64,000 nucleotides of DNA from Klebsiella pneumoniae (lineage in GTDB: Bacteria > Pseudomonadota > Gammaproteobacteria > Eutrophobiales > Eutrophobiaceae). The stretch covers positions 19,387-83,386 of the forward strand of contig CAMDWI010000014.1 in assembly GCA_945878555.1 (NCBI GenBank), written 5' to 3'. How positions within the stretch are numbered: the first letter of the stretch is position 1; each line of letters begins with the position of its first letter. The translations under genes were made by a program, and so were the position numbers. Positions 1 through 64,000 of this stretch are shown piece after piece. Under the pieces are notes generated by a model that saw only the letters and a list, made by a program, of their open reading frames with translations, had not been told where the DNA came from and did not search any database.

Positions 1-405
1 GGACACACCCTGGCGATGGGCATAATCGAGTGCGCGGGCACACTTGTAGGCGATCTCTATTACCTGATCAACCGGTAATAACTTGCCCGGTTTGGTAAAT
101 GCCTTCAGCGTGTTTCCGCCATCGACATATTCCATCACGATATAGCAGGTATCTGCATCCACGCCTGCATCATAGATACCGATGATATTCGGATGCGTCA
201 GTTTGCCCGCAGTGTGCGCCTCGTTAAAAAACATCTTGCGGAGTTTCGCACCTGTCTGCGGATCGCTAAAGGAGTCATCCAGCGCAATCTTGATCGCTAC
301 AGCCCTGTCGATATAGGGATCATGTCCGAGATAAACCACGCCCATACTGCCCCGGGCTATCTCCTGGCGGACTTCGTATTTTCCGAGGCTGGTCCTGTCT
401 GTCAT
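1..405 (-). CDS. Ser/Thr protein kinase, N-terminal 135 codons only (the gene runs off the window start)
   Basis: My reverse-strand translation from ATG 405..403 reads MTDRTSLGKYEVRQEIARGSMGVVYLGHDPYIDRAVAIKIA...KMFFNEAHTAGKLTHPNI...CYIVMEYVDGG...ALDYAHRQGV and stays open to nt 1. It has the Gly-rich loop GRGSMG, the VAIK lysine and the alphaC Glu of Hanks-type kinases. It is absent from the ORF track because it is truncated. Its ATG overlaps the upstream stop (ATGA at 402-405). Confidence 0.8.
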   Translation of the reverse strand, partial: MTDRTSLGKYEVRQEIARGSMGVVYLGHDPYIDRAVAIKIALDDSFSDPQTGAKLRKMFFNEAHTAGKLTHPNIIGIYDAGVDADTCYIVMEYVDGGNTLKAFTKPGKLLPVDQVIEIAYKCARALDYAHRQGVS

Positions 406-1712
406 AGGATAGTGTCCTTGCCAGCCACCGAGATGGCCATCATGTTTGTATTGGAGAGCCGGCGTACCAGTGTTTTCAGAAACACCTTGCTGAAGCGTAG
501 CTGACATTCCGGAGATACCTGGTCGATAAGCGTGGCATTGATCTTCATCAGTTGCATACTCTCGCGTGCGCGTATCGAGGCTGAACGCATCGTTTTTTCC
601 AGATAACTCATCTCACCGAAACAGTCTCCTGCCTTGAGCACACCGAGGACATGGCCTTCCTTGCTTACCTCTGCCGAACCGGAAACTATGATATAGAAAG
701 AATCATCCAGCTCACCCTCGACGATAATCTGCTCGTCCAGCCGACAGGTCTGCCAGATACAGGCACGGATGATTTCCCATATCTCTGACTCAGGAAACTC
801 CCTGAAAAAATCGATATTCTGGATTGCATTGAACATCTCCTGTTCACCGATATCTTCCTCGGGTTGTTCCAGATAATCAAACGCCAGGCTCAGATCGGCC
901 GCCATATTCAGACCCATTTTGTAACGCCTGGCCGGGGATTTTTGCAGGGCATGGCTGATGATCCGTTCAAGTATTTCCGGCAGATCAGAACGGTAGGTAG
1001 ACAGTGGTGGTTGTTGTTCATTGATTATCTTGTGGATAAGTCGTGAAAAGCTGTCGGCAATGAAAGGATGTTTGCCCGTCAGTAATTCATACATGACTAT
1101 TCCAAGTGAAAACAGGTCTGACTGGCTTGAAATCGAGTCTTCCTGTACCTGCTCGGGTGACATATAACGCGGTGAACCCACAAAACCGCTGGGCATCGTA
1201 TGGGTAGTTTCAGAGGAGATGACATGGGCGATGCTGAAATCTCCAATCTTGATGTCGCGATCACGCGTCACCAGTATGTTGGTCGGTTTGATGTCCCGAT
1301 GGATGACGCCCTGCCGATGTGCATAATCGAGTGCCTTGGCACATTTGAAGATAATCTCGACCACCTGCTTGACCGGCAACAGGTTGTCCGCCTTGCAATA
1401 CGTCTTCAGTGTGTCCCCGCCTTCCACCAGTTCCATCACGATATAACACTCATCACCGTCAACCCCGGCATCCAGTATGCTCATGATATTCGGATGTTTC
1501 AGCATGCCGGCAGTGTGTGCCTCGTTAAAAAACATCTTGCGATAGCGCTGACCGGACTCCCTGTCCTTTAATGAATCCGACATGGCCACCTTGACGGCTA
1601 CCAGTCTGTCGGCAAACGGATCATACCCCTGATAGACGATACCCATGCTGCCACGTCCAATCTGTTTCTGGATCTCGTATTTTCCGAGTTTCTTGGGTAC
1701 TGACACAGGCAT
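402..1712 (-). CDS. Ser/Thr protein kinase with a C-terminal cyclic-nucleotide-binding (cNMP/CAP-type) domain
   Basis: 436-aa ORF. Kinase motifs are GRGSMG, VAVK, HRDIKPTNILV, DFS (in place of DFG) and SPRYMSPEQ. The C-terminal part reads FFREFPESEIWEII...IIVEGELDDSFYIIVSGSAEV...LKAGDCFGEMSYL...RSASIRA, which is typical of a cNMP-binding beta-barrel. Confidence 0.85.
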   Translation of the reverse strand: MPVSVPKKLGKYEIQKQIGRGSMGIVYQGYDPFADRLVAVKVAMSDSLKDRESGQRYRKMFFNEAHTAGMLKHPNIMSILDAGVDGDECYIVMELVEGGDTLKTYCKADNLLPVKQVVEIIFKCAKALDYAHRQGVIHRDIKPTNILVTRDRDIKIGDFSIAHVISSETTHTMPSGFVGSPRYMSPEQVQEDSISSQSDLFSLGIVMYELLTGKHPFIADSFSRLIHKIINEQQPPLSTYRSDLPEILERIISHALQKSPARRYKMGLNMAADLSLAFDYLEQPEEDIGEQEMFNAIQNIDFFREFPESEIWEIIRACIWQTCRLDEQIIVEGELDDSFYIIVSGSAEVSKEGHVLGVLKAGDCFGEMSYLEKTMRSASIRARESMQLMKINATLIDQVSPECQLRFSKVFLKTLVRRLSNTNMMAISVAGKDTIL

Positions 1713-1846
1713 TTTCGCTCTTTATGATGTGGTTATATTACAGTTGTACCGGTTATCACTATACAAGCAACACAGAAGTCTGACACAGGACTGGACTGTC
1801 ATTCTGAGACTTTAATCTAAAATCAGTTTTGAGCCAGACGGACAAT

Positions 1847-3745
1847 TCAGGCTGATTTTAATGTGCCTGCGGCCGACCTGTCAGCGTATTGCCTGGATTC
1901 GATAAATGCGAGTATACCTGCGATGTTCAATCCGGCGTCACTCAGCATGTCTTCGCGTGAACCATGAGGAATTGCCCTGTCAGGCAGACCATGATTGATG
2001 ATACGGGTCGTAATTCCGTGCTCGCACAGTAATTCATTCACGGCGCTACCCGCCCCACCCTGTACGACATTTTCCTCCAGCGTCACCAGTAACTGATGTT
2101 CACTGGCAATCCTGATAATCAGGTCGGCATCCAGTGGTTTGACAAATCGCATGTTGATGACGGTCGCATCCAGCTGATTACCTATATCCAGCGCCGGTGT
2201 CAGCATAGGGCCAAATGCAAGTATGGCGATATTTCTGCCTTTGCGCCTGATCTCTGCCTTGCCCAGTGGTAGCACCTGCATTTGCTGTTCCAGTTCGACA
2301 CCAGGCCCGCCACCTCGTGGATAACGCACAGCGGCCGGCTGATCAAGCATATAACCGGTATACAGCATCTGCCGGCATTCATTTTCATCAGACGGAACCA
2401 TAATCACCATGTCCGGCAGACAGCGCAGGAAGGTAAGATCATAACTACCATTGTGGGTCGGACCGTCCGAGCCGACCAGACCTGCACGGTCTATGGCAAA
2501 TAACACAGGCAGTTTTTGCAATACTACATCGTGGATCAGCTGATCGTAGGCGCGCTGCAAAAAGGTCGAGTAGATCGCAACGACCGGTTTGAGTCCGTCA
2601 CATGCCATTCCTGCGGCAACGGTGACACTGTGTTGCTCGGCGATGGCCACATCAAAATACCGGTTCGGGAATTCCTCTGCAAAGCGGATCAGATCCGAGC
2701 CTTCTTTCATCGCGGGCGTAATCGCGACCAGCCTCGGATCCAGCCTCGCCATATCGCATATCCAGTCGCCAAAGATATTGCTGTAGGTAGGCCGCAGGTT
2801 TGCAGTTGAGCCTATCATCCCGGTGCGTGGATCAAAGGGTTTTGAAACCGCATGATATTTTACCGGGTCTGCCTCTGCCGGTGCATAACCTTTTCCCTTG
2901 CGGGTTATGATATGCAGAAATTGCGGACCCTCAAGGTGATTGATGTTCCTGATCGTTTCCAGCAGCGTGGGCAGATGATGGCCGTCGATCGGTCCGATAT
3001 AGTTAAAGCCAAGTTCTTCAAACAGCGTGCCTGGCACAATCAGGCCCTTGATATGCTCTTCTGCCCGTTTGGCGATTTCCCATACGGGTGGCATGTTAGC
3101 AAGTGCCTTTTTACCCTTTTGCCTGACATAGGTGTAAAGCTTGCCGGAAAGTATTTGTGCTACGCGGTTCGATAGCGCGCCGACATTGGGCGAAATCGAC
3201 ATATTATTATCATTGAGGATGACCAGCAGGTTACTCCCGAGATCCCCGGCGTGATTGAGCGCCTCGAACGCAAGACCGGCTGTCATTCCGCCATCGCCAA
3301 TAATGGCAACAACCTTGCGCGGGATACCTGTATGCTCACTTGCTATCGCCATACCAAGCGCGGCGCTGATCGATGTGCTGGAATGCCCTACCCCAAAGGT
3401 ATCGTATTCACTCTCTTCGCGTCTTGGAAACGGTGCCAGTCCGTTCCATTTGCGTATGGTCTGGAGTTTATCGCGTCGACCGGTAAGTACCTTGTGCACA
3501 TAGGCCTGGTGGCCTACGTCCCATACCAGACGGTCATGGGGAGTATTAAAGATATAATGCAGCGCAATCGTCAGCTCTACCGCGCCCATACTGGCAGCGA
3601 AATGTCCGCTGTTATTACTGGCCCACTGTAACAGGAACGCGCGTAATTCCCTGGCCAATGGCTCCAGTGCAGTCTCGGGCAAGGCACGCAAATCCCTTGG
3701 TGACCCAATCTTGTCCAGAATCGGCGTATTGATTTCTTTTTTCAT
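1847..3745 (-). CDS. dxs: 1-deoxy-D-xylulose-5-phosphate synthase
   Basis: 632 aa. Full-length resemblance to Dxs: N-terminus [13 protein letters not shown], the GHxSTS motif region ([16 protein letters not shown]) and the TPP-binding GDGGMTAG...NDN. Confidence 0.95.
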
Positions 3746-4078
3746 CCCGGTTTCACACTGTTGAATATTTTATATGGCGACAGTCCATCAACAGCCTGAT
3801 CAATCTGACTGTATATAACCCTGTTGAAGAGATACGCTTACACAGGACCGTATCCTGTTAATTTTGTGGATATTTTAACTTAAATATCCGGTGCCGTCTC
3901 TTCGTCGATTCAGCCTGCGGACAGATTAAAGAGGGTTTTGGCATCCAGACTTACAAACCAGGTGCCGTTACAGTTATAATCAGTTCAATGTTATCAGTTG
4001 AATGCCTTTAGAAAAACCTGTTCCTGCATCTGCCTGATAATACCCTGCAAAGACACTAAGAGGCTTTAAAACCGGACT

Positions 4079-4843
4079 ATGCGTATCAAACTGCCAAGAT
4101 TTATTATCATTCTGCTGACCATTCCGCTCATTTCGGCATGTTCCACCCTGCCAAAAACATCACAGGCAGACCCTGACTACATTAATGTGGATCCATTCGA
4201 ATCCACCAATCGTCATATCTACCGATTCAATGACGGACTGGATCGTTATTTTATTAAGCCGGTTGCGACGACCTATGCCAGCATGACTCCGGATCTGGTA
4301 CAGACCGGTGTTACTAACTTCTTCAACAATATCAGCTACCTGAATGTGGTCGTGAATTCATCATTGCAGGGCAAGCTGGATCAGGGTATGTCTGATCTGT
4401 TCCGGTTCCTGTTCAATTCAACACTGGGTGTAGTCGGTGTATTTGATGTCGCCACACCTCTCGGCATACCGGCCAACAAGGAAGACCTCGGGCAGACATT
4501 TGCGGTTTGGGGTAGTGGACAAGGCCCCTACCTGACCTTGCCCTTGTTTGGACCCAATACTGTACGTGATGCACCGGATATTATTACCAGCCTGTTTCTC
4601 AACCCGCTGACTTACCTGGCAACGGCAGTGTCGCTACCAGCGACAGCATTGAATATTGTTAATCGTCGCGCAAACCTGCTCGAGGCCAAAACCATGCTGG
4701 ATGAGGCCGCACTCGACCCGTATTCGTTTACCCGAGAGGCCTATCTGCAGCAACGTCTCTATCTGATCCATGACGGCGCCCCACCTGCAGATGCAAACGA
4801 TGATATATTTGGGGAAGAAATATTCAATGATAATTCAAATTAA
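4079..4843 (+). CDS. mlaA: Outer-membrane lipoprotein MlaA (VacJ family)
   Basis: 254 aa. Lipoprotein signal with lipobox LISAC. VacJ-family core reads DPFESTNRHIYRFND...FFNNISYLNVVVNSSLQGK...NSTLGVVGVFDVAT. Confidence 0.88.
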   Translation: MRIKLPRFIIILLTIPLISACSTLPKTSQADPDYINVDPFESTNRHIYRFNDGLDRYFIKPVATTYASMTPDLVQTGVTNFFNNISYLNVVVNSSLQGKLDQGMSDLFRFLFNSTLGVVGVFDVATPLGIPANKEDLGQTFAVWGSGQGPYLTLPLFGPNTVRDAPDIITSLFLNPLTYLATAVSLPATALNIVNRRANLLEAKTMLDEAALDPYSFTREAYLQQRLYLIHDGAPPADANDDIFGEEIFNDNSN

Positions 4844-4900
4844 CATAAATTTATATCTTATTGATAATATTATAATTATTAATTCTTAATATACTGGCCT

Positions 4901-4938
4901 GGCCAGTGTGGATATTGACCCGTTTGACCACACTGGCC
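4901..4938 (+). terminator. Stem-loop downstream of mlaA (11-bp stem, 16-nt loop); possible terminator or RNA-stability hairpin
   Basis: GGCCAGTGTGG (4901-4911) pairs perfectly with CCACACTGGCC (4928-4938). It lies 58 nt after the mlaA stop and follows a roughly 90% A+T tract. No T-run follows. Confidence 0.3.
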
Positions 4939-5157
4939 TCCCGGTACCCCCCCGATAACCTGCTCCAACGCTGTACCTGTTTTACCAAAGATCAACCCTG
5001 CCTGCTTTACCCTCAGATTTCGCTGTCCGCGGCCGGTGTAAAGGGGTATAAAATCGGTTTACCAATTTTTTATCGTAGTGCTATATTTAGGCGAATTTTC
5101 CTTAAATATTTTACGGTTAAGCGCTATTACTCACATTAAGCATAAAGAGTCAGACCG

Positions 5158-6708
5158 ATGAGTGAAGAAATACTGATTAATGTCAGCCCGCAGGAGACCC
5201 GTGTCGCCATCGTGGAGAACGGTTTATTGCAGGAAGTCCATATAGAGCGTACGAATAAACGCGGTCTGGTAGGTAATATATTCAAAGGCAAGGTATCACG
5301 GGTACTACCGGGTATGCAGTCTGCGTTTATCGATATTGGCCTCGACCGTGCCGGCTTCCTGCATGTGTCCGATATCGTAGAATCGCACAATGAGCTGGAA
5401 TCCAGCAAGTTCGTCAGCCCTGTCCAGGAGACCGCCATCAATACATTGCTGCGCGAAGGTCAGCAAATTCTGGTTCAGGTCATCAAGGACCCGCTGGGCT
5501 CAAAAGGTGCCCGCCTGACCACCCGTATCTCCCTGCCTTCCCGTTATCTTGTATATCTGCCTGATCATCCTGCCATTGCGATATCCCAACGTATTGAAGA
5601 TACAGTCGAACGCGAAAGATTACAGCAGGTGATACTGGACTATCATATGGGCGACAACCGCATGGCGGTAAATTCTTCCGCGACAAATGTGATTATGCAC
5701 ACAGCCGTCCAGCAATCCGTATTATTGAAAAAGGGCGGCTTTATAGTGCGGACAGCGGCCGAAGGTATCGGAGAGTCTGAACTGTACAAGGACATTGAAT
5801 ATCTCTACAAGTTATGGGACGCCACCAGCCGGATGACCCGACAGGCCTCCACACCGGACCTGATCTATGAGGATCTGCCACTGGCTATACGCACCATGCG
5901 CGACCTGGCCCACGCCGGCATCGAGAAGATCAGGATCGACTCCCTGGACACATTCGAACGTGTCATACAGTTCACCCGCGAGTTTATACCTGAGTGTACT
6001 GATCGCATCGAACATTACACCGGCGAACGACCTATCATGGATATGTATTCTGTCGAAGATGAAATCCAGCGTTCGTTAAATCGCCGTGTCCCACTGAAGT
6101 CAGGCGGTCATATAGTCATAGACCAGACGGAAGCGATGACCACAATCGATGTGAATACCGGTGCCTTTGTCGGACATCGCAACCACGAAGAAACCATCTA
6201 TAAAACCAATCTCGAAGCATCACAGGTCATCGCCAGACAATTAAGACTGCGTAATCTGGGCGGAATTATCATCATTGATTTTATCGATATGAAATCTGCC
6301 GAACACCGGAGACAGGTATTGCGTGCACTGGAAAAACATCTCGAACATGACCGCTCCCGCTACATCTTCAGTGAACTGACATCACTGGGACTGGTACAGC
6401 TAACCCGCAAGCGGACGCGGGAGAGTCTGGAACATATCCTGTGTGAGCCCTGTCCCGCCTGTAGTGGCAGGGGCAAGGTCAAGACAGCAGAGACGGTGTG
6501 TTATGAAATATTCAGGGAGATCATACGTGAAGTCCGTCAGTTTGATGCGCAGAAGCTGCTGGTAGTTGCCTCGGAAAAGGTGGTAGCGATGCTGATGGAT
6601 GACGAGTCTGCGAACGTGGCAGAACTGGAGGAGTTTATCGGCAAACCTATCACCCTGCAGGTGGAGCCGGAATACACTCAGGAACAATACGACATTGTTC
6701 CTTACTAG
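5158..6708 (+). CDS. rng: Ribonuclease G (RNase E/G family)
   Basis: 516 aa. S1 domain N-terminus reads LINVSPQETRVAIVENGLLQEVHIER...GNIFKGKVSRVLPGMQSAFIDIGL. Typical RNase G length, and it sits upstream of yhdP as in enterobacteria. Confidence 0.92.
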   Translation: MSEEILINVSPQETRVAIVENGLLQEVHIERTNKRGLVGNIFKGKVSRVLPGMQSAFIDIGLDRAGFLHVSDIVESHNELESSKFVSPVQETAINTLLREGQQILVQVIKDPLGSKGARLTTRISLPSRYLVYLPDHPAIAISQRIEDTVERERLQQVILDYHMGDNRMAVNSSATNVIMHTAVQQSVLLKKGGFIVRTAAEGIGESELYKDIEYLYKLWDATSRMTRQASTPDLIYEDLPLAIRTMRDLAHAGIEKIRIDSLDTFERVIQFTREFIPECTDRIEHYTGERPIMDMYSVEDEIQRSLNRRVPLKSGGHIVIDQTEAMTTIDVNTGAFVGHRNHEETIYKTNLEASQVIARQLRLRNLGGIIIIDFIDMKSAEHRRQVLRALEKHLEHDRSRYIFSELTSLGLVQLTRKRTRESLEHILCEPCPACSGRGKVKTAETVCYEIFREIIREVRQFDAQKLLVVASEKVVAMLMDDESANVAELEEFIGKPITLQVEPEYTQEQYDIVPY

Positions 6709-6721
6709 GCGATAAAACCGC

Positions 6722-9700
6722 TTGTCTGTCCGTATACTAAAAGGCCTCTACCAGGTTACTGTCTATACCATTGGTATAACCGTACTGCTGGCCGCTGTTT
6801 CGGCCACACTGGTACGTGTGTTACTGCCGGATATCGGGATGTACCGGAGTGAAATCGAGGCCTGGGTCAGTAACTATATGGAGTTCCCGGTCGCCATCCG
6901 TAACATCCAGGCGGACTGGCAAGGCTGGACTCCCTATCTGTATCTGGAAGATATCGACCTGCTGAACAAGGCCGGCACCCGTACCATCATCAAATTTGAA
7001 TCCGCACAGGTCAGCATCGACCCGCTTGCCACCCTCATGCGCAGGCAAATTGTACCGGACCGCCTCGTAATTTCCGGTTTTGAACTCGGCCTGACCCGTC
7101 TTGCAGATGGTTCCATTGATGTAGCCGGTCTGGAATCGGGTAAAAACATGCAACATAACAGGTCCAATAATGAACTTGCAGAGTGGTTGTTCGGGCAACG
7201 CTTGATCGAACTGCAAAATGTCCAGATCAAATGGCTTGATGAGACACTCGGACAGGCACCTGTTCTCTTGTCTGACGTTGACCTGGTATTACGCTCCGAT
7301 GGCAACCGGATGCAGGTCGAAGGTACCTCACCTCTACCCTCCATGTACGGTGAACGGCTTTCATTTGCCGTCGATGTGACAGGTAACCTGCTCAGCGCGA
7401 ACTGGGCAGCGGAGTTGTACATTCAGGGCAGTAATATCAATCCGGACTTCTGGTACCGCAAATACTGGCCAGCGGACATTAATGTTAGCGGAGGCAATGC
7501 CACAATCGCGATGTGGAGCAGCTGGAAAAATGCAAGGGTCCAGAGTATGAAAGGCCAGATGCACTACAGCAATTTTGAGTTCGGATCTTTTAGCGGGCCA
7601 AGACTGTCCGTCGAGCAATTGAGCACGCGTTTCAACAGTGTACGCAATAGTGATAACAGCTGGCAGGTAAATGTCGGTATCGACCATCTGCTGACGGCGA
7701 ATGGCAGTTGGGAACCTGCACTGGTATCGCTGCTGGCCCGACCTGATGACCCGAGTTATATTGTAAACTTCAACTACCTGAAAGTTGATGACCTGTATTC
7801 GATAATCACCGCACTCCCGCAACTACCCGACAAGATTGCCGCCTTGGCAGACAAATACCCACTGCATGGCGAACTGCGTGACGGTCGTGTCCTTTACAAA
7901 CCTGAAGCCTCACACAACGAAAAATTACAGTTTGATATTACCTTCAGTGAACTGGGAATGGCCTCCTCCGCGGCGATGCCTGTAATCTCCGGATTGTCCG
8001 CCCGGGTCCAGGGCAACGCTGATACCGGCAGGATTTCCTTCACCGAAGAAAATGCCGAGGTTGAATATTCGTCCGTGGAAACACGGGAAACAGTTCCGCT
8101 CACCATACATGGCCAGCTGTCCTGGGCAGTTACCAGTTCAGGATACGTGCTGTTTACCGACAAGCTTAGCCTGCGAAATGAGGAACTCGACACGCACGTT
8201 GCCGGATCGATCGGTATTACGGAGAAATGCTGTTATATCGATATGATTGCCGAGACAGATCCGGTTGACGTCGACACTTTTATCACGCATATCCCCTATA
8301 CAAAATCGTTCAGGCTGCGTGACTGGTTGCAAAAATCCGTACGTGATGGCCAGATGCAGCAGGCACGCGCCCTTTTCCGCGGCAATACAGCCGCATTTCC
8401 ATTTGATCGGCATAACGGTGTATTTCAACTTGCCCTTGATGTCTCGGGAGCGAGTCTTGAATATTCACCACGCTGGCCGGTAATCGGGGACATCACCGGT
8501 CAGGTCGGATTTGTCGGCAGGCAGATGATAATCAATATAGCCAGCGGCAGGATTTTTGATGCGGCGATATCGACAGCCACTGCCACTATTCCCGATATTT
8601 TTCCCAGACAGAAAACCGTCAATATCGATGGCCAGATCCGTGGGATTACCGATGATCTGAAAAAATATATCGGTCAAAGCCCACTGGGAACCAACCAGAT
8701 GTTGTCTAAACTGGTGACCTCGTTGTCAGCAGACGGCAATGTTGATCTTGGACTGCAACTATCGGTTCCGATCCGTGCTCCTGACCGGCAAACAACCATT
8801 AATGGCAGGCTGCAACTGGACAATACTGTGCTGACCACTGATTTGCAGGGCCTGCAGTTTACCGATATCGACGGTATTGTCAGCTTCACACGCAACAGCA
8901 TATCTGCAGAGAATATCTCAGCCAGATATGATAACAACCCGATCCGTCTGTCTGTGCAAGGTTCGGATACCGATGTGAATAATCCTGTTACGGTTGCCAT
9001 CCAGGGAACAGGTGATAACGCGTTTATCGCCCGCCAGGTTAACCACTATTTCCCTGGTATGTCTTATATCAACGAGGTTCTGGCTGAACGCCTCAGCGGT
9101 TCGACAGACTGGCAGGCCTCGCTCAGCTACGCAAAAAAACCCGGACAGACCGGCATGCAGCGCACGTTGAAGATCAGCTCCGACCTGTATGGAATGAATG
9201 TAAACCTGCCACAACCATTGACCAAACATGCCTATAAAAAAGTCCCGCTTGAGATCAGCAAAAATCTGGATGATGCAGAGGTTCCGCTGAAAATACGCTA
9301 TGGCAACATACTCACCTCCGAGATCCTCTCGGACAGTATCAATGGTCTGCAGCGGGCCGACATCAACTTTGGCAACAAGACCTATATGTATCCAGACCAC
9401 GATGGTGTCCTGCTGTTCGGAGCCGTCACTGAAATGGCCCCTGGTGAATGGATGGATCTGATTGGAACTTCCGGTTCCGGTCAGGAACGCGAGTTGATGA
9501 CTATCCAGGCGGATCTGGAATTCGACAACCTGCATCTGTTTGGTCAGACGTTCAGGGACATCAAGGTACGTGCAGATCATGACCTGCTGAACTGGAATGT
9601 CGGTCTCAGTAGCGAAAGTGTCAGTGGCAGCCTTACCATACCGCTGGGCACTGACAAGGACCAGCCTATCATTGCAGATCTGGATTATCTCAGGCTGGTC

Positions 9701-10585
9701 CGGGGTAGCAGCGGCAGCAACAGCAAACCGGTCATTCCCTCAAAACTGCGATCGATAAGTGCCCACGTCGATTCGTTCAGTTACGCCGGACTGGATCTTG
9801 GTGAGATGGTATTTGTAGCCGGTGCGGCCGATTACGGGCTTTATATTGATACCATGTCGTTCACCAAACCGTCATTCACCATTGAGGCAAGCGGCAAATG
9901 GAACGGTACCGACGGGGTCAACAATAGTTCTGACTTTACCATCCAGGCACATGCCACTGAATTCAACAGCATGCTGAAAACCTTTGGTTACGATGTCGCC
10001 GCAGTGAAAAAAGGTGAAGCGAATTTCGCCATCGATGCCAACTGGATCGGGACACCAATGGATTTTTCACTGGACAAGCTGAACGGTACACTGGGACTGA
10101 AGATTGGCAAGGGCCAGTTACTGGATATTCAGCCCTCTGCCGGGAGATTGTTTGGCTTGCTCAGCCTGCAAACACTGCCACGCAGACTAACGCTTGATTT
10201 CAGTGATCTGTTTGGTGATGGCATGGCGTTCGACGTGATTGAAGGAAACTTCGTCATCCGTAACGGTGATGCCTACACCGATGATCTGATCATGAAGGGA
10301 CCTTCAGTCGACATATCTATCAGCGGACGTACCGGGCTATCCACCCACGATTATGACCAGACCGCCGTGATTACCCCGCAGATATCCGACAGCCTTGCGG
10401 TAGCCAGCGGATTCCTCGGACCAATGGGACTGGGTCTGGGTACCGTACTCTATCTCGCGGGCAATATGTTCGAACCGCTACAGGACAGCATCAACAAGAT
10501 CATGATGTTCAAGTATTCGATCAGTGGCAGCTGGAATGACCCTGTCATTGAGAAACACCGCGACGCCACCAAGTCCAGTGGCTAG
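6722..10585 (+). CDS. yhdP: YhdP-family (AsmA-like) large inner-membrane-anchored envelope protein
   Basis: 1287 aa with one N-terminal TM helix. Its size and its position directly after rng match YhdP. The C-terminal part (...LPRRLTLDFSDLF..G..FD...G.F....G......L.M.GP......G...L....YDQ...V.P) is typical of this family. The start is a TTG at 6722, so the start is less certain than the gene call. Confidence 0.8.
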   Translation: MSVRILKGLYQVTVYTIGITVLLAAVSATLVRVLLPDIGMYRSEIEAWVSNYMEFPVAIRNIQADWQGWTPYLYLEDIDLLNKAGTRTIIKFESAQVSIDPLATLMRRQIVPDRLVISGFELGLTRLADGSIDVAGLESGKNMQHNRSNNELAEWLFGQRLIELQNVQIKWLDETLGQAPVLLSDVDLVLRSDGNRMQVEGTSPLPSMYGERLSFAVDVTGNLLSANWAAELYIQGSNINPDFWYRKYWPADINVSGGNATIAMWSSWKNARVQSMKGQMHYSNFEFGSFSGPRLSVEQLSTRFNSVRNSDNSWQVNVGIDHLLTANGSWEPALVSLLARPDDPSYIVNFNYLKVDDLYSIITALPQLPDKIAALADKYPLHGELRDGRVLYKPEASHNEKLQFDITFSELGMASSAAMPVISGLSARVQGNADTGRISFTEENAEVEYSSVETRETVPLTIHGQLSWAVTSSGYVLFTDKLSLRNEELDTHVAGSIGITEKCCYIDMIAETDPVDVDTFITHIPYTKSFRLRDWLQKSVRDGQMQQARALFRGNTAAFPFDRHNGVFQLALDVSGASLEYSPRWPVIGDITGQVGFVGRQMIINIASGRIFDAAISTATATIPDIFPRQKTVNIDGQIRGITDDLKKYIGQSPLGTNQMLSKLVTSLSADGNVDLGLQLSVPIRAPDRQTTINGRLQLDNTVLTTDLQGLQFTDIDGIVSFTRNSISAENISARYDNNPIRLSVQGSDTDVNNPVTVAIQGTGDNAFIARQVNHYFPGMSYINEVLAERLSGSTDWQASLSYAKKPGQTGMQRTLKISSDLYGMNVNLPQPLTKHAYKKVPLEISKNLDDAEVPLKIRYGNILTSEILSDSINGLQRADINFGNKTYMYPDHDGVLLFGAVTEMAPGEWMDLIGTSGSGQERELMTIQADLEFDNLHLFGQTFRDIKVRADHDLLNWNVGLSSESVSGSLTIPLGTDKDQPIIADLDYLRLVRGSSGSNSKPVIPSKLRSISAHVDSFSYAGLDLGEMVFVAGAADYGLYIDTMSFTKPSFTIEASGKWNGTDGVNNSSDFTIQAHATEFNSMLKTFGYDVAAVKKGEANFAIDANWIGTPMDFSLDKLNGTLGLKIGKGQLLDIQPSAGRLFGLLSLQTLPRRLTLDFSDLFGDGMAFDVIEGNFVIRNGDAYTDDLIMKGPSVDISISGRTGLSTHDYDQTAVITPQISDSLAVASGFLGPMGLGLGTVLYLAGNMFEPLQDSINKIMMFKYSISGSWNDPVIEKHRDATKSSG

Positions 10586-10617
10586 CCACCCGCCCCGAAC
10601 ATACTGGAAAGACAAAG

Positions 10618-11076
10618 ATGCAGTGGAAACCGAATGTAGTAGTCGCCGCGATTATCCGGCAAAATGACAAATACCTGCTGGTCGAGGAGCATGCGAATGA
10701 CGGCAGTATAGTACTCAACCAGCCTGCGGGACATCTGGAAAAGGACGAGAGCCTGCTGGATGCGGTCAAACGTGAGGTGCTGGAAGAAACTGCCTGGCAT
10801 TTCAATCCGGAGGGACTGACGGGTGTTTACCTGCGTCCCGATCCATCAAATGGCATCACCTACCTGCGCTTCTGTTTTTATGGCAGTGTAGTCAGTCATG
10901 CGAGTGAACGGAAACTCGACGACGGAATCATCCGTGCGTTGTGGCTCGATCGCGAACAGATGCTCGCCGAGGCCCACCGGATGCGCAGCCCACTGGTGAT
11001 CCGCTGTCTGCATGATTATCTGTCCGGGCAGTCCTACCCGCTGGAGATGCTCCATACCGTCCTGGACATCCGGTAA
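10618..11076 (+). CDS. NUDIX hydrolase (NudJ-like, directly upstream of mnmA)
   Basis: 152 aa. Nudix box GHLEKDESLLDAVKREVLEETAW (GX5EX7REUXEEXGU). Neighbour of mnmA, like E. coli nudJ. Confidence 0.85.
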   Translation: MQWKPNVVVAAIIRQNDKYLLVEEHANDGSIVLNQPAGHLEKDESLLDAVKREVLEETAWHFNPEGLTGVYLRPDPSNGITYLRFCFYGSVVSHASERKLDDGIIRALWLDREQMLAEAHRMRSPLVIRCLHDYLSGQSYPLEMLHTVLDIR

Positions 11077-11082
11077 CCGAAG

Positions 11083-12162
11083 ATGAAGGTCATTGTTGGT
11101 ATCTCCGGTGGTGTCGATTCCGCCGTATCCGCGTTGTTATTAAAACAACAGGGATATGAGGTCGAGGCCTTGTTCATGAAAAACTGGAACGAACCCGCCG
11201 GTGACGGCCAGTGTTCATGGGAGGCCGAGGTTGAGGATGCCTTGCAGGTCTGTGAAAAACTCGCTATTCCCCTCAATACTATCGACCTGTCCAATGCCTA
11301 CTGGGAGTCTGTATTCAGGTTGTTCCTGCAGGACTACAGCAATGGCCTGACCCCGAACCCGGATGTCTTGTGTAACCAGGAGATCAAGTTCACTGCCTTT
11401 ATGGAACAGGCCCTGAAACCAGGCGCAGACTGTATTGCCACCGGTCACTATGCACGGATCGCGCACAATGGTGACAACTTTGAATTGCAAAAGGGGCTCG
11501 ATGCGAACAAGGACCAGTCCTATTTTTTATGCCGGTTGACCCAACAACAGTTGTCACGCTCCCTGTTCCCGGTAGGTGAACTGGAAAAGTCCGAAGTTCG
11601 CAGACTGGCCGCCTCAGCCGGGTTGCCGGTACATGATAAAAAAGACAGCACCGGGATCTGCTTTATCGGCGAACGCCCGTTCCGCGAATTTCTCAGCCAG
11701 TATCTGCCTGTCCGCAAAGGCCTGATCCAGACAGTGGACGGCCAGACTGTCGGTGAACATGACGGCGCCTGTTTTTACACGATAGGCCAGCGTCAGGGGC
11801 TCGGCATTGGCGGCGTACGCGGTCTGGACGTCGCCCCCTGGTATGTCGCTGACAAGGATATCGATCAGAATATACTCTACGTCGTACAGGGGGCTGACCA
11901 TCCCTTGCTGTACCGCCGCGAATTAACGGCAAAAAACCTGCACTGGATCGCCGGCAACGCCCCGGATGCACCCTGGCAGTGCACCGCCAAAACACGCTAT
12001 CGCCAGCCCGACCAGGCCTGTGTAATCGAGGCCATAGACGCAGACGCGCTAACCGTGCGCTTTGCAGAGCCCCAACGTGCCATCACACCCGGTCAGTACG
12101 TCGTCTTTTACCAGGACCAGACCTGTCTGGGTGGTGGGGTCATACATTCGTCGCGTAATTAA
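11083..12162 (+). CDS. mnmA: tRNA-specific 2-thiouridylase MnmA
   Basis: 359 aa. PP-loop VIVGISGGVDSAVSA, then NPDVLCNQEIKF and DSTGICFIGE (catalytic Cys regions). Confidence 0.95.
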   Translation: MKVIVGISGGVDSAVSALLLKQQGYEVEALFMKNWNEPAGDGQCSWEAEVEDALQVCEKLAIPLNTIDLSNAYWESVFRLFLQDYSNGLTPNPDVLCNQEIKFTAFMEQALKPGADCIATGHYARIAHNGDNFELQKGLDANKDQSYFLCRLTQQQLSRSLFPVGELEKSEVRRLAASAGLPVHDKKDSTGICFIGERPFREFLSQYLPVRKGLIQTVDGQTVGEHDGACFYTIGQRQGLGIGGVRGLDVAPWYVADKDIDQNILYVVQGADHPLLYRRELTAKNLHWIAGNAPDAPWQCTAKTRYRQPDQACVIEAIDADALTVRFAEPQRAITPGQYVVFYQDQTCLGGGVIHSSRN

Positions 12163-12226
12163 ACCAACCCGACGCAAATAAACAAGTAACCTGGCCGGAA
12201 TGTATACGCGGCCTCAATAGATAACT

Positions 12227-12344
12227 CCGCAGCGGTAGAACCGTTTGCCCGTGTAAGACCGTGTGCCGCATGGATGCGGCACCCGAGCCTACATGGATGT
12301 ATTCACGGCGTGTCTGTAACGGGCAAACGGTTCTGCCGCTGCGG
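12227..12344 (+). repeat. Intergenic hairpin element, copy A: 26-bp copy-specific inverted repeat enclosing a conserved core
   Basis: Arms 12227-12252 and 12319-12344 pair at 26/26 positions, including one T:G. The core contains GTGCCGCA-TGGA-TGCGGCAC and TACA-TGGA-TGTA. The same core recurs at 19589-19658 and 55396-55467. Confidence 0.9.
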
Positions 12345-12532
12345 CACCTTATTAGTTGTTTCTAGAGATAACCCAGAAGACCGGAGCAGCTCGCTTGCGG
12401 AACCATTCTACCGATGACCGGTTATCCGGGTATCCGGACTTGCGCTTTCAGGATTTTTCACTGTCACGGACTCATGAAATATCGCATAATAGCCACCTTT
12501 ATGAACCACCCTATTTATCACCGGAGTCGTCG

Positions 12533-15193
12533 ATGAAAAACAGCTTTAACGCCAGGTCCTCACTGAATGTCAATGGCAGGAAATACACCTACTTTTCCCT
12601 GCCCGCAATCTATAACCAGGGCGATGTGGCTACCCTGCCATTTTCCCTGAAGATCCTGCTGGAAAACCTGTTGCGCCATGAAGACGGTCTCAATATTACC
12701 GGAGAGAACATCAAGTCACTGGCAAACTGGATCCCGACGAGTGAACCCGATACGGAAATTGCCTTTACCCCGGCGCGTGTACTGATGCAGGACTTTACCG
12801 GTGTACCCGCTGTAGTCGACCTTGCCGCGATGCGCGATGCAATGAGTCAACTGGGTGGCAATCCGGACAAGATCAATCCGCTCTCCCCGGCCGAACTGGT
12901 CATAGACCACTCTGTCCAGGTCGACCACTACGGTACCGCTGACGCAATGGAAAAAAATGCCGCGATTGAATTTGATCGTAATGAGGAACGTTACCAGTTT
13001 CTGCGCTGGGGCCAGAAGGCATTCTCAAACTTTCAGGTCGTCCCGCCAGACACCGGTATCGTGCACCAGGTCAATCTGGAATTTCTCGCACGTACAATCT
13101 TCTCGGCCGAGAAGGACGGTGAAACCGTGGCCTATCCGGACACGCTGGTCGGTACCGATTCGCATACTACGATGATCAACGGCCTCGGTGTACTCGGCTG
13201 GGGCGTCGGTGGTATTGAGGCCGAGGCGGCGATGCTGGGCCAGCCTATCACCATGCTGATACCGCAGGTTATTGGTTTCAAACTGACAGGTAAACTGGTC
13301 GAAGGTGCGACAGCAACCGATCTGGTACTGACAGTCGTCGAGATGCTGAGGAAGAAGGGTGTTGTTGAGAAGTTTGTCGAGTTCTTTGGTCCGGGTCTGG
13401 ATAACCTGCCACTGGCTGATCGCGCTACCATCGCCAATATGGCGCCGGAATACGGTGCTACCTGCGGTATCTTCCCGATAGACAGCGAAACAATCAATTA
13501 CCTGCGACTGTCTGGTCGCCCCGACGATCAACTTGCACTGGTCGAGGCCTATGCGAAGGCACAGGGCATGTGGCGTGATGCCAGCAGCCCGGTTGCGCGT
13601 TATACCGATGTGCTGGAGCTGGATATGGCCACCGTGGTACCCAGTATCGCCGGCCCGAAACGTCCGCAAGACCGTATTGTGTTGGCCAATGCGAAACAGG
13701 CCATTAGCAAATACCTCCAGGACACCCGCCCGGGTAATGAGGCCTCCGCGCCGGTTACACTGGACAACGGTGCGAAATTTGACCTGCGTGACGGTGATAT
13801 AGTCATCGCCGCGATTACCTCCTGCACCAACACCTCCAACCCGAATGTGATGATGGGCGCGGCACTGCTGGCGAAAAAGGCCTGTGAAAAGGGCCTGAAG
13901 GTCAAACCGTGGGTGAAGACCAGTCTGGCACCCGGATCACTGGTTGTGCGCGATTACATGGACAAGGCCGGTCTGACGCCGTATATGAACCAGCTGGGAT
14001 TCAACATCGTCGGTTATGGCTGTACCACCTGTATCGGTAATTCCGGTCCCTTGCTCGAACCGGTCAGCAATGCCATCAAACAATCTGATTTGATCGTCAG
14101 TTCGGTTTTGTCGGGCAACCGTAACTTTGAAGGTCGTGTGCATGCTGAAGTGAAGATGAATTTCCTGGCCTCCCCGCCGCTGGTCGTCGCTTATGCGATT
14201 GCCGGAACGATGAAGATCGACCTCACCCGTGACCCGATAGGCCAGGATGCCAGTGGCAAGGATGTATTCATGAAAGACATCTGGCCGAGCCAGAAAGAGA
14301 TTGCGGATACGATTGCCGCCGCGATAGATTCGAAGATGTTCCAGGCCAGCTACAGGAATGTCTTTGACGGCGATGCACGCTGGGCCGGACTGAAGGTCCC
14401 TGAATCCAACCGTTATGTGTGGAACAACAAATCGACCTATATCCAGAACCCGCCCTACTTTACCAACATGGGCAAGGTGGCCAAACCCGTCGTGGCGATC
14501 GCAAACGCACGTATCCTGGCGATGCTCGGTGACAGCATTACGACCGACCACATCTCTCCGGCCGGCAACATCAAGAAAGACAGTCCGGCAGGCAAATACC
14601 TGATGGAAAATGGTGTAGCTCCGGCTGACTTCAATTCCTACGGGTCACGACGCGGTAACCATGAAGTGATGATGCGTGGCACATTTGCAAATATCCGTAT
14701 CCGCAACCAGCTGGCACCGGGTACCGAAGGCGGTGTGACCTCGTATCTGCCTACCGGTGAGACGATGTCGATTTATGATGCCTCGATGAAATATCAGGCC
14801 TCTGGTACACCGCTGATCATCATTGCCGGCAAGGAATACGGTACTGGTTCATCACGCGACTGGGCCGCAAAGGGCACCACCCTGCTCGGCGTACGTGCAG
14901 TCATTGCGGAGAGTTTTGAACGTATCCATCGTTCCAACCTCGTAGGTATGGGTGTATTACCGCTGACCTTTCAGTCTGGACAAAATGCAAAATCACTCGG
15001 GTTGACTGGTCAGGAGGTCTATTCAATTGAAGGCTTCAGGACCGGCGTGAAGGAGGTCACCGTAGTCGCCACACCGGCGTCCGGTGCCGCAATACGCTTC
15101 AACGTAACCGTACGTGTTGATACACCGAAGGAATGGGAGTACTACAATAACGGTGGCATCCTGCAGTATGTATTGAGGCAGTTGGCAGCCTGA
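12533..15193 (+). CDS. acnA: Aconitate hydratase A
   Basis: Strong AcnA/IRP-family similarity throughout ([59 protein letters not shown]). The track ORF starts at 12356, but homology begins at [13 protein letters not shown] (ATG 12533), which has GGAG 6 nt upstream. This gives 886 aa. Confidence 0.93.
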
Positions 15194-15201
15194 CACTGAT
15201 T

Positions 15202-15225
15202 GGGGACAGGCTTAAGCCTGTCCCC
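15202..15225. terminator. Hairpin between convergent acnA and the 158-aa gene; candidate bidirectional terminator
   Basis: GGGGACAGGC-TTAA-GCCTGTCCCC is a perfect 10-bp GC-rich stem. It lies in the 34-nt gap between two convergent stop codons. Flanking T/A runs are weak. Confidence 0.5.
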
Positions 15226-15227
15226 CG

Positions 15228-15704
15228 TTAGTGTTTCGTAGTTGAAGCGCCGGCTTCCGGCAGTCTCCATTCCGTGTGCGCGCATGCCTGGGTCAACAGA
15301 TTATAAAACAGGAACAATAATGATTTGTTCAGGCTCATGTTTATACCCTTGCCTTGCTCAGGCAACAGTTCCAGTGCCAGTGAGGCATCCGGATTCGATT
15401 TGTAATTGATTTTATACGCCAGTATGCCGGTCTGACCGAGTGGCATATCCACGACCTTGTCAGCCTCGTAGGGTTTTTCCATCGCCCCCTGTTTGAACAG
15501 TGAGCGGGTCTGATCGGTAGAGGCCAGCACGGGTATGCCGCCATGTTTGTCAATTTCCTTCGTCAATAAACCGGTCAGAATGGCGGTGAACCGACGTGTC
15601 AGCCATACCCGGTATTCCACGCCCTGCTTTGTGTTGATCCGCATCATGAGCCGATCTTCAACCGGCACATAGCTGATATTTATCTGGTGTAGTTGATCGG
15701 ACAT
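15228..15704 (-). CDS. Hypothetical protein (158 aa), 9 nt downstream of the CheY-like receiver gene
   Basis: Clean ORF that packs tightly into the fumC-receiver string. I recognise no family. Two segments look like an internal duplication (see findings). Confidence 0.6.
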   Translation of the reverse strand: MSDQLHQINISYVPVEDRLMMRINTKQGVEYRVWLTRRFTAILTGLLTKEIDKHGGIPVLASTDQTRSLFKQGAMEKPYEADKVVDMPLGQTGILAYKINYKSNPDASLALELLPEQGKGINMSLNKSLLFLFYNLLTQACAHTEWRLPEAGASTTKH

Positions 15705-15713
15705 GCCATTCAG

Positions 15714-16085
15714 TCAGAGACCACCACCGGTCTGTAAAAAACGGTCTATCGTATGCTCAAGTTCGCGCATTTCCATTGTCTTGACAATATAGGCATCGCA
15801 ACCGGCATCAAAGGCTTTTTTCCGATCAGCCTCTGACTCCGAACCGGTCAGGATGATGATCGGGTTGGTAAATCCGGTACCGCGCAGTGCACGGGTCACG
15901 ATAAAACCGTCAATATCCGGCATACGCAGATCCAGCAGTATCAGGTCCGGTGTTGAATCCTTGCAGATATGCAGCGCGTCCTTGCCACTCGTTGCCACCT
16001 TCAGGTTATAACCGGATTTGGACAGTATCAACTTGACCAGTTCGATGATGTCCTCATTGTCATCAGTTAATAATACCGTCTTCAT
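15714..16085 (-). CDS. Single-domain response regulator (CheY-like receiver)
   Basis: 123 aa. Acidic pocket DDNED, phospho-acceptor in LILLDLRMPDIDG, conserved T (IIILTGS) and K (AYIVKT). No output domain. GAGGA SD 8 nt upstream. Confidence 0.9.
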   Translation of the reverse strand: MKTVLLTDDNEDIIELVKLILSKSGYNLKVATSGKDALHICKDSTPDLILLDLRMPDIDGFIVTRALRGTGFTNPIIILTGSESEADRKKAFDAGCDAYIVKTMEMRELEHTIDRFLQTGGGL

Positions 16086-16117
16086 AGCGCGTCCTCAGGT
16101 TTTGTTTAAAGCATAAA

Positions 16118-17506
16118 CTATTTGACTATGCCGCCCTTCACAAGTGCGGCCGGATTCAGCAGACGATCCAGATCTTCCTCCGACAGACCACCAAGCTCCC
16201 GGGCAACGTCACGGATGGGCAGATGGCGTGCATAGGCCTCTTTTGCAATACGGGCACCCAGCTCATAACCAATGACAGAATTTAAAGCGGTCACCAGGAT
16301 CGGATTTCTGGCCAGTGCGACGTCCAGCTGTGACTGGTTGACGGTAAAATCACGGATGGCCTTGTCTGCCAACAGGCGTGATGCATTGGCCAGGATTTCA
16401 ATACTCTGGCACAGATTATAGGCAATGACCGGCAACATCACATTTAACTGGAAATTACCGGACTGCCCGGCAACTGTGATAGTGGTGTCGTTTCCTATGA
16501 CCTGCGCACACACCATACACACCGCCTCCGGTATGACCGGATTGACCTTGCCGGGCATGATACTGCTACCAGGCTGTAACGCCGGGAGCACGATCTCACC
16601 CAGGCCGGCCAGCGGCCCGCTGTTCATCCAGCGCAGATCGTTACTGATCTTCATCAGACTGACAGCCAGTGTCTTTAACTGTCCGCTCATTTCAACGGCG
16701 GCATCCTGTGTACTCAGGCCTTCAAAGAAATCAGTCTTGGGGACAAAATAGATGCCAGTCAGCTCCGATAACTTCCTTGCAAATAAATCGGCCAGTTGCG
16801 GGTGCGCATTGATGCCGGTTCCAACGGCGGTGCCTCCCTGCGGTAACATGTCCAGTCGTTTGCAGGCGTCCTCCAGCCTGGCGATACCGTTACGTATCTG
16901 TGACTCCCAGCCACCAAGCTCCTGCCCCATGGTCAAAGGCATCGCATCCATCAGGTGGGTCCTGCCCGTCTTGATAATATCTTGCAACTGCTGCGACTTG
17001 TCTGTAAGTGTTTTTGCCAGATGTTCCAGCGTCGGTAATAGCTGCTCATGTAGCAGCAAGGATGCGCTGACATGGATCGCAGTCGGGATAACATCATTAC
17101 TGCTTTGCCCCAGATTGACATGATCATTCGGGTGTACGATTTTACCAAGCCTGCGCGTCGCAAGAGTGGCAATTACCTCATTGCAGTTCATATTTGAACT
17201 GGTTCCGGAACCGGTCTGGAAGATATCAACCGGAAACTGGTCGTCATACTTGCCATCAGCAACTTCGAGTGCACTGCTGATGAGGGCATTAGTCAAATCC
17301 GCTTCAAGCAGGCCGAGTTCACCGTTAGCACCGGCCAGCGCGGCCTTGATCAGGCCAAGCGCACGAATGACGCTACGCGGTAGTGTAATGCCACTGACCG
17401 GAAAATTTTCAACAGCGCGCCGGGTCTGTGCCGCATAAAGCGCATCAAAGGGGACGCGCACCTCACCCATGCTGTCCGTCTCTATCCTGTATCTGCTGCT
17501 TACCAT
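16118..17506 (-). CDS. fumC: Class II fumarate hydratase (fumarase/aspartase superfamily)
   Basis: Motifs TGSGTSSNMN, QSSNDVIPTA, GRTHLMDAMPLTMGQE, GGTAVGTGINAHP and the SS loop GSSIMPGKVNP. The track ORF is 5'-extended. I place the start at ATG 17506 (MVSSRYRIETDSMGEV), with GGAG about 10 nt upstream, giving 462 aa. The residues after the SS loop resemble aspartase, so the symbol is tentative. Confidence 0.75.
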   Translation of the reverse strand: MVSSRYRIETDSMGEVRVPFDALYAAQTRRAVENFPVSGITLPRSVIRALGLIKAALAGANGELGLLEADLTNALISSALEVADGKYDDQFPVDIFQTGSGTSSNMNCNEVIATLATRRLGKIVHPNDHVNLGQSSNDVIPTAIHVSASLLLHEQLLPTLEHLAKTLTDKSQQLQDIIKTGRTHLMDAMPLTMGQELGGWESQIRNGIARLEDACKRLDMLPQGGTAVGTGINAHPQLADLFARKLSELTGIYFVPKTDFFEGLSTQDAAVEMSGQLKTLAVSLMKISNDLRWMNSGPLAGLGEIVLPALQPGSSIMPGKVNPVIPEAVCMVCAQVIGNDTTITVAGQSGNFQLNVMLPVIAYNLCQSIEILANASRLLADKAIRDFTVNQSQLDVALARNPILVTALNSVIGYELGARIAKEAYARHLPIRDVARELGGLSEEDLDRLLNPAALVKGGIVK

Positions 17507-17581
17507 CTGACGTACTCCGGTTATCGCAACCTGTACTGTTCGGGTGTATGAAGTAACCTGACTTATGATAATTGATTTAAA

Positions 17582-17627
17582 CCGGTTTTCCATCCGCATA
17601 CGTGAGGGAAACCGGCAAGTTAGCCGG
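17582..17627 (-). terminator. Stem-loops just downstream of thiL; candidate terminator of the rib-nusB-thiL string
   Basis: On the minus strand there are two hairpins. CCGGC-TAACTT-GCCGG is followed by TTTCCC. CCGGTTTCC-(15 nt)-GGAAAACCGG is followed by TTTAAATCAATT. They begin 10 nt after the thiL stop. Confidence 0.35.
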
Positions 17628-17636
17628 GCAGCGTCG

Positions 17637-18602
17637 TTAATCTCCGAAATGCTGATAGCCAGTTTCTGCCAGACTGATTTCCCTGCCGTCAGCTTCGATC
17701 CAGTGTATACCCGGAACCTCTTTAATTACACCTATACAGCTGAACTGACAGCCTGTCTGTTCTATATCCGGCATAGTCTTGTGATATTGCACCGGTAGTG
17801 TAAAACAGAGTTCATAGTCATCACCACGGCACAAGGCATAGTTGTACATTTGCTGCCGGGAAAGATGATGGAAACACGGGTCTATCGGCAGTGATGCCAG
17901 ACGGATCTCCGCGCCCTTGCCGCTCGCCTGCAACAGGTGGCCAAGATCTGCGGCCAATCCATCCGAGATATCGATACAGGCACTGGCCAGATTGCGTAGC
18001 GCAAGGCCTGCCTGGACACGCGGCTGCGGACGAGATAATCGCTCACTACAGGCGGCGGGCGCGGGTTCCTGCCAGCTGATTTCTCCCGTGGTGATAGCCA
18101 GTGCCAGTGCGGCCATACCCAGCTGACCTGTGACGTAAATGAGGTCACCCGTCTTTGCACCGGAACGCAACAATGCCTTCCCTGTCGGTACGGTTCCCAT
18201 GATAGTAATCGTTATCGACAGCGGACCATGTGCCATATTGCCACCCGTCAGGGCAACACCGGTTTGATTTGCAAGTTCGAACATACCCTCTGCAAATTTA
18301 TGCAGCCAGGCAATATCATTATCCGGCAGTGTGAGTGACAGGGTCATCCATGCAGGCATAGCGCCCATTGCTGCCATATCACTCAGATTGACGGCGAGTG
18401 ACCGGTATCCGATATCGTACGGGTCAGCGTCAGCAAAAAAATGGACGCCACTGACCAGTGTATCGGTTGATACGACAAGCTGATGATCGGGGGGGACCTG
18501 CAGGATTGCAGCATCATCTCCGATACCGCAAATCACACCCGGGCCGGAAGTGGCCCTTGCCCTGAATACCTGTTCTATGATGTCAAATTCGGAAGCAGGC
18601 AT
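17637..18602 (-). CDS. thiL: Thiamine-monophosphate kinase
   Basis: 321 aa. N-terminus SEFDIIEQVF...GIGDDAAIL, AIR-synthase-like fold motifs, and the conserved position after nusB. Confidence 0.9.
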   Translation of the reverse strand: MPASEFDIIEQVFRARATSGPGVICGIGDDAAILQVPPDHQLVVSTDTLVSGVHFFADADPYDIGYRSLAVNLSDMAAMGAMPAWMTLSLTLPDNDIAWLHKFAEGMFELANQTGVALTGGNMAHGPLSITITIMGTVPTGKALLRSGAKTGDLIYVTGQLGMAALALAITTGEISWQEPAPAACSERLSRPQPRVQAGLALRNLASACIDISDGLAADLGHLLQASGKGAEIRLASLPIDPCFHHLSRQQMYNYALCRGDDYELCFTLPVQYHKTMPDIEQTGCQFSCIGVIKEVPGIHWIEADGREISLAETGYQHFGD

Positions 18603-18614
18603 TTTCGGAGACCG

Positions 18615-19058
18615 TCAGCGTAGTTTCAGCTCGGCAGTACGGTACTTATGTGCAATGCGATCCAGTATGCTGTTGATATACTTGTGCGACTGTTCCGCAC
18701 CAAACATTTTTGCCAGATCGATGGCCTCGTTGATAACAACACGGCAGGGTATCTCCGGCAAGTACATCAGCTCGTAGGCACCAAGGTGCAACACGGCATT
18801 TTCGACCGGGTCCAGCTCCTCATCCGGGCGGTCCAGCAGGTCTTTCAGCTGTTCATCAATATCGTCCCGCTTCTCAAACATGCCATGCATGGCCTGGTCA
18901 AAATACTCGATGTCGGCCTTTTTTAATTCGACGCGCTCAGCCTTGAACTCATTGATGATCTCGGCGACCGGTCGACGCGTCATTAGCCACTGATAATACG
19001 CCTGTATGACGGACCGTCTGGAGCGGATACGCGCATGTTTTGAATAACCCTGGTTCAT
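18615..19058 (-). CDS. nusB: Transcription antitermination factor NusB
   Basis: 147 aa. RSRRSVIQAYYQW... and the C-terminal INEAIDLAKMFG....KYINSILD are typical NusB. ribH-nusB-thiL synteny. Confidence 0.92.
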   Translation of the reverse strand: MNQGYSKHARIRSRRSVIQAYYQWLMTRRPVAEIINEFKAERVELKKADIEYFDQAMHGMFEKRDDIDEQLKDLLDRPDEELDPVENAVLHLGAYELMYLPEIPCRVVINEAIDLAKMFGAEQSHKYINSILDRIAHKYRTAELKLR

Positions 19059-19065
19059 TACCGGT

Positions 19066-19542
19066 TTATGCCCTGATTTTTCGCATCACTGAAATCATTT
19101 CCACTGCAGCCTGTGCCGCCTCGGAACCCTTGTTACTCTCTTCATCTCCTGCCCTGTCCTCTGCCTGCGCTACATTGTCTACCGTCAACACGCCAAAGAT
19201 CACCGGCACACCATAATCGAGCGCAACCCGGGCCACACCATCCGAGCAGGTTTGCGCGATGATATCAAAATGCGGTGTCTCACCGCGTATAATCGCACCG
19301 AGGGTAATAATCGCATCCGGATTTACAGTCACCGCTATTTCCCTGGCCGTCACCGGTATCTCAACAGCACCCGGCACCTTCACAACAGTTATTGCGTTGT
19401 TGCCGATACCGGCCGCATTCAATGTCTTGAGACACCCCTGTAATAATCTGTCGACGATGTAACTGTTATATTTGCTCATGACAACAGCGACCTGACAAGG
19501 TGCCGGCCGTCCCTCTGCTTCGACTATTTTAAATGTATCCAA
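19066..19542 (-). CDS. ribH: 6,7-dimethyl-8-ribityllumazine synthase
   Basis: Homology starts around FKIVEAEGRPAPCQVAVVMSKYNSYIVDRLLQG...VKVPGAVEIP...GAIIRGETPHFD. The track ORF (to 19620) reads 26 codons into repeat copy B. I place the start at TTG 19542, giving 158 aa. There is no in-frame ATG upstream of the conserved region. Confidence 0.85.
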   Translation of the reverse strand: MDTFKIVEAEGRPAPCQVAVVMSKYNSYIVDRLLQGCLKTLNAAGIGNNAITVVKVPGAVEIPVTAREIAVTVNPDAIITLGAIIRGETPHFDIIAQTCSDGVARVALDYGVPVIFGVLTVDNVAQAEDRAGDEESNKGSEAAQAAVEMISVMRKIRA

Positions 19543-19565
19543 AATCTCGTCTCGCTTACGGTGCC

Positions 19566-19681
19566 GAACCCGGCTGTCCGCTATGGTTGTGAAAGACCGT
19601 GTGCCGCATGGATGCGGCACCCGAGCCTACATGGATGTATTTACGGCGTGTCTTGAATAACCATAGCGGATAGCCGGGTTC
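19566..19681 (+). repeat. Intergenic hairpin element, copy B: 23-bp copy-specific inverted repeat enclosing the conserved core
   Basis: Arms 19566-19588 and 19659-19681 pair at 23/23 positions, including one G:T. The core's 61 nt from AAGACC to GTGTCT differ from copy A at one position. Confidence 0.9.
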
Positions 19682-19709
19682 TACAGTTGGCACGATCCCG
19701 TTCTCCGTA

Positions 19710-20813
19710 TTAGTTTGTCATGTATTCAACAATTTCCAGACCAAAACCGGAAATTGCGTGGTAACGTTTGGGAGAACTCATCACGATCATCTTTTTCACG
19801 CCGAGATCGGACAAGATCTGCGAACCCAGTCCGATAGTCCGAAACTCGCGACTGCCCTGTTTCTTGCCGGCAACCTCCGGTACTGCATTGGTCATACTCT
19901 GGATCTGGGCAATGATATTATCCGGCTCAAGCTGGTTACATAACACGACCAGAACGCCATTTTTTTCCTGTGACAACCGCTGCAGCACTGCTCGAACCGG
20001 CCAGCTGCTTTTCAGGCTACCGCCGGTAAGATCAAAGATCGGATTCTCGATATGCACGCGGACCGGTATCGGTATCTCCGGATTGATTTCTCCCCTGACC
20101 AGTGCAAAATGCAGGTTATTTTTCAGGCTGTCACGAAATGTATACAGTGTGAATTCACCAAACTCGGTCGTGAAAGCCGATGTTGTCATACGTTCAATCG
20201 TCTTTTCGTTTTCGGTCCGGTAACGGATCAAATCTGCTATCGTGCCTATCTTCAGTCCGAAGGTGACTGCCAGCTTTTCCAGATCGGGTCTGCGGGCCAT
20301 CGTACCGTCATCATTCATGATTTCGACGATAACCGCCGCCGGACTGAATCCGGCCAGCCTGGCAAGATCACAGCCAGCCTCGGTATGGCCAGCCCTCGAC
20401 AGCACACCTCCGGGGTGTGACATCAATGGAAATACATGGCCGGGCTGGACCAGGTCCGCAGGTTGGGCATTTTCGGCAACGGCCTTGCGGATGGTCAAGG
20501 CACGATCCGCAGCAGATATTCCGGTAGTGACGCCCTCGGCCGCCTCTATCGAGACTGTAAAATTGGTACTGGTGTCAGAATAGGTATTACGTGCCATCAG
20601 CGGCAGGTTCAGCCTGCGGCAGTGTTCCTTGCTCAGGGGCAGACAAATGAGTCCGCGGCCATAACGCGCCATGAAGTTAATGTCTTCCGCACGCACGCAC
20701 TCGGCGGCAAGCACAAAATCACCCTCATTTTCACGGTCTTCATCATCCATCAGGATGACCATACGGCCCGCGCGAATTTCGGTGATCAAATCTTCTGTTT
20801 TATCAAGCGACAT
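19710..20813 (-). CDS. ribBA: Bifunctional 3,4-dihydroxy-2-butanone-4-phosphate synthase / GTP cyclohydrolase II
   Basis: 367 aa. DHBP synthase N-terminal half (DDEDRENEGDF...RGLICLP...HTEA) plus a GCH-II-like C-terminal half. Confidence 0.9.
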   Translation of the reverse strand: MSLDKTEDLITEIRAGRMVILMDDEDRENEGDFVLAAECVRAEDINFMARYGRGLICLPLSKEHCRRLNLPLMARNTYSDTSTNFTVSIEAAEGVTTGISAADRALTIRKAVAENAQPADLVQPGHVFPLMSHPGGVLSRAGHTEAGCDLARLAGFSPAAVIVEIMNDDGTMARRPDLEKLAVTFGLKIGTIADLIRYRTENEKTIERMTTSAFTTEFGEFTLYTFRDSLKNNLHFALVRGEINPEIPIPVRVHIENPIFDLTGGSLKSSWPVRAVLQRLSQEKNGVLVVLCNQLEPDNIIAQIQSMTNAVPEVAGKKQGSREFRTIGLGSQILSDLGVKKMIVMSSPKRYHAISGFGLEIVEYMTN

Positions 20814-20873
20814 TTAAGTTTCCGGACAGCAGTTGTATCGGCGACAGTATAGCCAGAACAACAGGGTTTGTAT

Positions 20874-21470
20874 CTAGAGACCGGTTGTTTGCAGCCGTTC
20901 CAGATAACGGGCGATGATGTCTACCTCGATATTGACCGGGCTGCCAACGCGATAATCTGCAAAACGGGTCTGTTGCATCGTATGGGGGATGATATTGACA
21001 CTGACAAGCCTGTCTGCAACATCATTGACTGTCAGACTCACACCATCAATACAAACCGATCCTTTTTTACAGATATAGCGCTGTAATGGCGCGGGAATCT
21101 CAATCTTGACCCGGATTGATCTCGCATCCGGCTCTATGGATACGACATGTCCGGTACCATCAATATGTCCGGTCACAATATGACCGTGCAGACGTGAGGA
21201 CGCCTGCATCGCCTTTTCCAGATTCACGATGTTTCCCGCGACGAGTGTGTTGAACGTTGTACAGGAAAGTGTCTCGGACGAGATATCGGCGGTAAAACAG
21301 TTTCCGGCTACGGCGATAACGGTCAGACACACGCCGTTGACACTGATACTGTCACCAATAGCCACATCCGTCAGATCGAGTGTGCCGACGTCGATGACCG
21401 CACGCATGTCACCGTTAATGATTTCGGTACGGCTGACGGAACCCACAGCGGTTATTATGCCGGTAAACAT
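20874..21470 (-). CDS. ribE: Riboflavin synthase (alpha chain)
   Basis: 198 aa. MFTGIITAVG... and the duplicated lumazine-binding repeat (GDSISVNGVCLTV / GSVCIDGVSLTV). Confidence 0.93.
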   Translation of the reverse strand: MFTGIITAVGSVSRTEIINGDMRAVIDVGTLDLTDVAIGDSISVNGVCLTVIAVAGNCFTADISSETLSCTTFNTLVAGNIVNLEKAMQASSRLHGHIVTGHIDGTGHVVSIEPDARSIRVKIEIPAPLQRYICKKGSVCIDGVSLTVNDVADRLVSVNIIPHTMQQTRFADYRVGSPVNIEVDIIARYLERLQTTGL

Positions 21471-21476
21471 CGCGCC

Positions 21477-22571
21477 TCAGTCCTTGCTGAACCGATAGCG
21501 ATAACGCATATCCGTACCCACGGCACGCACATCCATCAATGTCATACGGAGGCCATCATTCAAGACACTGAGTTCAGGTAGCGTCAGCATCGACATCGCC
21601 TTGTCACCGAGCAATATGGGCGCCTGATAAACAATCAGTTCATCCACCAGACCGGCCTGGATTAAAGCGCCGGACAGGCCTGGACCGGCCTCGACCAGCA
21701 ATTCATTAATCTCGTGCTGTCCCGCCAGATAACGCATACTCTCCTGCAGAAAGTCTGTTGATTCCGGCATGTGTACCTGCACACCACGGTCCTGTAACGG
21801 CCGTTGCCTGTCCTGATCCCGGCAGGTAGTTAATAACAGGACCTTTCCCGGCTGATCGAGCAGCTTTGCCGACAACGGCAGCCGCAGTTGGCGGTCGATG
21901 ATCACCCGTAATGGTTGTCTGGAATGCGTATCAATATCACGGACCGTCAAACGCGGGTCATCGGCAAGGACAGTCCCAATACCGGTCAGGATGGCACAAC
22001 TTTGTGCCCTCAGCTGTTGGGCGTCCTTTCTGGCCGCCTCACTGGTGATCCACTTGCTATTGCCGTTATTCAGGGCCGTCTTGCCGTCCACGCTGATCGC
22101 CAGCTTGCATCTGACATAGGGAAGTCCCGCTGTCATGCGCTTGATAAAACCGGGATTCAGTGCCTGTGAAGATTTTTCCATCAGGCCATTACCGGCGAGT
22201 ACACCGGCAGCGGCCAGCTGTTGCAAGCCCTTACCGGCCACGCGTGGATTCGGATCGATCATCGCTGTAACAACACGGGAGATTCCGGCATCCAGCAAAG
22301 CCGGTGTGCACGGCGGGGTCTTGCCGGTATGGATACACGGCTCCAGCGTGACATAACAGGTGGCGCCGCGCGCACGATCGCCGGCCTGTTTTAATGCAAT
22401 GATCTCGGCATGATCGGCACCGGCCTGCACATGCCAGCCTTGTCCAACGATTTCATTGTTATTGACGATTACGCAACCCACACGCGGGTTCGGGGTGGTG
22501 GTGTACAGGCCGTTTCCGGCAAGCCTGAGTGCCTGCGCCATATGCAGATGATCAGCCGCAGACCACTTCAA
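21477..22571 (-). CDS. ribD: Bifunctional riboflavin biosynthesis deaminase/reductase RibD
   Basis: 364 aa. CMP/dCMP-type deaminase zinc motif (HAEI...PCxHxGKTPPC) plus the reductase C-terminal half. Confidence 0.93.
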
Positions 22572-23080
22572 GTTTCTTCACTGTCGTTGGTGAGAAGATT
22601 TAGCTGGTTCTCCCGGATTTCCGGTGGCAGGTCATTTTCCAGCTTGGCAATTTCATCCAGAAAGGCGCGCACATCTTCAAAACTGCGATATACGGAGGCA
22701 AAGCGTACATAAGCCACCTGGTCCATCTGGCGCAGCTCCTCCATAACCCATTCACCGACCTGGCGTGACCTGATTTCGCGTACACCCAGCGCCCGCAGCT
22801 TGTGTCCGACTCGACTGATTGCAATCTCAACCATCTCCATCGGTACCGGTCGTTTTTCCAGTGCACGGAGAAAACTGGCCCGCAGTTTTTCCTCGACATA
22901 CTTCTGGCGACGACCGTCCGATTTGATAATACGCGGAAAATTCAGCTCGGCTGATTCATATGTCGTAAAACGTTCCTGGCATTGCAGACACTCACGGCGA
23001 CGCCGGATCTGGTCACCTTCACCCACCAGACGTGAGTCAATTACCTTGGTCTCGGTGGCGGCACAGAACGGGCAATACAT
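22568..23080 (-). CDS. nrdR: Transcriptional repressor NrdR
   Basis: 170 aa. [17 protein letters not shown]...[15 protein letters not shown] zinc ribbon plus an ATP-cone. 4-nt overlap with ribD. Confidence 0.95.
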
Positions 23081-23117
23081 CTAGCTAACCTTGTCCGCGT
23101 GACGATTCACAGTGCGC

Positions 23118-24374
23118 CTAACGCTCATACATCGGGTAACGGTCACACAATAACCTGACCTGCCCGCGGATACGGGCAAGGACAGACTCTTCACAACGAC
23201 TGTCAATCACATCACAAATCATGTTGGCCACCTCACGTGCCTCGGCCTCGCGGAAGCCGCGTGTGGTGATCGAAGGTGTTCCAATGCGTATGCCGCTGGT
23301 GATAAATGGTGACTGTGGATCATTCGGCACGGCGTTTTTGTTCACGGTAATGTGCGCCTTGTCGAGTGCCGCATCCAGCTCCTTCCCTGTCAAACCCTTG
23401 TCGACCAGATCGACCAGGAACAGGTGATTATCCGTACCACCGGAGACTATCTTGACACCCCGTTTAACAAATTCTTCAGCCATCGCCCTGGCGTTGTTCA
23501 GCACCTGCTGCTGATAAACCTTGAACTCCGGTTCCATCGCTTCCTTGAAGGCCACCGCCTTGGCCGCAATCACATGCATCAACGGGCCACCCTGATAGCC
23601 CGGGAAGACAGAAAAATTGATCTTCTTTTCAATATCCTTGTTTTCACGGCCCATGATCAGTCCGGAACGCGGACCGCGCAGCGTTTTGTGTGTGGTTGTA
23701 GTCGTCACATCGGCAATCTGAATCGGACTGGGATACAGCCCGGCGACAATCAGACCGGCCACATGGGCGATATCTGCTACCAGATAGGCACCAACCTTGT
23801 CGGCTATCTCGCGGAAACGCTGCCAGTTAACCACACGTGAATAGGCCGAAAACCCGGTCATAATCAGTTTCGGCTTGTGTTCGAGTGCCAGGCGTTCGGC
23901 CTGGTCATAATTGATTTCACCGGTCGCCGGGTCCAGTCCGTATTGTACGGCCTGATAAACGCGCCCGGAGGCATTGACCGAGGAGCCGTGCGTCAGGTGA
24001 CCACCATCGGCCAGGCTCATCCCCATGACTACATCACCCGGCTGGACCAGGGCCAGATAAACCGCCCCGTTCGCCTGGGATCCCGAATGCGGCTGGACAT
24101 TGGCAAAATCAGCACCAAACAGTGTTTTGGCCCGATCAATGGCCAGCTGTTCGATCACGTCGGCATATTCACAACCACCGTAATAACGTTTGCCGGGATA
24201 GCCCTCGGCGTATTTGTTCGTCAATATTGAACCCTGGGCCTCAAGCACACGCGGGCTGACATTATTTTCCGAGGCTATCAGTTCAATATGCTCTTCCTGA
24301 CGCCTTACCTCGCCCTGCATCGCCTGCCAGAGCACATCATCATAACCTTCTATTTTCATATCCTTATTGAACAT
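23118..24374 (-). CDS. glyA: Serine hydroxymethyltransferase
   Basis: 418 aa. ELIASEN, the PLP-lysine region [12 protein letters not shown], and full-length SHMT similarity. Confidence 0.96.
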
Positions 24375-24699
24375 GAATATCCCTCATGAATTATTGTATC
24401 GGGGCGCAAACAGATGTCGGAACAGGCCGGTTTCTGTCTCGCAAAATCAGGCTGCAAGAGTACCAGATTTAGTGGTTTCTGGCTAAGGCTGTATGCAATA
24501 TTTTGTGGATTGGGGATATTTTTCAAGCGACTATTTAATCCGTGTTCAGCGTGGTTGCGCGGACCCAATTGCCGGGATTCAGCCGGTCGATCTGCGTGTG
24601 TTTTCAGCCCGCTTGCCGGTATGAATTAATCCTGCAGGATTCATCCGGAAAATCATATAATTACCCGCTTTGACCACCGGATAAGAGTGAGTTGTTGCC

Positions 24700-25578
24700 A
24701 TGTCTGAAATGGATTCTTTTTTTAAACGCGCCAACCAGCTGCTGGACAGGCTGGAAATCCAGCTGGGCACGACCCGGTCCCCGGGGTTGATGCTGGATCC
24801 GGAGCAGGACTACTGCTGGTGTTATTCAGCTGACAGTCGACGGCTTGAGCCGGTCAGACGCCTGAACAATATCCGTCTGGACGACCTGAAATGTATTGAT
24901 AAACAGAAACAGCTGTTGATGACCAATACATTGCAATTCATCAACGGCCTGCCTGCCAATAACGTGTTGTTATGGGGACCGCGAGGCACAGGTAAATCCT
25001 CACTGATCAAGGCACTGTTGAATCACTATCATACCGAAGGACTGAGGATGATCGAGGTACAACGCGATGACCTCGGCAAATTATCGACCATATGCGATGC
25101 ACTGTATGAACAAAAGGGACGTTATATCATCTTTTGCGATGACCTCTCGTTTGAGGCAACTGACCCCGGCTACAAGGCCATCAAGGTCATACTTGATGGA
25201 TCAGTCAATCCTTTACCGGAAAACACGCTCATCTACGCTACCTCTAACCGCCGCCATCTGGTCCCGGAGCACATGCATGAAAATCTGGAAAGCGGGCTTG
25301 TTGATGATGAACTGCATTTAAGCGAAGGCATAGAGGAAAAGCTGTCCCTGTCCGAGCGCTTTGGACTGTGGGTTGCCTTTCATCCGTTCAACCAGGACCA
25401 GTATCTCGAACTGGTGCAATACTGGCTGGGCAAACTGCTCGGAGAACAATACAGGCTGGACGAGACGGCACGTAAGGCCGCCCTGATGTGGGCCCTGCAG
25501 CACGGGTCACGCAGCGGCAGGTGTGCGCTGTTGTTCAGTCGTGACTGGGCCGGCAAGACCGGACTGGCGGCACGATGA
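24700..25578 (+). CDS. DUF815-family AAA-type ATPase
   Basis: 292 aa. Walker A in NNVLLWGPRGTGKSSLIKALL and Walker B in IIFCDDLSF. Overall layout matches DUF815 proteins. Stop overlaps the next start (ATGA). Confidence 0.7.
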   Translation: MSEMDSFFKRANQLLDRLEIQLGTTRSPGLMLDPEQDYCWCYSADSRRLEPVRRLNNIRLDDLKCIDKQKQLLMTNTLQFINGLPANNVLLWGPRGTGKSSLIKALLNHYHTEGLRMIEVQRDDLGKLSTICDALYEQKGRYIIFCDDLSFEATDPGYKAIKVILDGSVNPLPENTLIYATSNRRHLVPEHMHENLESGLVDDELHLSEGIEEKLSLSERFGLWVAFHPFNQDQYLELVQYWLGKLLGEQYRLDETARKAALMWALQHGSRSGRCALLFSRDWAGKTGLAAR

Positions 25579-26315
25579 AACGGATCGCAATTATCGGCGG
25601 TACCGGGCTGACCCGGTTGGAGACCGTCCAGATTACTGACAGGCAACACTGCACTACCCCATATGGCGCGCCGTCCGGTCCGGTCATCCATGGCACACTG
25701 GCCGGGCATGAGGTCCTGTTCCTGCCACGGCACGGCGACCCCCATGCCATACCACCACACAAGATAAATTACCGCGCCAATATCCAGGCACTGAAAGACT
25801 GTGGCGTGAACGCGATTATCGCTGTCAATGCGGTAGGTGGTATCACCCCGGCGATGGGGCCCTGTGTGATTGCTGTGCCTGACCAGATTATTGACTACAC
25901 CTGGTCACGTGAACACACCTATTCGGATGGTACAAGCGAGACGGTCAACCATATCGATTTCACTCTCCCCTACAGTACGGCATTGCGCCAGCGCATCATC
26001 AGGGCCGCCACCAGTATCGATGTGCCGATCCAGACTCACGGCACGTATGGCGCGACGCAGGGCCCACGACTGGAAACGGCGTCGGAAATCACCCGTATGG
26101 AGCGCGATGGCTGCGATCTGGTAGGTATGACCGGGATGCCGGAGGCCGCGCTGGCGCGTGAACTTGATATTGATTATGCCTGTATCGCGCTGGTTGTTAA
26201 CTGGGCGGCGGGTAAAACGGATGAAGAAATTACTATGGATATCATCCAGCAGAATCTGGACAGCGGCATGGATAAAATTCGCCGCCTGCTGGAGGCGAGT
26301 GTCAGTCTGGCGTAA
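25575..26315 (+). CDS. Methylthioadenosine/methylthioinosine phosphorylase (PNP family 2)
   Basis: 246 aa. IAIIGGTGL...FLPRHG..H.IPPH.INYRANI..L...GV and GATQGPRLET..E..M....G.DLVGMT are typical of MTAP-type phosphorylases. Confidence 0.85.
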   Translation: MKRIAIIGGTGLTRLETVQITDRQHCTTPYGAPSGPVIHGTLAGHEVLFLPRHGDPHAIPPHKINYRANIQALKDCGVNAIIAVNAVGGITPAMGPCVIAVPDQIIDYTWSREHTYSDGTSETVNHIDFTLPYSTALRQRIIRAATSIDVPIQTHGTYGATQGPRLETASEITRMERDGCDLVGMTGMPEAALARELDIDYACIALVVNWAAGKTDEEITMDIIQQNLDSGMDKIRRLLEASVSLA

Positions 26316-26326
26316 CAGCGCCAGAC
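26305..26326. terminator. Hairpin overlapping the phosphorylase stop codon, between convergent genes
   Basis: GTCTGGCG (26305-26312) pairs with CGCCAGAC (26319-26326) as an 8-bp stem. It lies in the 23-nt convergent gap before the CsiV-like gene. No clear T-run. Confidence 0.3.
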
Positions 26327-26338
26327 CATAACACTCTG

Positions 26339-27166
26339 TCAGGTACCGGGTCCCGCTTCGGGATTTTCTGCCGACGCCGGTTCTACCTCAGGTTCTGTTT
26401 CATAACGCCCTACTTGCAGGATCACACCAAACCGGGGGTGATCGAAATATTGTAAATCATTCAACCTGACGCGGCGGCTTTCTGTCAGCCTGACATATTC
26501 AGCCGGTTTTTCCGGCACCATCGGTACGGTCAGTTGCGGGTCAGTTACCTGCTCAGGTATGACCACACTGTCACTCGCGGGAGATCGAAACAGCACCATA
26601 TCGAGATCAACATACAGTAAAGACGCGCTGCGGATTCGGACAGTGCCATCCAGTAATAATTTTACCGGTTCGTAAAATCCGGTCGGCATCGGATCTGTCA
26701 CCAGCGCCGGTGGCATCGTCAGTTCAAACAGGCTGCCATTGTCATCCTGCTGCAGATGCAGGGCTCGGGCACGGTTGCCGTCCTGACCCGGTTGTAGCCA
26801 GGCCACATGATATTTAGGTCGATAATCGCGCGACTGGCGTAAGGTCTGGTAGACACCCTGCAGACGATGACTGGAGGCAGGCAGTATCCGGTAAGGGATC
26901 ATCGGTTCGGCTTCCTGCACCGGCAGCACACCCTCTACGGTCAGCGGCGGTGATGGCGGTGCGGGTGGCAGGCTCACATAATATACCGGTCTGACCGTAC
27001 CGGTCAGCGGTACCAATCCTGGGTCACGAAACCAGTCCTCGCCATCAAAACCGGGATTGACGTGCTCGAAGACTATCATTTCTACCTGGTACCACTGGGC
27101 CGAAGCAGATTGTGTACCTGTCGCAATGACAAGTAGTAAAAACATCCTGATCCAGTTTCTGATCAT
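26339..27166 (-). CDS. CsiV-like periplasmic protein (DUF2803 family)
   Basis: 275 aa. A signal peptide is followed by QWYQVEMIVFEH, the hallmark N-terminus of the CsiV family as I recall it. It lies immediately downstream of mfd with a 4-nt overlap. Confidence 0.5.
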   Translation of the reverse strand: MIRNWIRMFLLLVIATGTQSASAQWYQVEMIVFEHVNPGFDGEDWFRDPGLVPLTGTVRPVYYVSLPPAPPSPPLTVEGVLPVQEAEPMIPYRILPASSHRLQGVYQTLRQSRDYRPKYHVAWLQPGQDGNRARALHLQQDDNGSLFELTMPPALVTDPMPTGFYEPVKLLLDGTVRIRSASLLYVDLDMVLFRSPASDSVVIPEQVTDPQLTVPMVPEKPAEYVRLTESRRVRLNDLQYFDHPRFGVILQVGRYETEPEVEPASAENPEAGPGT

Positions 27167-30100
27167 GCCGTGTCCCTGAGTACAATTTTGTCAAATAAAT
27201 CATACAGGAAATCCATCCGTGATTGCACATCGGCAAATTCCCGTATGATCTTCAATTTATCAGAACCGTCCAGTTTAAAGGTGCGAGATTCCTTCTGTAT
27301 CAGCATGATAATCCGTACCGGATCTATACGGGTCACATTATCGAACAGGATACGACCACCTCTGGCCCCCAGTTCTATCTTCCTGATCCCGAGTGGTGCT
27401 GCCCGGTATTTAAGCCGGGTAATGGCAAACAGGTTTTTCAAAGGCTCGGGCAACAGGCCAAAACGGTCTATCATCTCCTCCTGCAAACTCACAAGGTCGT
27501 CATCATCTCTCGCAGTGGCAATACGTTTATACATAATCAGCCGGGTCTGCACGTCTGCGAGATAATCCTGGGGTATCAAGGACGGCACATGAAACTCCAC
27601 CTCGGCGCCATGATCAAGCGGACGATCCAGCCGGGGCTGGTTACCGGACTTCAGTGCACGTACGGCACGATCGAGCAGATCCATGTACAGACCAAAACCG
27701 ATTTCCTGGATCTGGCCGCTCTGTTCCTCACCCAGGATCTCACCTGCACCCCGGATTTCCAGGTCATGTACTGCCAGTGTAAACCCGATACCGAGATCTT
27801 CGAGAGACTCGATCGCCTCAAGCCGCTTGATAGCATCTTTCGTAATCGATTTGAGTGAAGGTATCAGCAGATAGGCATAGGCGCGATGGTGTGATCGACC
27901 TACCCTGCCCCGCAACTGGTACAACTGGGCCAGCCCAAACTTGTCAGCCCGGTTGATAATAATTGTATTCGCGCTGGGGACGTCAATACCGGTTTCAATA
28001 ATCGTTGTACAGACCAGTATGTTAAAGCGACGATGATAAAAATCGAGCATCACCTGTTCGAGTTGCTTTTCCGGCATCTGACCATGGGCAAACTGCACCC
28101 GGGCCTCCGGTACCAGTGCCTGCACTTTTTCTGCCTGCTTTTCAATGGTATCCACTTCATTGTGCAGGAAGTAAACCTGGCCACCGCGCTGGATCTCGCG
28201 CTGGATCGCCTCCTGCAGTATCTGGTCACGCCATTCAAATACAAACGTCTTGATCGCCTGCCGACGCGACGGCGGCGAGGCAATAATGGACAGATCACGC
28301 AGGTCCGCTATCGCCATATTCAGTGTGCGCGGGATAGGTGTCGCGGTCAGAGTCAACACATCGATCTCGGCGCGTATCGCCCGGAATTTTTCCTTCTGTC
28401 TGACTCCGAACCGGTGTTCCTCATCGATGACAACGAGCCCAAGTCGACTGAAACGTATATCGTCCTGTAACAGCCTGTGCGTGCCGATAATAATATCAAC
28501 CTTGCCATTTTCGATATCACGAATAACGTCGTCCTGCTGTTTGCGATCCACAAACCGGGACAGCACCTCGATACGGAATGGCCAGTCCGCAAAGCGATCG
28601 CGGAAATTCTGGTAATGTTGCTGTGCCAGCAGGGTGGTAGGTACCAGTATACCAACCTGTTTGCCGCCATTGACTGCAATGAACGCGGCACGCATCGCTA
28701 CCTCAGTCTTGCCAAAACCGGCATCACCACAAATCAGCCTGTCCATCGGTTTGGCCTGTTTCATGTCAGCCAGCACCGCATTAATCGCATCTTGCTGATC
28801 AGGTGTTTCCTCAAACGGGAATCCCTGGACAAAGCCAAGGTAGGCATCTTCATCAAACCGGAAACTGTTACCGGTCCTGGCGGCACGGCGCGCATGCAAT
28901 TCAAGCAACTCCGCCGCCACATCGACCACACGCTTGCTGGCACGTTCCTTCGCCTTCTGCCACTGGTTGCTACCAAGCCGGTGCAAGGGAGCATGTTCCG
29001 GATCCGCGCCGGTATACCGGCTAATCAGATTGAGCGCCGAGACCGGTACATACAACTTGTCGCCCTTGTCGTATTCGAGACAGATAAATTCATTGAGGAT
29101 ACCGCCAACTTCCAGCGTCATCAGCCCGAGGTAGCGGCCTACACCATTATCCTCATGTACGACCGGTGCGCCTATCGTCAACTCGGCCAGGCTTTTTACC
29201 AGCGCATCGGATTCACTCTGGCGACGTTTACGCAGACGTCGCTGCTGTACACGTTCGCCGAACAGTTGTGACTCGCTGATAATCGCGATATGGGGCTGAT
29301 CTACTATCGTGCCGTTCTGCACAGGAGCGATCGCAAGCGCCAGAGTGGCATCCGAGTGCAGGAATTCGTCCCACCCCTGGACCTGACGCGGCGTCAATCC
29401 ATGGTTGCGGAACATCTCGGTCAACGTTTCGCGCCTGCCGGGTGATTCGGCCAGGATCAGTACCCTGCCCGCGAATTCAGCAAGAAATCGCTGTAACATT
29501 CCCAGTGGTTCACGTGCCCGTATGTCGACCGGCATCTGCAGTGGCGCACGTGTTGCATAATTAAATGTGTGACGCCTGTCAGTTACTGCAAGCCCCTGGC
29601 AAAAAACACGTGCATGTGTTTGCAGGCGGGCGGTGAGATCCTCCGGGGAAAAAAACAGCTGGTCCGGCGGCAACAATGGCCGTTCAATATCATATCGTCC
29701 CTGCTCATAACGTCGCTGGATATCGTGCCAGAATGAATCGGCAGCCGTTTCCACACCCTCGTCGATTATGACAAGTCCGGTCAGCGGTAGATAATCAAAC
29801 AGGCTGCTGGTCGTTTCATAAAACAGCGGCAGATAATATTCAATGCCCGCTGGCGCCATGCCATTGGTGACATCTGTATAGATATGTGAACTCGACGGGT
29901 TACCCTGAAAGCGGTTACGCCAGTTTGAGCGAAACCGGTTGATTGTCTCCTCGACCAGGCTGACCTCTCTGGCGGGCAATACCGTCATCCGCTCGACCTT
30001 CTCGATCGAACGTTGGGTTTCAGGATCAAAAATCCGGATACTGTCTACCTCGTCACCAAACAGATCCAGTCTGTAAGGCTGACGCAAACCCATCGGGTAG

Positions 30101-30666
30101 ATGTCGAGCAGTGATCCACGTATGGCAATATCACCGTGTTCAATTACCTGCGATACCAGTCGGTAACCATTCTGGATCAGTCGATTTCTGAACTCCTCAA
30201 TATCCAGACGCTGACCTGTCCGGATATCCAGGCTGCGTGCATGCAGATAACTCGCTGGCATGAGCCGGTGCATGACCGTAGATACGGGGACAACGAGTAT
30301 GCCCTTGTGCAAGGTGGACAGTCGGGTCAGTGTCGCAAGGCGTTCGGAGATGATGTCCTGGTAAGGAGAAAAAATATCGTACGGTAATGTCTCCCAGTCA
30401 GGAAATGTTAACAGCGGGATATCGGTAGCAACCTCACCGAAAAACCGCAGTTCCTCCATCAGGTTTTCAGCCGTCTTTATATCCGCCGTCAATACTATCA
30501 GTGGTGCCTGCGCACGCTTCGCAGCATTAAAAATGGCAAGTCCACGCGAACTACCATACAGTTTGCCCCAGTGGTAACTGTCGTTGGCGTTAACAGGCAG
30601 CGCCGGTCTGAACAGATCCGGCGTGGAGGTATCGTTGGTCACAGCAGACGGGCTAACAGGATTCAC
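27163..30666 (-). CDS. mfd: Transcription-repair coupling factor
   Basis: 1167 aa. Superfamily-2 helicase motifs (GDAGFGKTEVA, DEEHRFGV, LTLTATPIPRT), the RNAP-interacting and TRG regions, and typical Mfd length. Confidence 0.96.
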   Translation of the reverse strand: MNPVSPSAVTNDTSTPDLFRPALPVNANDSYHWGKLYGSSRGLAIFNAAKRAQAPLIVLTADIKTAENLMEELRFFGEVATDIPLLTFPDWETLPYDIFSPYQDIISERLATLTRLSTLHKGILVVPVSTVMHRLMPASYLHARSLDIRTGQRLDIEEFRNRLIQNGYRLVSQVIEHGDIAIRGSLLDIYPMGLRQPYRLDLFGDEVDSIRIFDPETQRSIEKVERMTVLPAREVSLVEETINRFRSNWRNRFQGNPSSSHIYTDVTNGMAPAGIEYYLPLFYETTSSLFDYLPLTGLVIIDEGVETAADSFWHDIQRRYEQGRYDIERPLLPPDQLFFSPEDLTARLQTHARVFCQGLAVTDRRHTFNYATRAPLQMPVDIRAREPLGMLQRFLAEFAGRVLILAESPGRRETLTEMFRNHGLTPRQVQGWDEFLHSDATLALAIAPVQNGTIVDQPHIAIISESQLFGERVQQRRLRKRRQSESDALVKSLAELTIGAPVVHEDNGVGRYLGLMTLEVGGILNEFICLEYDKGDKLYVPVSALNLISRYTGADPEHAPLHRLGSNQWQKAKERASKRVVDVAAELLELHARRAARTGNSFRFDEDAYLGFVQGFPFEETPDQQDAINAVLADMKQAKPMDRLICGDAGFGKTEVAMRAAFIAVNGGKQVGILVPTTLLAQQHYQNFRDRFADWPFRIEVLSRFVDRKQQDDVIRDIENGKVDIIIGTHRLLQDDIRFSRLGLVVIDEEHRFGVRQKEKFRAIRAEIDVLTLTATPIPRTLNMAIADLRDLSIIASPPSRRQAIKTFVFEWRDQILQEAIQREIQRGGQVYFLHNEVDTIEKQAEKVQALVPEARVQFAHGQMPEKQLEQVMLDFYHRRFNILVCTTIIETGIDVPSANTIIINRADKFGLAQLYQLRGRVGRSHHRAYAYLLIPSLKSITKDAIKRLEAIESLEDLGIGFTLAVHDLEIRGAGEILGEEQSGQIQEIGFGLYMDLLDRAVRALKSGNQPRLDRPLDHGAEVEFHVPSLIPQDYLADVQTRLIMYKRIATARDDDDLVSLQEEMIDRFGLLPEPLKNLFAITRLKYRAAPLGIRKIELGARGGRILFDNVTRIDPVRIIMLIQKESRTFKLDGSDKLKIIREFADVQSRMDFLYDLFDKIVLRDTA

Positions 30667-30710
30667 TATCAGGGGATTTCAGTTCCAGCGCGGTTAATAC
30701 CTGGCTTCCG

Positions 30711-31433
30711 TCAGCGTCGGGCTAGCAGGGCAAGCGCACCGTCAACTTCATCACGGATATGCACGAGGGCCTGCAAGGGATCTATCGCCTGGGTAATGGG
30801 GCGACCAATCACCAGATAATCACTACCGGCAGCGATCGCATCGGCCGGTGTCACGATCCTGATTTGATCATTCACATCTGAACCCTGCGGGCGTATACCC
30901 GGGGTGACCAGATAACAGGGTTGTTTAATTTGTTCTCTCAGCAACGTGACTTCGCGCGCAGAACAGACCACACCGTCCGCACCGGAGGTGATACTGAGAC
31001 GCGCAAGCCGGAGTACCTGTTCATCCACCGTTGACGCCACACCGGTTTCGGCGAGATCTGCATCCGCCAGACTGGTAAGTACCGTGACCGCTATCAAAAG
31101 GGGTTTGTGAGTCGAGGACTCTATTGCTTCCCGTGCGGCACTGATCATCCTGCGCCCACCCGAGGCATGCACATTGACCATCCACACACCGAGATCGGCC
31201 GCCGCCTTGCACGCACCGGCAACCGTATTTGGAATGTCATGAAACTTCAGATCGAGAAAGACAGAAAAACCGGCCTTAATCATATTTTCTACCAGCGCCG
31301 GACCACTACGGGTAAACAATTCCTTGCCTACCTTCAGCCTGCATAATGAGGGATCCAGCCGATGGACGAGTTCCAGCGCCGGTGATGGCTCGGGATAATC
31401 GAGCGATACAATAATTCTCGGGTTATTCACCAT
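30711..31433 (-). CDS. pyrF: Orotidine-5'-phosphate decarboxylase
   Basis: Homology begins at [14 protein letters not shown]...[12 protein letters not shown]...VNVHASGG. I place the start at ATG 31433, with AAGGAG 3 nt upstream (240 aa). The track ORF is 5'-extended. 11-nt overlap with the lapB 3' end. Confidence 0.92.
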
Positions 31434-32601
31434 GTACTCCTTGTACCGGTTTGACAGAATTCCAGGACTTGCACCCGGGACACTTCCAGTGCAGTTTTTT
31501 AGCTTCAAATCCACAATTGTGACATTTATAAACAGGTCGATCTTCCAGCAGTCTGGTTGTCAGTTCCTTAATTGTGGTCAGGTTCTTGTTTAATTCCCCG
31601 TCCGTCACGCTGATGGCGTATTTTATCAGATGATCCACACCACGTACGGTTGGCCTTAGATGTAATTGCCCGGAAATAAAACTGATAGCCGCTGCATTTC
31701 CCTCGGCATCGGCTATCATATCGGTCAGACATAACAGCGGGGTAATTCCGCCATAGTTTTTCAGTACTTCGGCAAGATAGCTCCTGAACTTTTCCAGCTG
31801 CCCCAACGCCTGGTAACAGCTGCGCAATGAGTTAACCACTTCCGGAATATAGTCTGGATCCTGTTTTTCAATCCGTCTGTAGGCCTTGATGGCCGTCTGA
31901 TAATCAGCAACATTCCTGGCATTATCGGCTTCCATCAGACTCGCACGTACACAACGCGGGTCCAGGTTCAGCGCCCGTTTAATATTCTGCGTCGCGTCGC
32001 GAAGGTTATTTGCGGCCAGCTCCATACTGGCAATCTCACAGTGAAACTGCGCCATGACCGGGTGCAGGTCACGAGAGGTAATCGATTCGAGTTTTTTCGC
32101 CGTGGTAATTGCCTTGTCCCATTCACGTTCCTGCTGGTAAATATCCAGCAAGTGGGTGTGGGCCGGAATAATGAAGCGTTCCGTGGCTACCAGCTCGGAA
32201 AACAGGCCTTCCGCCCGATCCAGGATGCCCAGTTTCATGTAGTCCAGCCCCAGTTCGAGCATCGCCTGGGAACGGTATTCACTGTCAAGAGCGGGTCGTG
32301 CAATCAGGTTCTGATGTATACGGATGGCACGGTCGACCTCGCCCCTGCGCCGGAACAGGCTGCCCAGTGCAAAATGGGTCTCTACAGTCTCACTGTCAAC
32401 TTCAAGCATCTTGATAAAGATTTCAATCGCCTTGTCAGGCTGTTCGTTCAGAACGTAATTCAAGCCCTTGAAATATTCCGGTGGTAATGGTCTTGAGCGT
32501 CCCTTGCCGCGGCCCTGACCGGCAGATCGGGCGGCAAACCAGCCAGATGCCGCCGCCACGGGCAGCAGCAAGATCAGCAACAGAACCCAGTCCGTATTCA
32601 T
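31423..32601 (-). CDS. lapB: Lipopolysaccharide assembly protein B (TPR plus rubredoxin-type zinc finger)
   Basis: 392 aa. N-terminal TM helix, TPR repeats, and the C-terminal [25 protein letters not shown]. Confidence 0.92.
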
Positions 32602-32607
32602 GCCGGA

Positions 32608-32895
32608 TCAGTTCCTTGCTGGAAGTACGCGCAGATTGTCGAGCTCCTTTTCAGCAAGGCGTATCCTGGTCCGGAGCGACCTGTTCTCCTGTTTTATGCG
32701 TAGCAGTACGGACACACAGGCAACCACACCGAGTGTCGTCCCGGTGATTAACACGACAATCAGGAAAAAGGAGAAGGGTAACTCGATAGTACCAAGATAA
32801 TAATCAAATGTTACAGCCTGATCATTACGCAAGTGCAAGGCCAGTCCGGCCATCATTATGAGGAACACCAGCAGAAGTCTGATTATACGCAGCAT
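32608..32895 (-). CDS. lapA: Lipopolysaccharide assembly protein A (small two-TM protein)
   Basis: 95 aa from ATG 32895 (MLRIIRLLLVFLIMMAG...). Two TM helices plus a basic coiled tail, directly upstream of lapB. The track ORF is 5'-extended. Confidence 0.75.
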   Translation of the reverse strand: MLRIIRLLLVFLIMMAGLALHLRNDQAVTFDYYLGTIELPFSFFLIVVLITGTTLGVVACVSVLLRIKQENRSLRTRIRLAEKELDNLRVLPARN

Positions 32896-33020
32896 ACTAC
32901 CCTCGAATTCTATTGCAGGTTTGGCACTGTCTACGCGGTAATAGTAAAACAATACCCGCAAATATTATACGGGGGAGGAAGAAACAACCGGTTGGAATGG
33001 TACAGCAATACTGCCGGGAT

Positions 33021-33338
33021 TTAATCTTCGTCTTTAGCCAGGGTGATCGGGATATCGCGGGTCTGGTCTATCCTGTCACGCAGTTGTTTACCGGGTTTAA
33101 AGTGGGGTACATATTTGGCCGGCAGGGACACCGGGTCCCCCGATTTCGGATTGCGTCCTACTCTCGGAGGCCGGTAATGTAATGAAAAACTGCCAAAACC
33201 GCGGATCTCGATGCGTTCACCGTTCGACAGCGCATTTGCCATATTTTCAAGTATGGTTTTTACAGCAAGCTCAACATCCTTGTAAGCGAGCTGCATTTGC
33301 CGCCGTGCCAATGCTTCAATCAGTTCTGATTTGGTCAT
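33021..33338 (-). CDS. ihfB: Integration host factor subunit beta
   Basis: 105 aa. MTKSELIE...[28 protein letters not shown]....[10 protein letters not shown]. Confidence 0.95.
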
Positions 33339-33393
33339 ATGTCTTTATCAGTCACATTTAGTCAAATACAGCATCAAGTAGCCGCGATTGCGG

Positions 33394-35067
33394 TCAGTTA
33401 TTGTTATCCAGATGTTCCTTCAACAGATCACCCAGCTTAGCACCTGTTGATGAATCCGGCGCATATTCCCTGACAGCGGCGCTTTCTTCATCCGACTCCT
33501 TCGCCCGCACAGAAACAGCGATGGAGCGTTTTTTGCGATCAACTGCAGTGATCTTGACTTCCAGCTCCTCGCCTTCCTTGACAAACTGGCGTGCATCTTC
33601 AACCTTCTTGTCTATGGACAGTTCAGTCGCCTTCATCTGGCCCTCAATTCCCTCAGCCAGTAGCACGGTCACAAATTTCGGCTCTACACTCAGTACGGTT
33701 GATTTAACAATACTGCCCTTCGGATGTTCAGCCACATAACTTGAGAACGGGTCCTTCTCCAGCTGCTTGATGCCAAGCGAGATACGCTCGCGTTCTGCAT
33801 CCACACCCAGAACAGTTGTCTCGATTTCATCACCCTTCTGGAACTTGCGAATCGCATCCTCGCTTTCGTCCGACCAGGAAACATCAGACAGATGTACCAG
33901 ACCGTCGATACCACCTTCCAGACCGATAAAGATACCAAAGTCAGTGATCGATTTGATGGTACCCACCACCTTGTCACCCTTGTTATAGGTGGCAGCGAAC
34001 TGCTCCCACGGATTGGGCTGGCACTGCTTCATGCCGAGCGAAATCCTTCTTCTTTCCTGGTCAATGTCCAGAATAACGATATCGACTTCATCACCAATAT
34101 GAACAATCTTGGAAGGATGGACATTCTTGTTGGTCCAGTCCATTTCAGAGACGTGTACCAGGCCTTCTACACCTTCTTCCAGTTCAACAAAACAACCGTA
34201 GTCCGCAATGTTGGTAACCTTGCCGCGCAGACGGCTGCCTTCTGGCAAACGTCTGGTCAGGTCGGTCCATGGATCCTCGCCCATCTGCTTCAGGCCGAGC
34301 GAAACACGATTACGCTCGCGATCAAACTTCAGAACCTTCACATCGATCTCGTCACCAATCTTGACGATTTCACCCGGATCCTTTACGCGCTTCCAGGCCA
34401 TATCGGTAATATGCAACAGGCCGTCTATGCCACCCAGATCAAGGAATGCACCGTAGTCGGTCAGGTTCTTCACCACGCCCTTGACGATTGCGCCTTCGGT
34501 AATCTTCTCCAGCATCGCATCGCGTTCAGCCGAGCTCTCGCTTTCAACAACGGCACGACGGGACACAACAACATTATTGCGCTTCTGATCAATCTTGATG
34601 ACCTTGAATTCAAGCGGCTTGCCTTCCAGATACGATGTATCACGAACCGGACGGGTATCCACCAGTGAACCCGGCAGAAACGCCCTGACCTTGTCGATAT
34701 CAACCGTAAAACCACCCTTGACCCGCTCGGTGATCACACCGATAACGGTTTCACCGGTCTCATGGGCCTTCTCCAGGAATACCCAGGCCAGCAGGCGCTT
34801 GGCCTTTTCACGTGACAGTCTGGTTTCACCATAACCGTCTTCAACTGCGTCCAGAGCCACATCCACCCTGTCACCGACGCTGACCTCCAGTTCGCCACGC
34901 TCATTGTAGAACTGCTCAATGGGGATATAGGCCTCGGATTTCAGACCAGCGTTCACAACTACGCTGTCAGCACTCACCTCAATAACGATACCGTTAATGA
35001 TGCTGCCGGGGTGCATTTTAGAGTTCAACTGACTCTGTTCAAATAATTCTGCGAAACTTTCACTCAT
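33394..35067 (-). CDS. rpsA: 30S ribosomal protein S1
   Basis: 557 aa. Six S1 repeats and the N-terminus [13 protein letters not shown]. Confidence 0.97.
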
Positions 35068-35133
35068 GAAATATCAATTTCCTGGTCAGATAATCCGTAC
35101 TGGTACGATTACCAGCAAAACGATCGACCTGTT

Positions 35134-35841
35134 CTAGTTAATCGGTAGTTGACGCACCTGTTCCGGAAAATTCTTGCGAACCAGATCCAGAACCTGCAGG
35201 CCAACCGCTTCTGCATTTACAGCTGTAGTATCGATAATAATTGCATCTGAAGCAGGTGTTAAAGGAGACGCTGATCGTTGCGCATCCCTCTCGTCCCGTT
35301 CAGCAATCTCAGCCGAAAGGCGGGCAAGGTTAACACTAAACCCTTGTTCTTTCAACTGTTTATAGCGCCGTTTCGCACGTTCATCTGCACTGGCGGTCAG
35401 GAAGATTTTCAGCGTGGCATCAGGGAACACAACAGTACCCATATCGCGACCATCGGCAATCAACCCCGGCGATTGCCTGAAGGCACGTTGTCGGGACAAT
35501 AAACCGGCCCTGACACCGGGATAAACAGCAATTTTTGATGCTGCATTGCCGCACTCCTCGGTGCGGATACTGGCTGTGACTTCTGACTGTCCCAGCCAGA
35601 TAGCGACATGATTACCCTTGTTATCAGGCCTGAAACGGATGTCCAGATGTTCTGCCAGCCCGCATAATTCCGGCGTGTTTTCGAGGCCAAGTCCGCTGTC
35701 CAGGGCAGATAGCGCCAGTGCCCGGTAAAGCACCCCGCTGTCGAGGAAGTGCCAACCTAACAGTGTAGCCAGACGTAAACAGATCGTCCCCTTACCCGTG
35801 CCGCTGGGGCCATCGACAGTAATAACCGGCGCCTCAGCCAT
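35134..35841 (-). CDS. cmk: Cytidylate kinase
   Basis: Homology begins at MAEAPVITVDGPSGTGKGT (P-loop). I place the start at ATG 35841 (235 aa). The track ORF is 5'-extended. 8-nt overlap with the aroA 3' end. Confidence 0.92.
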   Translation of the reverse strand: MAEAPVITVDGPSGTGKGTICLRLATLLGWHFLDSGVLYRALALSALDSGLGLENTPELCGLAEHLDIRFRPDNKGNHVAIWLGQSEVTASIRTEECGNAASKIAVYPGVRAGLLSRQRAFRQSPGLIADGRDMGTVVFPDATLKIFLTASADERAKRRYKQLKEQGFSVNLARLSAEIAERDERDAQRSASPLTPASDAIIIDTTAVNAEAVGLQVLDLVRKNFPEQVRQLPIN

Positions 35842-37159
35842 CAGTCTGTTCAATCCGGATATCCAGCCCCACTGAACAGGCCGTTTCAACAAATCCGGGG
35901 AACGAGGTATTGACGTTGATACAATCCAGTACCCTGACCGGACCGCTACTGACGGTCGAGGCCACTGAAAATGCCATCGCTATCCGGTGGTCACCATAAC
36001 TGTTTATCTCGCCACCGTGCATGCTGCCTCCGGTCACAATCATTCCATCGGGGGTCGTCACCGCCGCGATACCCAGACGTTTCAGACCGTCCGCCATCGC
36101 CTCGATTCGGTCGCTTTCTTTGACCCGCAGTTCGGCCGCATCCCGCAGGACAGTCTCTCCCCTGGCATATGCCGCCGCTATCAGGATTGCAGGTATCTCG
36201 TCGATGGCAATTGGAACCAGATGTGACGGAATTTCAATCCCGTGCAGGGGCCGGTGTTTCACCCGTATCGTGGCTGTCGGTTCTGTCCCGTCGACACTTT
36301 CGGCCGCCTCCACCTGGATATCCGCACCCATCATTTGCAGGATTTCAATCACGGCATGCCGGGTCGGATTGATACCGATGTTATCAAGAACAATGTCAGA
36401 GCCGGGGCAGATGCTGGCGGCCACCAGAAAAAATGCAGCCGATGATATATCACCCGGCACGCTGACCCGGGTAGCCGTCAATCTGCCCGGCTGCAAGGTG
36501 ACACTCTTGCCTGAACGGGTGATATGACAACCGAAACCGGGCAACATCCTCTCGGTATGATCGCGGGTGACAGCCGGTTCAATAATGGTCGTGTTGCCTT
36601 GCGCATACAGACCGGCAAGTAACAGGCAGGATTTTAGCTGCGCGCTGGCAACCGGCATGGTGTAATGAATTCCGCGTAATTGCTGTCCGCCACGGATATG
36701 CAAGGGCAAGGTACCTTTTTCGGTACATTCCAGATCGGCACCCATCTCCCGTAATGGCAATACAACCCTGCGCATCGGTCGCGTCATTAAAGACTCATCA
36801 CCAATCAGCTCGGTATCAAATGTCTGTCCGGACAATAATCCGGATAACAGTCTGACCGAGGTGCCCGAGTTGCCAAAATAAAGTGGCCTGGTCGGTGATT
36901 GCAAGCCGTGCAGGCCCACGCCATGCACCGTCAACTGATCATCAGACCGATCAATACGCACACCCATCTCCCTGAACACATCGGCGGTAGCGATAGTGTC
37001 AGCGCTGTCGAGAAACCCGGTCACCCGGGTCTCACCCTCGGCGATGGCACCAAAAATAATCGCCCGGTGTGACACCGATTTGTCGCCCGGCACACGAATA
37101 CGGCCACTTAGCGAACGGACAGGTCTGGCGAGATAGTCAATACGTTTTTGCTGATGCAT
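35834..37159 (-). CDS. aroA: 3-phosphoshikimate 1-carboxyvinyltransferase (EPSP synthase)
   Basis: Homology begins at MHQQKRIDYLARPVRSLSGRIRVPGDKSVSHRA (ATG 37159, 441 aa). Also LGNSGTSVRLL and RVKESDRI motifs. The track ORF is 5'-extended into tyrA. Confidence 0.93.
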   Translation of the reverse strand: MHQQKRIDYLARPVRSLSGRIRVPGDKSVSHRAIIFGAIAEGETRVTGFLDSADTIATADVFREMGVRIDRSDDQLTVHGVGLHGLQSPTRPLYFGNSGTSVRLLSGLLSGQTFDTELIGDESLMTRPMRRVVLPLREMGADLECTEKGTLPLHIRGGQQLRGIHYTMPVASAQLKSCLLLAGLYAQGNTTIIEPAVTRDHTERMLPGFGCHITRSGKSVTLQPGRLTATRVSVPGDISSAAFFLVAASICPGSDIVLDNIGINPTRHAVIEILQMMGADIQVEAAESVDGTEPTATIRVKHRPLHGIEIPSHLVPIAIDEIPAILIAAAYARGETVLRDAAELRVKESDRIEAMADGLKRLGIAAVTTPDGMIVTGGSMHGGEINSYGDHRIAMAFSVASTVSSGPVRVLDCINVNTSFPGFVETACSVGLDIRIEQTDG

Positions 37160-37181
37160 GTGATATCGGGATTCCGTAGTT

Positions 37182-38078
37182 TCAGGTAGTTTTTTTTCTG
37201 GACAGCAGTGACTGCCGTTCAGCCAGCATCGTGTCTCTGGTGTATTTGACCCGCGCAAAAACCTCACGCAGCTTGTCACGATCATTCGTGCTTATCATCG
37301 CCTTCATTGCTGCCAGATGGCTCTCAAACTGCGAAATCACCTTCAACAGCTTGTCACCATTCGCAATGCAGATATCACTCCACATCTCGGGGTTACTGGA
37401 GGCGATGCGGGTAAAGTCCCGGAATCCTCCGGCGGAAAAGCGAAAGATTTCGTCATGTTCATTCATACCTGCGAGGCAGTCTACCAACGCATAGGCGAGT
37501 ACATGGGGCAAATGACTGGTCGCCGCAAGGACCTGATCATGATGATCCACCGATAATGAAACAACTGTTGCGCCGCAGCTTTCCCACATCCGGGTGATGG
37601 TTTCTACCGCAGTGGTTTCATTATCCGGCAGCGGTGTCAGGATGACCATGTGATCAACAAACAGGTCGGCAAATGAGGCCTGAACACCGCTCTGCTCGGT
37701 ACCGGCTATCGGATGACCCGGGATAAACTGGTGCAGTCTGTCGCCCAGCGCATTACGTGCGGCCTCGACCACACTGCCCTTCGCACTACCGACATCGGTG
37801 ATGATAGTTTTTGTCTGCAAGGCCGACAACAATGCACCCAACAACGGTTCCATCGTCGCCAAAGGTGTTGCCAGTACAATCACATCGGCATTGGCAACTA
37901 CATGGGTTATATCTTGTGAATACTCGTCGATAACGCCGAGTTCGAGCGCGCGCTGCATATTCGATTCATCGCGACCATAACCGGAGATATGGTTACATAC
38001 GCCCGCGCGACGGAGTGCACGTGCGAGTGAGCCGCCTATCAAACCGACTCCGATGATTGCAAGTTTGTTTATCAACAT
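37182..38078 (-). CDS. tyrA: Prephenate (or arogenate) dehydrogenase
   Basis: 298 aa. Rossmann motif IIGVGLIGGS, HPIAG, and its position between pheA and aroA. Confidence 0.85.
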   Translation of the reverse strand: MLINKLAIIGVGLIGGSLARALRRAGVCNHISGYGRDESNMQRALELGVIDEYSQDITHVVANADVIVLATPLATMEPLLGALLSALQTKTIITDVGSAKGSVVEAARNALGDRLHQFIPGHPIAGTEQSGVQASFADLFVDHMVILTPLPDNETTAVETITRMWESCGATVVSLSVDHHDQVLAATSHLPHVLAYALVDCLAGMNEHDEIFRFSAGGFRDFTRIASSNPEMWSDICIANGDKLLKVISQFESHLAAMKAMISTNDRDKLREVFARVKYTRDTMLAERQSLLSRKKTT

Positions 38079-38159
38079 ATCAAGGCCGTTATCGAACAGA
38101 AAGTTACACAGGATTGCATGGCGATTGCAGATACCTCCGGCAATATCGGTGATCTGATA

Positions 38160-39254
38160 TTACAGGACGGCCTTCGGGTAGGAGCCGAGTATCTTCACCA
38201 TCGACGCCTCGGATTCGAGCCTTACAATGGCAGCCGCAACATTATCATTGTTTTGATGTCCATCCACATCAACAAAAAACACGTACTCCCACAGTCCCCT
38301 GCGTGACGGCCGTGATTCTATCCGGGTCATGTTGACATTATTATCAGCAAAACAGGACAACATACGTAACAGAGAACCCGGTTTGCTTGGCATCGAGAAC
38401 AGCAGTGAGGTCTTGTCTGCACCGGACGGTTGGGCGTCCTTTTCCGCAATGATCAGAAATCGGGTGGAATTGTCCGGTTCATCCTCAATATTGCTTTCAA
38501 GAATCTGCAACTGATACACCTGTGCCGACGCGGCGCCGGCTACTGCTGCTGCAGCTGGATCTTCTGCGGCGATACGGGCGGCCTCGGCATTACTGTTGAC
38601 AGCGATGCGTTCAATACCTGGCATATGTGTATCCAGCCACAAACGGCACTGGGCCAGTGACTGCTGATGAGAATAGATCCTGCGGATCTGCGACTTGTCT
38701 CCGGTCTTGCTCATCAGATTCTGGTGGATACGCAGTTCCACTTCGCCGCTGATTTTCAGTTTTGAATTTATCAACATGTCGAGTGTATGGTTGACCACAC
38801 CCTCGATTGAGTTCTCAATGGGTACAACGCCGTAATGACAGGCTCCGGACTGTACCTGGTGGAAGACTTCATCTATCCGCGACAGTGGTACGGTCTGAAC
38901 CGATTGACCAAAATGTTTCAGTGCAGCCGTCTGGGTGAATGTCCCTTCCGGTCCCAGAAACGCAACTTTCAGTTTCTGTTCCAGTGCCAGACAGGCGGAC
39001 ATTAATTCACGAAACAGTATGGCAATCGCTTCATCAGACAACGGCCCCGGATTTTCACTGATGACCCGCCGGAGGACCTGTGCCTCGCGCTCGGGACGGT
39101 AATAAACGGCAGCCGCACCATCTTCCCTTTTCAACTCGGCGATTTCCGCGGCCAGCGACGCACGGCTGCTGATCAGATCGATCAGTTGTTTATCGATCTG
39201 ATCGATTCGTTCACGTATCCCGACCAGCTTGCTGTCAGTTGTCATGATCGCCAA
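38160..39254 (-). CDS. pheA: Bifunctional chorismate mutase / prephenate dehydratase (P-protein)
   Basis: 364 aa. CM_2 N-terminal domain (LVGIRERIDQIDKQLIDLISSRA), the PDT domain (AFLGPEGTFT...TRF) and an ACT domain (ESRPS). Confidence 0.93.
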   Translation of the reverse strand: MAIMTTDSKLVGIRERIDQIDKQLIDLISSRASLAAEIAELKREDGAAAVYYRPEREAQVLRRVISENPGPLSDEAIAILFRELMSACLALEQKLKVAFLGPEGTFTQTAALKHFGQSVQTVPLSRIDEVFHQVQSGACHYGVVPIENSIEGVVNHTLDMLINSKLKISGEVELRIHQNLMSKTGDKSQIRRIYSHQQSLAQCRLWLDTHMPGIERIAVNSNAEAARIAAEDPAAAAVAGAASAQVYQLQILESNIEDEPDNSTRFLIIAEKDAQPSGADKTSLLFSMPSKPGSLLRMLSCFADNNVNMTRIESRPSRRGLWEYVFFVDVDGHQNNDNVAAAIVRLESEASMVKILGSYPKAVL

Positions 39255-39296
39255 CGGGATCAGACAGGTGCAACGACATGCAGGCCGGACACCACA

Positions 39297-40385
39297 TCAG
39301 CCATGGCGTTTGGCAAAGTCGAGCATGAAGCTGACCAGTGCCTCGATACCGTCCATGGTCATACCGTTATAGATACTTGCACGCATACCACCGACACTGC
39401 GATGGCCTTTCAGTTCGATCAGGTTGTTTTTCTTTGCCTCGGCGAGGAAGGCGTCGTTCAGGGCTTCATCCTTCAGGATAAAGGGCACATTCATGCGTGA
39501 ACGGAACTTGCGATCGATCGGGTTGCTGTAAAACTCGCTGCTGTCGATAACATCATACAATCTGTCGGCACGCTGCCTCGCACGTTGATCCATCACGGTC
39601 AGACCGCCCTGCTTCTTGATCCACTTGTAGATCAGACCGGCCATGTACCAGGTGAAAGTTGGCGGGGTATTAAACATCGACTCATTGTCTGCATAAATCT
39701 TGAAATCACACAGAAACGGCACCTGCGGACCGGCCTTGCCAATCAGGTCTTCACGAATGACCACACAGGCAAGACCTGCAGGACCAAAATTCTTCTGTGC
39801 ACTGGCGAATACTATCCCGTATTTCGAGACATCAAACGGGCGTGACAGGAAATTGGAGGTCATGTCACATACGAGCGGGATACTGCCTGTATCCGGTATG
39901 TCTGCAAACTCGACACCGGCTATGGTCTCGTTATCGGTGTAGTAAAGATAGGCGGAATCGGCGCTCAGATTCCAGCTGCTGCGCTCCGGTATCGTATAGA
40001 ATTTTTCAGCCTTTGAGGTACCTGCCAGATTGGTCTTGCCCAGACGTTTGGCCTCACCATAGGCCTTGTCCGACCAGTTGCCGGTCAACAGGTAGTCACC
40101 GGTACCACCCTGGGCCAGCAGGTTCAGCGGCACCATGCTCATCAGTGCGGTTGCCCCGCCTGGAACATAAAGAATCTTGTAATTGGCAGGTATGGCCAGG
40201 ACTTCACGCAGGTCCTTTTCCGCCTCTTCAGCAATCGCCAGGAACGATTTGCTGCGATGACTCATTTCAACAACCGAGATACCCGTACCATTCCAGTCCA
40301 GAAATTCTGCCTGGGCCTGTTGCATCACTTCAGCGGGCAACTGCGCCGGACCCGCACCAAAGTTTATTACTGTTTTCGTAGCCAT
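39297..40385 (-). CDS. serC: Phosphoserine aminotransferase
   Basis: 362 aa. NFGAGPAQLP, SHRSK, and the PLP-lysine region SAQKNFGPAG. Its start abuts the gyrA stop with no gap. Confidence 0.95.
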   Translation of the reverse strand: MATKTVINFGAGPAQLPAEVMQQAQAEFLDWNGTGISVVEMSHRSKSFLAIAEEAEKDLREVLAIPANYKILYVPGGATALMSMVPLNLLAQGGTGDYLLTGNWSDKAYGEAKRLGKTNLAGTSKAEKFYTIPERSSWNLSADSAYLYYTDNETIAGVEFADIPDTGSIPLVCDMTSNFLSRPFDVSKYGIVFASAQKNFGPAGLACVVIREDLIGKAGPQVPFLCDFKIYADNESMFNTPPTFTWYMAGLIYKWIKKQGGLTVMDQRARQRADRLYDVIDSSEFYSNPIDRKFRSRMNVPFILKDEALNDAFLAEAKKNNLIELKGHRSVGGMRASIYNGMTMDGIEALVSFMLDFAKRHG

Positions 40386-42968
40386 TTAAGTCTGCTCTTC
40401 CTGTGTAGTTGGTAGTTCTTCATCGAGCTCTTTTTCCTCAAGTATGCGTTCAATACTTGCCAGATGCTCGTTCTCATCCAGATTGACCAGCCTGACACCC
40501 TTGGTGTTGCGGCCCATGACCGAAACCTGGCCAACCGGAGTACGGATCAATGTGCCTTGATCGCTGATCAACATGATTTCATCTTCTTCATTGACCAGTA
40601 CCGCACCGACGACCTTGCCGTTGCGTTCATTGGTCTGGATCGAAATCACACCCTTGCCACCGCGTGCCTGGGTGACCGGGTAATCTTCTATCAGTGTGCG
40701 TTTGCCGTACCCTTTTTCAGTTGACGTAAGCACTGTCATTCCAGGTTCGACGATAATCAGGGAGATCAGTTTCTGATCGTTATCCAGACGGATACCGCGT
40801 ACGCCCTTGGCGGTACGACCCATCACCCTGACATTTGATTCGGTGTATCTTACGACCTTGCCTGCATCACTGAACAACATCACGTCTTTTTCGCCGTCGG
40901 TCAGCTTGACGTCGACCAGATGGTTACCTTCGTCCAGGCCAATGGCAATAATGCCACTCTGGCGCTGTCTTGAAAACTCCACCAGTTCGGTCTTCTTCAC
41001 CGTGCCATCAGCCGTGGCCATAAATACGTATTTACCTTCGGTAAAGTCACGAATTGGCAATACCGCATTGATGCGTTCCCCTTCCTGCAACGGCAGCAGG
41101 TTGACGATCGGCTTGCCGCGTGAGGCACGGCTGGCCTGCGGCAGTTCATAGACCTTCATCCAGTACAGACGACCACGGCTTGAGAAACACAGCAAGGTGT
41201 CGTGGGTATTGGCGATGAACAGTTTTTCGATAAAGTCTTCTTCACGGACATCCGCTGCTGACTTGCCCTTGCCACCGCGTCGCTGTGAACGGTAGGTGTC
41301 CAGTTGTTGCGACTTAGCGTAGCCGGCATGCGACAGGGTGACCACCACATCCTCCTCGGTGATCAGGTCTTCCATACTCAGGTTCTGGTGATCGTCGATG
41401 ATTTCGGAACGACGCTCATCACCATACGCCTCTTTCAGCCCTTTCAACTCGTTACGGATTTCATCCATCAGCCGTTCAGGTCGTGACAGGATATCCAGCA
41501 GGTCAGTAATCGCGCCGAGTAATTCCTCATACTCACTGATAATCTTGTCCTGCTCAAGGCCAGTCAGTTTTTGCAGGCGCAGATCCAGGATCGCCTGTGC
41601 CTGGATTTCAGACAGGCGGTAACCGCCCTGTTGCAGTCCGAACTCAACGGCCAGCGCATCCGGTCGTGACACGTCCGCACCGGCACGATTGAGCATATCA
41701 ACAACGACACCGGGTGCCCATAACGGTTTTAACAGGCTCTGTTTGGCCTCGGCGGGTGTCTGGGACTGCTTGATCAGCGCAATGATTGGATCGATATTGG
41801 CCAGCGCGATGGCCAGGCCCTCCAGCACATGGGCACGGTTACGTGCCTTGCGTAAATCAAACAGCGTACGCAACGTTACGATTTCACGACGGTGTTTGAT
41901 AAAGGCCTGCAGGATGTCCTTCAGCGTCATCAACTTCGGCTGACCATCATCCAGCGCGACCATGTTGATGCCGAACACATTCTGCATCTGGGTCTGCTGG
42001 TACAGGTTATTCATGATCACTTCAGGCACTTCGTTCTTGCGCAGTTCAATTACCATACGCATGCCGTCCTTGTCGGACTCGTCACGCAGCTCACGTATGC
42101 CGGTCAGTTTCTTGTCCTTGACCAGCTCGGCAATCTTTTCCAGCAACCTGGCCTTGTTGACCTGGTAGGGCAACTCGGTAACGATAATCGAATGGCCGCC
42201 GGTGCTTTCATCGGTTTCAATGTGACTGCGCGCCCGCATATAGATGCGACCACGTCCGGTGGTATAGGCCTCATAGATACCTTGCGAGCCGTTGATTATC
42301 GCCGCCGTCGGAAAGTCCGGGCCGGGGATGTACTGCATCAACTGGCCGATATTCAGATCGGGATTGTCTATCAGTGCAATACAGGCACCGACGACTTCAG
42401 TAAGATTGTGCGGCGGGATGTTCGTGGCCATGCCAACAGCAATACCGCTGGAACCATTGATCAGCAGGTTCGGCAGACGGGTCGGCAGTACCGTCGGCTC
42501 CTGCTCGGATCCATCGTAGTTGTCTACAAACCGGATCGTTTCCTTGTCTATGTCCTGCAGCAGTTCATGCGCGATACGCGACATGCGTACTTCGGTATAC
42601 CGCATCGCCGCGGGAGAGTCACCGTCGACGGAACCAAAGTTGCCCTGACCGTCTACCAGTACATAACGCAGTGAAAACGTCTGCGCCATACGCACCATGG
42701 TGTCGTAGACCGCAGAGTCACCGTGCGGGTGGTATTTACCAATAACATCACCGACGACGCGGGCGGATTTCTTGTAGGGCTTGTTGTAATCGTTGCCCAT
42801 CACATGCATCGCGAACAATACGCGTCGATGTACCGGTTTCAGGCCGTCTCGTACATCGGGCAAGGCACGGCCGACAATAACGCTCATCGCGTAGTCCATG
42901 TAGGACTGACGCATCTCGTCTTCTATGTTGACGGGGGTAATTGAATGGGCGAATTCTGATTCAGACAT
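40386..42968 (-). CDS. gyrA: DNA gyrase subunit A
   Basis: 860 aa. DGLKPVHRR, the [21 protein letters not shown], the active-site AAMRYTE, and C-terminal beta-pinwheel repeats. Confidence 0.98.
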
Positions 42969-43139
42969 GCATTAATTCGGTCGTTAAAAAACCTGGGTTC
43001 CCTTGTGCTGGTGAAGTAGCTGAATGATACCGATTACAAGGGCAGAATCCTACCATATCCGACAGGATGACAACACTATTGATTTACGGTTTCAGACTGA
43101 TTTACCCCAACAAAAAGGGGTTGACTTTTGGTGATTTTT

Positions 43140-44195
43140 TCAGCGTAACAGCCGACTGATTTTTTCACTGTCCGGCGCTTCAATCACACCACGTTCTGTG
43201 ACCAGCACGCTGATCAGTTCTGCCGGTGTCACATCAAAAACCGGGTTGTATGCCTCTACCCCTTCGGGTGCGATCCGGGTCCCGGAGAATTCGAGCAATT
43301 CGCCCGGTCGGCGTTGTTCGATTTCGATATGGTCTCCGCTCGCTGTTGCCGGATCAATCGTGGACACCGGTGCGACGACCATGAATCCGATCCCGTGATA
43401 TCGGGCATTGACGGCATGCGAATAGGTTCCGATCTTGTTTGCGACATCACCGTTGGCGGCGATACGATCTGCCCCGACGATGACCCAGCGGATCTTGCCG
43501 GTATGCATCAACCAGGCACAGGCACTGTCTGCCACCAGCGTCACCGGGATATTGTCCTGCTGCAACTCCCAGGCGGTCAGACGGCTGCCCTGTAACCAGG
43601 GCCGCGTCTCGGCGGCATACACCCGCTCGATATCTGCATTCGCCCAGGCCGTACGTATCACACCGAGCGCTGTACCAAACCCGCCGGTGGCAAGTGAGCC
43701 CGTATTACAATGGGTCAATACCGCGCCACTGTTGCGCAGAAAAACGGCACCTGCCCTGCCCATAGACCGGTTCGCCTCAATGTCCTCGGCGTAGATGGCA
43801 TCTGCCTCGGCCTGCAGGGCGTCCACAGGATTCGTCCGGCAGTGGTCTATCACCCGTTGCATCCGATCCAGTGCCCAGCGCAGGTTGACCGCTGTCGGCC
43901 GCGAATCCATCAGTACCGGTATTTTTTCAGTCAATACCTGACGCCAGTCACCCGGATAGTCACGCACAGCCGATATTGCAGCAAGCACGACCCCGTAGGC
44001 CGCGGCAATTCCGATGGCAGGCGCCCCACGCACCACCATGTCAGTGATTGCGCTGGCCACACCTTCGGCACTGTCCAGCGTCAGATATTCAAAGCTGGCA
44101 GGCAGTTTGCGCTGATCAAGCAGGCGCAGCCGGCTTTGTTCCCACTGGATGGCGCGAACGCTGTCAGCCGTTCGGGTGGTGTCCGCTGGATTCAT
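43140..44195 (-). CDS. mtnA: S-methyl-5-thioribose-1-phosphate isomerase
   Basis: 351 aa. eIF-2B alpha/beta/delta-like family: [27 protein letters not shown] and [16 protein letters not shown]. Confidence 0.9.
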
Positions 44196-44289
44196 AAAAA
44201 ATGGTTGTCCTCATGTGATTCGGTTATGCTTTTGGCAGAGACAGCAACGCCGACTGTCGTTTACCGCTCGAAATATAAAGGGGAAGTTC

Positions 44290-45606
44290 GTGAATGTCGA
44301 TTCATTGATTTTTGCTAAATGGATAATCCCGGTCGAACCGGACAACCGTATTCATGTAAACCATGCCCTTGTTATTCATGAAGGCCGGATCCTTGATCTG
44401 CTCCCGGCGGAACAGGCCAGGTTGCGCTATACCGCAACCGAAACGCACGATCTGGCGGGACATGCGCTGATACCCGGCCTGATTAATACGCATACCCATG
44501 CCGCCATGTCGCTGTTCAGGGGACTGGCCGATGATCTCTCGCTGATGGACTGGTTGAGCAAACATATCTGGCCGGCCGAGGCCCGCTGGATCAATCCGAA
44601 CTTTGTCGAGGACGGTACAAGGCTGGCAATGGCGGAGATGATACGCGGCGGTACGACCTGTTTTAACGATATGTACTTTTTCCCGGACCGCACCGCAGAG
44701 GTCGCGGTCGAGGCCGGCATGCGTGTCAGTATTGGTTTGATCGTCATCGATTTCCCGACGGCCTGGGCACGTGACAGCGCAGAGTATTTTGACAAGGGCC
44801 GCAAGGTCCACGATCAGTTCAGGCACCACCCACTGGTCCGCACAGCCTACGCCCCCCACGCACCTTACACGGTGTCTGACGCCCCGCTGCAAAAGATCGT
44901 CACACTCGCAGAAGAGCTTGATATCCCGGTACATATGCACATCCATGAAAACGCCGATGAAGTATCACAGGCGATTGCCAACGGCGGGATGACACCACTG
45001 CAACGTCTGCACCGGCTCGGTCTGCTGAGTCAACGCCTGATGGCCGTCCACATGACCCAGCTCGATGCCGGGGCGATAGAACTGGTCGCACGTTACAATG
45101 TCAGTGTGATTCATTGTCCGGAGTCAAACCTGAAACTGGCCAGCGGCATGTGTCCAGTACATGCGTTACAACAGGCCGGTGTCAATGTGGCACTCGGCAC
45201 CGACGGTGCCGCCAGCAATAATGATCTGGATATGCTCGGTGAGATGCGCACCGCCGCACTGCTTGGCAAGGGCGTGGCCGCAGACAGTCGTGCCGTCCCC
45301 GCCATGACCGCGCTGAAAATGGCAACGATCAATGCCGCCAGAGCGCTGGACATGGATCACAGCATCGGATCGTTAACACCGGGCAAGGCCGCCGATATCA
45401 CAGCGATCGATCTCGACCGCGTGGAAACCAGTCCGCTATACGACCCGATCTCCCAGATAGTTTATGCAACTTCGCGTGACCAGGTCACGAATGTATGGGT
45501 GGCAGGCAAACAGCTGATGAAAAATCGCCAACTGTTGACGCTTGATGTCGAGCAGATCTGCCGAAATGCGAACGAATGGATGACCCGGATAGCCGGCGCG
45601 AACTGA
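44290..45606 (+). CDS. mtaD: 5-methylthioadenosine/S-adenosylhomocysteine deaminase (amidohydrolase, TRZ/ATZ family)
   Basis: Homology begins at VNVDSLIFAKWIIPVEP. Metal ligands are INTHTHAAMS and VHMHIHE, then HCPESNLKLASG and LGTDGAASNN. I place the start at GTG 44290 (438 aa). The track ORF start (44149) would overlap divergent mtnA. Confidence 0.85.
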   Translation: MNVDSLIFAKWIIPVEPDNRIHVNHALVIHEGRILDLLPAEQARLRYTATETHDLAGHALIPGLINTHTHAAMSLFRGLADDLSLMDWLSKHIWPAEARWINPNFVEDGTRLAMAEMIRGGTTCFNDMYFFPDRTAEVAVEAGMRVSIGLIVIDFPTAWARDSAEYFDKGRKVHDQFRHHPLVRTAYAPHAPYTVSDAPLQKIVTLAEELDIPVHMHIHENADEVSQAIANGGMTPLQRLHRLGLLSQRLMAVHMTQLDAGAIELVARYNVSVIHCPESNLKLASGMCPVHALQQAGVNVALGTDGAASNNDLDMLGEMRTAALLGKGVAADSRAVPAMTALKMATINAARALDMDHSIGSLTPGKAADITAIDLDRVETSPLYDPISQIVYATSRDQVTNVWVAGKQLMKNRQLLTLDVEQICRNANEWMTRIAGAN

Positions 45607-45635
45607 TACACAAGCTGCAAGCTTTGCTTACCTCA

Positions 45636-45680
45636 CTGTCATCAAATTGTCGTAAAAACGTAAACAAACATGTTTATAGT
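45636..45680 (+). promoter_or_regulatory. Candidate Pho-box promoter of the phytase gene
   Basis: CTGTCAT-CAAA-TTGTCGT (45636-45653) matches the PhoB box CTGTCAT-AWAW-CTGTCAY in its 7+4+7 layout. A weak third in-phase repeat ACGTAAA (45658-45664) is followed after 10 nt by TATAGT (45675-45680). Confidence 0.45.
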
Positions 45681-45851
45681 CTCGCCAATATTCCGGTGCG
45701 GACTTAACCGGCATCAACTTCGCTGTTATATATAACAGCGGTAGATTCCATAACAACACAGACAGGTCCGGACTCCCTGAACTGCTGATTGTTCAATAAA
45801 TTTCCGGTGACTGCATGCCATGAACCTGTCTGTTTAAGCTGAGAGATTAGT

Positions 45852-47897
45852 ATGTTGTCCAGCCTGAAATCCCGTGCTGCCATCCTGCTCCTGTTCATGT
45901 TCGCCAACGCTGCCGTGCTGACCGGGACTGCTGTCGCGGCCCCACCCGAACCGGTATTTCAAAACAACGTGTTCCATTTTTCGAAGGGCGAACCCAAAAG
46001 TGTAGTCATCGCGGCAGGCACACAACCGTTTATCGTCGCTGCGCTGGCATTTGAAGGCGTTATCGTGCTGGGGGCGGACGGTAAGGTCGTTGATCATTTA
46101 TATCTGGATAACCCTCTGTCAGAGGCCACCGCGGTCAGCGTATCCCCCATCATGCCCGTCAACAGCCGGTCGCTGATCCTGTTGGCCATCGCCGACGAAG
46201 GCACATCATCGGTGCTGTTACGGGGCATGGATCCGCAGACAGGTCATTTCACAAATGATATACGGCACTCGACAGTCACGGACACGATACCCACTCACCT
46301 TTGTATCGCGCAGGATATTCATGATCGGAGTCTGTATCTTTATACCGGTGGTGAGCATGGCATGCTCGCCCAATATCGGATAGTCATGCCGACGGCGGGT
46401 GAGATCAGTCTGGCATGGATACGTAACATTGCAATAGGTGGCGAGACCAGCAGCTGTATTGCCGACAATCGCAGCGGTATCGTCTATGTTGTGGAACCTG
46501 AAGTCGGCTTATGGACTGTGCAAGTAGACCCGGAAACAGATGCCATACGCAGGATGGCTGCAGTGAACACGCCATTCGGTCCGTTACAGGAACCGGTCGC
46601 AGTGGCACTCATCAGTCACAAACAACAGATATCCCCGTTAGTAGTTGATCAGGGTATCGAGGCATTGGTACGCCTGTCCAGCGAAGGAAAACCCTCGGCC
46701 AGACTCCGCCTGGCTAGCATGTCTGGCAAGGGTGGCATCAATGGTGACATTGAGGGAATGGCAACAGGTCGATTCCCGATCTCGGGAAAAATACAGGACA
46801 TACTGGCTGTTGCCGTCCAAGGTGAATCCGGCGGTGGCAGCCTGCATCTGCTGCCCACCGGGACGCTGGGTACCTGGCCTGACATTAAGGATGCAGATAC
46901 CAACGGACATACCGTGGTTGTCACTCCGGTTGTGGAAACGGATGTTGCACCGTCAACCGGTGATGCCGCAGATGACCCTGCCATCTGGATCCATCCGCAG
47001 GACCCGGCAGACAGTCTGGTTCTGGGCACCGACAAGAATGGCGGGCTGATGGTAATGGATCTGGCAGGCAAGCTGATCCAGTTTCTGCCGGATGGACGCC
47101 TTAATAATGTCGATGTTCGTTCCGGTTTCAGTGATATACCCGGGCTGAACCATATCGCCGCTGCAACAAACCGTACGGATTCAGCCATTAATCTTTACGC
47201 CATCAACCCGGTGACCAGACAGGTCAGTCGTGTTGATGCACGCAGCATTCCGGCGGAATTTTATGACCCCTATGGCCTGTGCCTGTACCATAGTCGGCGT
47301 TCCGGAGAATTTTATGTAATCGCCACCAGTGGCGATGGCAAGTTACACCAGTGGCGCCTGTTTTCAACAGTTGACGGCAAGATAGATGCCGAGCTGGTAC
47401 GTCGATTAAACATCGGCACGGTAGCCGAGGGATGTGTCGCCGATGATGAAACCGGTCTGCTCTATGTAGGCGAGGAAGATGTCGGTATCTGGCGTTACCC
47501 TGCAGAACCGGCGGCAGGTAACGATCGCGTCCTGGTAGATGGAATTCATCCTGATGGCCAGCTTATCGATGATGTTGAGGGGCTGGCTATCTATAGAATG
47601 ACAGGGGATCGAGGATATATAGTCGCCTCGTCGCAAGGCTCGGATAGCTATGTTGTATATGACCGCAATCCTCCCCACGCGCATCGGGGTACATTCCGGA
47701 TTCGTGCAAATGTCAGCACAGGTATAGACGGAGTATCGGAAACAGACGGTCTCGATGTGAGCAGTACGGCGCTGCCTGGTTACGCACAAGGCATACTGAT
47801 TGTTCAGGACGGGCGCAACATTGAACCTGCCGAAAACCAGAATTTCAAGTTTATCTCGTGGCAGGCGATTTCTTCCGCATTAGGACTTGAACAATAA
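45852..47897 (+). CDS. Secreted two-domain beta-propeller phytase (3-phytase, BPP family)
   Basis: 681 aa with a signal peptide (AAILLLFMFANAAVLTGTAVA). The C-terminal half is a typical BPP domain (DAADDPAIWIHP...GTDKNGGL.V.DL.G......G..NNVD.R, EGCVADDETGLLYVGEEDVGIW, DVEGLAIY, SSQG.S.Y.VY). The N-terminal half carries a degenerate copy of the same pattern (ETSSCIADNRSGIVYVVEPEVGLW). Confidence 0.85.
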   Translation: MLSSLKSRAAILLLFMFANAAVLTGTAVAAPPEPVFQNNVFHFSKGEPKSVVIAAGTQPFIVAALAFEGVIVLGADGKVVDHLYLDNPLSEATAVSVSPIMPVNSRSLILLAIADEGTSSVLLRGMDPQTGHFTNDIRHSTVTDTIPTHLCIAQDIHDRSLYLYTGGEHGMLAQYRIVMPTAGEISLAWIRNIAIGGETSSCIADNRSGIVYVVEPEVGLWTVQVDPETDAIRRMAAVNTPFGPLQEPVAVALISHKQQISPLVVDQGIEALVRLSSEGKPSARLRLASMSGKGGINGDIEGMATGRFPISGKIQDILAVAVQGESGGGSLHLLPTGTLGTWPDIKDADTNGHTVVVTPVVETDVAPSTGDAADDPAIWIHPQDPADSLVLGTDKNGGLMVMDLAGKLIQFLPDGRLNNVDVRSGFSDIPGLNHIAAATNRTDSAINLYAINPVTRQVSRVDARSIPAEFYDPYGLCLYHSRRSGEFYVIATSGDGKLHQWRLFSTVDGKIDAELVRRLNIGTVAEGCVADDETGLLYVGEEDVGIWRYPAEPAAGNDRVLVDGIHPDGQLIDDVEGLAIYRMTGDRGYIVASSQGSDSYVVYDRNPPHAHRGTFRIRANVSTGIDGVSETDGLDVSSTALPGYAQGILIVQDGRNIEPAENQNFKFISWQAISSALGLEQ

Positions 47898-47899
47898 TG

Positions 47900-47933
47900 A
47901 TGAAATCCGGTTGTCATAAAAATCCCCTATAGT
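47900..47933 (+). promoter_or_regulatory. Candidate Pho-box promoter of the PhoX-like gene
   Basis: ATGAAAT-CCGG-TTGTCAT (47900-47917), then exactly 10 nt, then TATAGT (47928-47933). GGAG lies at 47951 and the ATG at 47962. The -10 hexamer is the same as in the phytase promoter. Confidence 0.4.
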
Positions 47934-47961
47934 GTATGTAACTGCTTTCAGGAGTTGGAAT

Positions 47962-49236
47962 ATGAAGACTAAATCTCATGCCAGTCGTATCGAAATATCA
48001 CGTCGGCACCTGTTACGCCAGGGCCTGATTGCCACTGGCATGGTCGCCCTCGGTCATGGTCTGTTCAATAACCCGCTGCAGACAGCGATTGCACAAACAA
48101 TCGCACCCGGTCGGCGATCAAATATCCCGAACCTGGCCAATACCCTGCACGAGGTCGCTGTCGAGAATGACCCGGCCACACGCATGGTGATACCTCGGGG
48201 ATTCAGCGTACGGGAGATCGCACGTACCGGTCGACCACCGGTCGCCACCTCGTCCTATTTGTGGCATCGGCAACCGGATGGGGGTGCAGTACTCCCCTTG
48301 CAGGAAGGTGGCTGGGTCTATGTTTCCAACTGTGAAATCGACCGACCAGGTGAAGGCAGTGTTGGTGCACTCCGTTTCAACTCATCCGGCGACCTCGTAG
48401 ACAGCTATACCATTTGCACCGGGACGCGTAACAACTGCGCGGGTGGACCGACCCCCTGGGGCACATGGTTAAGTTGCGAGGAAATTCCACTGGGCCTGGT
48501 ATATGAATGCGACCCGACCGGTAAACGTGCCGCCATCGCCCAACCGGCGCTGGGGACCTTTACCCATGAAGCCGCTGCGGTTGACCCGGTTAACCGGCAC
48601 ATCTATCTGACGGAAGACACTCCTGACAGTAATCTGTACCGGTTTATCGTGGAGAATTATCCTGATAAATACAATGCTGAGCAGCTTGCGGGTCGGCTGG
48701 AGGTGGCCGTTGTCGACGGCGAGGACCCCTTGCAAACGCGGGGGATCCGCTGGGTTCCAATATCAGATCCGAACCCCGTAAAAGAGGCAGTACCCACTCG
48801 TAAACAGGTCAGTGAGGCAGCAAGGTTTAATGGTGGAGAAGGATGCTGGTACCATCAGGGCATGATCTATTTCAGTACGAAGGGTGACAACCGAGTGTGG
48901 GCAGTGGATACCCGTGCAAATACGCTCAGCATGGTCTATGACCAGCAGCGTGATGGTATATTTAATCCGGCCATGAATGATGTTGACAATGTAACTGTCT
49001 CCGCCGACGGAGATATCCTGGTCGCCGAAGACGGTTCGGATATGCGCCTGATCGTGGTCGGGAGCGGCCTCACCCCGTTTGAACTGGTCAATTTGATCGG
49101 CCATGAAGGATCGGAAATAACCGGGCCGGCCTTCAGTCCGGACGGTAGCCGACTCTATTTCAGCTCACAAAGCGGTATCGCCGGAGATGAAACTGACGGC
49201 CGGACCTATGAGATGCGGGGGCCGTTCTTCATCTGA
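47962..49236 (+). CDS. Tat-exported PhoX-like / DUF839-family protein (putative phosphatase)
   Basis: 424 aa from ATG 47962, with GGAG 7 nt upstream. Twin-arginine signal ISRRHLLRQGLIATGM. CAGGPTPWGTWLSCEE and later beta-propeller-like repeats (GPAFSPDGSRLYFS) are typical of PhoX/DUF839. It is shorter than classical PhoX. Confidence 0.65.
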   Translation: MKTKSHASRIEISRRHLLRQGLIATGMVALGHGLFNNPLQTAIAQTIAPGRRSNIPNLANTLHEVAVENDPATRMVIPRGFSVREIARTGRPPVATSSYLWHRQPDGGAVLPLQEGGWVYVSNCEIDRPGEGSVGALRFNSSGDLVDSYTICTGTRNNCAGGPTPWGTWLSCEEIPLGLVYECDPTGKRAAIAQPALGTFTHEAAAVDPVNRHIYLTEDTPDSNLYRFIVENYPDKYNAEQLAGRLEVAVVDGEDPLQTRGIRWVPISDPNPVKEAVPTRKQVSEAARFNGGEGCWYHQGMIYFSTKGDNRVWAVDTRANTLSMVYDQQRDGIFNPAMNDVDNVTVSADGDILVAEDGSDMRLIVVGSGLTPFELVNLIGHEGSEITGPAFSPDGSRLYFSSQSGIAGDETDGRTYEMRGPFFI

Positions 49237-49241
49237 TCCCG

Positions 49242-49847
49242 TTACCGACTGCCGGAAGGTTTATAGGTAATCACACGATACAGGTAGATCAGCAGTATCG
49301 CGCCAAGGATGACCTTGGACGCCGGGCCCACATACACCTCAACCTTGCTGTAGTTGACGCCGAGCACATAACCAGCAATTGCCAGCAAGGTTGACCAGAC
49401 CGCAGAGCCTATCGTGGAATACAGCAGAAACTGGCCCATGTGCATGTTATTTATACCGGCCGGGATGGAGATCAGCGAACGCACACCCGGTACCAGACGG
49501 CATAGCAACACTGTCCACATGCCATACTTCTCGAACCAGCGATGACTTTCATCAATATCAGCTGAACTGACCGTAAACAAACGTCCATAACGATCTGCCC
49601 ACAGTTTCAGCCTGTCGAGGCCCAGAAACTTGCCTGCGTAATAGAACGGTAATGCCCCCAGTATAGTCCCGAATGTTCCGGCCGCAATCACACCGGCCAG
49701 ATTCATCTCACCCTGACTGACCAGAAAACCGGCCATCGGCATGATCAGCTCGGAAGGAATCGGGGGAAAGACATTCTCCAGAAACATCAATACCACGATG
49801 CCGGTATAACCGGCCGCGTTGATCCATTCGGCAATCCATTCAAACAT
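49242..49847 (-). CDS. DedA-family inner-membrane protein
   Basis: 201 aa. FLENVFPPIPSELIMPMAGF and the GxxxRxxPxVRxxxSxPAG-type motif (RLVPGVRSLISIPAGI). Confidence 0.85.
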   Translation of the reverse strand: MFEWIAEWINAAGYTGIVVLMFLENVFPPIPSELIMPMAGFLVSQGEMNLAGVIAAGTFGTILGALPFYYAGKFLGLDRLKLWADRYGRLFTVSSADIDESHRWFEKYGMWTVLLCRLVPGVRSLISIPAGINNMHMGQFLLYSTIGSAVWSTLLAIAGYVLGVNYSKVEVYVGPASKVILGAILLIYLYRVITYKPSGSR

Positions 49848-49867
49848 GTTTCTTACCCAGTATAGTG

Positions 49868-51226
49868 TTAACCCAGTTCAACTTCTTCACCGTGTTCCGG
49901 GATTGTCGCGTGCCAATGCAGCCTGTCCTGAAGATACCGTCTGAAACTGTCCTGCGCCTGCGGTTCGCCGTGAACGATAAACGTCTGTTTCGGTGCCTGT
50001 TGCAATGTCGACATCCAGTCAGCCAGCTCGACATAATCAGCATGCGCCGACAAGCCATCAAGGTTGACTATCCTGGCCCGGACCGGGACATACTCACCGT
50101 GGATCTTCACCGATTCTGCGCCGGCAAGCATGGCCGCACCGCGTGTGCCAGCGGCCTGGTAACCCACGAAGACGACCACGTTGTTCTGCATCGGCAGATA
50201 CTGTTTCAGATGATGCAACACCCGTCCACCGGTCAACATACCGCTGGCTGACAGGATGATCCTGGGGTGCTGGACACTGGCGATTGCCTTCGATTCATCC
50301 ACAGTGCGGGTGAATGTCACCATCTCGCGAATGGACTGGCACGCCGCAACCGACAGCCGATGCAGGACCTGGTGTTTGCATATAATCTCGGTCGCATCGA
50401 TTGCCATCGGACTGTCCAGAAACACTGGCAGCCTTGGTATCGTGCCCGCCTGCATCAACTCGTTAATCAGGTGTAATATCGATTGTGCGCGGCCAACGGC
50501 AAACGTCGGGATGACCACGTTACCACCCTTACCCACCGCTGTGCGAATGGCCTCGGCCAGCATAACAGCCGGGTCAGCCGTGCTGTGACGACGATCACCG
50601 TAGGTCGACTCAACCACCAGATAATCACAGGATTCAAGCGGTGTCGGCGCACGCATGACCGCATCCTCTGGCCGCCCGATATCACCGGAAAAAGCTATCT
50701 TGTGACGACTGTCGGACAGATAGACCGTCGCCGAGCCCAGTATGTGACCATTGGGTACAAATCGCGCTGTGATCCCCGGCGCCGGGTTGAATTCGGCGTT
50801 AAACGGTATCGTCTCGTACTGTTTCAGACAACGTCTGGCGTCGTTTTCGGTATACAGCGGCAAGGCAGGCTTGTGTTTGCTGAAACCGTGCCGGTTTGCA
50901 TACTCGGCCTCCTCTTCCTGCAGATGTCCTGCATCCGGTAACAGGATACTGCATAAGTCATAGGTCGCATCGGTACAATATATCTTGCCGCGAAATCCGT
51001 TTTTGACCAGGGCCGGGATATAGCCGCTGTGGTCGATATGCGCATGGGTCAGAATCAGTGCATGGATAGTGGAAGGCGGTACCGGAAACGCCATGCGATT
51101 GCGTTCACGCAGTTTTTTCAGCCCCTGAAACAGGCCACAGTCCACGAGGACCCTGACATTATTACTGTCTACCAGAAACCGCGAGCCGGTGACTGTTTCT
51201 GCTGCACCCAGAAATCTCAACTTCAT
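49868..51226 (-). CDS. MBL-fold metallo-hydrolase with beta-CASP/RNA-specificity domain
   Basis: 452 aa. LRFLGAAETVTGS...LVDCGLFQG and HAHIDHSG (HxHxDH). The C-terminal SAHAD motif is typical of beta-CASP nucleases. Confidence 0.85.
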   Translation of the reverse strand: MKLRFLGAAETVTGSRFLVDSNNVRVLVDCGLFQGLKKLRERNRMAFPVPPSTIHALILTHAHIDHSGYIPALVKNGFRGKIYCTDATYDLCSILLPDAGHLQEEEAEYANRHGFSKHKPALPLYTENDARRCLKQYETIPFNAEFNPAPGITARFVPNGHILGSATVYLSDSRHKIAFSGDIGRPEDAVMRAPTPLESCDYLVVESTYGDRRHSTADPAVMLAEAIRTAVGKGGNVVIPTFAVGRAQSILHLINELMQAGTIPRLPVFLDSPMAIDATEIICKHQVLHRLSVAACQSIREMVTFTRTVDESKAIASVQHPRIILSASGMLTGGRVLHHLKQYLPMQNNVVVFVGYQAAGTRGAAMLAGAESVKIHGEYVPVRARIVNLDGLSAHADYVELADWMSTLQQAPKQTFIVHGEPQAQDSFRRYLQDRLHWHATIPEHGEEVELG

Positions 51227-51473
51227 CTGTCTGACCTTTTATGTGTGAGGCTGATAGCTATATATACAATCAATTAATGTCTGTTTTTTCCAACGACCGG
51301 TATTGATAGCGAAGATTATCAAATACGACCTGAATTGCCCGAAAGACTGCTATAATGCCCCGCTATTGAATATGAACGGTTAATGTCACAGGAAATAATC
51401 TTGTCTGTAAAACTGAATAATATCCGTTTGTGGCCCGGGCAACACAGCTGAATCAGGCAGATTATTATACACC

Positions 51474-52280
51474 ATGTCCGATGCCAATCTGATTGAAATC
51501 CGCAATGTATCGTTTGCCTACGATACGCGTGCGATCCTCAAAAACATCAATCTGGTCGTACCCCGCGGCAAGGTTGTTGCCATCATGGGCGGCAGCGGCT
51601 GCGGCAAGACTACCCTGTTAAGACTGATAGGCGGTCAACTGAAGGCATCAACAGGCAACGTCAATGTTGATGGTCAGGCGGTTGAAACACTCAATAATGA
51701 TCAATTAATACAATTGCGCCGGAAGATGGGCATGTTGTTCCAGCAAGGTGCCTTGTTCACCGATTTGTCTGTCTATGAAAATATCGCGTTCCAGATGCGT
51801 GAACATACGGATCTGCCGGAAGAAATCATCCGTGACCTGGTGCTGATGAAGTTACATGCCGTGGGTCTGCAGGGCGCCGCAGGCCTGATGCCTTCTGAAC
51901 TGTCCGGCGGCATGGCGCGCCGGGTAGCATTGGCACGCGCCATTGCGCTGGATCCGATGTTGATTATGTATGACGAACCGTTTGCCGGACTTGACCCTAT
52001 CTCCCTCGGTGTGGTCGGTGAGTTGATCCGCAAACTGAATGATGCGCTGGGAGCCACATCAATCGTCGTCACCCACGATGTGCAGGAGTCGCTGAAGATC
52101 GTCGACTATGTCTATATGGTTTCTGAAGGGGTCGTTGTCGCTGAAGGCACGGCCGAGGCCATCCGTTCATCAGACAACCCGTTTGTACACCAGTTTGTCT
52201 GGGGCGAGGCCGACGGCCCGGTGCCGTTCCACTACCCTTCCGCTGATTATGCGAACACCTTGCTGGGGCAGTCCCGATGA
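51474..52280 (+). CDS. mlaF: Phospholipid ABC transporter ATP-binding protein MlaF
   Basis: 268 aa. Walker A GGSGCGKTT, signature LSGGMARRVALARA and Walker B MYDEPF. First gene of an mlaFEDCB-ordered cluster. Confidence 0.92.
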   Translation: MSDANLIEIRNVSFAYDTRAILKNINLVVPRGKVVAIMGGSGCGKTTLLRLIGGQLKASTGNVNVDGQAVETLNNDQLIQLRRKMGMLFQQGALFTDLSVYENIAFQMREHTDLPEEIIRDLVLMKLHAVGLQGAAGLMPSELSGGMARRVALARAIALDPMLIMYDEPFAGLDPISLGVVGELIRKLNDALGATSIVVTHDVQESLKIVDYVYMVSEGVVVAEGTAEAIRSSDNPFVHQFVWGEADGPVPFHYPSADYANTLLGQSR

Positions 52281-53059
52281 AGGCGCTCATCCTCTCGCTC
52301 GGCCATCACATAAACGACCGCCTGATGCGACTCGGCTACATGGCGCGCTTCTTCGTGCAAATCCTGTTGCAGTCCGGTACCTGTGTGCTGCGGCCCGGAC
52401 TGGTCATGCGCGAAACCTATTTCATCGGTGTGCAGTCTTTAATTATTATCCTGGTCTCCGGCATGTTTGTCGGGCTGGTGCTGGGACTGCAAATGTATGA
52501 CACTCTGCAGCGGTTCGGCTCGGGTGATGGCGTGGGTACGGTGGTGGCGCTGGCACTGGTACGTGAACTCGGGCCGGTCTTGTCGGCACTGCTATTTGCC
52601 AGTCGTGCCGGAACAGCTGTCACCGCAGAAATTGGTCTGATGAAAACGACTGAGCAACTCAGTGCAATGGAAATGATGGCCATTGAGCCGGTAGCACGTG
52701 TCGTCGCACCACGCTTCTGGGCAGGCATTATTTCGCTCCCACTGCTGACTTCCATGTTCAATGTGATGGGTATAGCCGGGGCTTATCTAATCGCTGTGCG
52801 CCTGATTGGCGTCGATGACGGGATCTTCTGGTCGCAGATGCAGGCCTCGGTAGATTTTAATCAAGACGTGATGAATGGCGTGATTAAAAGTATCGTTTTT
52901 GCCGTCGCCGTCATCCTGATATCTGTATTCGAAGGCTATAATTCACCACCAACCGCTGAGGGCGTTTCCAATGCAACCACCCGTGCCGTTGTGACTTCTT
53001 CTCTTTCAATTCTCGCACTGGACTTCGTCCTCACTGCATTTATGTTCCGGGGGATATAA
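52277..53059 (+). CDS. mlaE: Phospholipid ABC transporter permease MlaE
   Basis: 260 aa polytopic membrane protein with MlaE-family motifs (RELGPVL.ALL.A.R.G.A..AEIG.M..TEQ..A.E.M). 4-nt overlap with mlaF. Confidence 0.92.
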   Translation: MKALILSLGHHINDRLMRLGYMARFFVQILLQSGTCVLRPGLVMRETYFIGVQSLIIILVSGMFVGLVLGLQMYDTLQRFGSGDGVGTVVALALVRELGPVLSALLFASRAGTAVTAEIGLMKTTEQLSAMEMMAIEPVARVVAPRFWAGIISLPLLTSMFNVMGIAGAYLIAVRLIGVDDGIFWSQMQASVDFNQDVMNGVIKSIVFAVAVILISVFEGYNSPPTAEGVSNATTRAVVTSSLSILALDFVLTAFMFRGI

Positions 53060-53523
53060 TGAATCGGACAATTATGGATATCTGGGTAGGCATTTTTGTT
53101 GCAATAGGTATTTTGGCCACCGTGTTTATTTCCCTGCGGGTTGCCAATCTCGCCTCTTCCACCAGCGGCACCACTTACCAAATCAGCGCCGAATTCAGCA
53201 ATATCGGTGGACTGAAGGTTCGCGCCCCGGTCAAGAGTGCGGGGGTCGTCGTGGGCAGGGTGAGCAACATCCGTCTCGACACGGGCAATTATATGGCCGT
53301 AGTAACGATGGACCTCGAACAACAATACGCCTTCAGCAAGGACACCTCGGCCAGCATACTGACCTCAGGTCTGCTGGGTGAGCAATATGTGGGCCTGGAG
53401 ATTGGAGGTGAGGAACAGCCGCTGGAGAACAACGATAAAATCATGCTGACCTCTTCCGCGATGGTACTTGAATCACTGATAGGCGAATTCATGTTTAGCA
53501 AGGCGAGCGAAACCGAAAAATGA
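53059..53523 (+). CDS. mlaD: MCE-domain phospholipid-binding protein MlaD
   Basis: 154 aa. N-terminal TM helix plus the MCE domain (GGLKVRAPVKSAGVVVGRV..I). Confidence 0.9.
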   Translation: MNRTIMDIWVGIFVAIGILATVFISLRVANLASSTSGTTYQISAEFSNIGGLKVRAPVKSAGVVVGRVSNIRLDTGNYMAVVTMDLEQQYAFSKDTSASILTSGLLGEQYVGLEIGGEEQPLENNDKIMLTSSAMVLESLIGEFMFSKASETEK

Positions 53524-54173
53524 TCCACGCTGACCTGATGCGTCCCGCCTGGCATCTGCGCTCTTTACACTGCCTGAGCGTGTTCGTCATTTCTGCGCTG
53601 TGCTGGTCTGCGGGATTGTCCGCGCAAACATCAGCAAACGACCCGGCTGAAATAACCCGCCAGACCGTCAATGAAGTGATGACGGACATGAAACAAAACG
53701 AAGCTGTCTATTCGAAAGACAATGAAAAACTGAATGCGATGGTCCAGCAGCGCTTGTTGCCACGGTTCAATTTTAATGTGATGACGCAGCTGGCGGTCGG
53801 TCGGTCCTGGATGCAGGCAACACCCGAACAAAAGTCCGCACTGGCAAATGAATTTCGCAGCCTGTTGGTGCGTACCTATACCAACGTCCTGTTTGGTAGT
53901 CGTAACGAATCGACCACGATCCGATCCACAGATACGACCTCACAGGGTGATGTCTCAATCGGCATGGAGGTCAGTAATCCGACCGGTGATCCGGTCACGC
54001 TGACCTTGCGGATGAGGAAGGACAAGACAGACTGGAAAGTCATTGATGTCAGCGTCAACGGGGTCAGTCTGATCGTCAACTACCGGACGACATTCTCGCG
54101 CGAGATTCAACAGTCCGGTGTGGACGGCCTGATCAAAAGTCTGGTCACAAAAAACCGGGAAAACGCACAATGA
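53520..54173 (+). CDS. mlaC: Periplasmic phospholipid-binding protein MlaC (Ttg2D/toluene-tolerance family)
   Basis: 217 aa. Signal peptide, then F.F..M....G..W.......Q...L...F...L...Y. Position fits the operon. The exact start is uncertain. Confidence 0.85.
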   Translation: MIHADLMRPAWHLRSLHCLSVFVISALCWSAGLSAQTSANDPAEITRQTVNEVMTDMKQNEAVYSKDNEKLNAMVQQRLLPRFNFNVMTQLAVGRSWMQATPEQKSALANEFRSLLVRTYTNVLFGSRNESTTIRSTDTTSQGDVSIGMEVSNPTGDPVTLTLRMRKDKTDWKVIDVSVNGVSLIVNYRTTFSREIQQSGVDGLIKSLVTKNRENAQ

Positions 54174-54481
54174 ACAAGCAGCAGGTGCAACTGGTACGCG
54201 AGGGTAAAACGCTGCATCTGCACGGCCAGATAAACTTCCAGACCGTAAATGCCCTCTACAGGCTGTTAACGCAGGAGCTGGTCATCGGTACCACTATGCT
54301 GGACTGCAGCAAGGTGGACCAATGCGACTCCTCCGCCATCAGTCTGTTACTCGCCAGCAGACGCCTGGCGTTGGGCAGGCAAATCAGTCTGCAAATCCAT
54401 GGTATGAATGAGCAGATGGTCAGTCTGGCACGCCTCTATGACGTGGAAACCGTACTGCAATCCGAAAAAGTCGCGAACTGA
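54170..54481 (+). CDS. mlaB: STAS-domain protein MlaB
   Basis: 103 aa. STAS/anti-sigma-antagonist-like (LDCSKVDQCDSSAISLLLA). Last gene of the mla cluster, with a 4-nt overlap. Confidence 0.8.
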   Translation: MNKQQVQLVREGKTLHLHGQINFQTVNALYRLLTQELVIGTTMLDCSKVDQCDSSAISLLLASRRLALGRQISLQIHGMNEQMVSLARLYDVETVLQSEKVAN

Positions 54482-54713
54482 AAGCATCCGGGTCAGTGTC
54501 TGCAACCGGCAGTTGCCATGTTTGTATTCCTTAGTCCACAACCGGTGTATCCTGTGAGTGATGCTGTATTTGCCTGTGGCTTGATCAGGATCAAGCGGCC
54601 GTTAGCCCCATCTACTATAATTACATCAGGTCCGGCGCACTGCGTTTGTATAAACCGCCATACCGCAGATTCTGGACACCCACTTTCCTGTTGTTGAAAA
54701 GGCGAATAATGCT

Positions 54714-55325
54714 ATGAGACCGCTCCTGCAAGTACTGTTTATCCCTACACTGGCCGTCCTTCTTGTTGCCTGTGCCACACCGAACAATCCGCTGGCAGAC
54801 ATGCGCGAGATTACCCCGACCACGATAATGGACACGCCGCAGATGGTTGTGCGCGAAAACCTGCCCTACAGTCCGGAACAGATTATACGGGGAGAATATA
54901 TGGTCGCGTTGCTTGGCTGCGCCAGTTGTCATACTGACGGAGCACTGACCGGCAATGCGAACATGCAACGCCATCTCGCCGGGTCACAGACCGGGATCGC
55001 CTATACCAATCCAATGAAACAGAAAAATCCGGGTGTGGTCTATCCTGCCAATCTGACACCGGATCCGGAGACTGGCCTTGGCAACTGGACCGATGATGCG
55101 ATTATCCAGATGATTCGTATCGGCATCAACCCGGACGGTGGTCATGCGCTTTCGGTCATGCCCTGGCCTGCGTATGCAAAGATTTCTGATGAAGACATGA
55201 AAAGTATCGTGGCCTACCTGCGCAGCCTGCCGCCTGTCCAGCATAAGGTCCCGGAAAATGTCCGGGCCGGACAAAAGGCGACAGCACCTTTTGTGCATTT
55301 CGGGGTTTATCAGAGTACGCAATAG
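54714..55325 (+). CDS. Mono-haem c-type cytochrome, probable lipoprotein
   Basis: 203 aa. Lipobox LLVAC, a single CxxCH (CASCH), and a downstream Met-ligand candidate (SVMPWP). Confidence 0.8.
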   Translation: MRPLLQVLFIPTLAVLLVACATPNNPLADMREITPTTIMDTPQMVVRENLPYSPEQIIRGEYMVALLGCASCHTDGALTGNANMQRHLAGSQTGIAYTNPMKQKNPGVVYPANLTPDPETGLGNWTDDAIIQMIRIGINPDGGHALSVMPWPAYAKISDEDMKSIVAYLRSLPPVQHKVPENVRAGQKATAPFVHFGVYQSTQ

Positions 55326-55376
55326 TTTTAGCTACTGACAGTAAAGAACTCTTACGTATGCCATTAAAGTCGGGGG

Positions 55377-55486
55377 TCAGCCGTCTGGCTATAATTGTGA
55401 AAGACCGTTAGCCGCATGGATGCGGCGCTCGAGCGTACATGGATGTATTCACAGCGTGTCTTGAACGATTATAGCCAGATGGCTGA
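55377..55486 (+). repeat. Intergenic hairpin element, copy C: 19-bp copy-specific inverted repeat enclosing the conserved core
   Basis: Arms 55377-55395 and 55468-55486 pair at 19/19 positions, including one G:T. The core differs from copy A at 6 of 61 positions. Confidence 0.9.
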
Positions 55487-55543
55487 TCTTGCAGGAAATT
55501 CCAGCAGATTTTATCAACCAATCTTGTTATCTATCGAAACATC

Positions 55544-55567
55544 GTGTCACTATCCTGTCACGATAAT
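55544..55567 (+). promoter_or_regulatory. Perfect direct repeat TGTCAC-N5-TGTCAC (OmpR/PhoB-type layout) followed by GATAAT
   Basis: GTGTCAC-TATC-CTGTCAC (55544-55561) has 11-bp periodicity and is close to the Pho-box consensus. GATAAT (55562-55567) lies 27 nt upstream of ATG 55594. Confidence 0.35.
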
Positions 55568-55593
55568 ACAAACGACCATGCAGGCCATCGCCA

Positions 55594-56193
55594 ATGAACA
55601 ACCGGATTAAGGAGTTACTGGCCCAGATCACCTCACTGGAGGACGAGATTGAGGACATCCTGCATGCGCGACAAGAACAGGTAATCTACCGGTTGAAAGA
55701 CGGCAGGATACGTTTACGCAAAGACATCGAGGCCGCGCAGAAAAAATTCAGGACCGGCACTATCCAGTGGTTGCTGGAGACCCGCCCGCAAAACCTGGCC
55801 ACCGCACCGTTCATCTACGGCATGATCGTACCGTTCGCCCTGCTCGACCTGTGCATTACGATTTATCAGGCCGCGTGTTTCCCGTTGTACGGGATAAACA
55901 AGGTCAAACGTCGCAACTATATTATTATCGATCGGCACCACCTGCATTACCTGAATATCTTTGAAAAGTTTCATTGTGTCTATTGCGGATATGCGAACGG
56001 TCTGCTCGGGTATGCGCGGGAGATTGCGGCACGCACAGAGCAGTACTGGTGCCCGATCAAACATGCGAGCCGGGTCATCGACAAACATACACGCTATCAT
56101 CATTTTGTCGACTACGGCGACGCCGAGGCCTACTCGACCAGTCTCACACGCCTGCAAAAAGAGGCCGGCAACGATCCGTCACATACCGACTGA
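55594..56193 (+). CDS. Hypothetical membrane protein with a Cys/His-rich C-terminal domain
   Basis: 199 aa. The N-terminus is predicted coiled-coil. One long hydrophobic segment (APFIYGMIVPFALLDLCITIYQAACFPLY). Then HHLHYLN...FHCVYCGY...YWCPIKH...HTRYHHF. I recognise no family and see no obvious SD. Confidence 0.55.
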   Translation: MNNRIKELLAQITSLEDEIEDILHARQEQVIYRLKDGRIRLRKDIEAAQKKFRTGTIQWLLETRPQNLATAPFIYGMIVPFALLDLCITIYQAACFPLYGINKVKRRNYIIIDRHHLHYLNIFEKFHCVYCGYANGLLGYAREIAARTEQYWCPIKHASRVIDKHTRYHHFVDYGDAEAYSTSLTRLQKEAGNDPSHTD

Positions 56194-56206
56194 GGCCGTT
56201 CATGGA

Positions 56207-58630
56207 TCAGTCTTTGGCCTCTAACCCCATCTGTCTTTCTATCTCAAGTACATGTCGGGTTGTCTTCAATACACTGTCCGGATTCAGACTGATTGAATCT
56301 ATACCCAGTCTGACCAGAAATTCTGCCATCTCGGGATAATCGGAAGGCGCCTGACCACAAATACCGGAGTGGATATGATTGCGGCGCGCCCCTGTCACTG
56401 CCAGACGCAGCATTTCCAGTACGCCGGGGTCACGTTCATCAAAGTCAAAGGCGACGATACCGGAATCCCGATCCACGCCCAGTGTCAACTGGGTCAGATC
56501 ATTCGAGCCGATGGAGATACCATCAAACAGTTTCGAGAACTCATCGATCAGGATGACATTGTTCGGGATTTCACACATGACCAGCACCTGCAGACCATTG
56601 CTACCACGAGCCAGACCGTTATCGGCGAGCGCCTGCAATACCTTTCGGGCCTCCGGTAACGTACGGCAAAACGGTACCATAATCTGTACATTATCCAGCC
56701 CCATCACCTCCCGGACCCGTTTCAGCGAGGCACATTCCAGCGCAAATCCTTCCCGGTAGTCCGGGTGTGCGTAACGTGCAGCGCCGCGAAAACCGATCAT
56801 CGGATTTTCTTCCACCGGTTCAAACGCCGCCCCACCGAGCAGGCTGGCATATTCATTGGTCTTGAAATCAGACAGGCGGACGATGACCGGTTTGGGATAA
56901 AACGCCGCTGCTATCGTGCCAATGCCCTCGGACAGACGCTCGATAAAATAATCTTCCTGTCGGTCATATCCAGCGCAAAGTGCGGCAATCTGCTGCTGTG
57001 CGTCCTTATCGGTAATCCTCTCCGGATGCACCAGTGCCATCGGATGGATCCGGATATATTCATTGATGATAAATTCCATACGCGCAAGGCCAACACCGTC
57101 ATTCGGCAGGCGGCTGTAACGAAACGCCATGTCCGGATTGGCCAGATTCAGCATGATCGCTGTGCGCGGCCTCGGCAGACGGGTCGCATCCGACAGCTCG
57201 ACACGCCAGGGGATCTCACCGGCATACACCTTGCCGGCATCCCCTTCCGCACAGGACACCGTCACAGACTGTCCGGTTTTTATCACTCCGGTGGCATCAC
57301 CGGTACCGACGATTGCCGGGATACCCATTTCACGGGCCACAATCGCGGCGTGGCAGGTACGGCCTCCGCGGTTGGTAATGACGGCGGCGGCGGTCTTTAA
57401 TACCGGTCCCCAGTCCGGTGTGGTCACATCGGCAACCAGTATCTCGCCCGGTTTGAACTCGCCTATCTGATCCACGTGTGGAATGACATGGGCAAGCCCG
57501 CTGGCAATGCCGGCGCCGATCGCGCGTCCCGTGCTTATCACCGTTCCGGTCCCTGTCAGATGGTAGTCCTGCTGTTGCAGACCGGCGCGTTGCGACACCA
57601 CCGTCTCCGGACGTGCCTGCACCAGATACAGCTTGCCGTCCTGTCCGTCCTTCGCCCATTCGATGTCCATCGGCATCGAATGACCGCTGCGTTGGCTGTA
57701 GTGCTGCTCGGTCTTGATCGCATAATCGGCCAGTGTCAGCACGTCCTGATCGTTAATACAAAACTGCTCACGGCTGGCGCGGGGTGTCGGTATATTACGA
57801 GTGGTCTGGCCGCTGCGCGTCTGCGCGTACACCATCATCACCTGTTTATCTCCTTTTACCCGGCGCAGTACTGCACGATGTCCGCGGTTAAAGGTCGGTT
57901 TATGCACGTAAAATTCGTCCGGATCCACTGTGCCCTGGACCACATTCTCACCCAGGCCCCAGGCACCAGTGATAAACACCACATCACGAAACCCGGATTC
58001 AGTGTCCAGTGTAAACAAGACACCGCTTGACCCGATATCAGACCGCACCATCTTCATCACACAGACAGACAGGGCAATCTTGCGATAGTCGAAACCATTG
58101 ACGATCCGGTAACTGATCGCACGCTCGGTAAATAACGAGGCAAAGCTGCGGCGCGTGGCATCCAGTAACTGTTCGTCACCACACACATTCAGGTAGGACT
58201 CGTGTTGTCCGGCAAAACTGGCGTCCGGCAGGTCCTCAGCCGTCGCCGAGGAGCGTACGGCCAGACTGAGCTCACTGCCATACTGCTGTTGTAACTGGCG
58301 GTACGCACGGATAATTTGCTCTCGCATCGCCGTGGGCAGACCGGCACCGTACACCAGCTCACGTGCCTGCTGTGCTCGCGACGACAACTCCGCCATGCTG
58401 GACATATTGATATCGCGGAACAGGCGATCCAGCCGCTCACGCCCGTTGCAGGAGTCCAGTATGGCCCAGTAGGCATCGGCCGTGATGGCAAACCCGTTCG
58501 GTACATTGACACCCAGTGGCACCAGTTCGCGGTACATTTCTCCGAGTGAGGCATTTTTCCCGCCCACCCGTGCGACGTCGTCCATGCCCAGATCATTAAA
58601 CCAGCGTATATAGGCTGTTGTTTCTGTCAT
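56207..58630 (-). CDS. ppsA: Phosphoenolpyruvate synthase
   Basis: 807 aa. ATP-grasp N-terminus (VGGKNASLGEM), the phosphohistidine swivel domain (TNRGGRTCHAAIVAREMGIPAIVG), and the PEP-utilising TIM barrel (GIGSNDLTQ). Confidence 0.96.
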   Translation of the reverse strand: MTETTAYIRWFNDLGMDDVARVGGKNASLGEMYRELVPLGVNVPNGFAITADAYWAILDSCNGRERLDRLFRDINMSSMAELSSRAQQARELVYGAGLPTAMREQIIRAYRQLQQQYGSELSLAVRSSATAEDLPDASFAGQHESYLNVCGDEQLLDATRRSFASLFTERAISYRIVNGFDYRKIALSVCVMKMVRSDIGSSGVLFTLDTESGFRDVVFITGAWGLGENVVQGTVDPDEFYVHKPTFNRGHRAVLRRVKGDKQVMMVYAQTRSGQTTRNIPTPRASREQFCINDQDVLTLADYAIKTEQHYSQRSGHSMPMDIEWAKDGQDGKLYLVQARPETVVSQRAGLQQQDYHLTGTGTVISTGRAIGAGIASGLAHVIPHVDQIGEFKPGEILVADVTTPDWGPVLKTAAAVITNRGGRTCHAAIVAREMGIPAIVGTGDATGVIKTGQSVTVSCAEGDAGKVYAGEIPWRVELSDATRLPRPRTAIMLNLANPDMAFRYSRLPNDGVGLARMEFIINEYIRIHPMALVHPERITDKDAQQQIAALCAGYDRQEDYFIERLSEGIGTIAAAFYPKPVIVRLSDFKTNEYASLLGGAAFEPVEENPMIGFRGAARYAHPDYREGFALECASLKRVREVMGLDNVQIMVPFCRTLPEARKVLQALADNGLARGSNGLQVLVMCEIPNNVILIDEFSKLFDGISIGSNDLTQLTLGVDRDSGIVAFDFDERDPGVLEMLRLAVTGARRNHIHSGICGQAPSDYPEMAEFLVRLGIDSISLNPDSVLKTTRHVLEIERQMGLEAKD

Positions 58631-58855
58631 CTGTTCGACCCTCCCGAGGTATATTGCGATCCCGTCTCATCACATCTGTCATTGGTGATACTATTGAACG
58701 GTTGCCCGATTCGTCATGATATGGATCAATAAGCGTCCGGAAATGACAGCCTATACTGGAAATATACGCCTGCAGGCAGATTCAGTCTTCCCCCTAAAAC
58801 GGTAATATTGACAACGCAGGATCCGCCTTTACCTGACACCTGGAGCCGTAACGAC

Positions 58856-61540
58856 ATGTCACAACACTATCTGCGTCAGCTGTTTGCACCTGAAACAATC
58901 GCCGTGTTTGGTGCGAGTACGACCCCCGGCTCTGTCGGGACAACCTTGTTTGCCAATCTGGTACGGGGCGGATACGCCGGTCGGCTTTATGCCATCAATC
59001 CTAAATACACGCACATAGATGGCCATCCCTGCCTGCCTGATATCCGGCAGATAGATGGCAAGGTCGACCTGGCTGTGATAACTACACCCCGCCATACCGT
59101 CGCCGACATACTGAACGCCTGTGGTGAAAAGGGAGTGCGCGCGGTCATTATTATCTCGGCTGGATTTGGCGAACAAGGTGGTGATGGCAAAGCACTGGAA
59201 CAAACTGTGCTCGATATCAGCCGACGCTATCAGATGCGCATACTTGGTCCAAACTGTCTGGGCTTGATCCACCCTTCGCTGGGTATGAATGCGACCTTCA
59301 GTAAAAACAGCGCACGCCCCGGTCAACTGGCACTGGTCTCACAATCCGGTGCATTGTGTACCGCGATGCTGGACTGGGCCGAGGCACGCGAGATCGGGTT
59401 CTCCTCGATCGTTTCACTTGGCGATACCGCCGATATTGATTTTGGAGATGTGCTGGATTATCTGGCACAGGATCCCGAGACCCACAGCATCCTGCTGTAC
59501 GTCGAGGGCATACGCCACGCCCGTCGTTTCATCAGCGGTTTGCGTATTGCTGCACGATTAAAGCCAGTGATTGTACTGAAGGCCGGACGTCACGAGGCCG
59601 GGATGCGCGCCGCGGTGACTCATACCGGGGCTATGGTAGGCGGTGATGATGTATTTGAGGCCGCGCTGCAACGTGCCGGTGCGGTGCGCGCACTGACGGT
59701 TGAGCAACTGTTTTCAGCCGCCCGCCTGCTGGCATCGCGTTACCGGGTCCGGGGCAACCGGCTCGCGATCATTACCAACGGTGGCGGACTTGGTGTGATG
59801 GCGACCGACCGCGCTATCGATCTCAATATTGAAATGGCCACGTTATCGCCTGCAACACTGCAACAACTCGACAGTACACTGCCCGCCTACTGGTCACACG
59901 CCAACCCTGTCGACTTGCTGGGTGATGCCACACCTGCGCGTTACGAGACCGCGCTGCGTGCCTGCCTGCAGGATCCGGGTGTCGATGGCGTGCTGGTGAT
60001 GCTGTCACCGCAGGCGATGACCGACGGCATGGCCTGCGCCGAAGCGGTGATCGCACTCGCCGAACAGAGTGACAAACCGGTCATGACCTGCTGGATGGGT
60101 GGTACGCTCCTGGCGGAGGCAAAACAATTATTTGCCACCCGGCATATCCCCGGTTTCAACAGTCCCGAATCCTGCATCGAAGGTTTTGCCTTTCTCGCGG
60201 CCCATTACCACAACCAGCAATTGCTGATGCAGGTCCCGGATTCGATACCTGCACACCGCGAACCGGAGCTGGATGGACCGCGACAGATCCTGCACACAGC
60301 ACTGGCAGAACAACGCCAGTTGCTGAATATAACCGAGTCGAAGGCGATACTGGACGCCTTCTCCATTCCGGTCACCCGCAGTATCAATTGTGACACTGTC
60401 GATGCCGCATTAGATGCAGCCGCCTCACTGGGATACCCGGTAGCGATGAAGATCCTTTCGCCGGATATCAGCCACAAGTCCGATGCGGGAGGGGTCCGTC
60501 TGAATATTGCCGATGCCCAGGCTCTTCGCACCACCTATGCTGATATGATCGATCAAATCCATACAAGGCTGCCGGAGGCGAACATCACCGGTGTGACCAT
60601 CGAGACGATGTACCGGCCTGTCCATGGTCGGGAGTTGATGGTCGGTGTGATCCGTGACCCGGTGTTTGGTCCTGTCATCAGCTTTGGCAGTGGCGGTATC
60701 AATGTTGAAGTCATGCATGACCGTGCACTGGCCCTGCCCCCGCTGAATACCTTCCTGATCCACAAAATGATCAGTCAGACCCGGGTGGCGGGCATGCTGC
60801 GTCAGTACCGCAATGTACCGGCAATCGACATGAACGCACTGGTGGCGGTACTTCACCGTGTATCGGACCTGGTCTGCGAACTGCCGGAGATAATCTCACT
60901 GGATATCAATCCGTTGATTGCAGACGAAAACGGGATCATCGCACTCGATGCCCGCATCGAAATCGCCGCACCTGGCGCCGGGCGGGAACGTTATGCGCAT
61001 ATGGCCATACAGCCGTACCCCGTTGATCTGGTATCAACACACCGGCTGGCAGACGGCACAGAAATCGTGATCCGGCCGATCCGCCCGGAAGATGCCGCGC
61101 TTGAAAAAAGTTTCATCAGTCGACTCTCGGCACAATCACGTTACTTCCGGTTTATGCAGGAGATCAAGGAATTGAACCAGGAGATGCTGGTCCGGTTTAC
61201 CCAGCTGGACTATGACCGGGAACTTGCACTGATTGCTGTGCTCAAAAACACAGGTGAAAGTACTGAAACCGAGCTTGGCGTTGCCAGATATATCATGAAC
61301 CCGGATGGCAAGAGTTGCGAGTTCGCCCTGGTTGTGGCGGATGAATGGCAAGGACGCGGTCTGGGAAGTCAGTTGATGAAGTTGCTGATGCGTGCTGCCC
61401 ACATGCGGGGATTTACTGAAATGAACGGCGAAGTCCTGCATGAAAATACGGCCATGCTGGATCTGGTCGCTTATCTCGGATTTAATATTACTGTGAACAA
61501 CGAGGATCCTGCTATCCGGGTCGTCAGCATACAACTCTGA
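58856..61540 (+). CDS. pat: Pat/PatZ-type protein lysine acetyltransferase (ADP-forming acyl-CoA synthetase-like domains plus C-terminal GNAT)
   Basis: Homology begins at MSQHYLRQLFAPETIAVFGAS (CoA-binding domain), followed by succinyl-CoA-synthetase-like and ATP-grasp regions. The C-terminal GNAT motif is QGRGLGSQLM. I prefer ATG 58856 (894 aa) over the track's TTG 58808. Confidence 0.85.
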   Translation: MSQHYLRQLFAPETIAVFGASTTPGSVGTTLFANLVRGGYAGRLYAINPKYTHIDGHPCLPDIRQIDGKVDLAVITTPRHTVADILNACGEKGVRAVIIISAGFGEQGGDGKALEQTVLDISRRYQMRILGPNCLGLIHPSLGMNATFSKNSARPGQLALVSQSGALCTAMLDWAEAREIGFSSIVSLGDTADIDFGDVLDYLAQDPETHSILLYVEGIRHARRFISGLRIAARLKPVIVLKAGRHEAGMRAAVTHTGAMVGGDDVFEAALQRAGAVRALTVEQLFSAARLLASRYRVRGNRLAIITNGGGLGVMATDRAIDLNIEMATLSPATLQQLDSTLPAYWSHANPVDLLGDATPARYETALRACLQDPGVDGVLVMLSPQAMTDGMACAEAVIALAEQSDKPVMTCWMGGTLLAEAKQLFATRHIPGFNSPESCIEGFAFLAAHYHNQQLLMQVPDSIPAHREPELDGPRQILHTALAEQRQLLNITESKAILDAFSIPVTRSINCDTVDAALDAAASLGYPVAMKILSPDISHKSDAGGVRLNIADAQALRTTYADMIDQIHTRLPEANITGVTIETMYRPVHGRELMVGVIRDPVFGPVISFGSGGINVEVMHDRALALPPLNTFLIHKMISQTRVAGMLRQYRNVPAIDMNALVAVLHRVSDLVCELPEIISLDINPLIADENGIIALDARIEIAAPGAGRERYAHMAIQPYPVDLVSTHRLADGTEIVIRPIRPEDAALEKSFISRLSAQSRYFRFMQEIKELNQEMLVRFTQLDYDRELALIAVLKNTGESTETELGVARYIMNPDGKSCEFALVVADEWQGRGLGSQLMKLLMRAAHMRGFTEMNGEVLHENTAMLDLVAYLGFNITVNNEDPAIRVVSIQL

Positions 61541-61558
61541 GCAATCCACCTCCTCCCT

Positions 61559-64000
61559 ATGACTGATTCAGAAAACAACCCTGACCGAACGCTCTGGCAT
61601 ACATTGTCGCCAGATACAGTTCTCAGTCTGCTGGAAAGCGGAGCAGATGGACTGTCAGAGTCTGTTGCACAAGATCGATTGCAGCAGTACGGCCCCAATA
61701 ATCTGCCGGAACAGAAACGCACAGGGGCATTAACGCGATTTCTGTTGCAGTTTCATAATGTCCTGATCTATGTATTGCTGGGTGCAGCAAGCATCACCGC
61801 CTTGTTGCAGCATCTGGTCGACACGCTGGTTATCCTCGCCGTTGTCATCGTTAATGCCATCATCGGCTTTGTCCAGGAAGGCAAGGCAGAAAAGGCGATG
61901 GAAGCTATCCGGCATATGCTCGCGCCACTGTCCTCTGTTATACGACATGGTGAAAGACACACCATCAAGGCGGAGTTATTGGTCCCGGGCGACATCGTGT
62001 TTCTGGAATCCGGAGACAGGGTGCCGGCAGACCTGCGTCTGCTTCAGACCAATGGCTTGATGATTCAGGAGTCCATCCTGACAGGTGAGTCTGTCGCAGT
62101 GGAAAAGAATGACCGGACAACTGGCGCCGATGCCGTGCTGGGTGATCGTTATTGCATGGCCTATAGCGGCACTATCGTAACCAGCGGTCAGGGCAAGGGA
62201 ATTGTTATTGCCACTGGTCAATCAACAGAAGTCGGTAAAATCGGAAGCATGCTTACAGAGGTGCAGATGCTGGTTACCCCGCTGGTCAAGCAGATGGCCA
62301 CATTTTCAAAATGGCTGACAGCGGTCATCCTGCTCGTAGCCATTGCCCTGCTTTTAACCGGTTATTTCATAATGGACCATGAATTTGCAGAGCTGTTCAT
62401 GGTCGTGGTAGGTCTGTCTGTTGCCGCCATACCGGAAGGATTACCGGCGGTATTAACAATAACACTTGCCGTTGGCGTACAGTCGATGGCCAGGCGAAAT
62501 GCCATTGTCCGTCGTCTGCCCGCAATTGAGACCCTGGGCTCCGTCTCGGTTATCTGCACTGACAAGACCGGAACATTAACCGTGAATGAAATGATGGTGG
62601 CCACTGTCATTACGGCAGAAAAAAAATACCGTGTTTCCGGTAATGGTTATAAACCTGAAGGTCTTGTCAGCAGCGATAGTGGTCCGGTTGATGTACAGGC
62701 ATCTCCGGTCTTGTCCGGAATCATGCAGGCAGGTGCGTTATGTAACGATGCAGCACTGAAACACACAGGTGATGACTGGGTCGTCCATGGCGATCCGATG
62801 GAAGGTGCGTTACTGGTGCTTGCACACAAGGGGGGGATGGCGCATGGCGACCTCCGGCGCAACTGGCCGCGCACCGATGCCATACCTTTTGATGCCGTTC
62901 ACCGTTATATGGCGACCCTGCATCACAGTCATGAAGGGATGGCCCGCGTTATTATTAAAGGGGCACCCGAACGTATAATGAGCATGTGTCACCAGCAACT
63001 TGCGGCAGACGGCTCACCGGAAATACTGGATGCAGAATATTGGCACCAGGCCGCGAATGACATTGCGACACAAGGTCAACGCGTGCTCGCGCTGGCAGTC
63101 CGTCAAGTCGCGGCTGAACATATTGTACTTGACGTTAACGATATTAACAGTGATCTGGTCCTGCTTGGCCTGGTAGGCCTGCTGGATCCCCCGCGTCCCG
63201 AGGCAATTTCCGCCATACGCGAGTGCAGGTCTGCCGGTATCGGTGTAAAAATGATCACCGGTGACCACGCCGGGACTGCGGCTGCAATAGGCAGACAGAT
63301 AGGTATTGATAATCCCGATACCGTACTGACCGGTGCGCAAATCGAGACGATGGATGAGGCTGCCCTTGTCACTTCGATAAAAACCACCAATATATTTGCC
63401 CGCACCAACCCCGAACATAAACTCAGACTGGTAATGGCCCTGCAATCACTGGGCGAGGTGGTGGCCATGACCGGGGATGGTGTCAATGATGCCCCGGCAT
63501 TAAAACGTGCAGATGCAGGGATTGCGATGGGTAAAAAAGGCAGTGACGCCGCTAAACAGGCCGCTGAACTGGTATTGGCCGACGATAATTTTGCCTCCAT
63601 TGTCGCTGCCGTGCGTGAAGGCCGGACTGTTTATAATAATCTGAAGAAGGTCATCAGCTGGACCCTGCCGACCAACGCAGGTGAAGCTACAACCATCATT
63701 GTCGCCATGTTGGCAGGCCTGACCTTGCCCATTACCCCGGTCCAGATACTCTGGATCAACCTGATTACCGCCGCCACACTGGGCATCGCCCTGGCATTTG
63801 AACCGGTTGAGACAAATACCATGCATTGCCCTCCACGCCCGCGCAACCAGCCATTACTCTCCGGTACACTGATATGGCATTGCATTTTCGTGTCTACACT
63901 TTTTGTCTTTGGCGTATTCGGCATGTTTAATTATGCGCTGGATCAGGGTTATGCGATCGAACAGGCCCGCACCATCGCTGTAAACACGCTGGTTGTTATG
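61559..64000 (+). CDS. Cation-transporting P-type ATPase (type II, Ca2+/Mg2+-like), 814 codons, 3' end outside the window
   Basis: My translation from ATG 61559 reads MTDSENNPDRTLWHTLSPDTVLSLLESGADGLSESVAQDRLQQYGPNNL... It has TGES (LTGESVAV), the phosphorylation site ICTDKTGTLT, KGAPE, MITGDH and MTGDGVNDAPALK. It stays open to nt 64000 and is absent from the ORF track because it has no stop. Confidence 0.9.
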   Translation, partial: MTDSENNPDRTLWHTLSPDTVLSLLESGADGLSESVAQDRLQQYGPNNLPEQKRTGALTRFLLQFHNVLIYVLLGAASITALLQHLVDTLVILAVVIVNAIIGFVQEGKAEKAMEAIRHMLAPLSSVIRHGERHTIKAELLVPGDIVFLESGDRVPADLRLLQTNGLMIQESILTGESVAVEKNDRTTGADAVLGDRYCMAYSGTIVTSGQGKGIVIATGQSTEVGKIGSMLTEVQMLVTPLVKQMATFSKWLTAVILLVAIALLLTGYFIMDHEFAELFMVVVGLSVAAIPEGLPAVLTITLAVGVQSMARRNAIVRRLPAIETLGSVSVICTDKTGTLTVNEMMVATVITAEKKYRVSGNGYKPEGLVSSDSGPVDVQASPVLSGIMQAGALCNDAALKHTGDDWVVHGDPMEGALLVLAHKGGMAHGDLRRNWPRTDAIPFDAVHRYMATLHHSHEGMARVIIKGAPERIMSMCHQQLAADGSPEILDAEYWHQAANDIATQGQRVLALAVRQVAAEHIVLDVNDINSDLVLLGLVGLLDPPRPEAISAIRECRSAGIGVKMITGDHAGTAAAIGRQIGIDNPDTVLTGAQIETMDEAALVTSIKTTNIFARTNPEHKLRLVMALQSLGEVVAMTGDGVNDAPALKRADAGIAMGKKGSDAAKQAAELVLADDNFASIVAAVREGRTVYNNLKKVISWTLPTNAGEATTIIVAMLAGLTLPITPVQILWINLITAATLGIALAFEPVETNTMHCPPRPRNQPLLSGTLIWHCIFVSTLFVFGVFGMFNYALDQGYAIEQARTIAVNTLVVM

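Follow-up and report, generated by a model that had tools for sequence, protein, structure and literature searches.

A dispersed intergenic palindrome with a conserved two-hairpin head related to the centre of Yersinia YPAL/RU-2 and a candidate double CsrA site

Three intergenic segments of the window (the whole 64,000-nucleotide stretch analysed here) raise the question of how a nearly invariant core can be enclosed, copy by copy, by inverted repeats that look unrelated. The original prediction offered two readings: a mobile core that inserts into hairpins or generates an inverted target duplication, and a structured RNA whose closing helix is free to vary. All three copies were located on the forward strand in the same orientation (Table 1), and the covariance-model search proposed as a check, run with a model built from relatives, recovered exactly three sites in the window (94–102 bits). 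The next-best match (23917–24007; 16.7 bits) lacks GGA loops, lies inside an opposite-strand 418-amino-acid open reading frame (23118–24374) and was rejected as chance. The 61-nt segment from AAGACC to GTGTCT shows 1 difference between copies A and B and 6 between copies A and C, and contains the two hairpins described for every copy, GTGCCGCA/TGGA/TGCGGCAC and TACA/TGGA/TGTA (hairpin 1 of copy C is GCCGCA/TGGA/TGCGGC). Tandem G·A/A·G mismatches adjoin AAGAC/GTCTT in copies B and C, as predicted, where copy A has a GUA/GUA 3x3 loop. Each copy folds as a long rod capped by two hairpins (z of -9 to -11.5 against dinucleotide shuffles), both strands of the copies fold strongly, and the three-way junction in the head has the architecture of the TwoAYGGAY motif.

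Copy A is located between mnmA (stop at 12162) and acnA (start at ~12533) in the same orientation as both, and copy C lies 51 nt past the stop of a cytochrome c gene, again in the same orientation. Copy B fills 116 of the 167 nt of the ribBA–ribH spacer, leaving 28 nt on the side of the ribBA stop and 23 nt on that of the probable ribH start codon (TTG, 19542). The claim that copies sit just beyond stop codons holds for copy B with one correction—this copy is antisense to ribBA and ribH. No rod is followed by a T-tract terminator, in agreement with the earlier observation; the sole terminator-scan match was a 5-bp sub-hairpin with a T-rich tail at the 3′ end of copy A.

Table 1 Positions in the window of the three copies and their parts
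Feature	Position	Strand	Details
Copy A, whole unit	12227..12344	+	-79.8 kcal/mol, z -10.7; covariance model 100.2 bits
Copy B, whole unit	19566..19681	+	-74.1 kcal/mol, z -11.5; covariance model 101.8 bits
Copy C, whole unit	55377..55486	+	-60.5 kcal/mol, z -9.0; covariance model 94.3 bits
Copy A rod, 5′ strand (26 nt)	12227..12252	+	pairs with 12319-12344; one U·G at 12236
Copy A rod, 3′ strand	12319..12344	+	partner of 12227-12252
Copy A head (61 nt)	12255..12315	+	
Copy A P1b	AGAC 12256-12259 / GTCT 12312-12315	+	part of head
Copy A P2	CG 12260-12261 / CG 12284-12285	+	part of head
Copy A hairpin 1	12263-12282	+	GGA at 12272-12274
Copy A hairpin 2 and lower stem	12287-12309	+	GGA at 12295-12297
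Copy B head	19593..19653	+	
Copy B hairpin 1	19601-19620	+	GGA at 19610-19612
Copy B hairpin 2 and lower stem	19625-19647	+	GGA at 19633-19635
Copy B tandem G·A pairs	G19591·A19656 and A19592·G19655		
Copy C head	55401..55461	+	
Copy C hairpin 1	55411-55426	+	GGA at 55418-55420
Copy C hairpin 2 and lower stem	55433-55455	+	GGA at 55441-55443
Extended copy C with outer, imperfectly palindromic flanks	55339..55523	+	flanks kept in C-type copies elsewhere

YPAL/RU-2 are palindromic sequences of Yersinia, reportedly described by De Gregorio et al. in 2006 and by Delihas in 2007. The core matches this MITE family, represented in Rfam by Ysr224 (RF02770), as the original prediction had allowed that it might match one already described. 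The Ysr224 model aligned over its full length to the minus strand of copy A (42.2 bits, E = 1.2e-8; gathering score 70) and scored 29–30 bits on related loci. Our covariance model R1 matched a Y. pseudotuberculosis copy at 69 bits, at a sequence that forms the middle of the 168-nt RU-2/YPAL sequence as published (PMC2759123), and a 28-nt stretch of YPAL, CGAGCCTACATGGATGTATTTACGGCGT, is identical to copy B. Judged by sequence, the head is homologous to the centre of Yersinia YPAL/RU-2, and the element is a new relative of a known family, not a new kind of element. An Rfam scan of the window at gathering thresholds returned no match; the TwoAYGGAY model (RF01731) had none on copy A at E<=10 or in seven related loci at E<=0.1, and the Csr/Rsm Rfam families had none in the window or at related loci. 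RF01731 scored 39.4 bits on an unrelated viral contig (gathering score 43); the viral contigs carry just weak TwoAYGGAY-like modules. The layout of REP elements mobilized by RAYT, read earlier from the complementary strand, did not hold: the 'GTAG' varies between copies (GTAG, GTAA and GTAC) and overlaps the stem of hairpin 2, and membership was rejected given a tag position that is G, A or C and a unit far above 20–40 bp.

The element was found across Gammaproteobacteria, in 86 loci (148 model matches) of Stenotrophomonas, Lysobacter, Solilutibacter, Alteromonas, Idiomarina, Saccharospirillum, Legionellales and Thiotrichaceae, with a head sequence that is conserved across orders. One copy was found on E. 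coli plasmids. Almost every copy is placed shortly after the 3′ end of a gene, and divergent gene pairs very rarely enclose one; single copies run with and against the adjacent genes in about equal numbers (16 versus 16). More than 30 loci carry pairs, always with their 5′ ends facing and with different rods in the two members. The spacer between the 5′ ends is just ~45–50 nt in some Lysobacter pairs; in a Legionellales pair, it is AT-rich and 115 nt long, with TAAATA-like boxes adjoining each of the rods. Alteromonas, Idiomarina and Aliidiomarina contain tandem arrays of units that are reminiscent of multi-GGA sponge RNAs (the Alteromonadales arrays carry 4–6 GGA loops), and in other orders both the arrays and the conserved paired loci have a gene-like appearance.

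Comparison of the rods bears on how the arms arose. The arms of 26, 23 and 19 bp, said to pair at every position, do so only if one G·T is allowed per copy (as DNA, 25/26 matches in copy A and 22/23 in copy B). The claim that they share no sequence between copies stands for copy A, the rod of which is unrelated to that of B, and fails for copies B and C, which have homologous rods that align in register: the proximal arm reads GCTATGGTTGTG in copy B and GCTATAATTGTG in copy C, with GG/CC swapped for AA/TT. Among 11 B/C-type copies, pairing extends to 98.7% of rod cells, with double changes in 18/27 pairs. The arms of copy C recur at seven unrelated loci of another genome together with ~40 nt of outer flank; extended copy C shows 83–93% identity over 110–161 nt to loci L003, L042, L050, L062 and L071 (twice), and the outer ends of C-type copies elsewhere are roughly TAAATAACTGTTC ... 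GAACAGTTATTTA. The orthologue of copy B in a relative (locus L087; RibH 89% identical) retains the arms with a compensatory swap and has lost one GGA (GAA). Between the two, the rod has diverged by ~7% and the flanking spacer by ~20–25%, which argues for purifying selection at a fixed site. The site is filled in this relative, the only close one available for comparison, and relatives with RibH at 59–64% identity have a ribBA–ribH spacer of 3–17 nt with no hairpin and neither arm. No solo hairpins (A or B arms without the head) were found in the window or in any of the fetched loci, and, as originally observed, no significant direct repeats flank the three copies (p=0.11, 0.46 and 0.89). For copies B and C, both insertion into an existing hairpin and inverted duplication of the target were rejected, given their homologous, inherited arms. 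The 'private' arms belong to the element and are the product of ordinary compensatory evolution of a closing helix, not of a new insertion mechanism. Copies A and B combine near-identical heads (1/61 different) with unrelated rods of different length—a pattern that recurs in L008/L044 and in the two L058 copies—which simple descent with compensatory drift leaves unexplained, barring head-limited gene conversion. Such conversion accounts for A versus B more simply than movement of the core alone.

Covariation supports every helix. Compensatory changes occur in 23/33 modelled pairs (45 sequences), and 85% of cells are paired, versus 67% in shuffles and 28–43% with slid partners. Transition mismatches in the rods are asymmetric, with G·U on the GGA strand in 53 cases versus 10 (p=3e-8, one representative per arm cluster), and this asymmetry is kept in copies that are co-oriented (14:2) and anti-oriented (21:3) relative to neighbouring genes. 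The second of the original readings, a structured single strand with a freely varying closing helix, is backed by this covariation, the pairing of the B/C rods and the G·U asymmetry. The form under constraint is a single strand, the one that bears the GGA loops, and is most likely RNA.

The loops point to a possible partner. Both loops of each window copy read CANGGANG and lie ~23 nt apart. Two CA.GGA.G motifs 22–26 nt apart are present in 128/136 distinct elements and the loops vary only at the two N positions and at a covarying closing pair, a conservation that is partly ascertained because one copy per locus was chosen by a pattern demanding CATGGATG in both loops. The CsrA/RsmE consensus is (A/U)CANGGANG(U/A), and the SELEX ligand is RUACARGGAUGU. 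Aligned with this consensus, the invariant and variable loop positions of the element match it position for position, making the head a candidate high-affinity double site for one CsrA/RsmA dimer. TwoAYGGAY, which combines a pair of AYGGAY loops with tandem G·A pairs and a P1 described as 'often very large, e.g. 24 bp', has already been proposed as a CsrA binder (PMC4333381; Weinberg 2010 supplement).

We explain the three loci as members of a non-coding, MITE-like repeat of palindromic form with a head homologous to the YPAL/RU-2 centre and a role with CsrA, a reading that we consider moderately probable as a whole. Homology, structure, covariation, strand asymmetry and the inheritance of the arms are shown by the comparisons above; that the strand is RNA, that CsrA binds it and what would follow from binding are inferred. 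Rod and head are inherited and dispersed together as one unit, the head (61–75 nt) being constrained in sequence and the rod only to pair, so that rod sequence drifts by compensatory change until subfamilies look unrelated. The GGA strand folds into a rod of 20–30 bp or longer that ends in a three-way junction displaying the two CANGGANG loops. Transcribed copies would titrate CsrA or tie the fate of the carrier transcript to CsrA, and the rod would block 3′ exonucleases or be a substrate for double-strand RNases, possibly being cleaved by RNase III. Several observations sit uneasily with this explanation: gene orientation is balanced and copy B is antisense within the rib operon; there is no promoter signal 5′ of the GGA strand, hence no evident source of GGA-strand RNA from anti-oriented copies; Rfam records Ysr224 on the opposite strand; the copy B orthologue has lost a GGA; and the near-identical heads of A and B sit on unrelated rods. 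A wider proposal, which we advance only tentatively, is that the head constitutes a double CsrA/RsmA site, portable and of high affinity, that has spread through Gammaproteobacteria on a self-pairing rod without any element-encoded protein, with the MITE, TwoAYGGAY and the sponge sRNAs forming one evolutionary continuum. Some lineages would keep it as a dispersed MITE (Yersinia YPAL and the window) that wires arbitrary transcripts to CsrA or forms a distributed sponge, and Xanthomonadales, Legionellales and Alteromonadales would have domesticated the module as facing pairs or tandem arrays, which could be unrecognized Csr/Rsm antagonist RNAs.

Selfish DNA is an unlikely alternative to the CsrA-linked repeat. 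An enzyme acting in trans, from the host or a transposon, would recognize the head and need the rod as a structure, working on one DNA strand (for example, HUH/Y1-type or replication-fork template switch) or on an RNA copy; the resemblance of the loops to CsrA sites would be a coincidence, and the element would have no RNA function for the cell. We know of no such mobilizing enzyme, and none was seen. The G·U(T) asymmetry, a property of the element itself whichever way the adjacent genes point, would suit this account, as would the lack of a detected promoter, the scattering of C-type copies over unrelated loci, the plasmid-borne copy, and random orientation to genes combined with avoidance of divergent-promoter regions, as in REPs and MITEs. 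YPAL has also been reported to be recently mobile, with variable target duplications of 3–26 bp adjoining dyad symmetries (PMC2229807). No target duplications were found in the window, however, and the account leaves the position-for-position fit of the loops to an RNA-binding protein consensus as chance; it also has to accommodate an old, vertically kept copy B orthologue and the gene-like arrays and paired loci of other orders.

It is less probable still that each copy is an autonomous sRNA gene, that is, a two-site CsrA/RsmA sponge with its own promoter and the rod as terminator. Crude consensus scans found no sigma-70-like promoter 5′ of the GGA strand at the three window copies, which also lack a T-tract 3′; promoters were not enriched over the mirrored 3′ flank across 47 families (p=0.25), and a consensus promoter/terminator scan around a Legionellales pair gave no signal. 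Copy B takes up most of the space between two operon genes, and the short spacer between the 5′ ends of some Lysobacter pairs also speaks against such genes. In agreement with sRNA genes are a strand asymmetry that is independent of neighbouring genes, the facing pairs (the arrangement that a control region shared by two divergent transcripts would give), the existence of tandem arrays, the AT-rich Legionellales spacer with its boxes and the fact that no Csr/Rsm Rfam family was found at the related loci.

We give little credence to the view that only the rod matters, as an orientation-independent RNA hairpin that stabilizes or terminates neighbouring transcripts (a role proposed for YPAL, ERIC and Correia elements), with the head conserved for another reason. 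Placement 3′ of genes and strong folding of both strands are what it expects, and YPAL has been reported to be co-transcribed with upstream genes, possibly affecting their stability (PMC2229807); it nevertheless leaves the conservation of head sequence across orders and the strand asymmetry in anti-oriented copies unaccounted for, and no T-tracts are present. That the 61-nt core moved by itself, entering existing hairpins or making an inverted target duplication to yield private arms, is highly improbable: the head–rod discordance of A/B, L008/L044 and the two L058 copies would fit, as would YPAL targets reported to span or adjoin dyad symmetries (PMC2229807), but the arms and outer flanks common to C-type copies at seven loci, the in-register homology of the B and C rods, the same arms in the copy B orthologue and the short, hairpin-free ribBA–ribH junctions of distant relatives count against it.

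As to the private arms, the outcome is chiefly deflationary. Should CsrA bind the head, the YPAL/RU-2/Ysr224 family, long known but functionally opaque, would acquire a defined molecular role, binding sites of a global post-transcriptional regulator could be spread by a mobile element, and candidates would be at hand for the poorly defined CsrA/RsmA-antagonist RNAs of Xanthomonadales and Alteromonadales. For annotation, units of the element break assemblies and both relevant Rfam models miss it at their thresholds.

Among known systems, YPAL/RU-2 shares the homologous central head, and both are multi-copy, intergenic, non-coding long hairpins with internal inverted repeats that are co-transcribed with, or adjoin, gene 3′ ends. 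The window copies differ in size (110–118 bp, or up to ~185 bp for copy C with outer flanks, versus 167–168 bp with a 130-bp variant), in rods and outer 50–60 nt per side that have no sequence in common with the published 168-nt sequence, in a Ysr224 score (42 bits) below gathering (70) on a family that Rfam models on the opposite strand, in the lack of target duplications and in a host that is neither Yersinia nor Erwinia. TwoAYGGAY is also found in Gammaproteobacteria and has the same three-way junction with a long, poorly conserved P1 (here 19–26 bp or more), two hairpins with AYGGAY loops (here AUGGAU), an internal loop in the second hairpin, and a tandem G·A in the stem that is present here in copies B and C and missing in many other lineages. 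The window copies are nevertheless unmatched by RF01731 even at the loosest cutoff, and their junction sequences are unlike those of Psychromonas members; the two could belong to one superfamily or have converged. The Csr/Rsm sponges (CsrB/C, RsmX/Y/Z and RsmU) likewise present GGA in hairpin loops that match the CsrA consensus, whereas the element has only two sites per unit, on a long duplex, is dispersed in multiple copies, has no promoter, upstream activating sequence or terminator that we found and is matched by no Rfam Csr/Rsm model. RsmU is a Xanthomonas-only comEA 3′UTR fragment, and the literature on RsmU (Xanthomonas) and on the Pf sRNAs (Pseudoalteromonas) states no link to the element. 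REP/BIME sequences resemble it as extragenic palindromes at gene 3′ ends, often in inverted pairs and with a strand-specific hairpin, but measure 20–40 bp rather than 110–200 bp; the putative GTAG tag of the element is unconserved and inside the hairpin 2 stem, its pairs have unlike rods, and no RAYT was seen within the 64-kb window. ERIC/IRU and Correia/NEMIS are small, co-transcribed palindromic insertions that form long RNA hairpins and can be targeted by RNase E or RNase III (PMC2229807); their terminal inverted repeats are conserved, they duplicate TA at the target and they lack a conserved head for protein binding, whereas in the element described here it is the centre that is conserved and the stem that varies.

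Re-inspection of the window placed three elements (copies A, B and C), all on the + strand, where the original prediction had them, and agreed with it on their neighbours (mnmA/acnA, ribBA/ribH and a cytochrome c gene), on the divergence of their conserved 61-nt heads (one position between A and B, six between A and C) and on an own inverted repeat enclosing each head, which forms a rod of 26, 23 and 19 bp in A, B and C, with a single G·T in each. Single-strand folding energies were -79.8, -74.1 and -60.5 kcal/mol for copies A, B and C (z-scores of -9 to -11.5). A covariance model built from relatives matched only these copies in the window (94-102 bits); the next-best match (16.7 bits) lies within an opposite-strand ORF. 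Copy B is antisense to both ribBA and ribH and takes up 116 of the 167 nt from the ribBA stop to the probable TTG start of ribH (19542); alignment to typical RibH N-termini favours this start, 23 nt from the copy, and in the stretch 19479-19620 a mechanical ribH ORF, with GTG at 19620, overlaps copy B. A 7-nt direct repeat (AGATAAC; 12219-12225 and 12366-12372) is placed asymmetrically around copy A and is not significant, 11% of shuffles doing equally well. One Logan contig (L175 4058-4197), whose sequence is identical to that of the window, stops within the copy A head, suggesting that the repeat interrupted the assembly.

Coordinates of the window copies and of related elements at loci (L-numbers) from other genomes and contigs
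Feature	Sequence	Position	Strand
Copy A, element	window	12227-12344	+
Copy A, head (AAGACC..GTGTCT, 61 nt)	window	12255-12315	+
Copy B, element	window	19566-19681	+
Copy B, head (AAGACC..GTGTCT, 61 nt)	window	19593-19653	+
Copy C, element	window	55377-55486	+
Copy C, head (61 nt)	window	55401-55461	+
Orthologue of copy B	L087	344-438	-
Pair	L053	5244-5612	(-,+)
Pair	L027	516-857	(-,+)
Pair	L017	2365-2719	(-,+)
Pair	L082	3114-3468	(-,+)
Tandem array	L079	7280-7760	
Tandem array	L021	4135-4403	
Tandem array	L078	3289-3483	
Tandem array	L022	515-1082	
Tandem array	L019	645-2246	

Across 45 aligned representatives, analysed by RNAalifold and pair counting, 23 of the 33 modelled pairs have compensatory double changes, and 85% of cells are paired, compared with 67% in shuffled sets (observed value reached in 0 of 500 shuffles) and 28-43% when partners were slid. 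The covariation extends beyond the rod into three elements of the head: hairpin 1 at its three lower pairs, the 2-bp helix around that hairpin (CG/CG, CA/TG, CC/GG and CT/AG) and the lower stem below hairpin 2 (GCC/GGC, GCG/CGC, GTC/GAC, GTT/AAC and GGC/GCC), which makes the head a three-way junction. When left arms were aligned to the reverse complement of right arms, with all mismatches scored alike, transition mismatches reading as G·U on the strand with the GGA loops (GGA strand) outnumbered those on the other strand by 53 to 10 (p=3e-8; one representative per arm cluster), and by 94 to 27 over all copies. This bias is alike in copies co-oriented (14:2) and anti-oriented (21:3) with neighbouring genes; the constraint on one single strand thus comes with the element itself rather than with host mRNA.

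The claim that arms share no sequence between copies holds for A and B, whose rods are of unequal length and background similarity, and fails for B and C, whose rods align without gaps, in register, and are homologous. Seven copies at unrelated loci in the CAMBTO01 MAG share 83-93% identity with copy C, a match that takes in the arms and some 40 nt of outer flank; the outer flanks of this type form an imperfect inverted repeat themselves, and its ends are conserved and read close to TAAATAACTGTTC. Copy B has an orthologue on a metagenome contig (L087, RibH 89% identical) with the same place, orientation and arms, in which the outermost rod pair shows a compensatory swap from G-C to C-G, a G·U is restored to G-C and the hairpin 1 loop has GAA in place of GGA; divergence is about 7% in the rod and about 20-25% in the adjoining spacer. 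The ribBA-ribH spacers of relatives with RibH at 59-64% identity span 3-17 nt, so there is no pre-existing hairpin at those junctions. In 11 copies of the B/C type, pairing holds in 98.7% of rod cells, and double changes occur at 18 of 27 pairs (matched by 0 of 500 shuffles). The recurring C arms, the kept B arms, the B/C rod homology and the hairpin-free junctions thus show that the arms belong to the element and that a constraint to pair governs their evolution. The near-identical heads of A and B on dissimilar rods have counterparts in L008/L044 and in two L058 copies; gene conversion restricted to the homologous head (61-75 nt) would account for this discord, copy A may reflect head-only transfer, and template-switch "correction" of quasi-palindromes could help to keep rods perfect. 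At L014 (5212-5297), a head 100% identical to that of copy B over 54 nt, without the 5' GACCGTGTG, has its own, perfectly paired rod. The CAMBTO01 MAG (L003, L014, L042, L050, L062, L063, L071 and L077) holds at least nine copies, has a GC content of 53-55% and has no flanking DNA in common with the window; its Klebsiella pneumoniae label looks doubtful.

An exact-pattern scan for the double-loop core, with one genome per species, found it in at least 86 loci. Carriers among the matches listed include Stenotrophomonas, Lysobacter, Solilutibacter, Alteromonas, Idiomarina, Aliidiomarina, Saccharospirillum, Legionellales, Thiotrichaceae, Competibacteraceae and others, and every copy among these matches has its own flanking inverted repeat. 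Among the loci listed, single copies lie directly downstream of genes, equally often co-oriented (16) and anti-oriented (16), and seldom between divergent genes; more than 30 loci have two copies, invariably in the order (-,+), which turns their 5' ends towards each other. The order (+,-) does not occur among them, and roughly half of the pairs lie between convergent genes. Spacers within pairs are ~30-280 nt. Aliidiomarina, Alteromonas and Idiomarina have two or three units arrayed in tandem; one such array (L079) comprises three ~150-nt units that adjoin three tRNA genes. These arrays look like multi-GGA sponge RNAs, but Csr/Rsm Rfam models gave no match to them. Stenotrophomonas copies (L002, L010, L017, L034, L049, L075 and L082) share ACTGTC directly 5' of the rod, have a third GGA (CACGGAAUG) in the outer-rod 3' strand, often followed by GCTTTTG, and are surrounded by other short palindromic repeats. 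Matches to the Type II hammerhead ribozyme (L171 3165-3235 and L051 4599-4669; 55 bits against a gathering score of 37) occur, together with a tRNA, a few hundred bases from two-GGA-hairpin modules; the sequences concerned are a viral contig and a Brevinematales MAG.

Two CA.GGA.G motifs, 22-26 nt apart (most commonly 23), are present in 128 of 136 distinct full-length elements, a conservation partly selected in that one copy per locus was chosen with CATGGATG in both loops, the loop variants deriving from partner copies found by the model. Variation is limited to three features: the base preceding GGA can be T, G, A or C, that following it T, C or G, and the closing pair varies by covariation (G..C, A..T and C..G). 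This pattern is that of the CsrA/RsmE consensus, (A/U)CANGGANG(U/A). Hairpin 2 (UACAUGGAUGUA) agrees at 11 of 12 positions with the SELEX ligand, RUACARGGAUGU, and ~20 nt between sites would fit a single CsrA dimer with its two RNA-binding faces.

On balance, we lean towards regarding the window elements as a dispersed, YPAL-related structured-RNA module with the head as a predicted double CsrA site. Homology, fold, covariation, strand bias and arm inheritance are shown directly; on this reading the constrained strand would be RNA, and CsrA would bind it, with whatever consequences such binding may have. The strongest objection comes from anti-oriented copies, which have no visible way of transcribing the GGA strand; no promoter-like or terminator-like signal linked to this strand was found at the window copies, at a Legionellales pair or in flanks compared across 47 families. 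The main rival, which sees a mobilisation intermediate in the constrained strand and an enzyme recognition site in the head, we consider unlikely. Autonomous sponge genes seem less probable again. A stabiliser or terminator in which the rod alone matters would suit positions downstream of genes, sits poorly with sequence conservation of the head and is more doubtful still. Least credible is the originally proposed mobile core that makes or invades hairpins.

Rfam gave no match in the window at gathering thresholds; the sole permissive-threshold match was Ysr224 (RF02770), on the minus strand and over its full length, at 42 bits (E=1.2e-8), below its gathering score of 70 bits. In blastn of copy B against plasmid records, 28 identical bases were found in Yersinia records, and the covariance model scored the matched Y. 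pseudotuberculosis site at 69 bits. This match is the centre of the 168-nt Y. pestis RU-2 sequence printed by Delihas (PMC2759123). Taken together, these homologies indicate that the head is an already described element, the centre of YPAL/RU-2, an outcome that the original prediction had itself named as refuting it. RU-2 is the same element as YPAL, described by De Gregorio et al. (2006) as the "Yersinia palindromic sequence". Ysr224 is multi-copy (PMC9029176, PMC12112432), and reports on YPAL (PMC2229807, PMC2847712, PMC2267715) describe a MITE-like element with internal inverted repeats, variable target duplications (3 to 26 bp), dyad symmetries at or close to its targets, recent mobility, co-transcription with upstream genes and 30-144 copies in each Yersinia genome. 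Of 5426 complete E. coli genomes, only 5 have a YPAL-like copy, on plasmids in 4 of the 5; that on plasmid NZ_CP058751.1 (34775-34881; L167 3990-4107) is found downstream of an alcohol dehydrogenase gene, and IS26 and ISKpn26 delimit the segment that contains it.

In the literature searched, we found no paper linking YPAL or Ysr224 with CsrA or TwoAYGGAY. The head of the window element (GACCGU..GGCAUGGAUGCC..CGAGCC..) is also carried by Shewanella oneidensis (NC_004347.1, about 1172000) and S. sediminis (NC_009831.1, about 2551200), where it can be seen in flanking sequence of an alignment made for a different motif (Weinberg 2010 supplement, file 93). An unrelated viral contig (71% GC; L170 13983-14047) scored 39.4 bits for TwoAYGGAY (gathering score 43) and has another copy, in inverted orientation, some 900 nt from the first. 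The head architecture of the window element is that of the TwoAYGGAY motif, which has two AYGGAY loops and a P1 described as "often very large (e.g., 24 base pairs)" (Weinberg 2010 supplement), together with tandem G·A pairs and little conservation in the outer stem, and both of whose loops fit a CsrA-binding-site model (Gardner and Eldai, PMC4333381). The RF01731 (TwoAYGGAY) model gave no score on the window copies, and their junction sequences are unlike those of Psychromonas members; we therefore treat the two as the same kind of element, with membership of TwoAYGGAY unproven.
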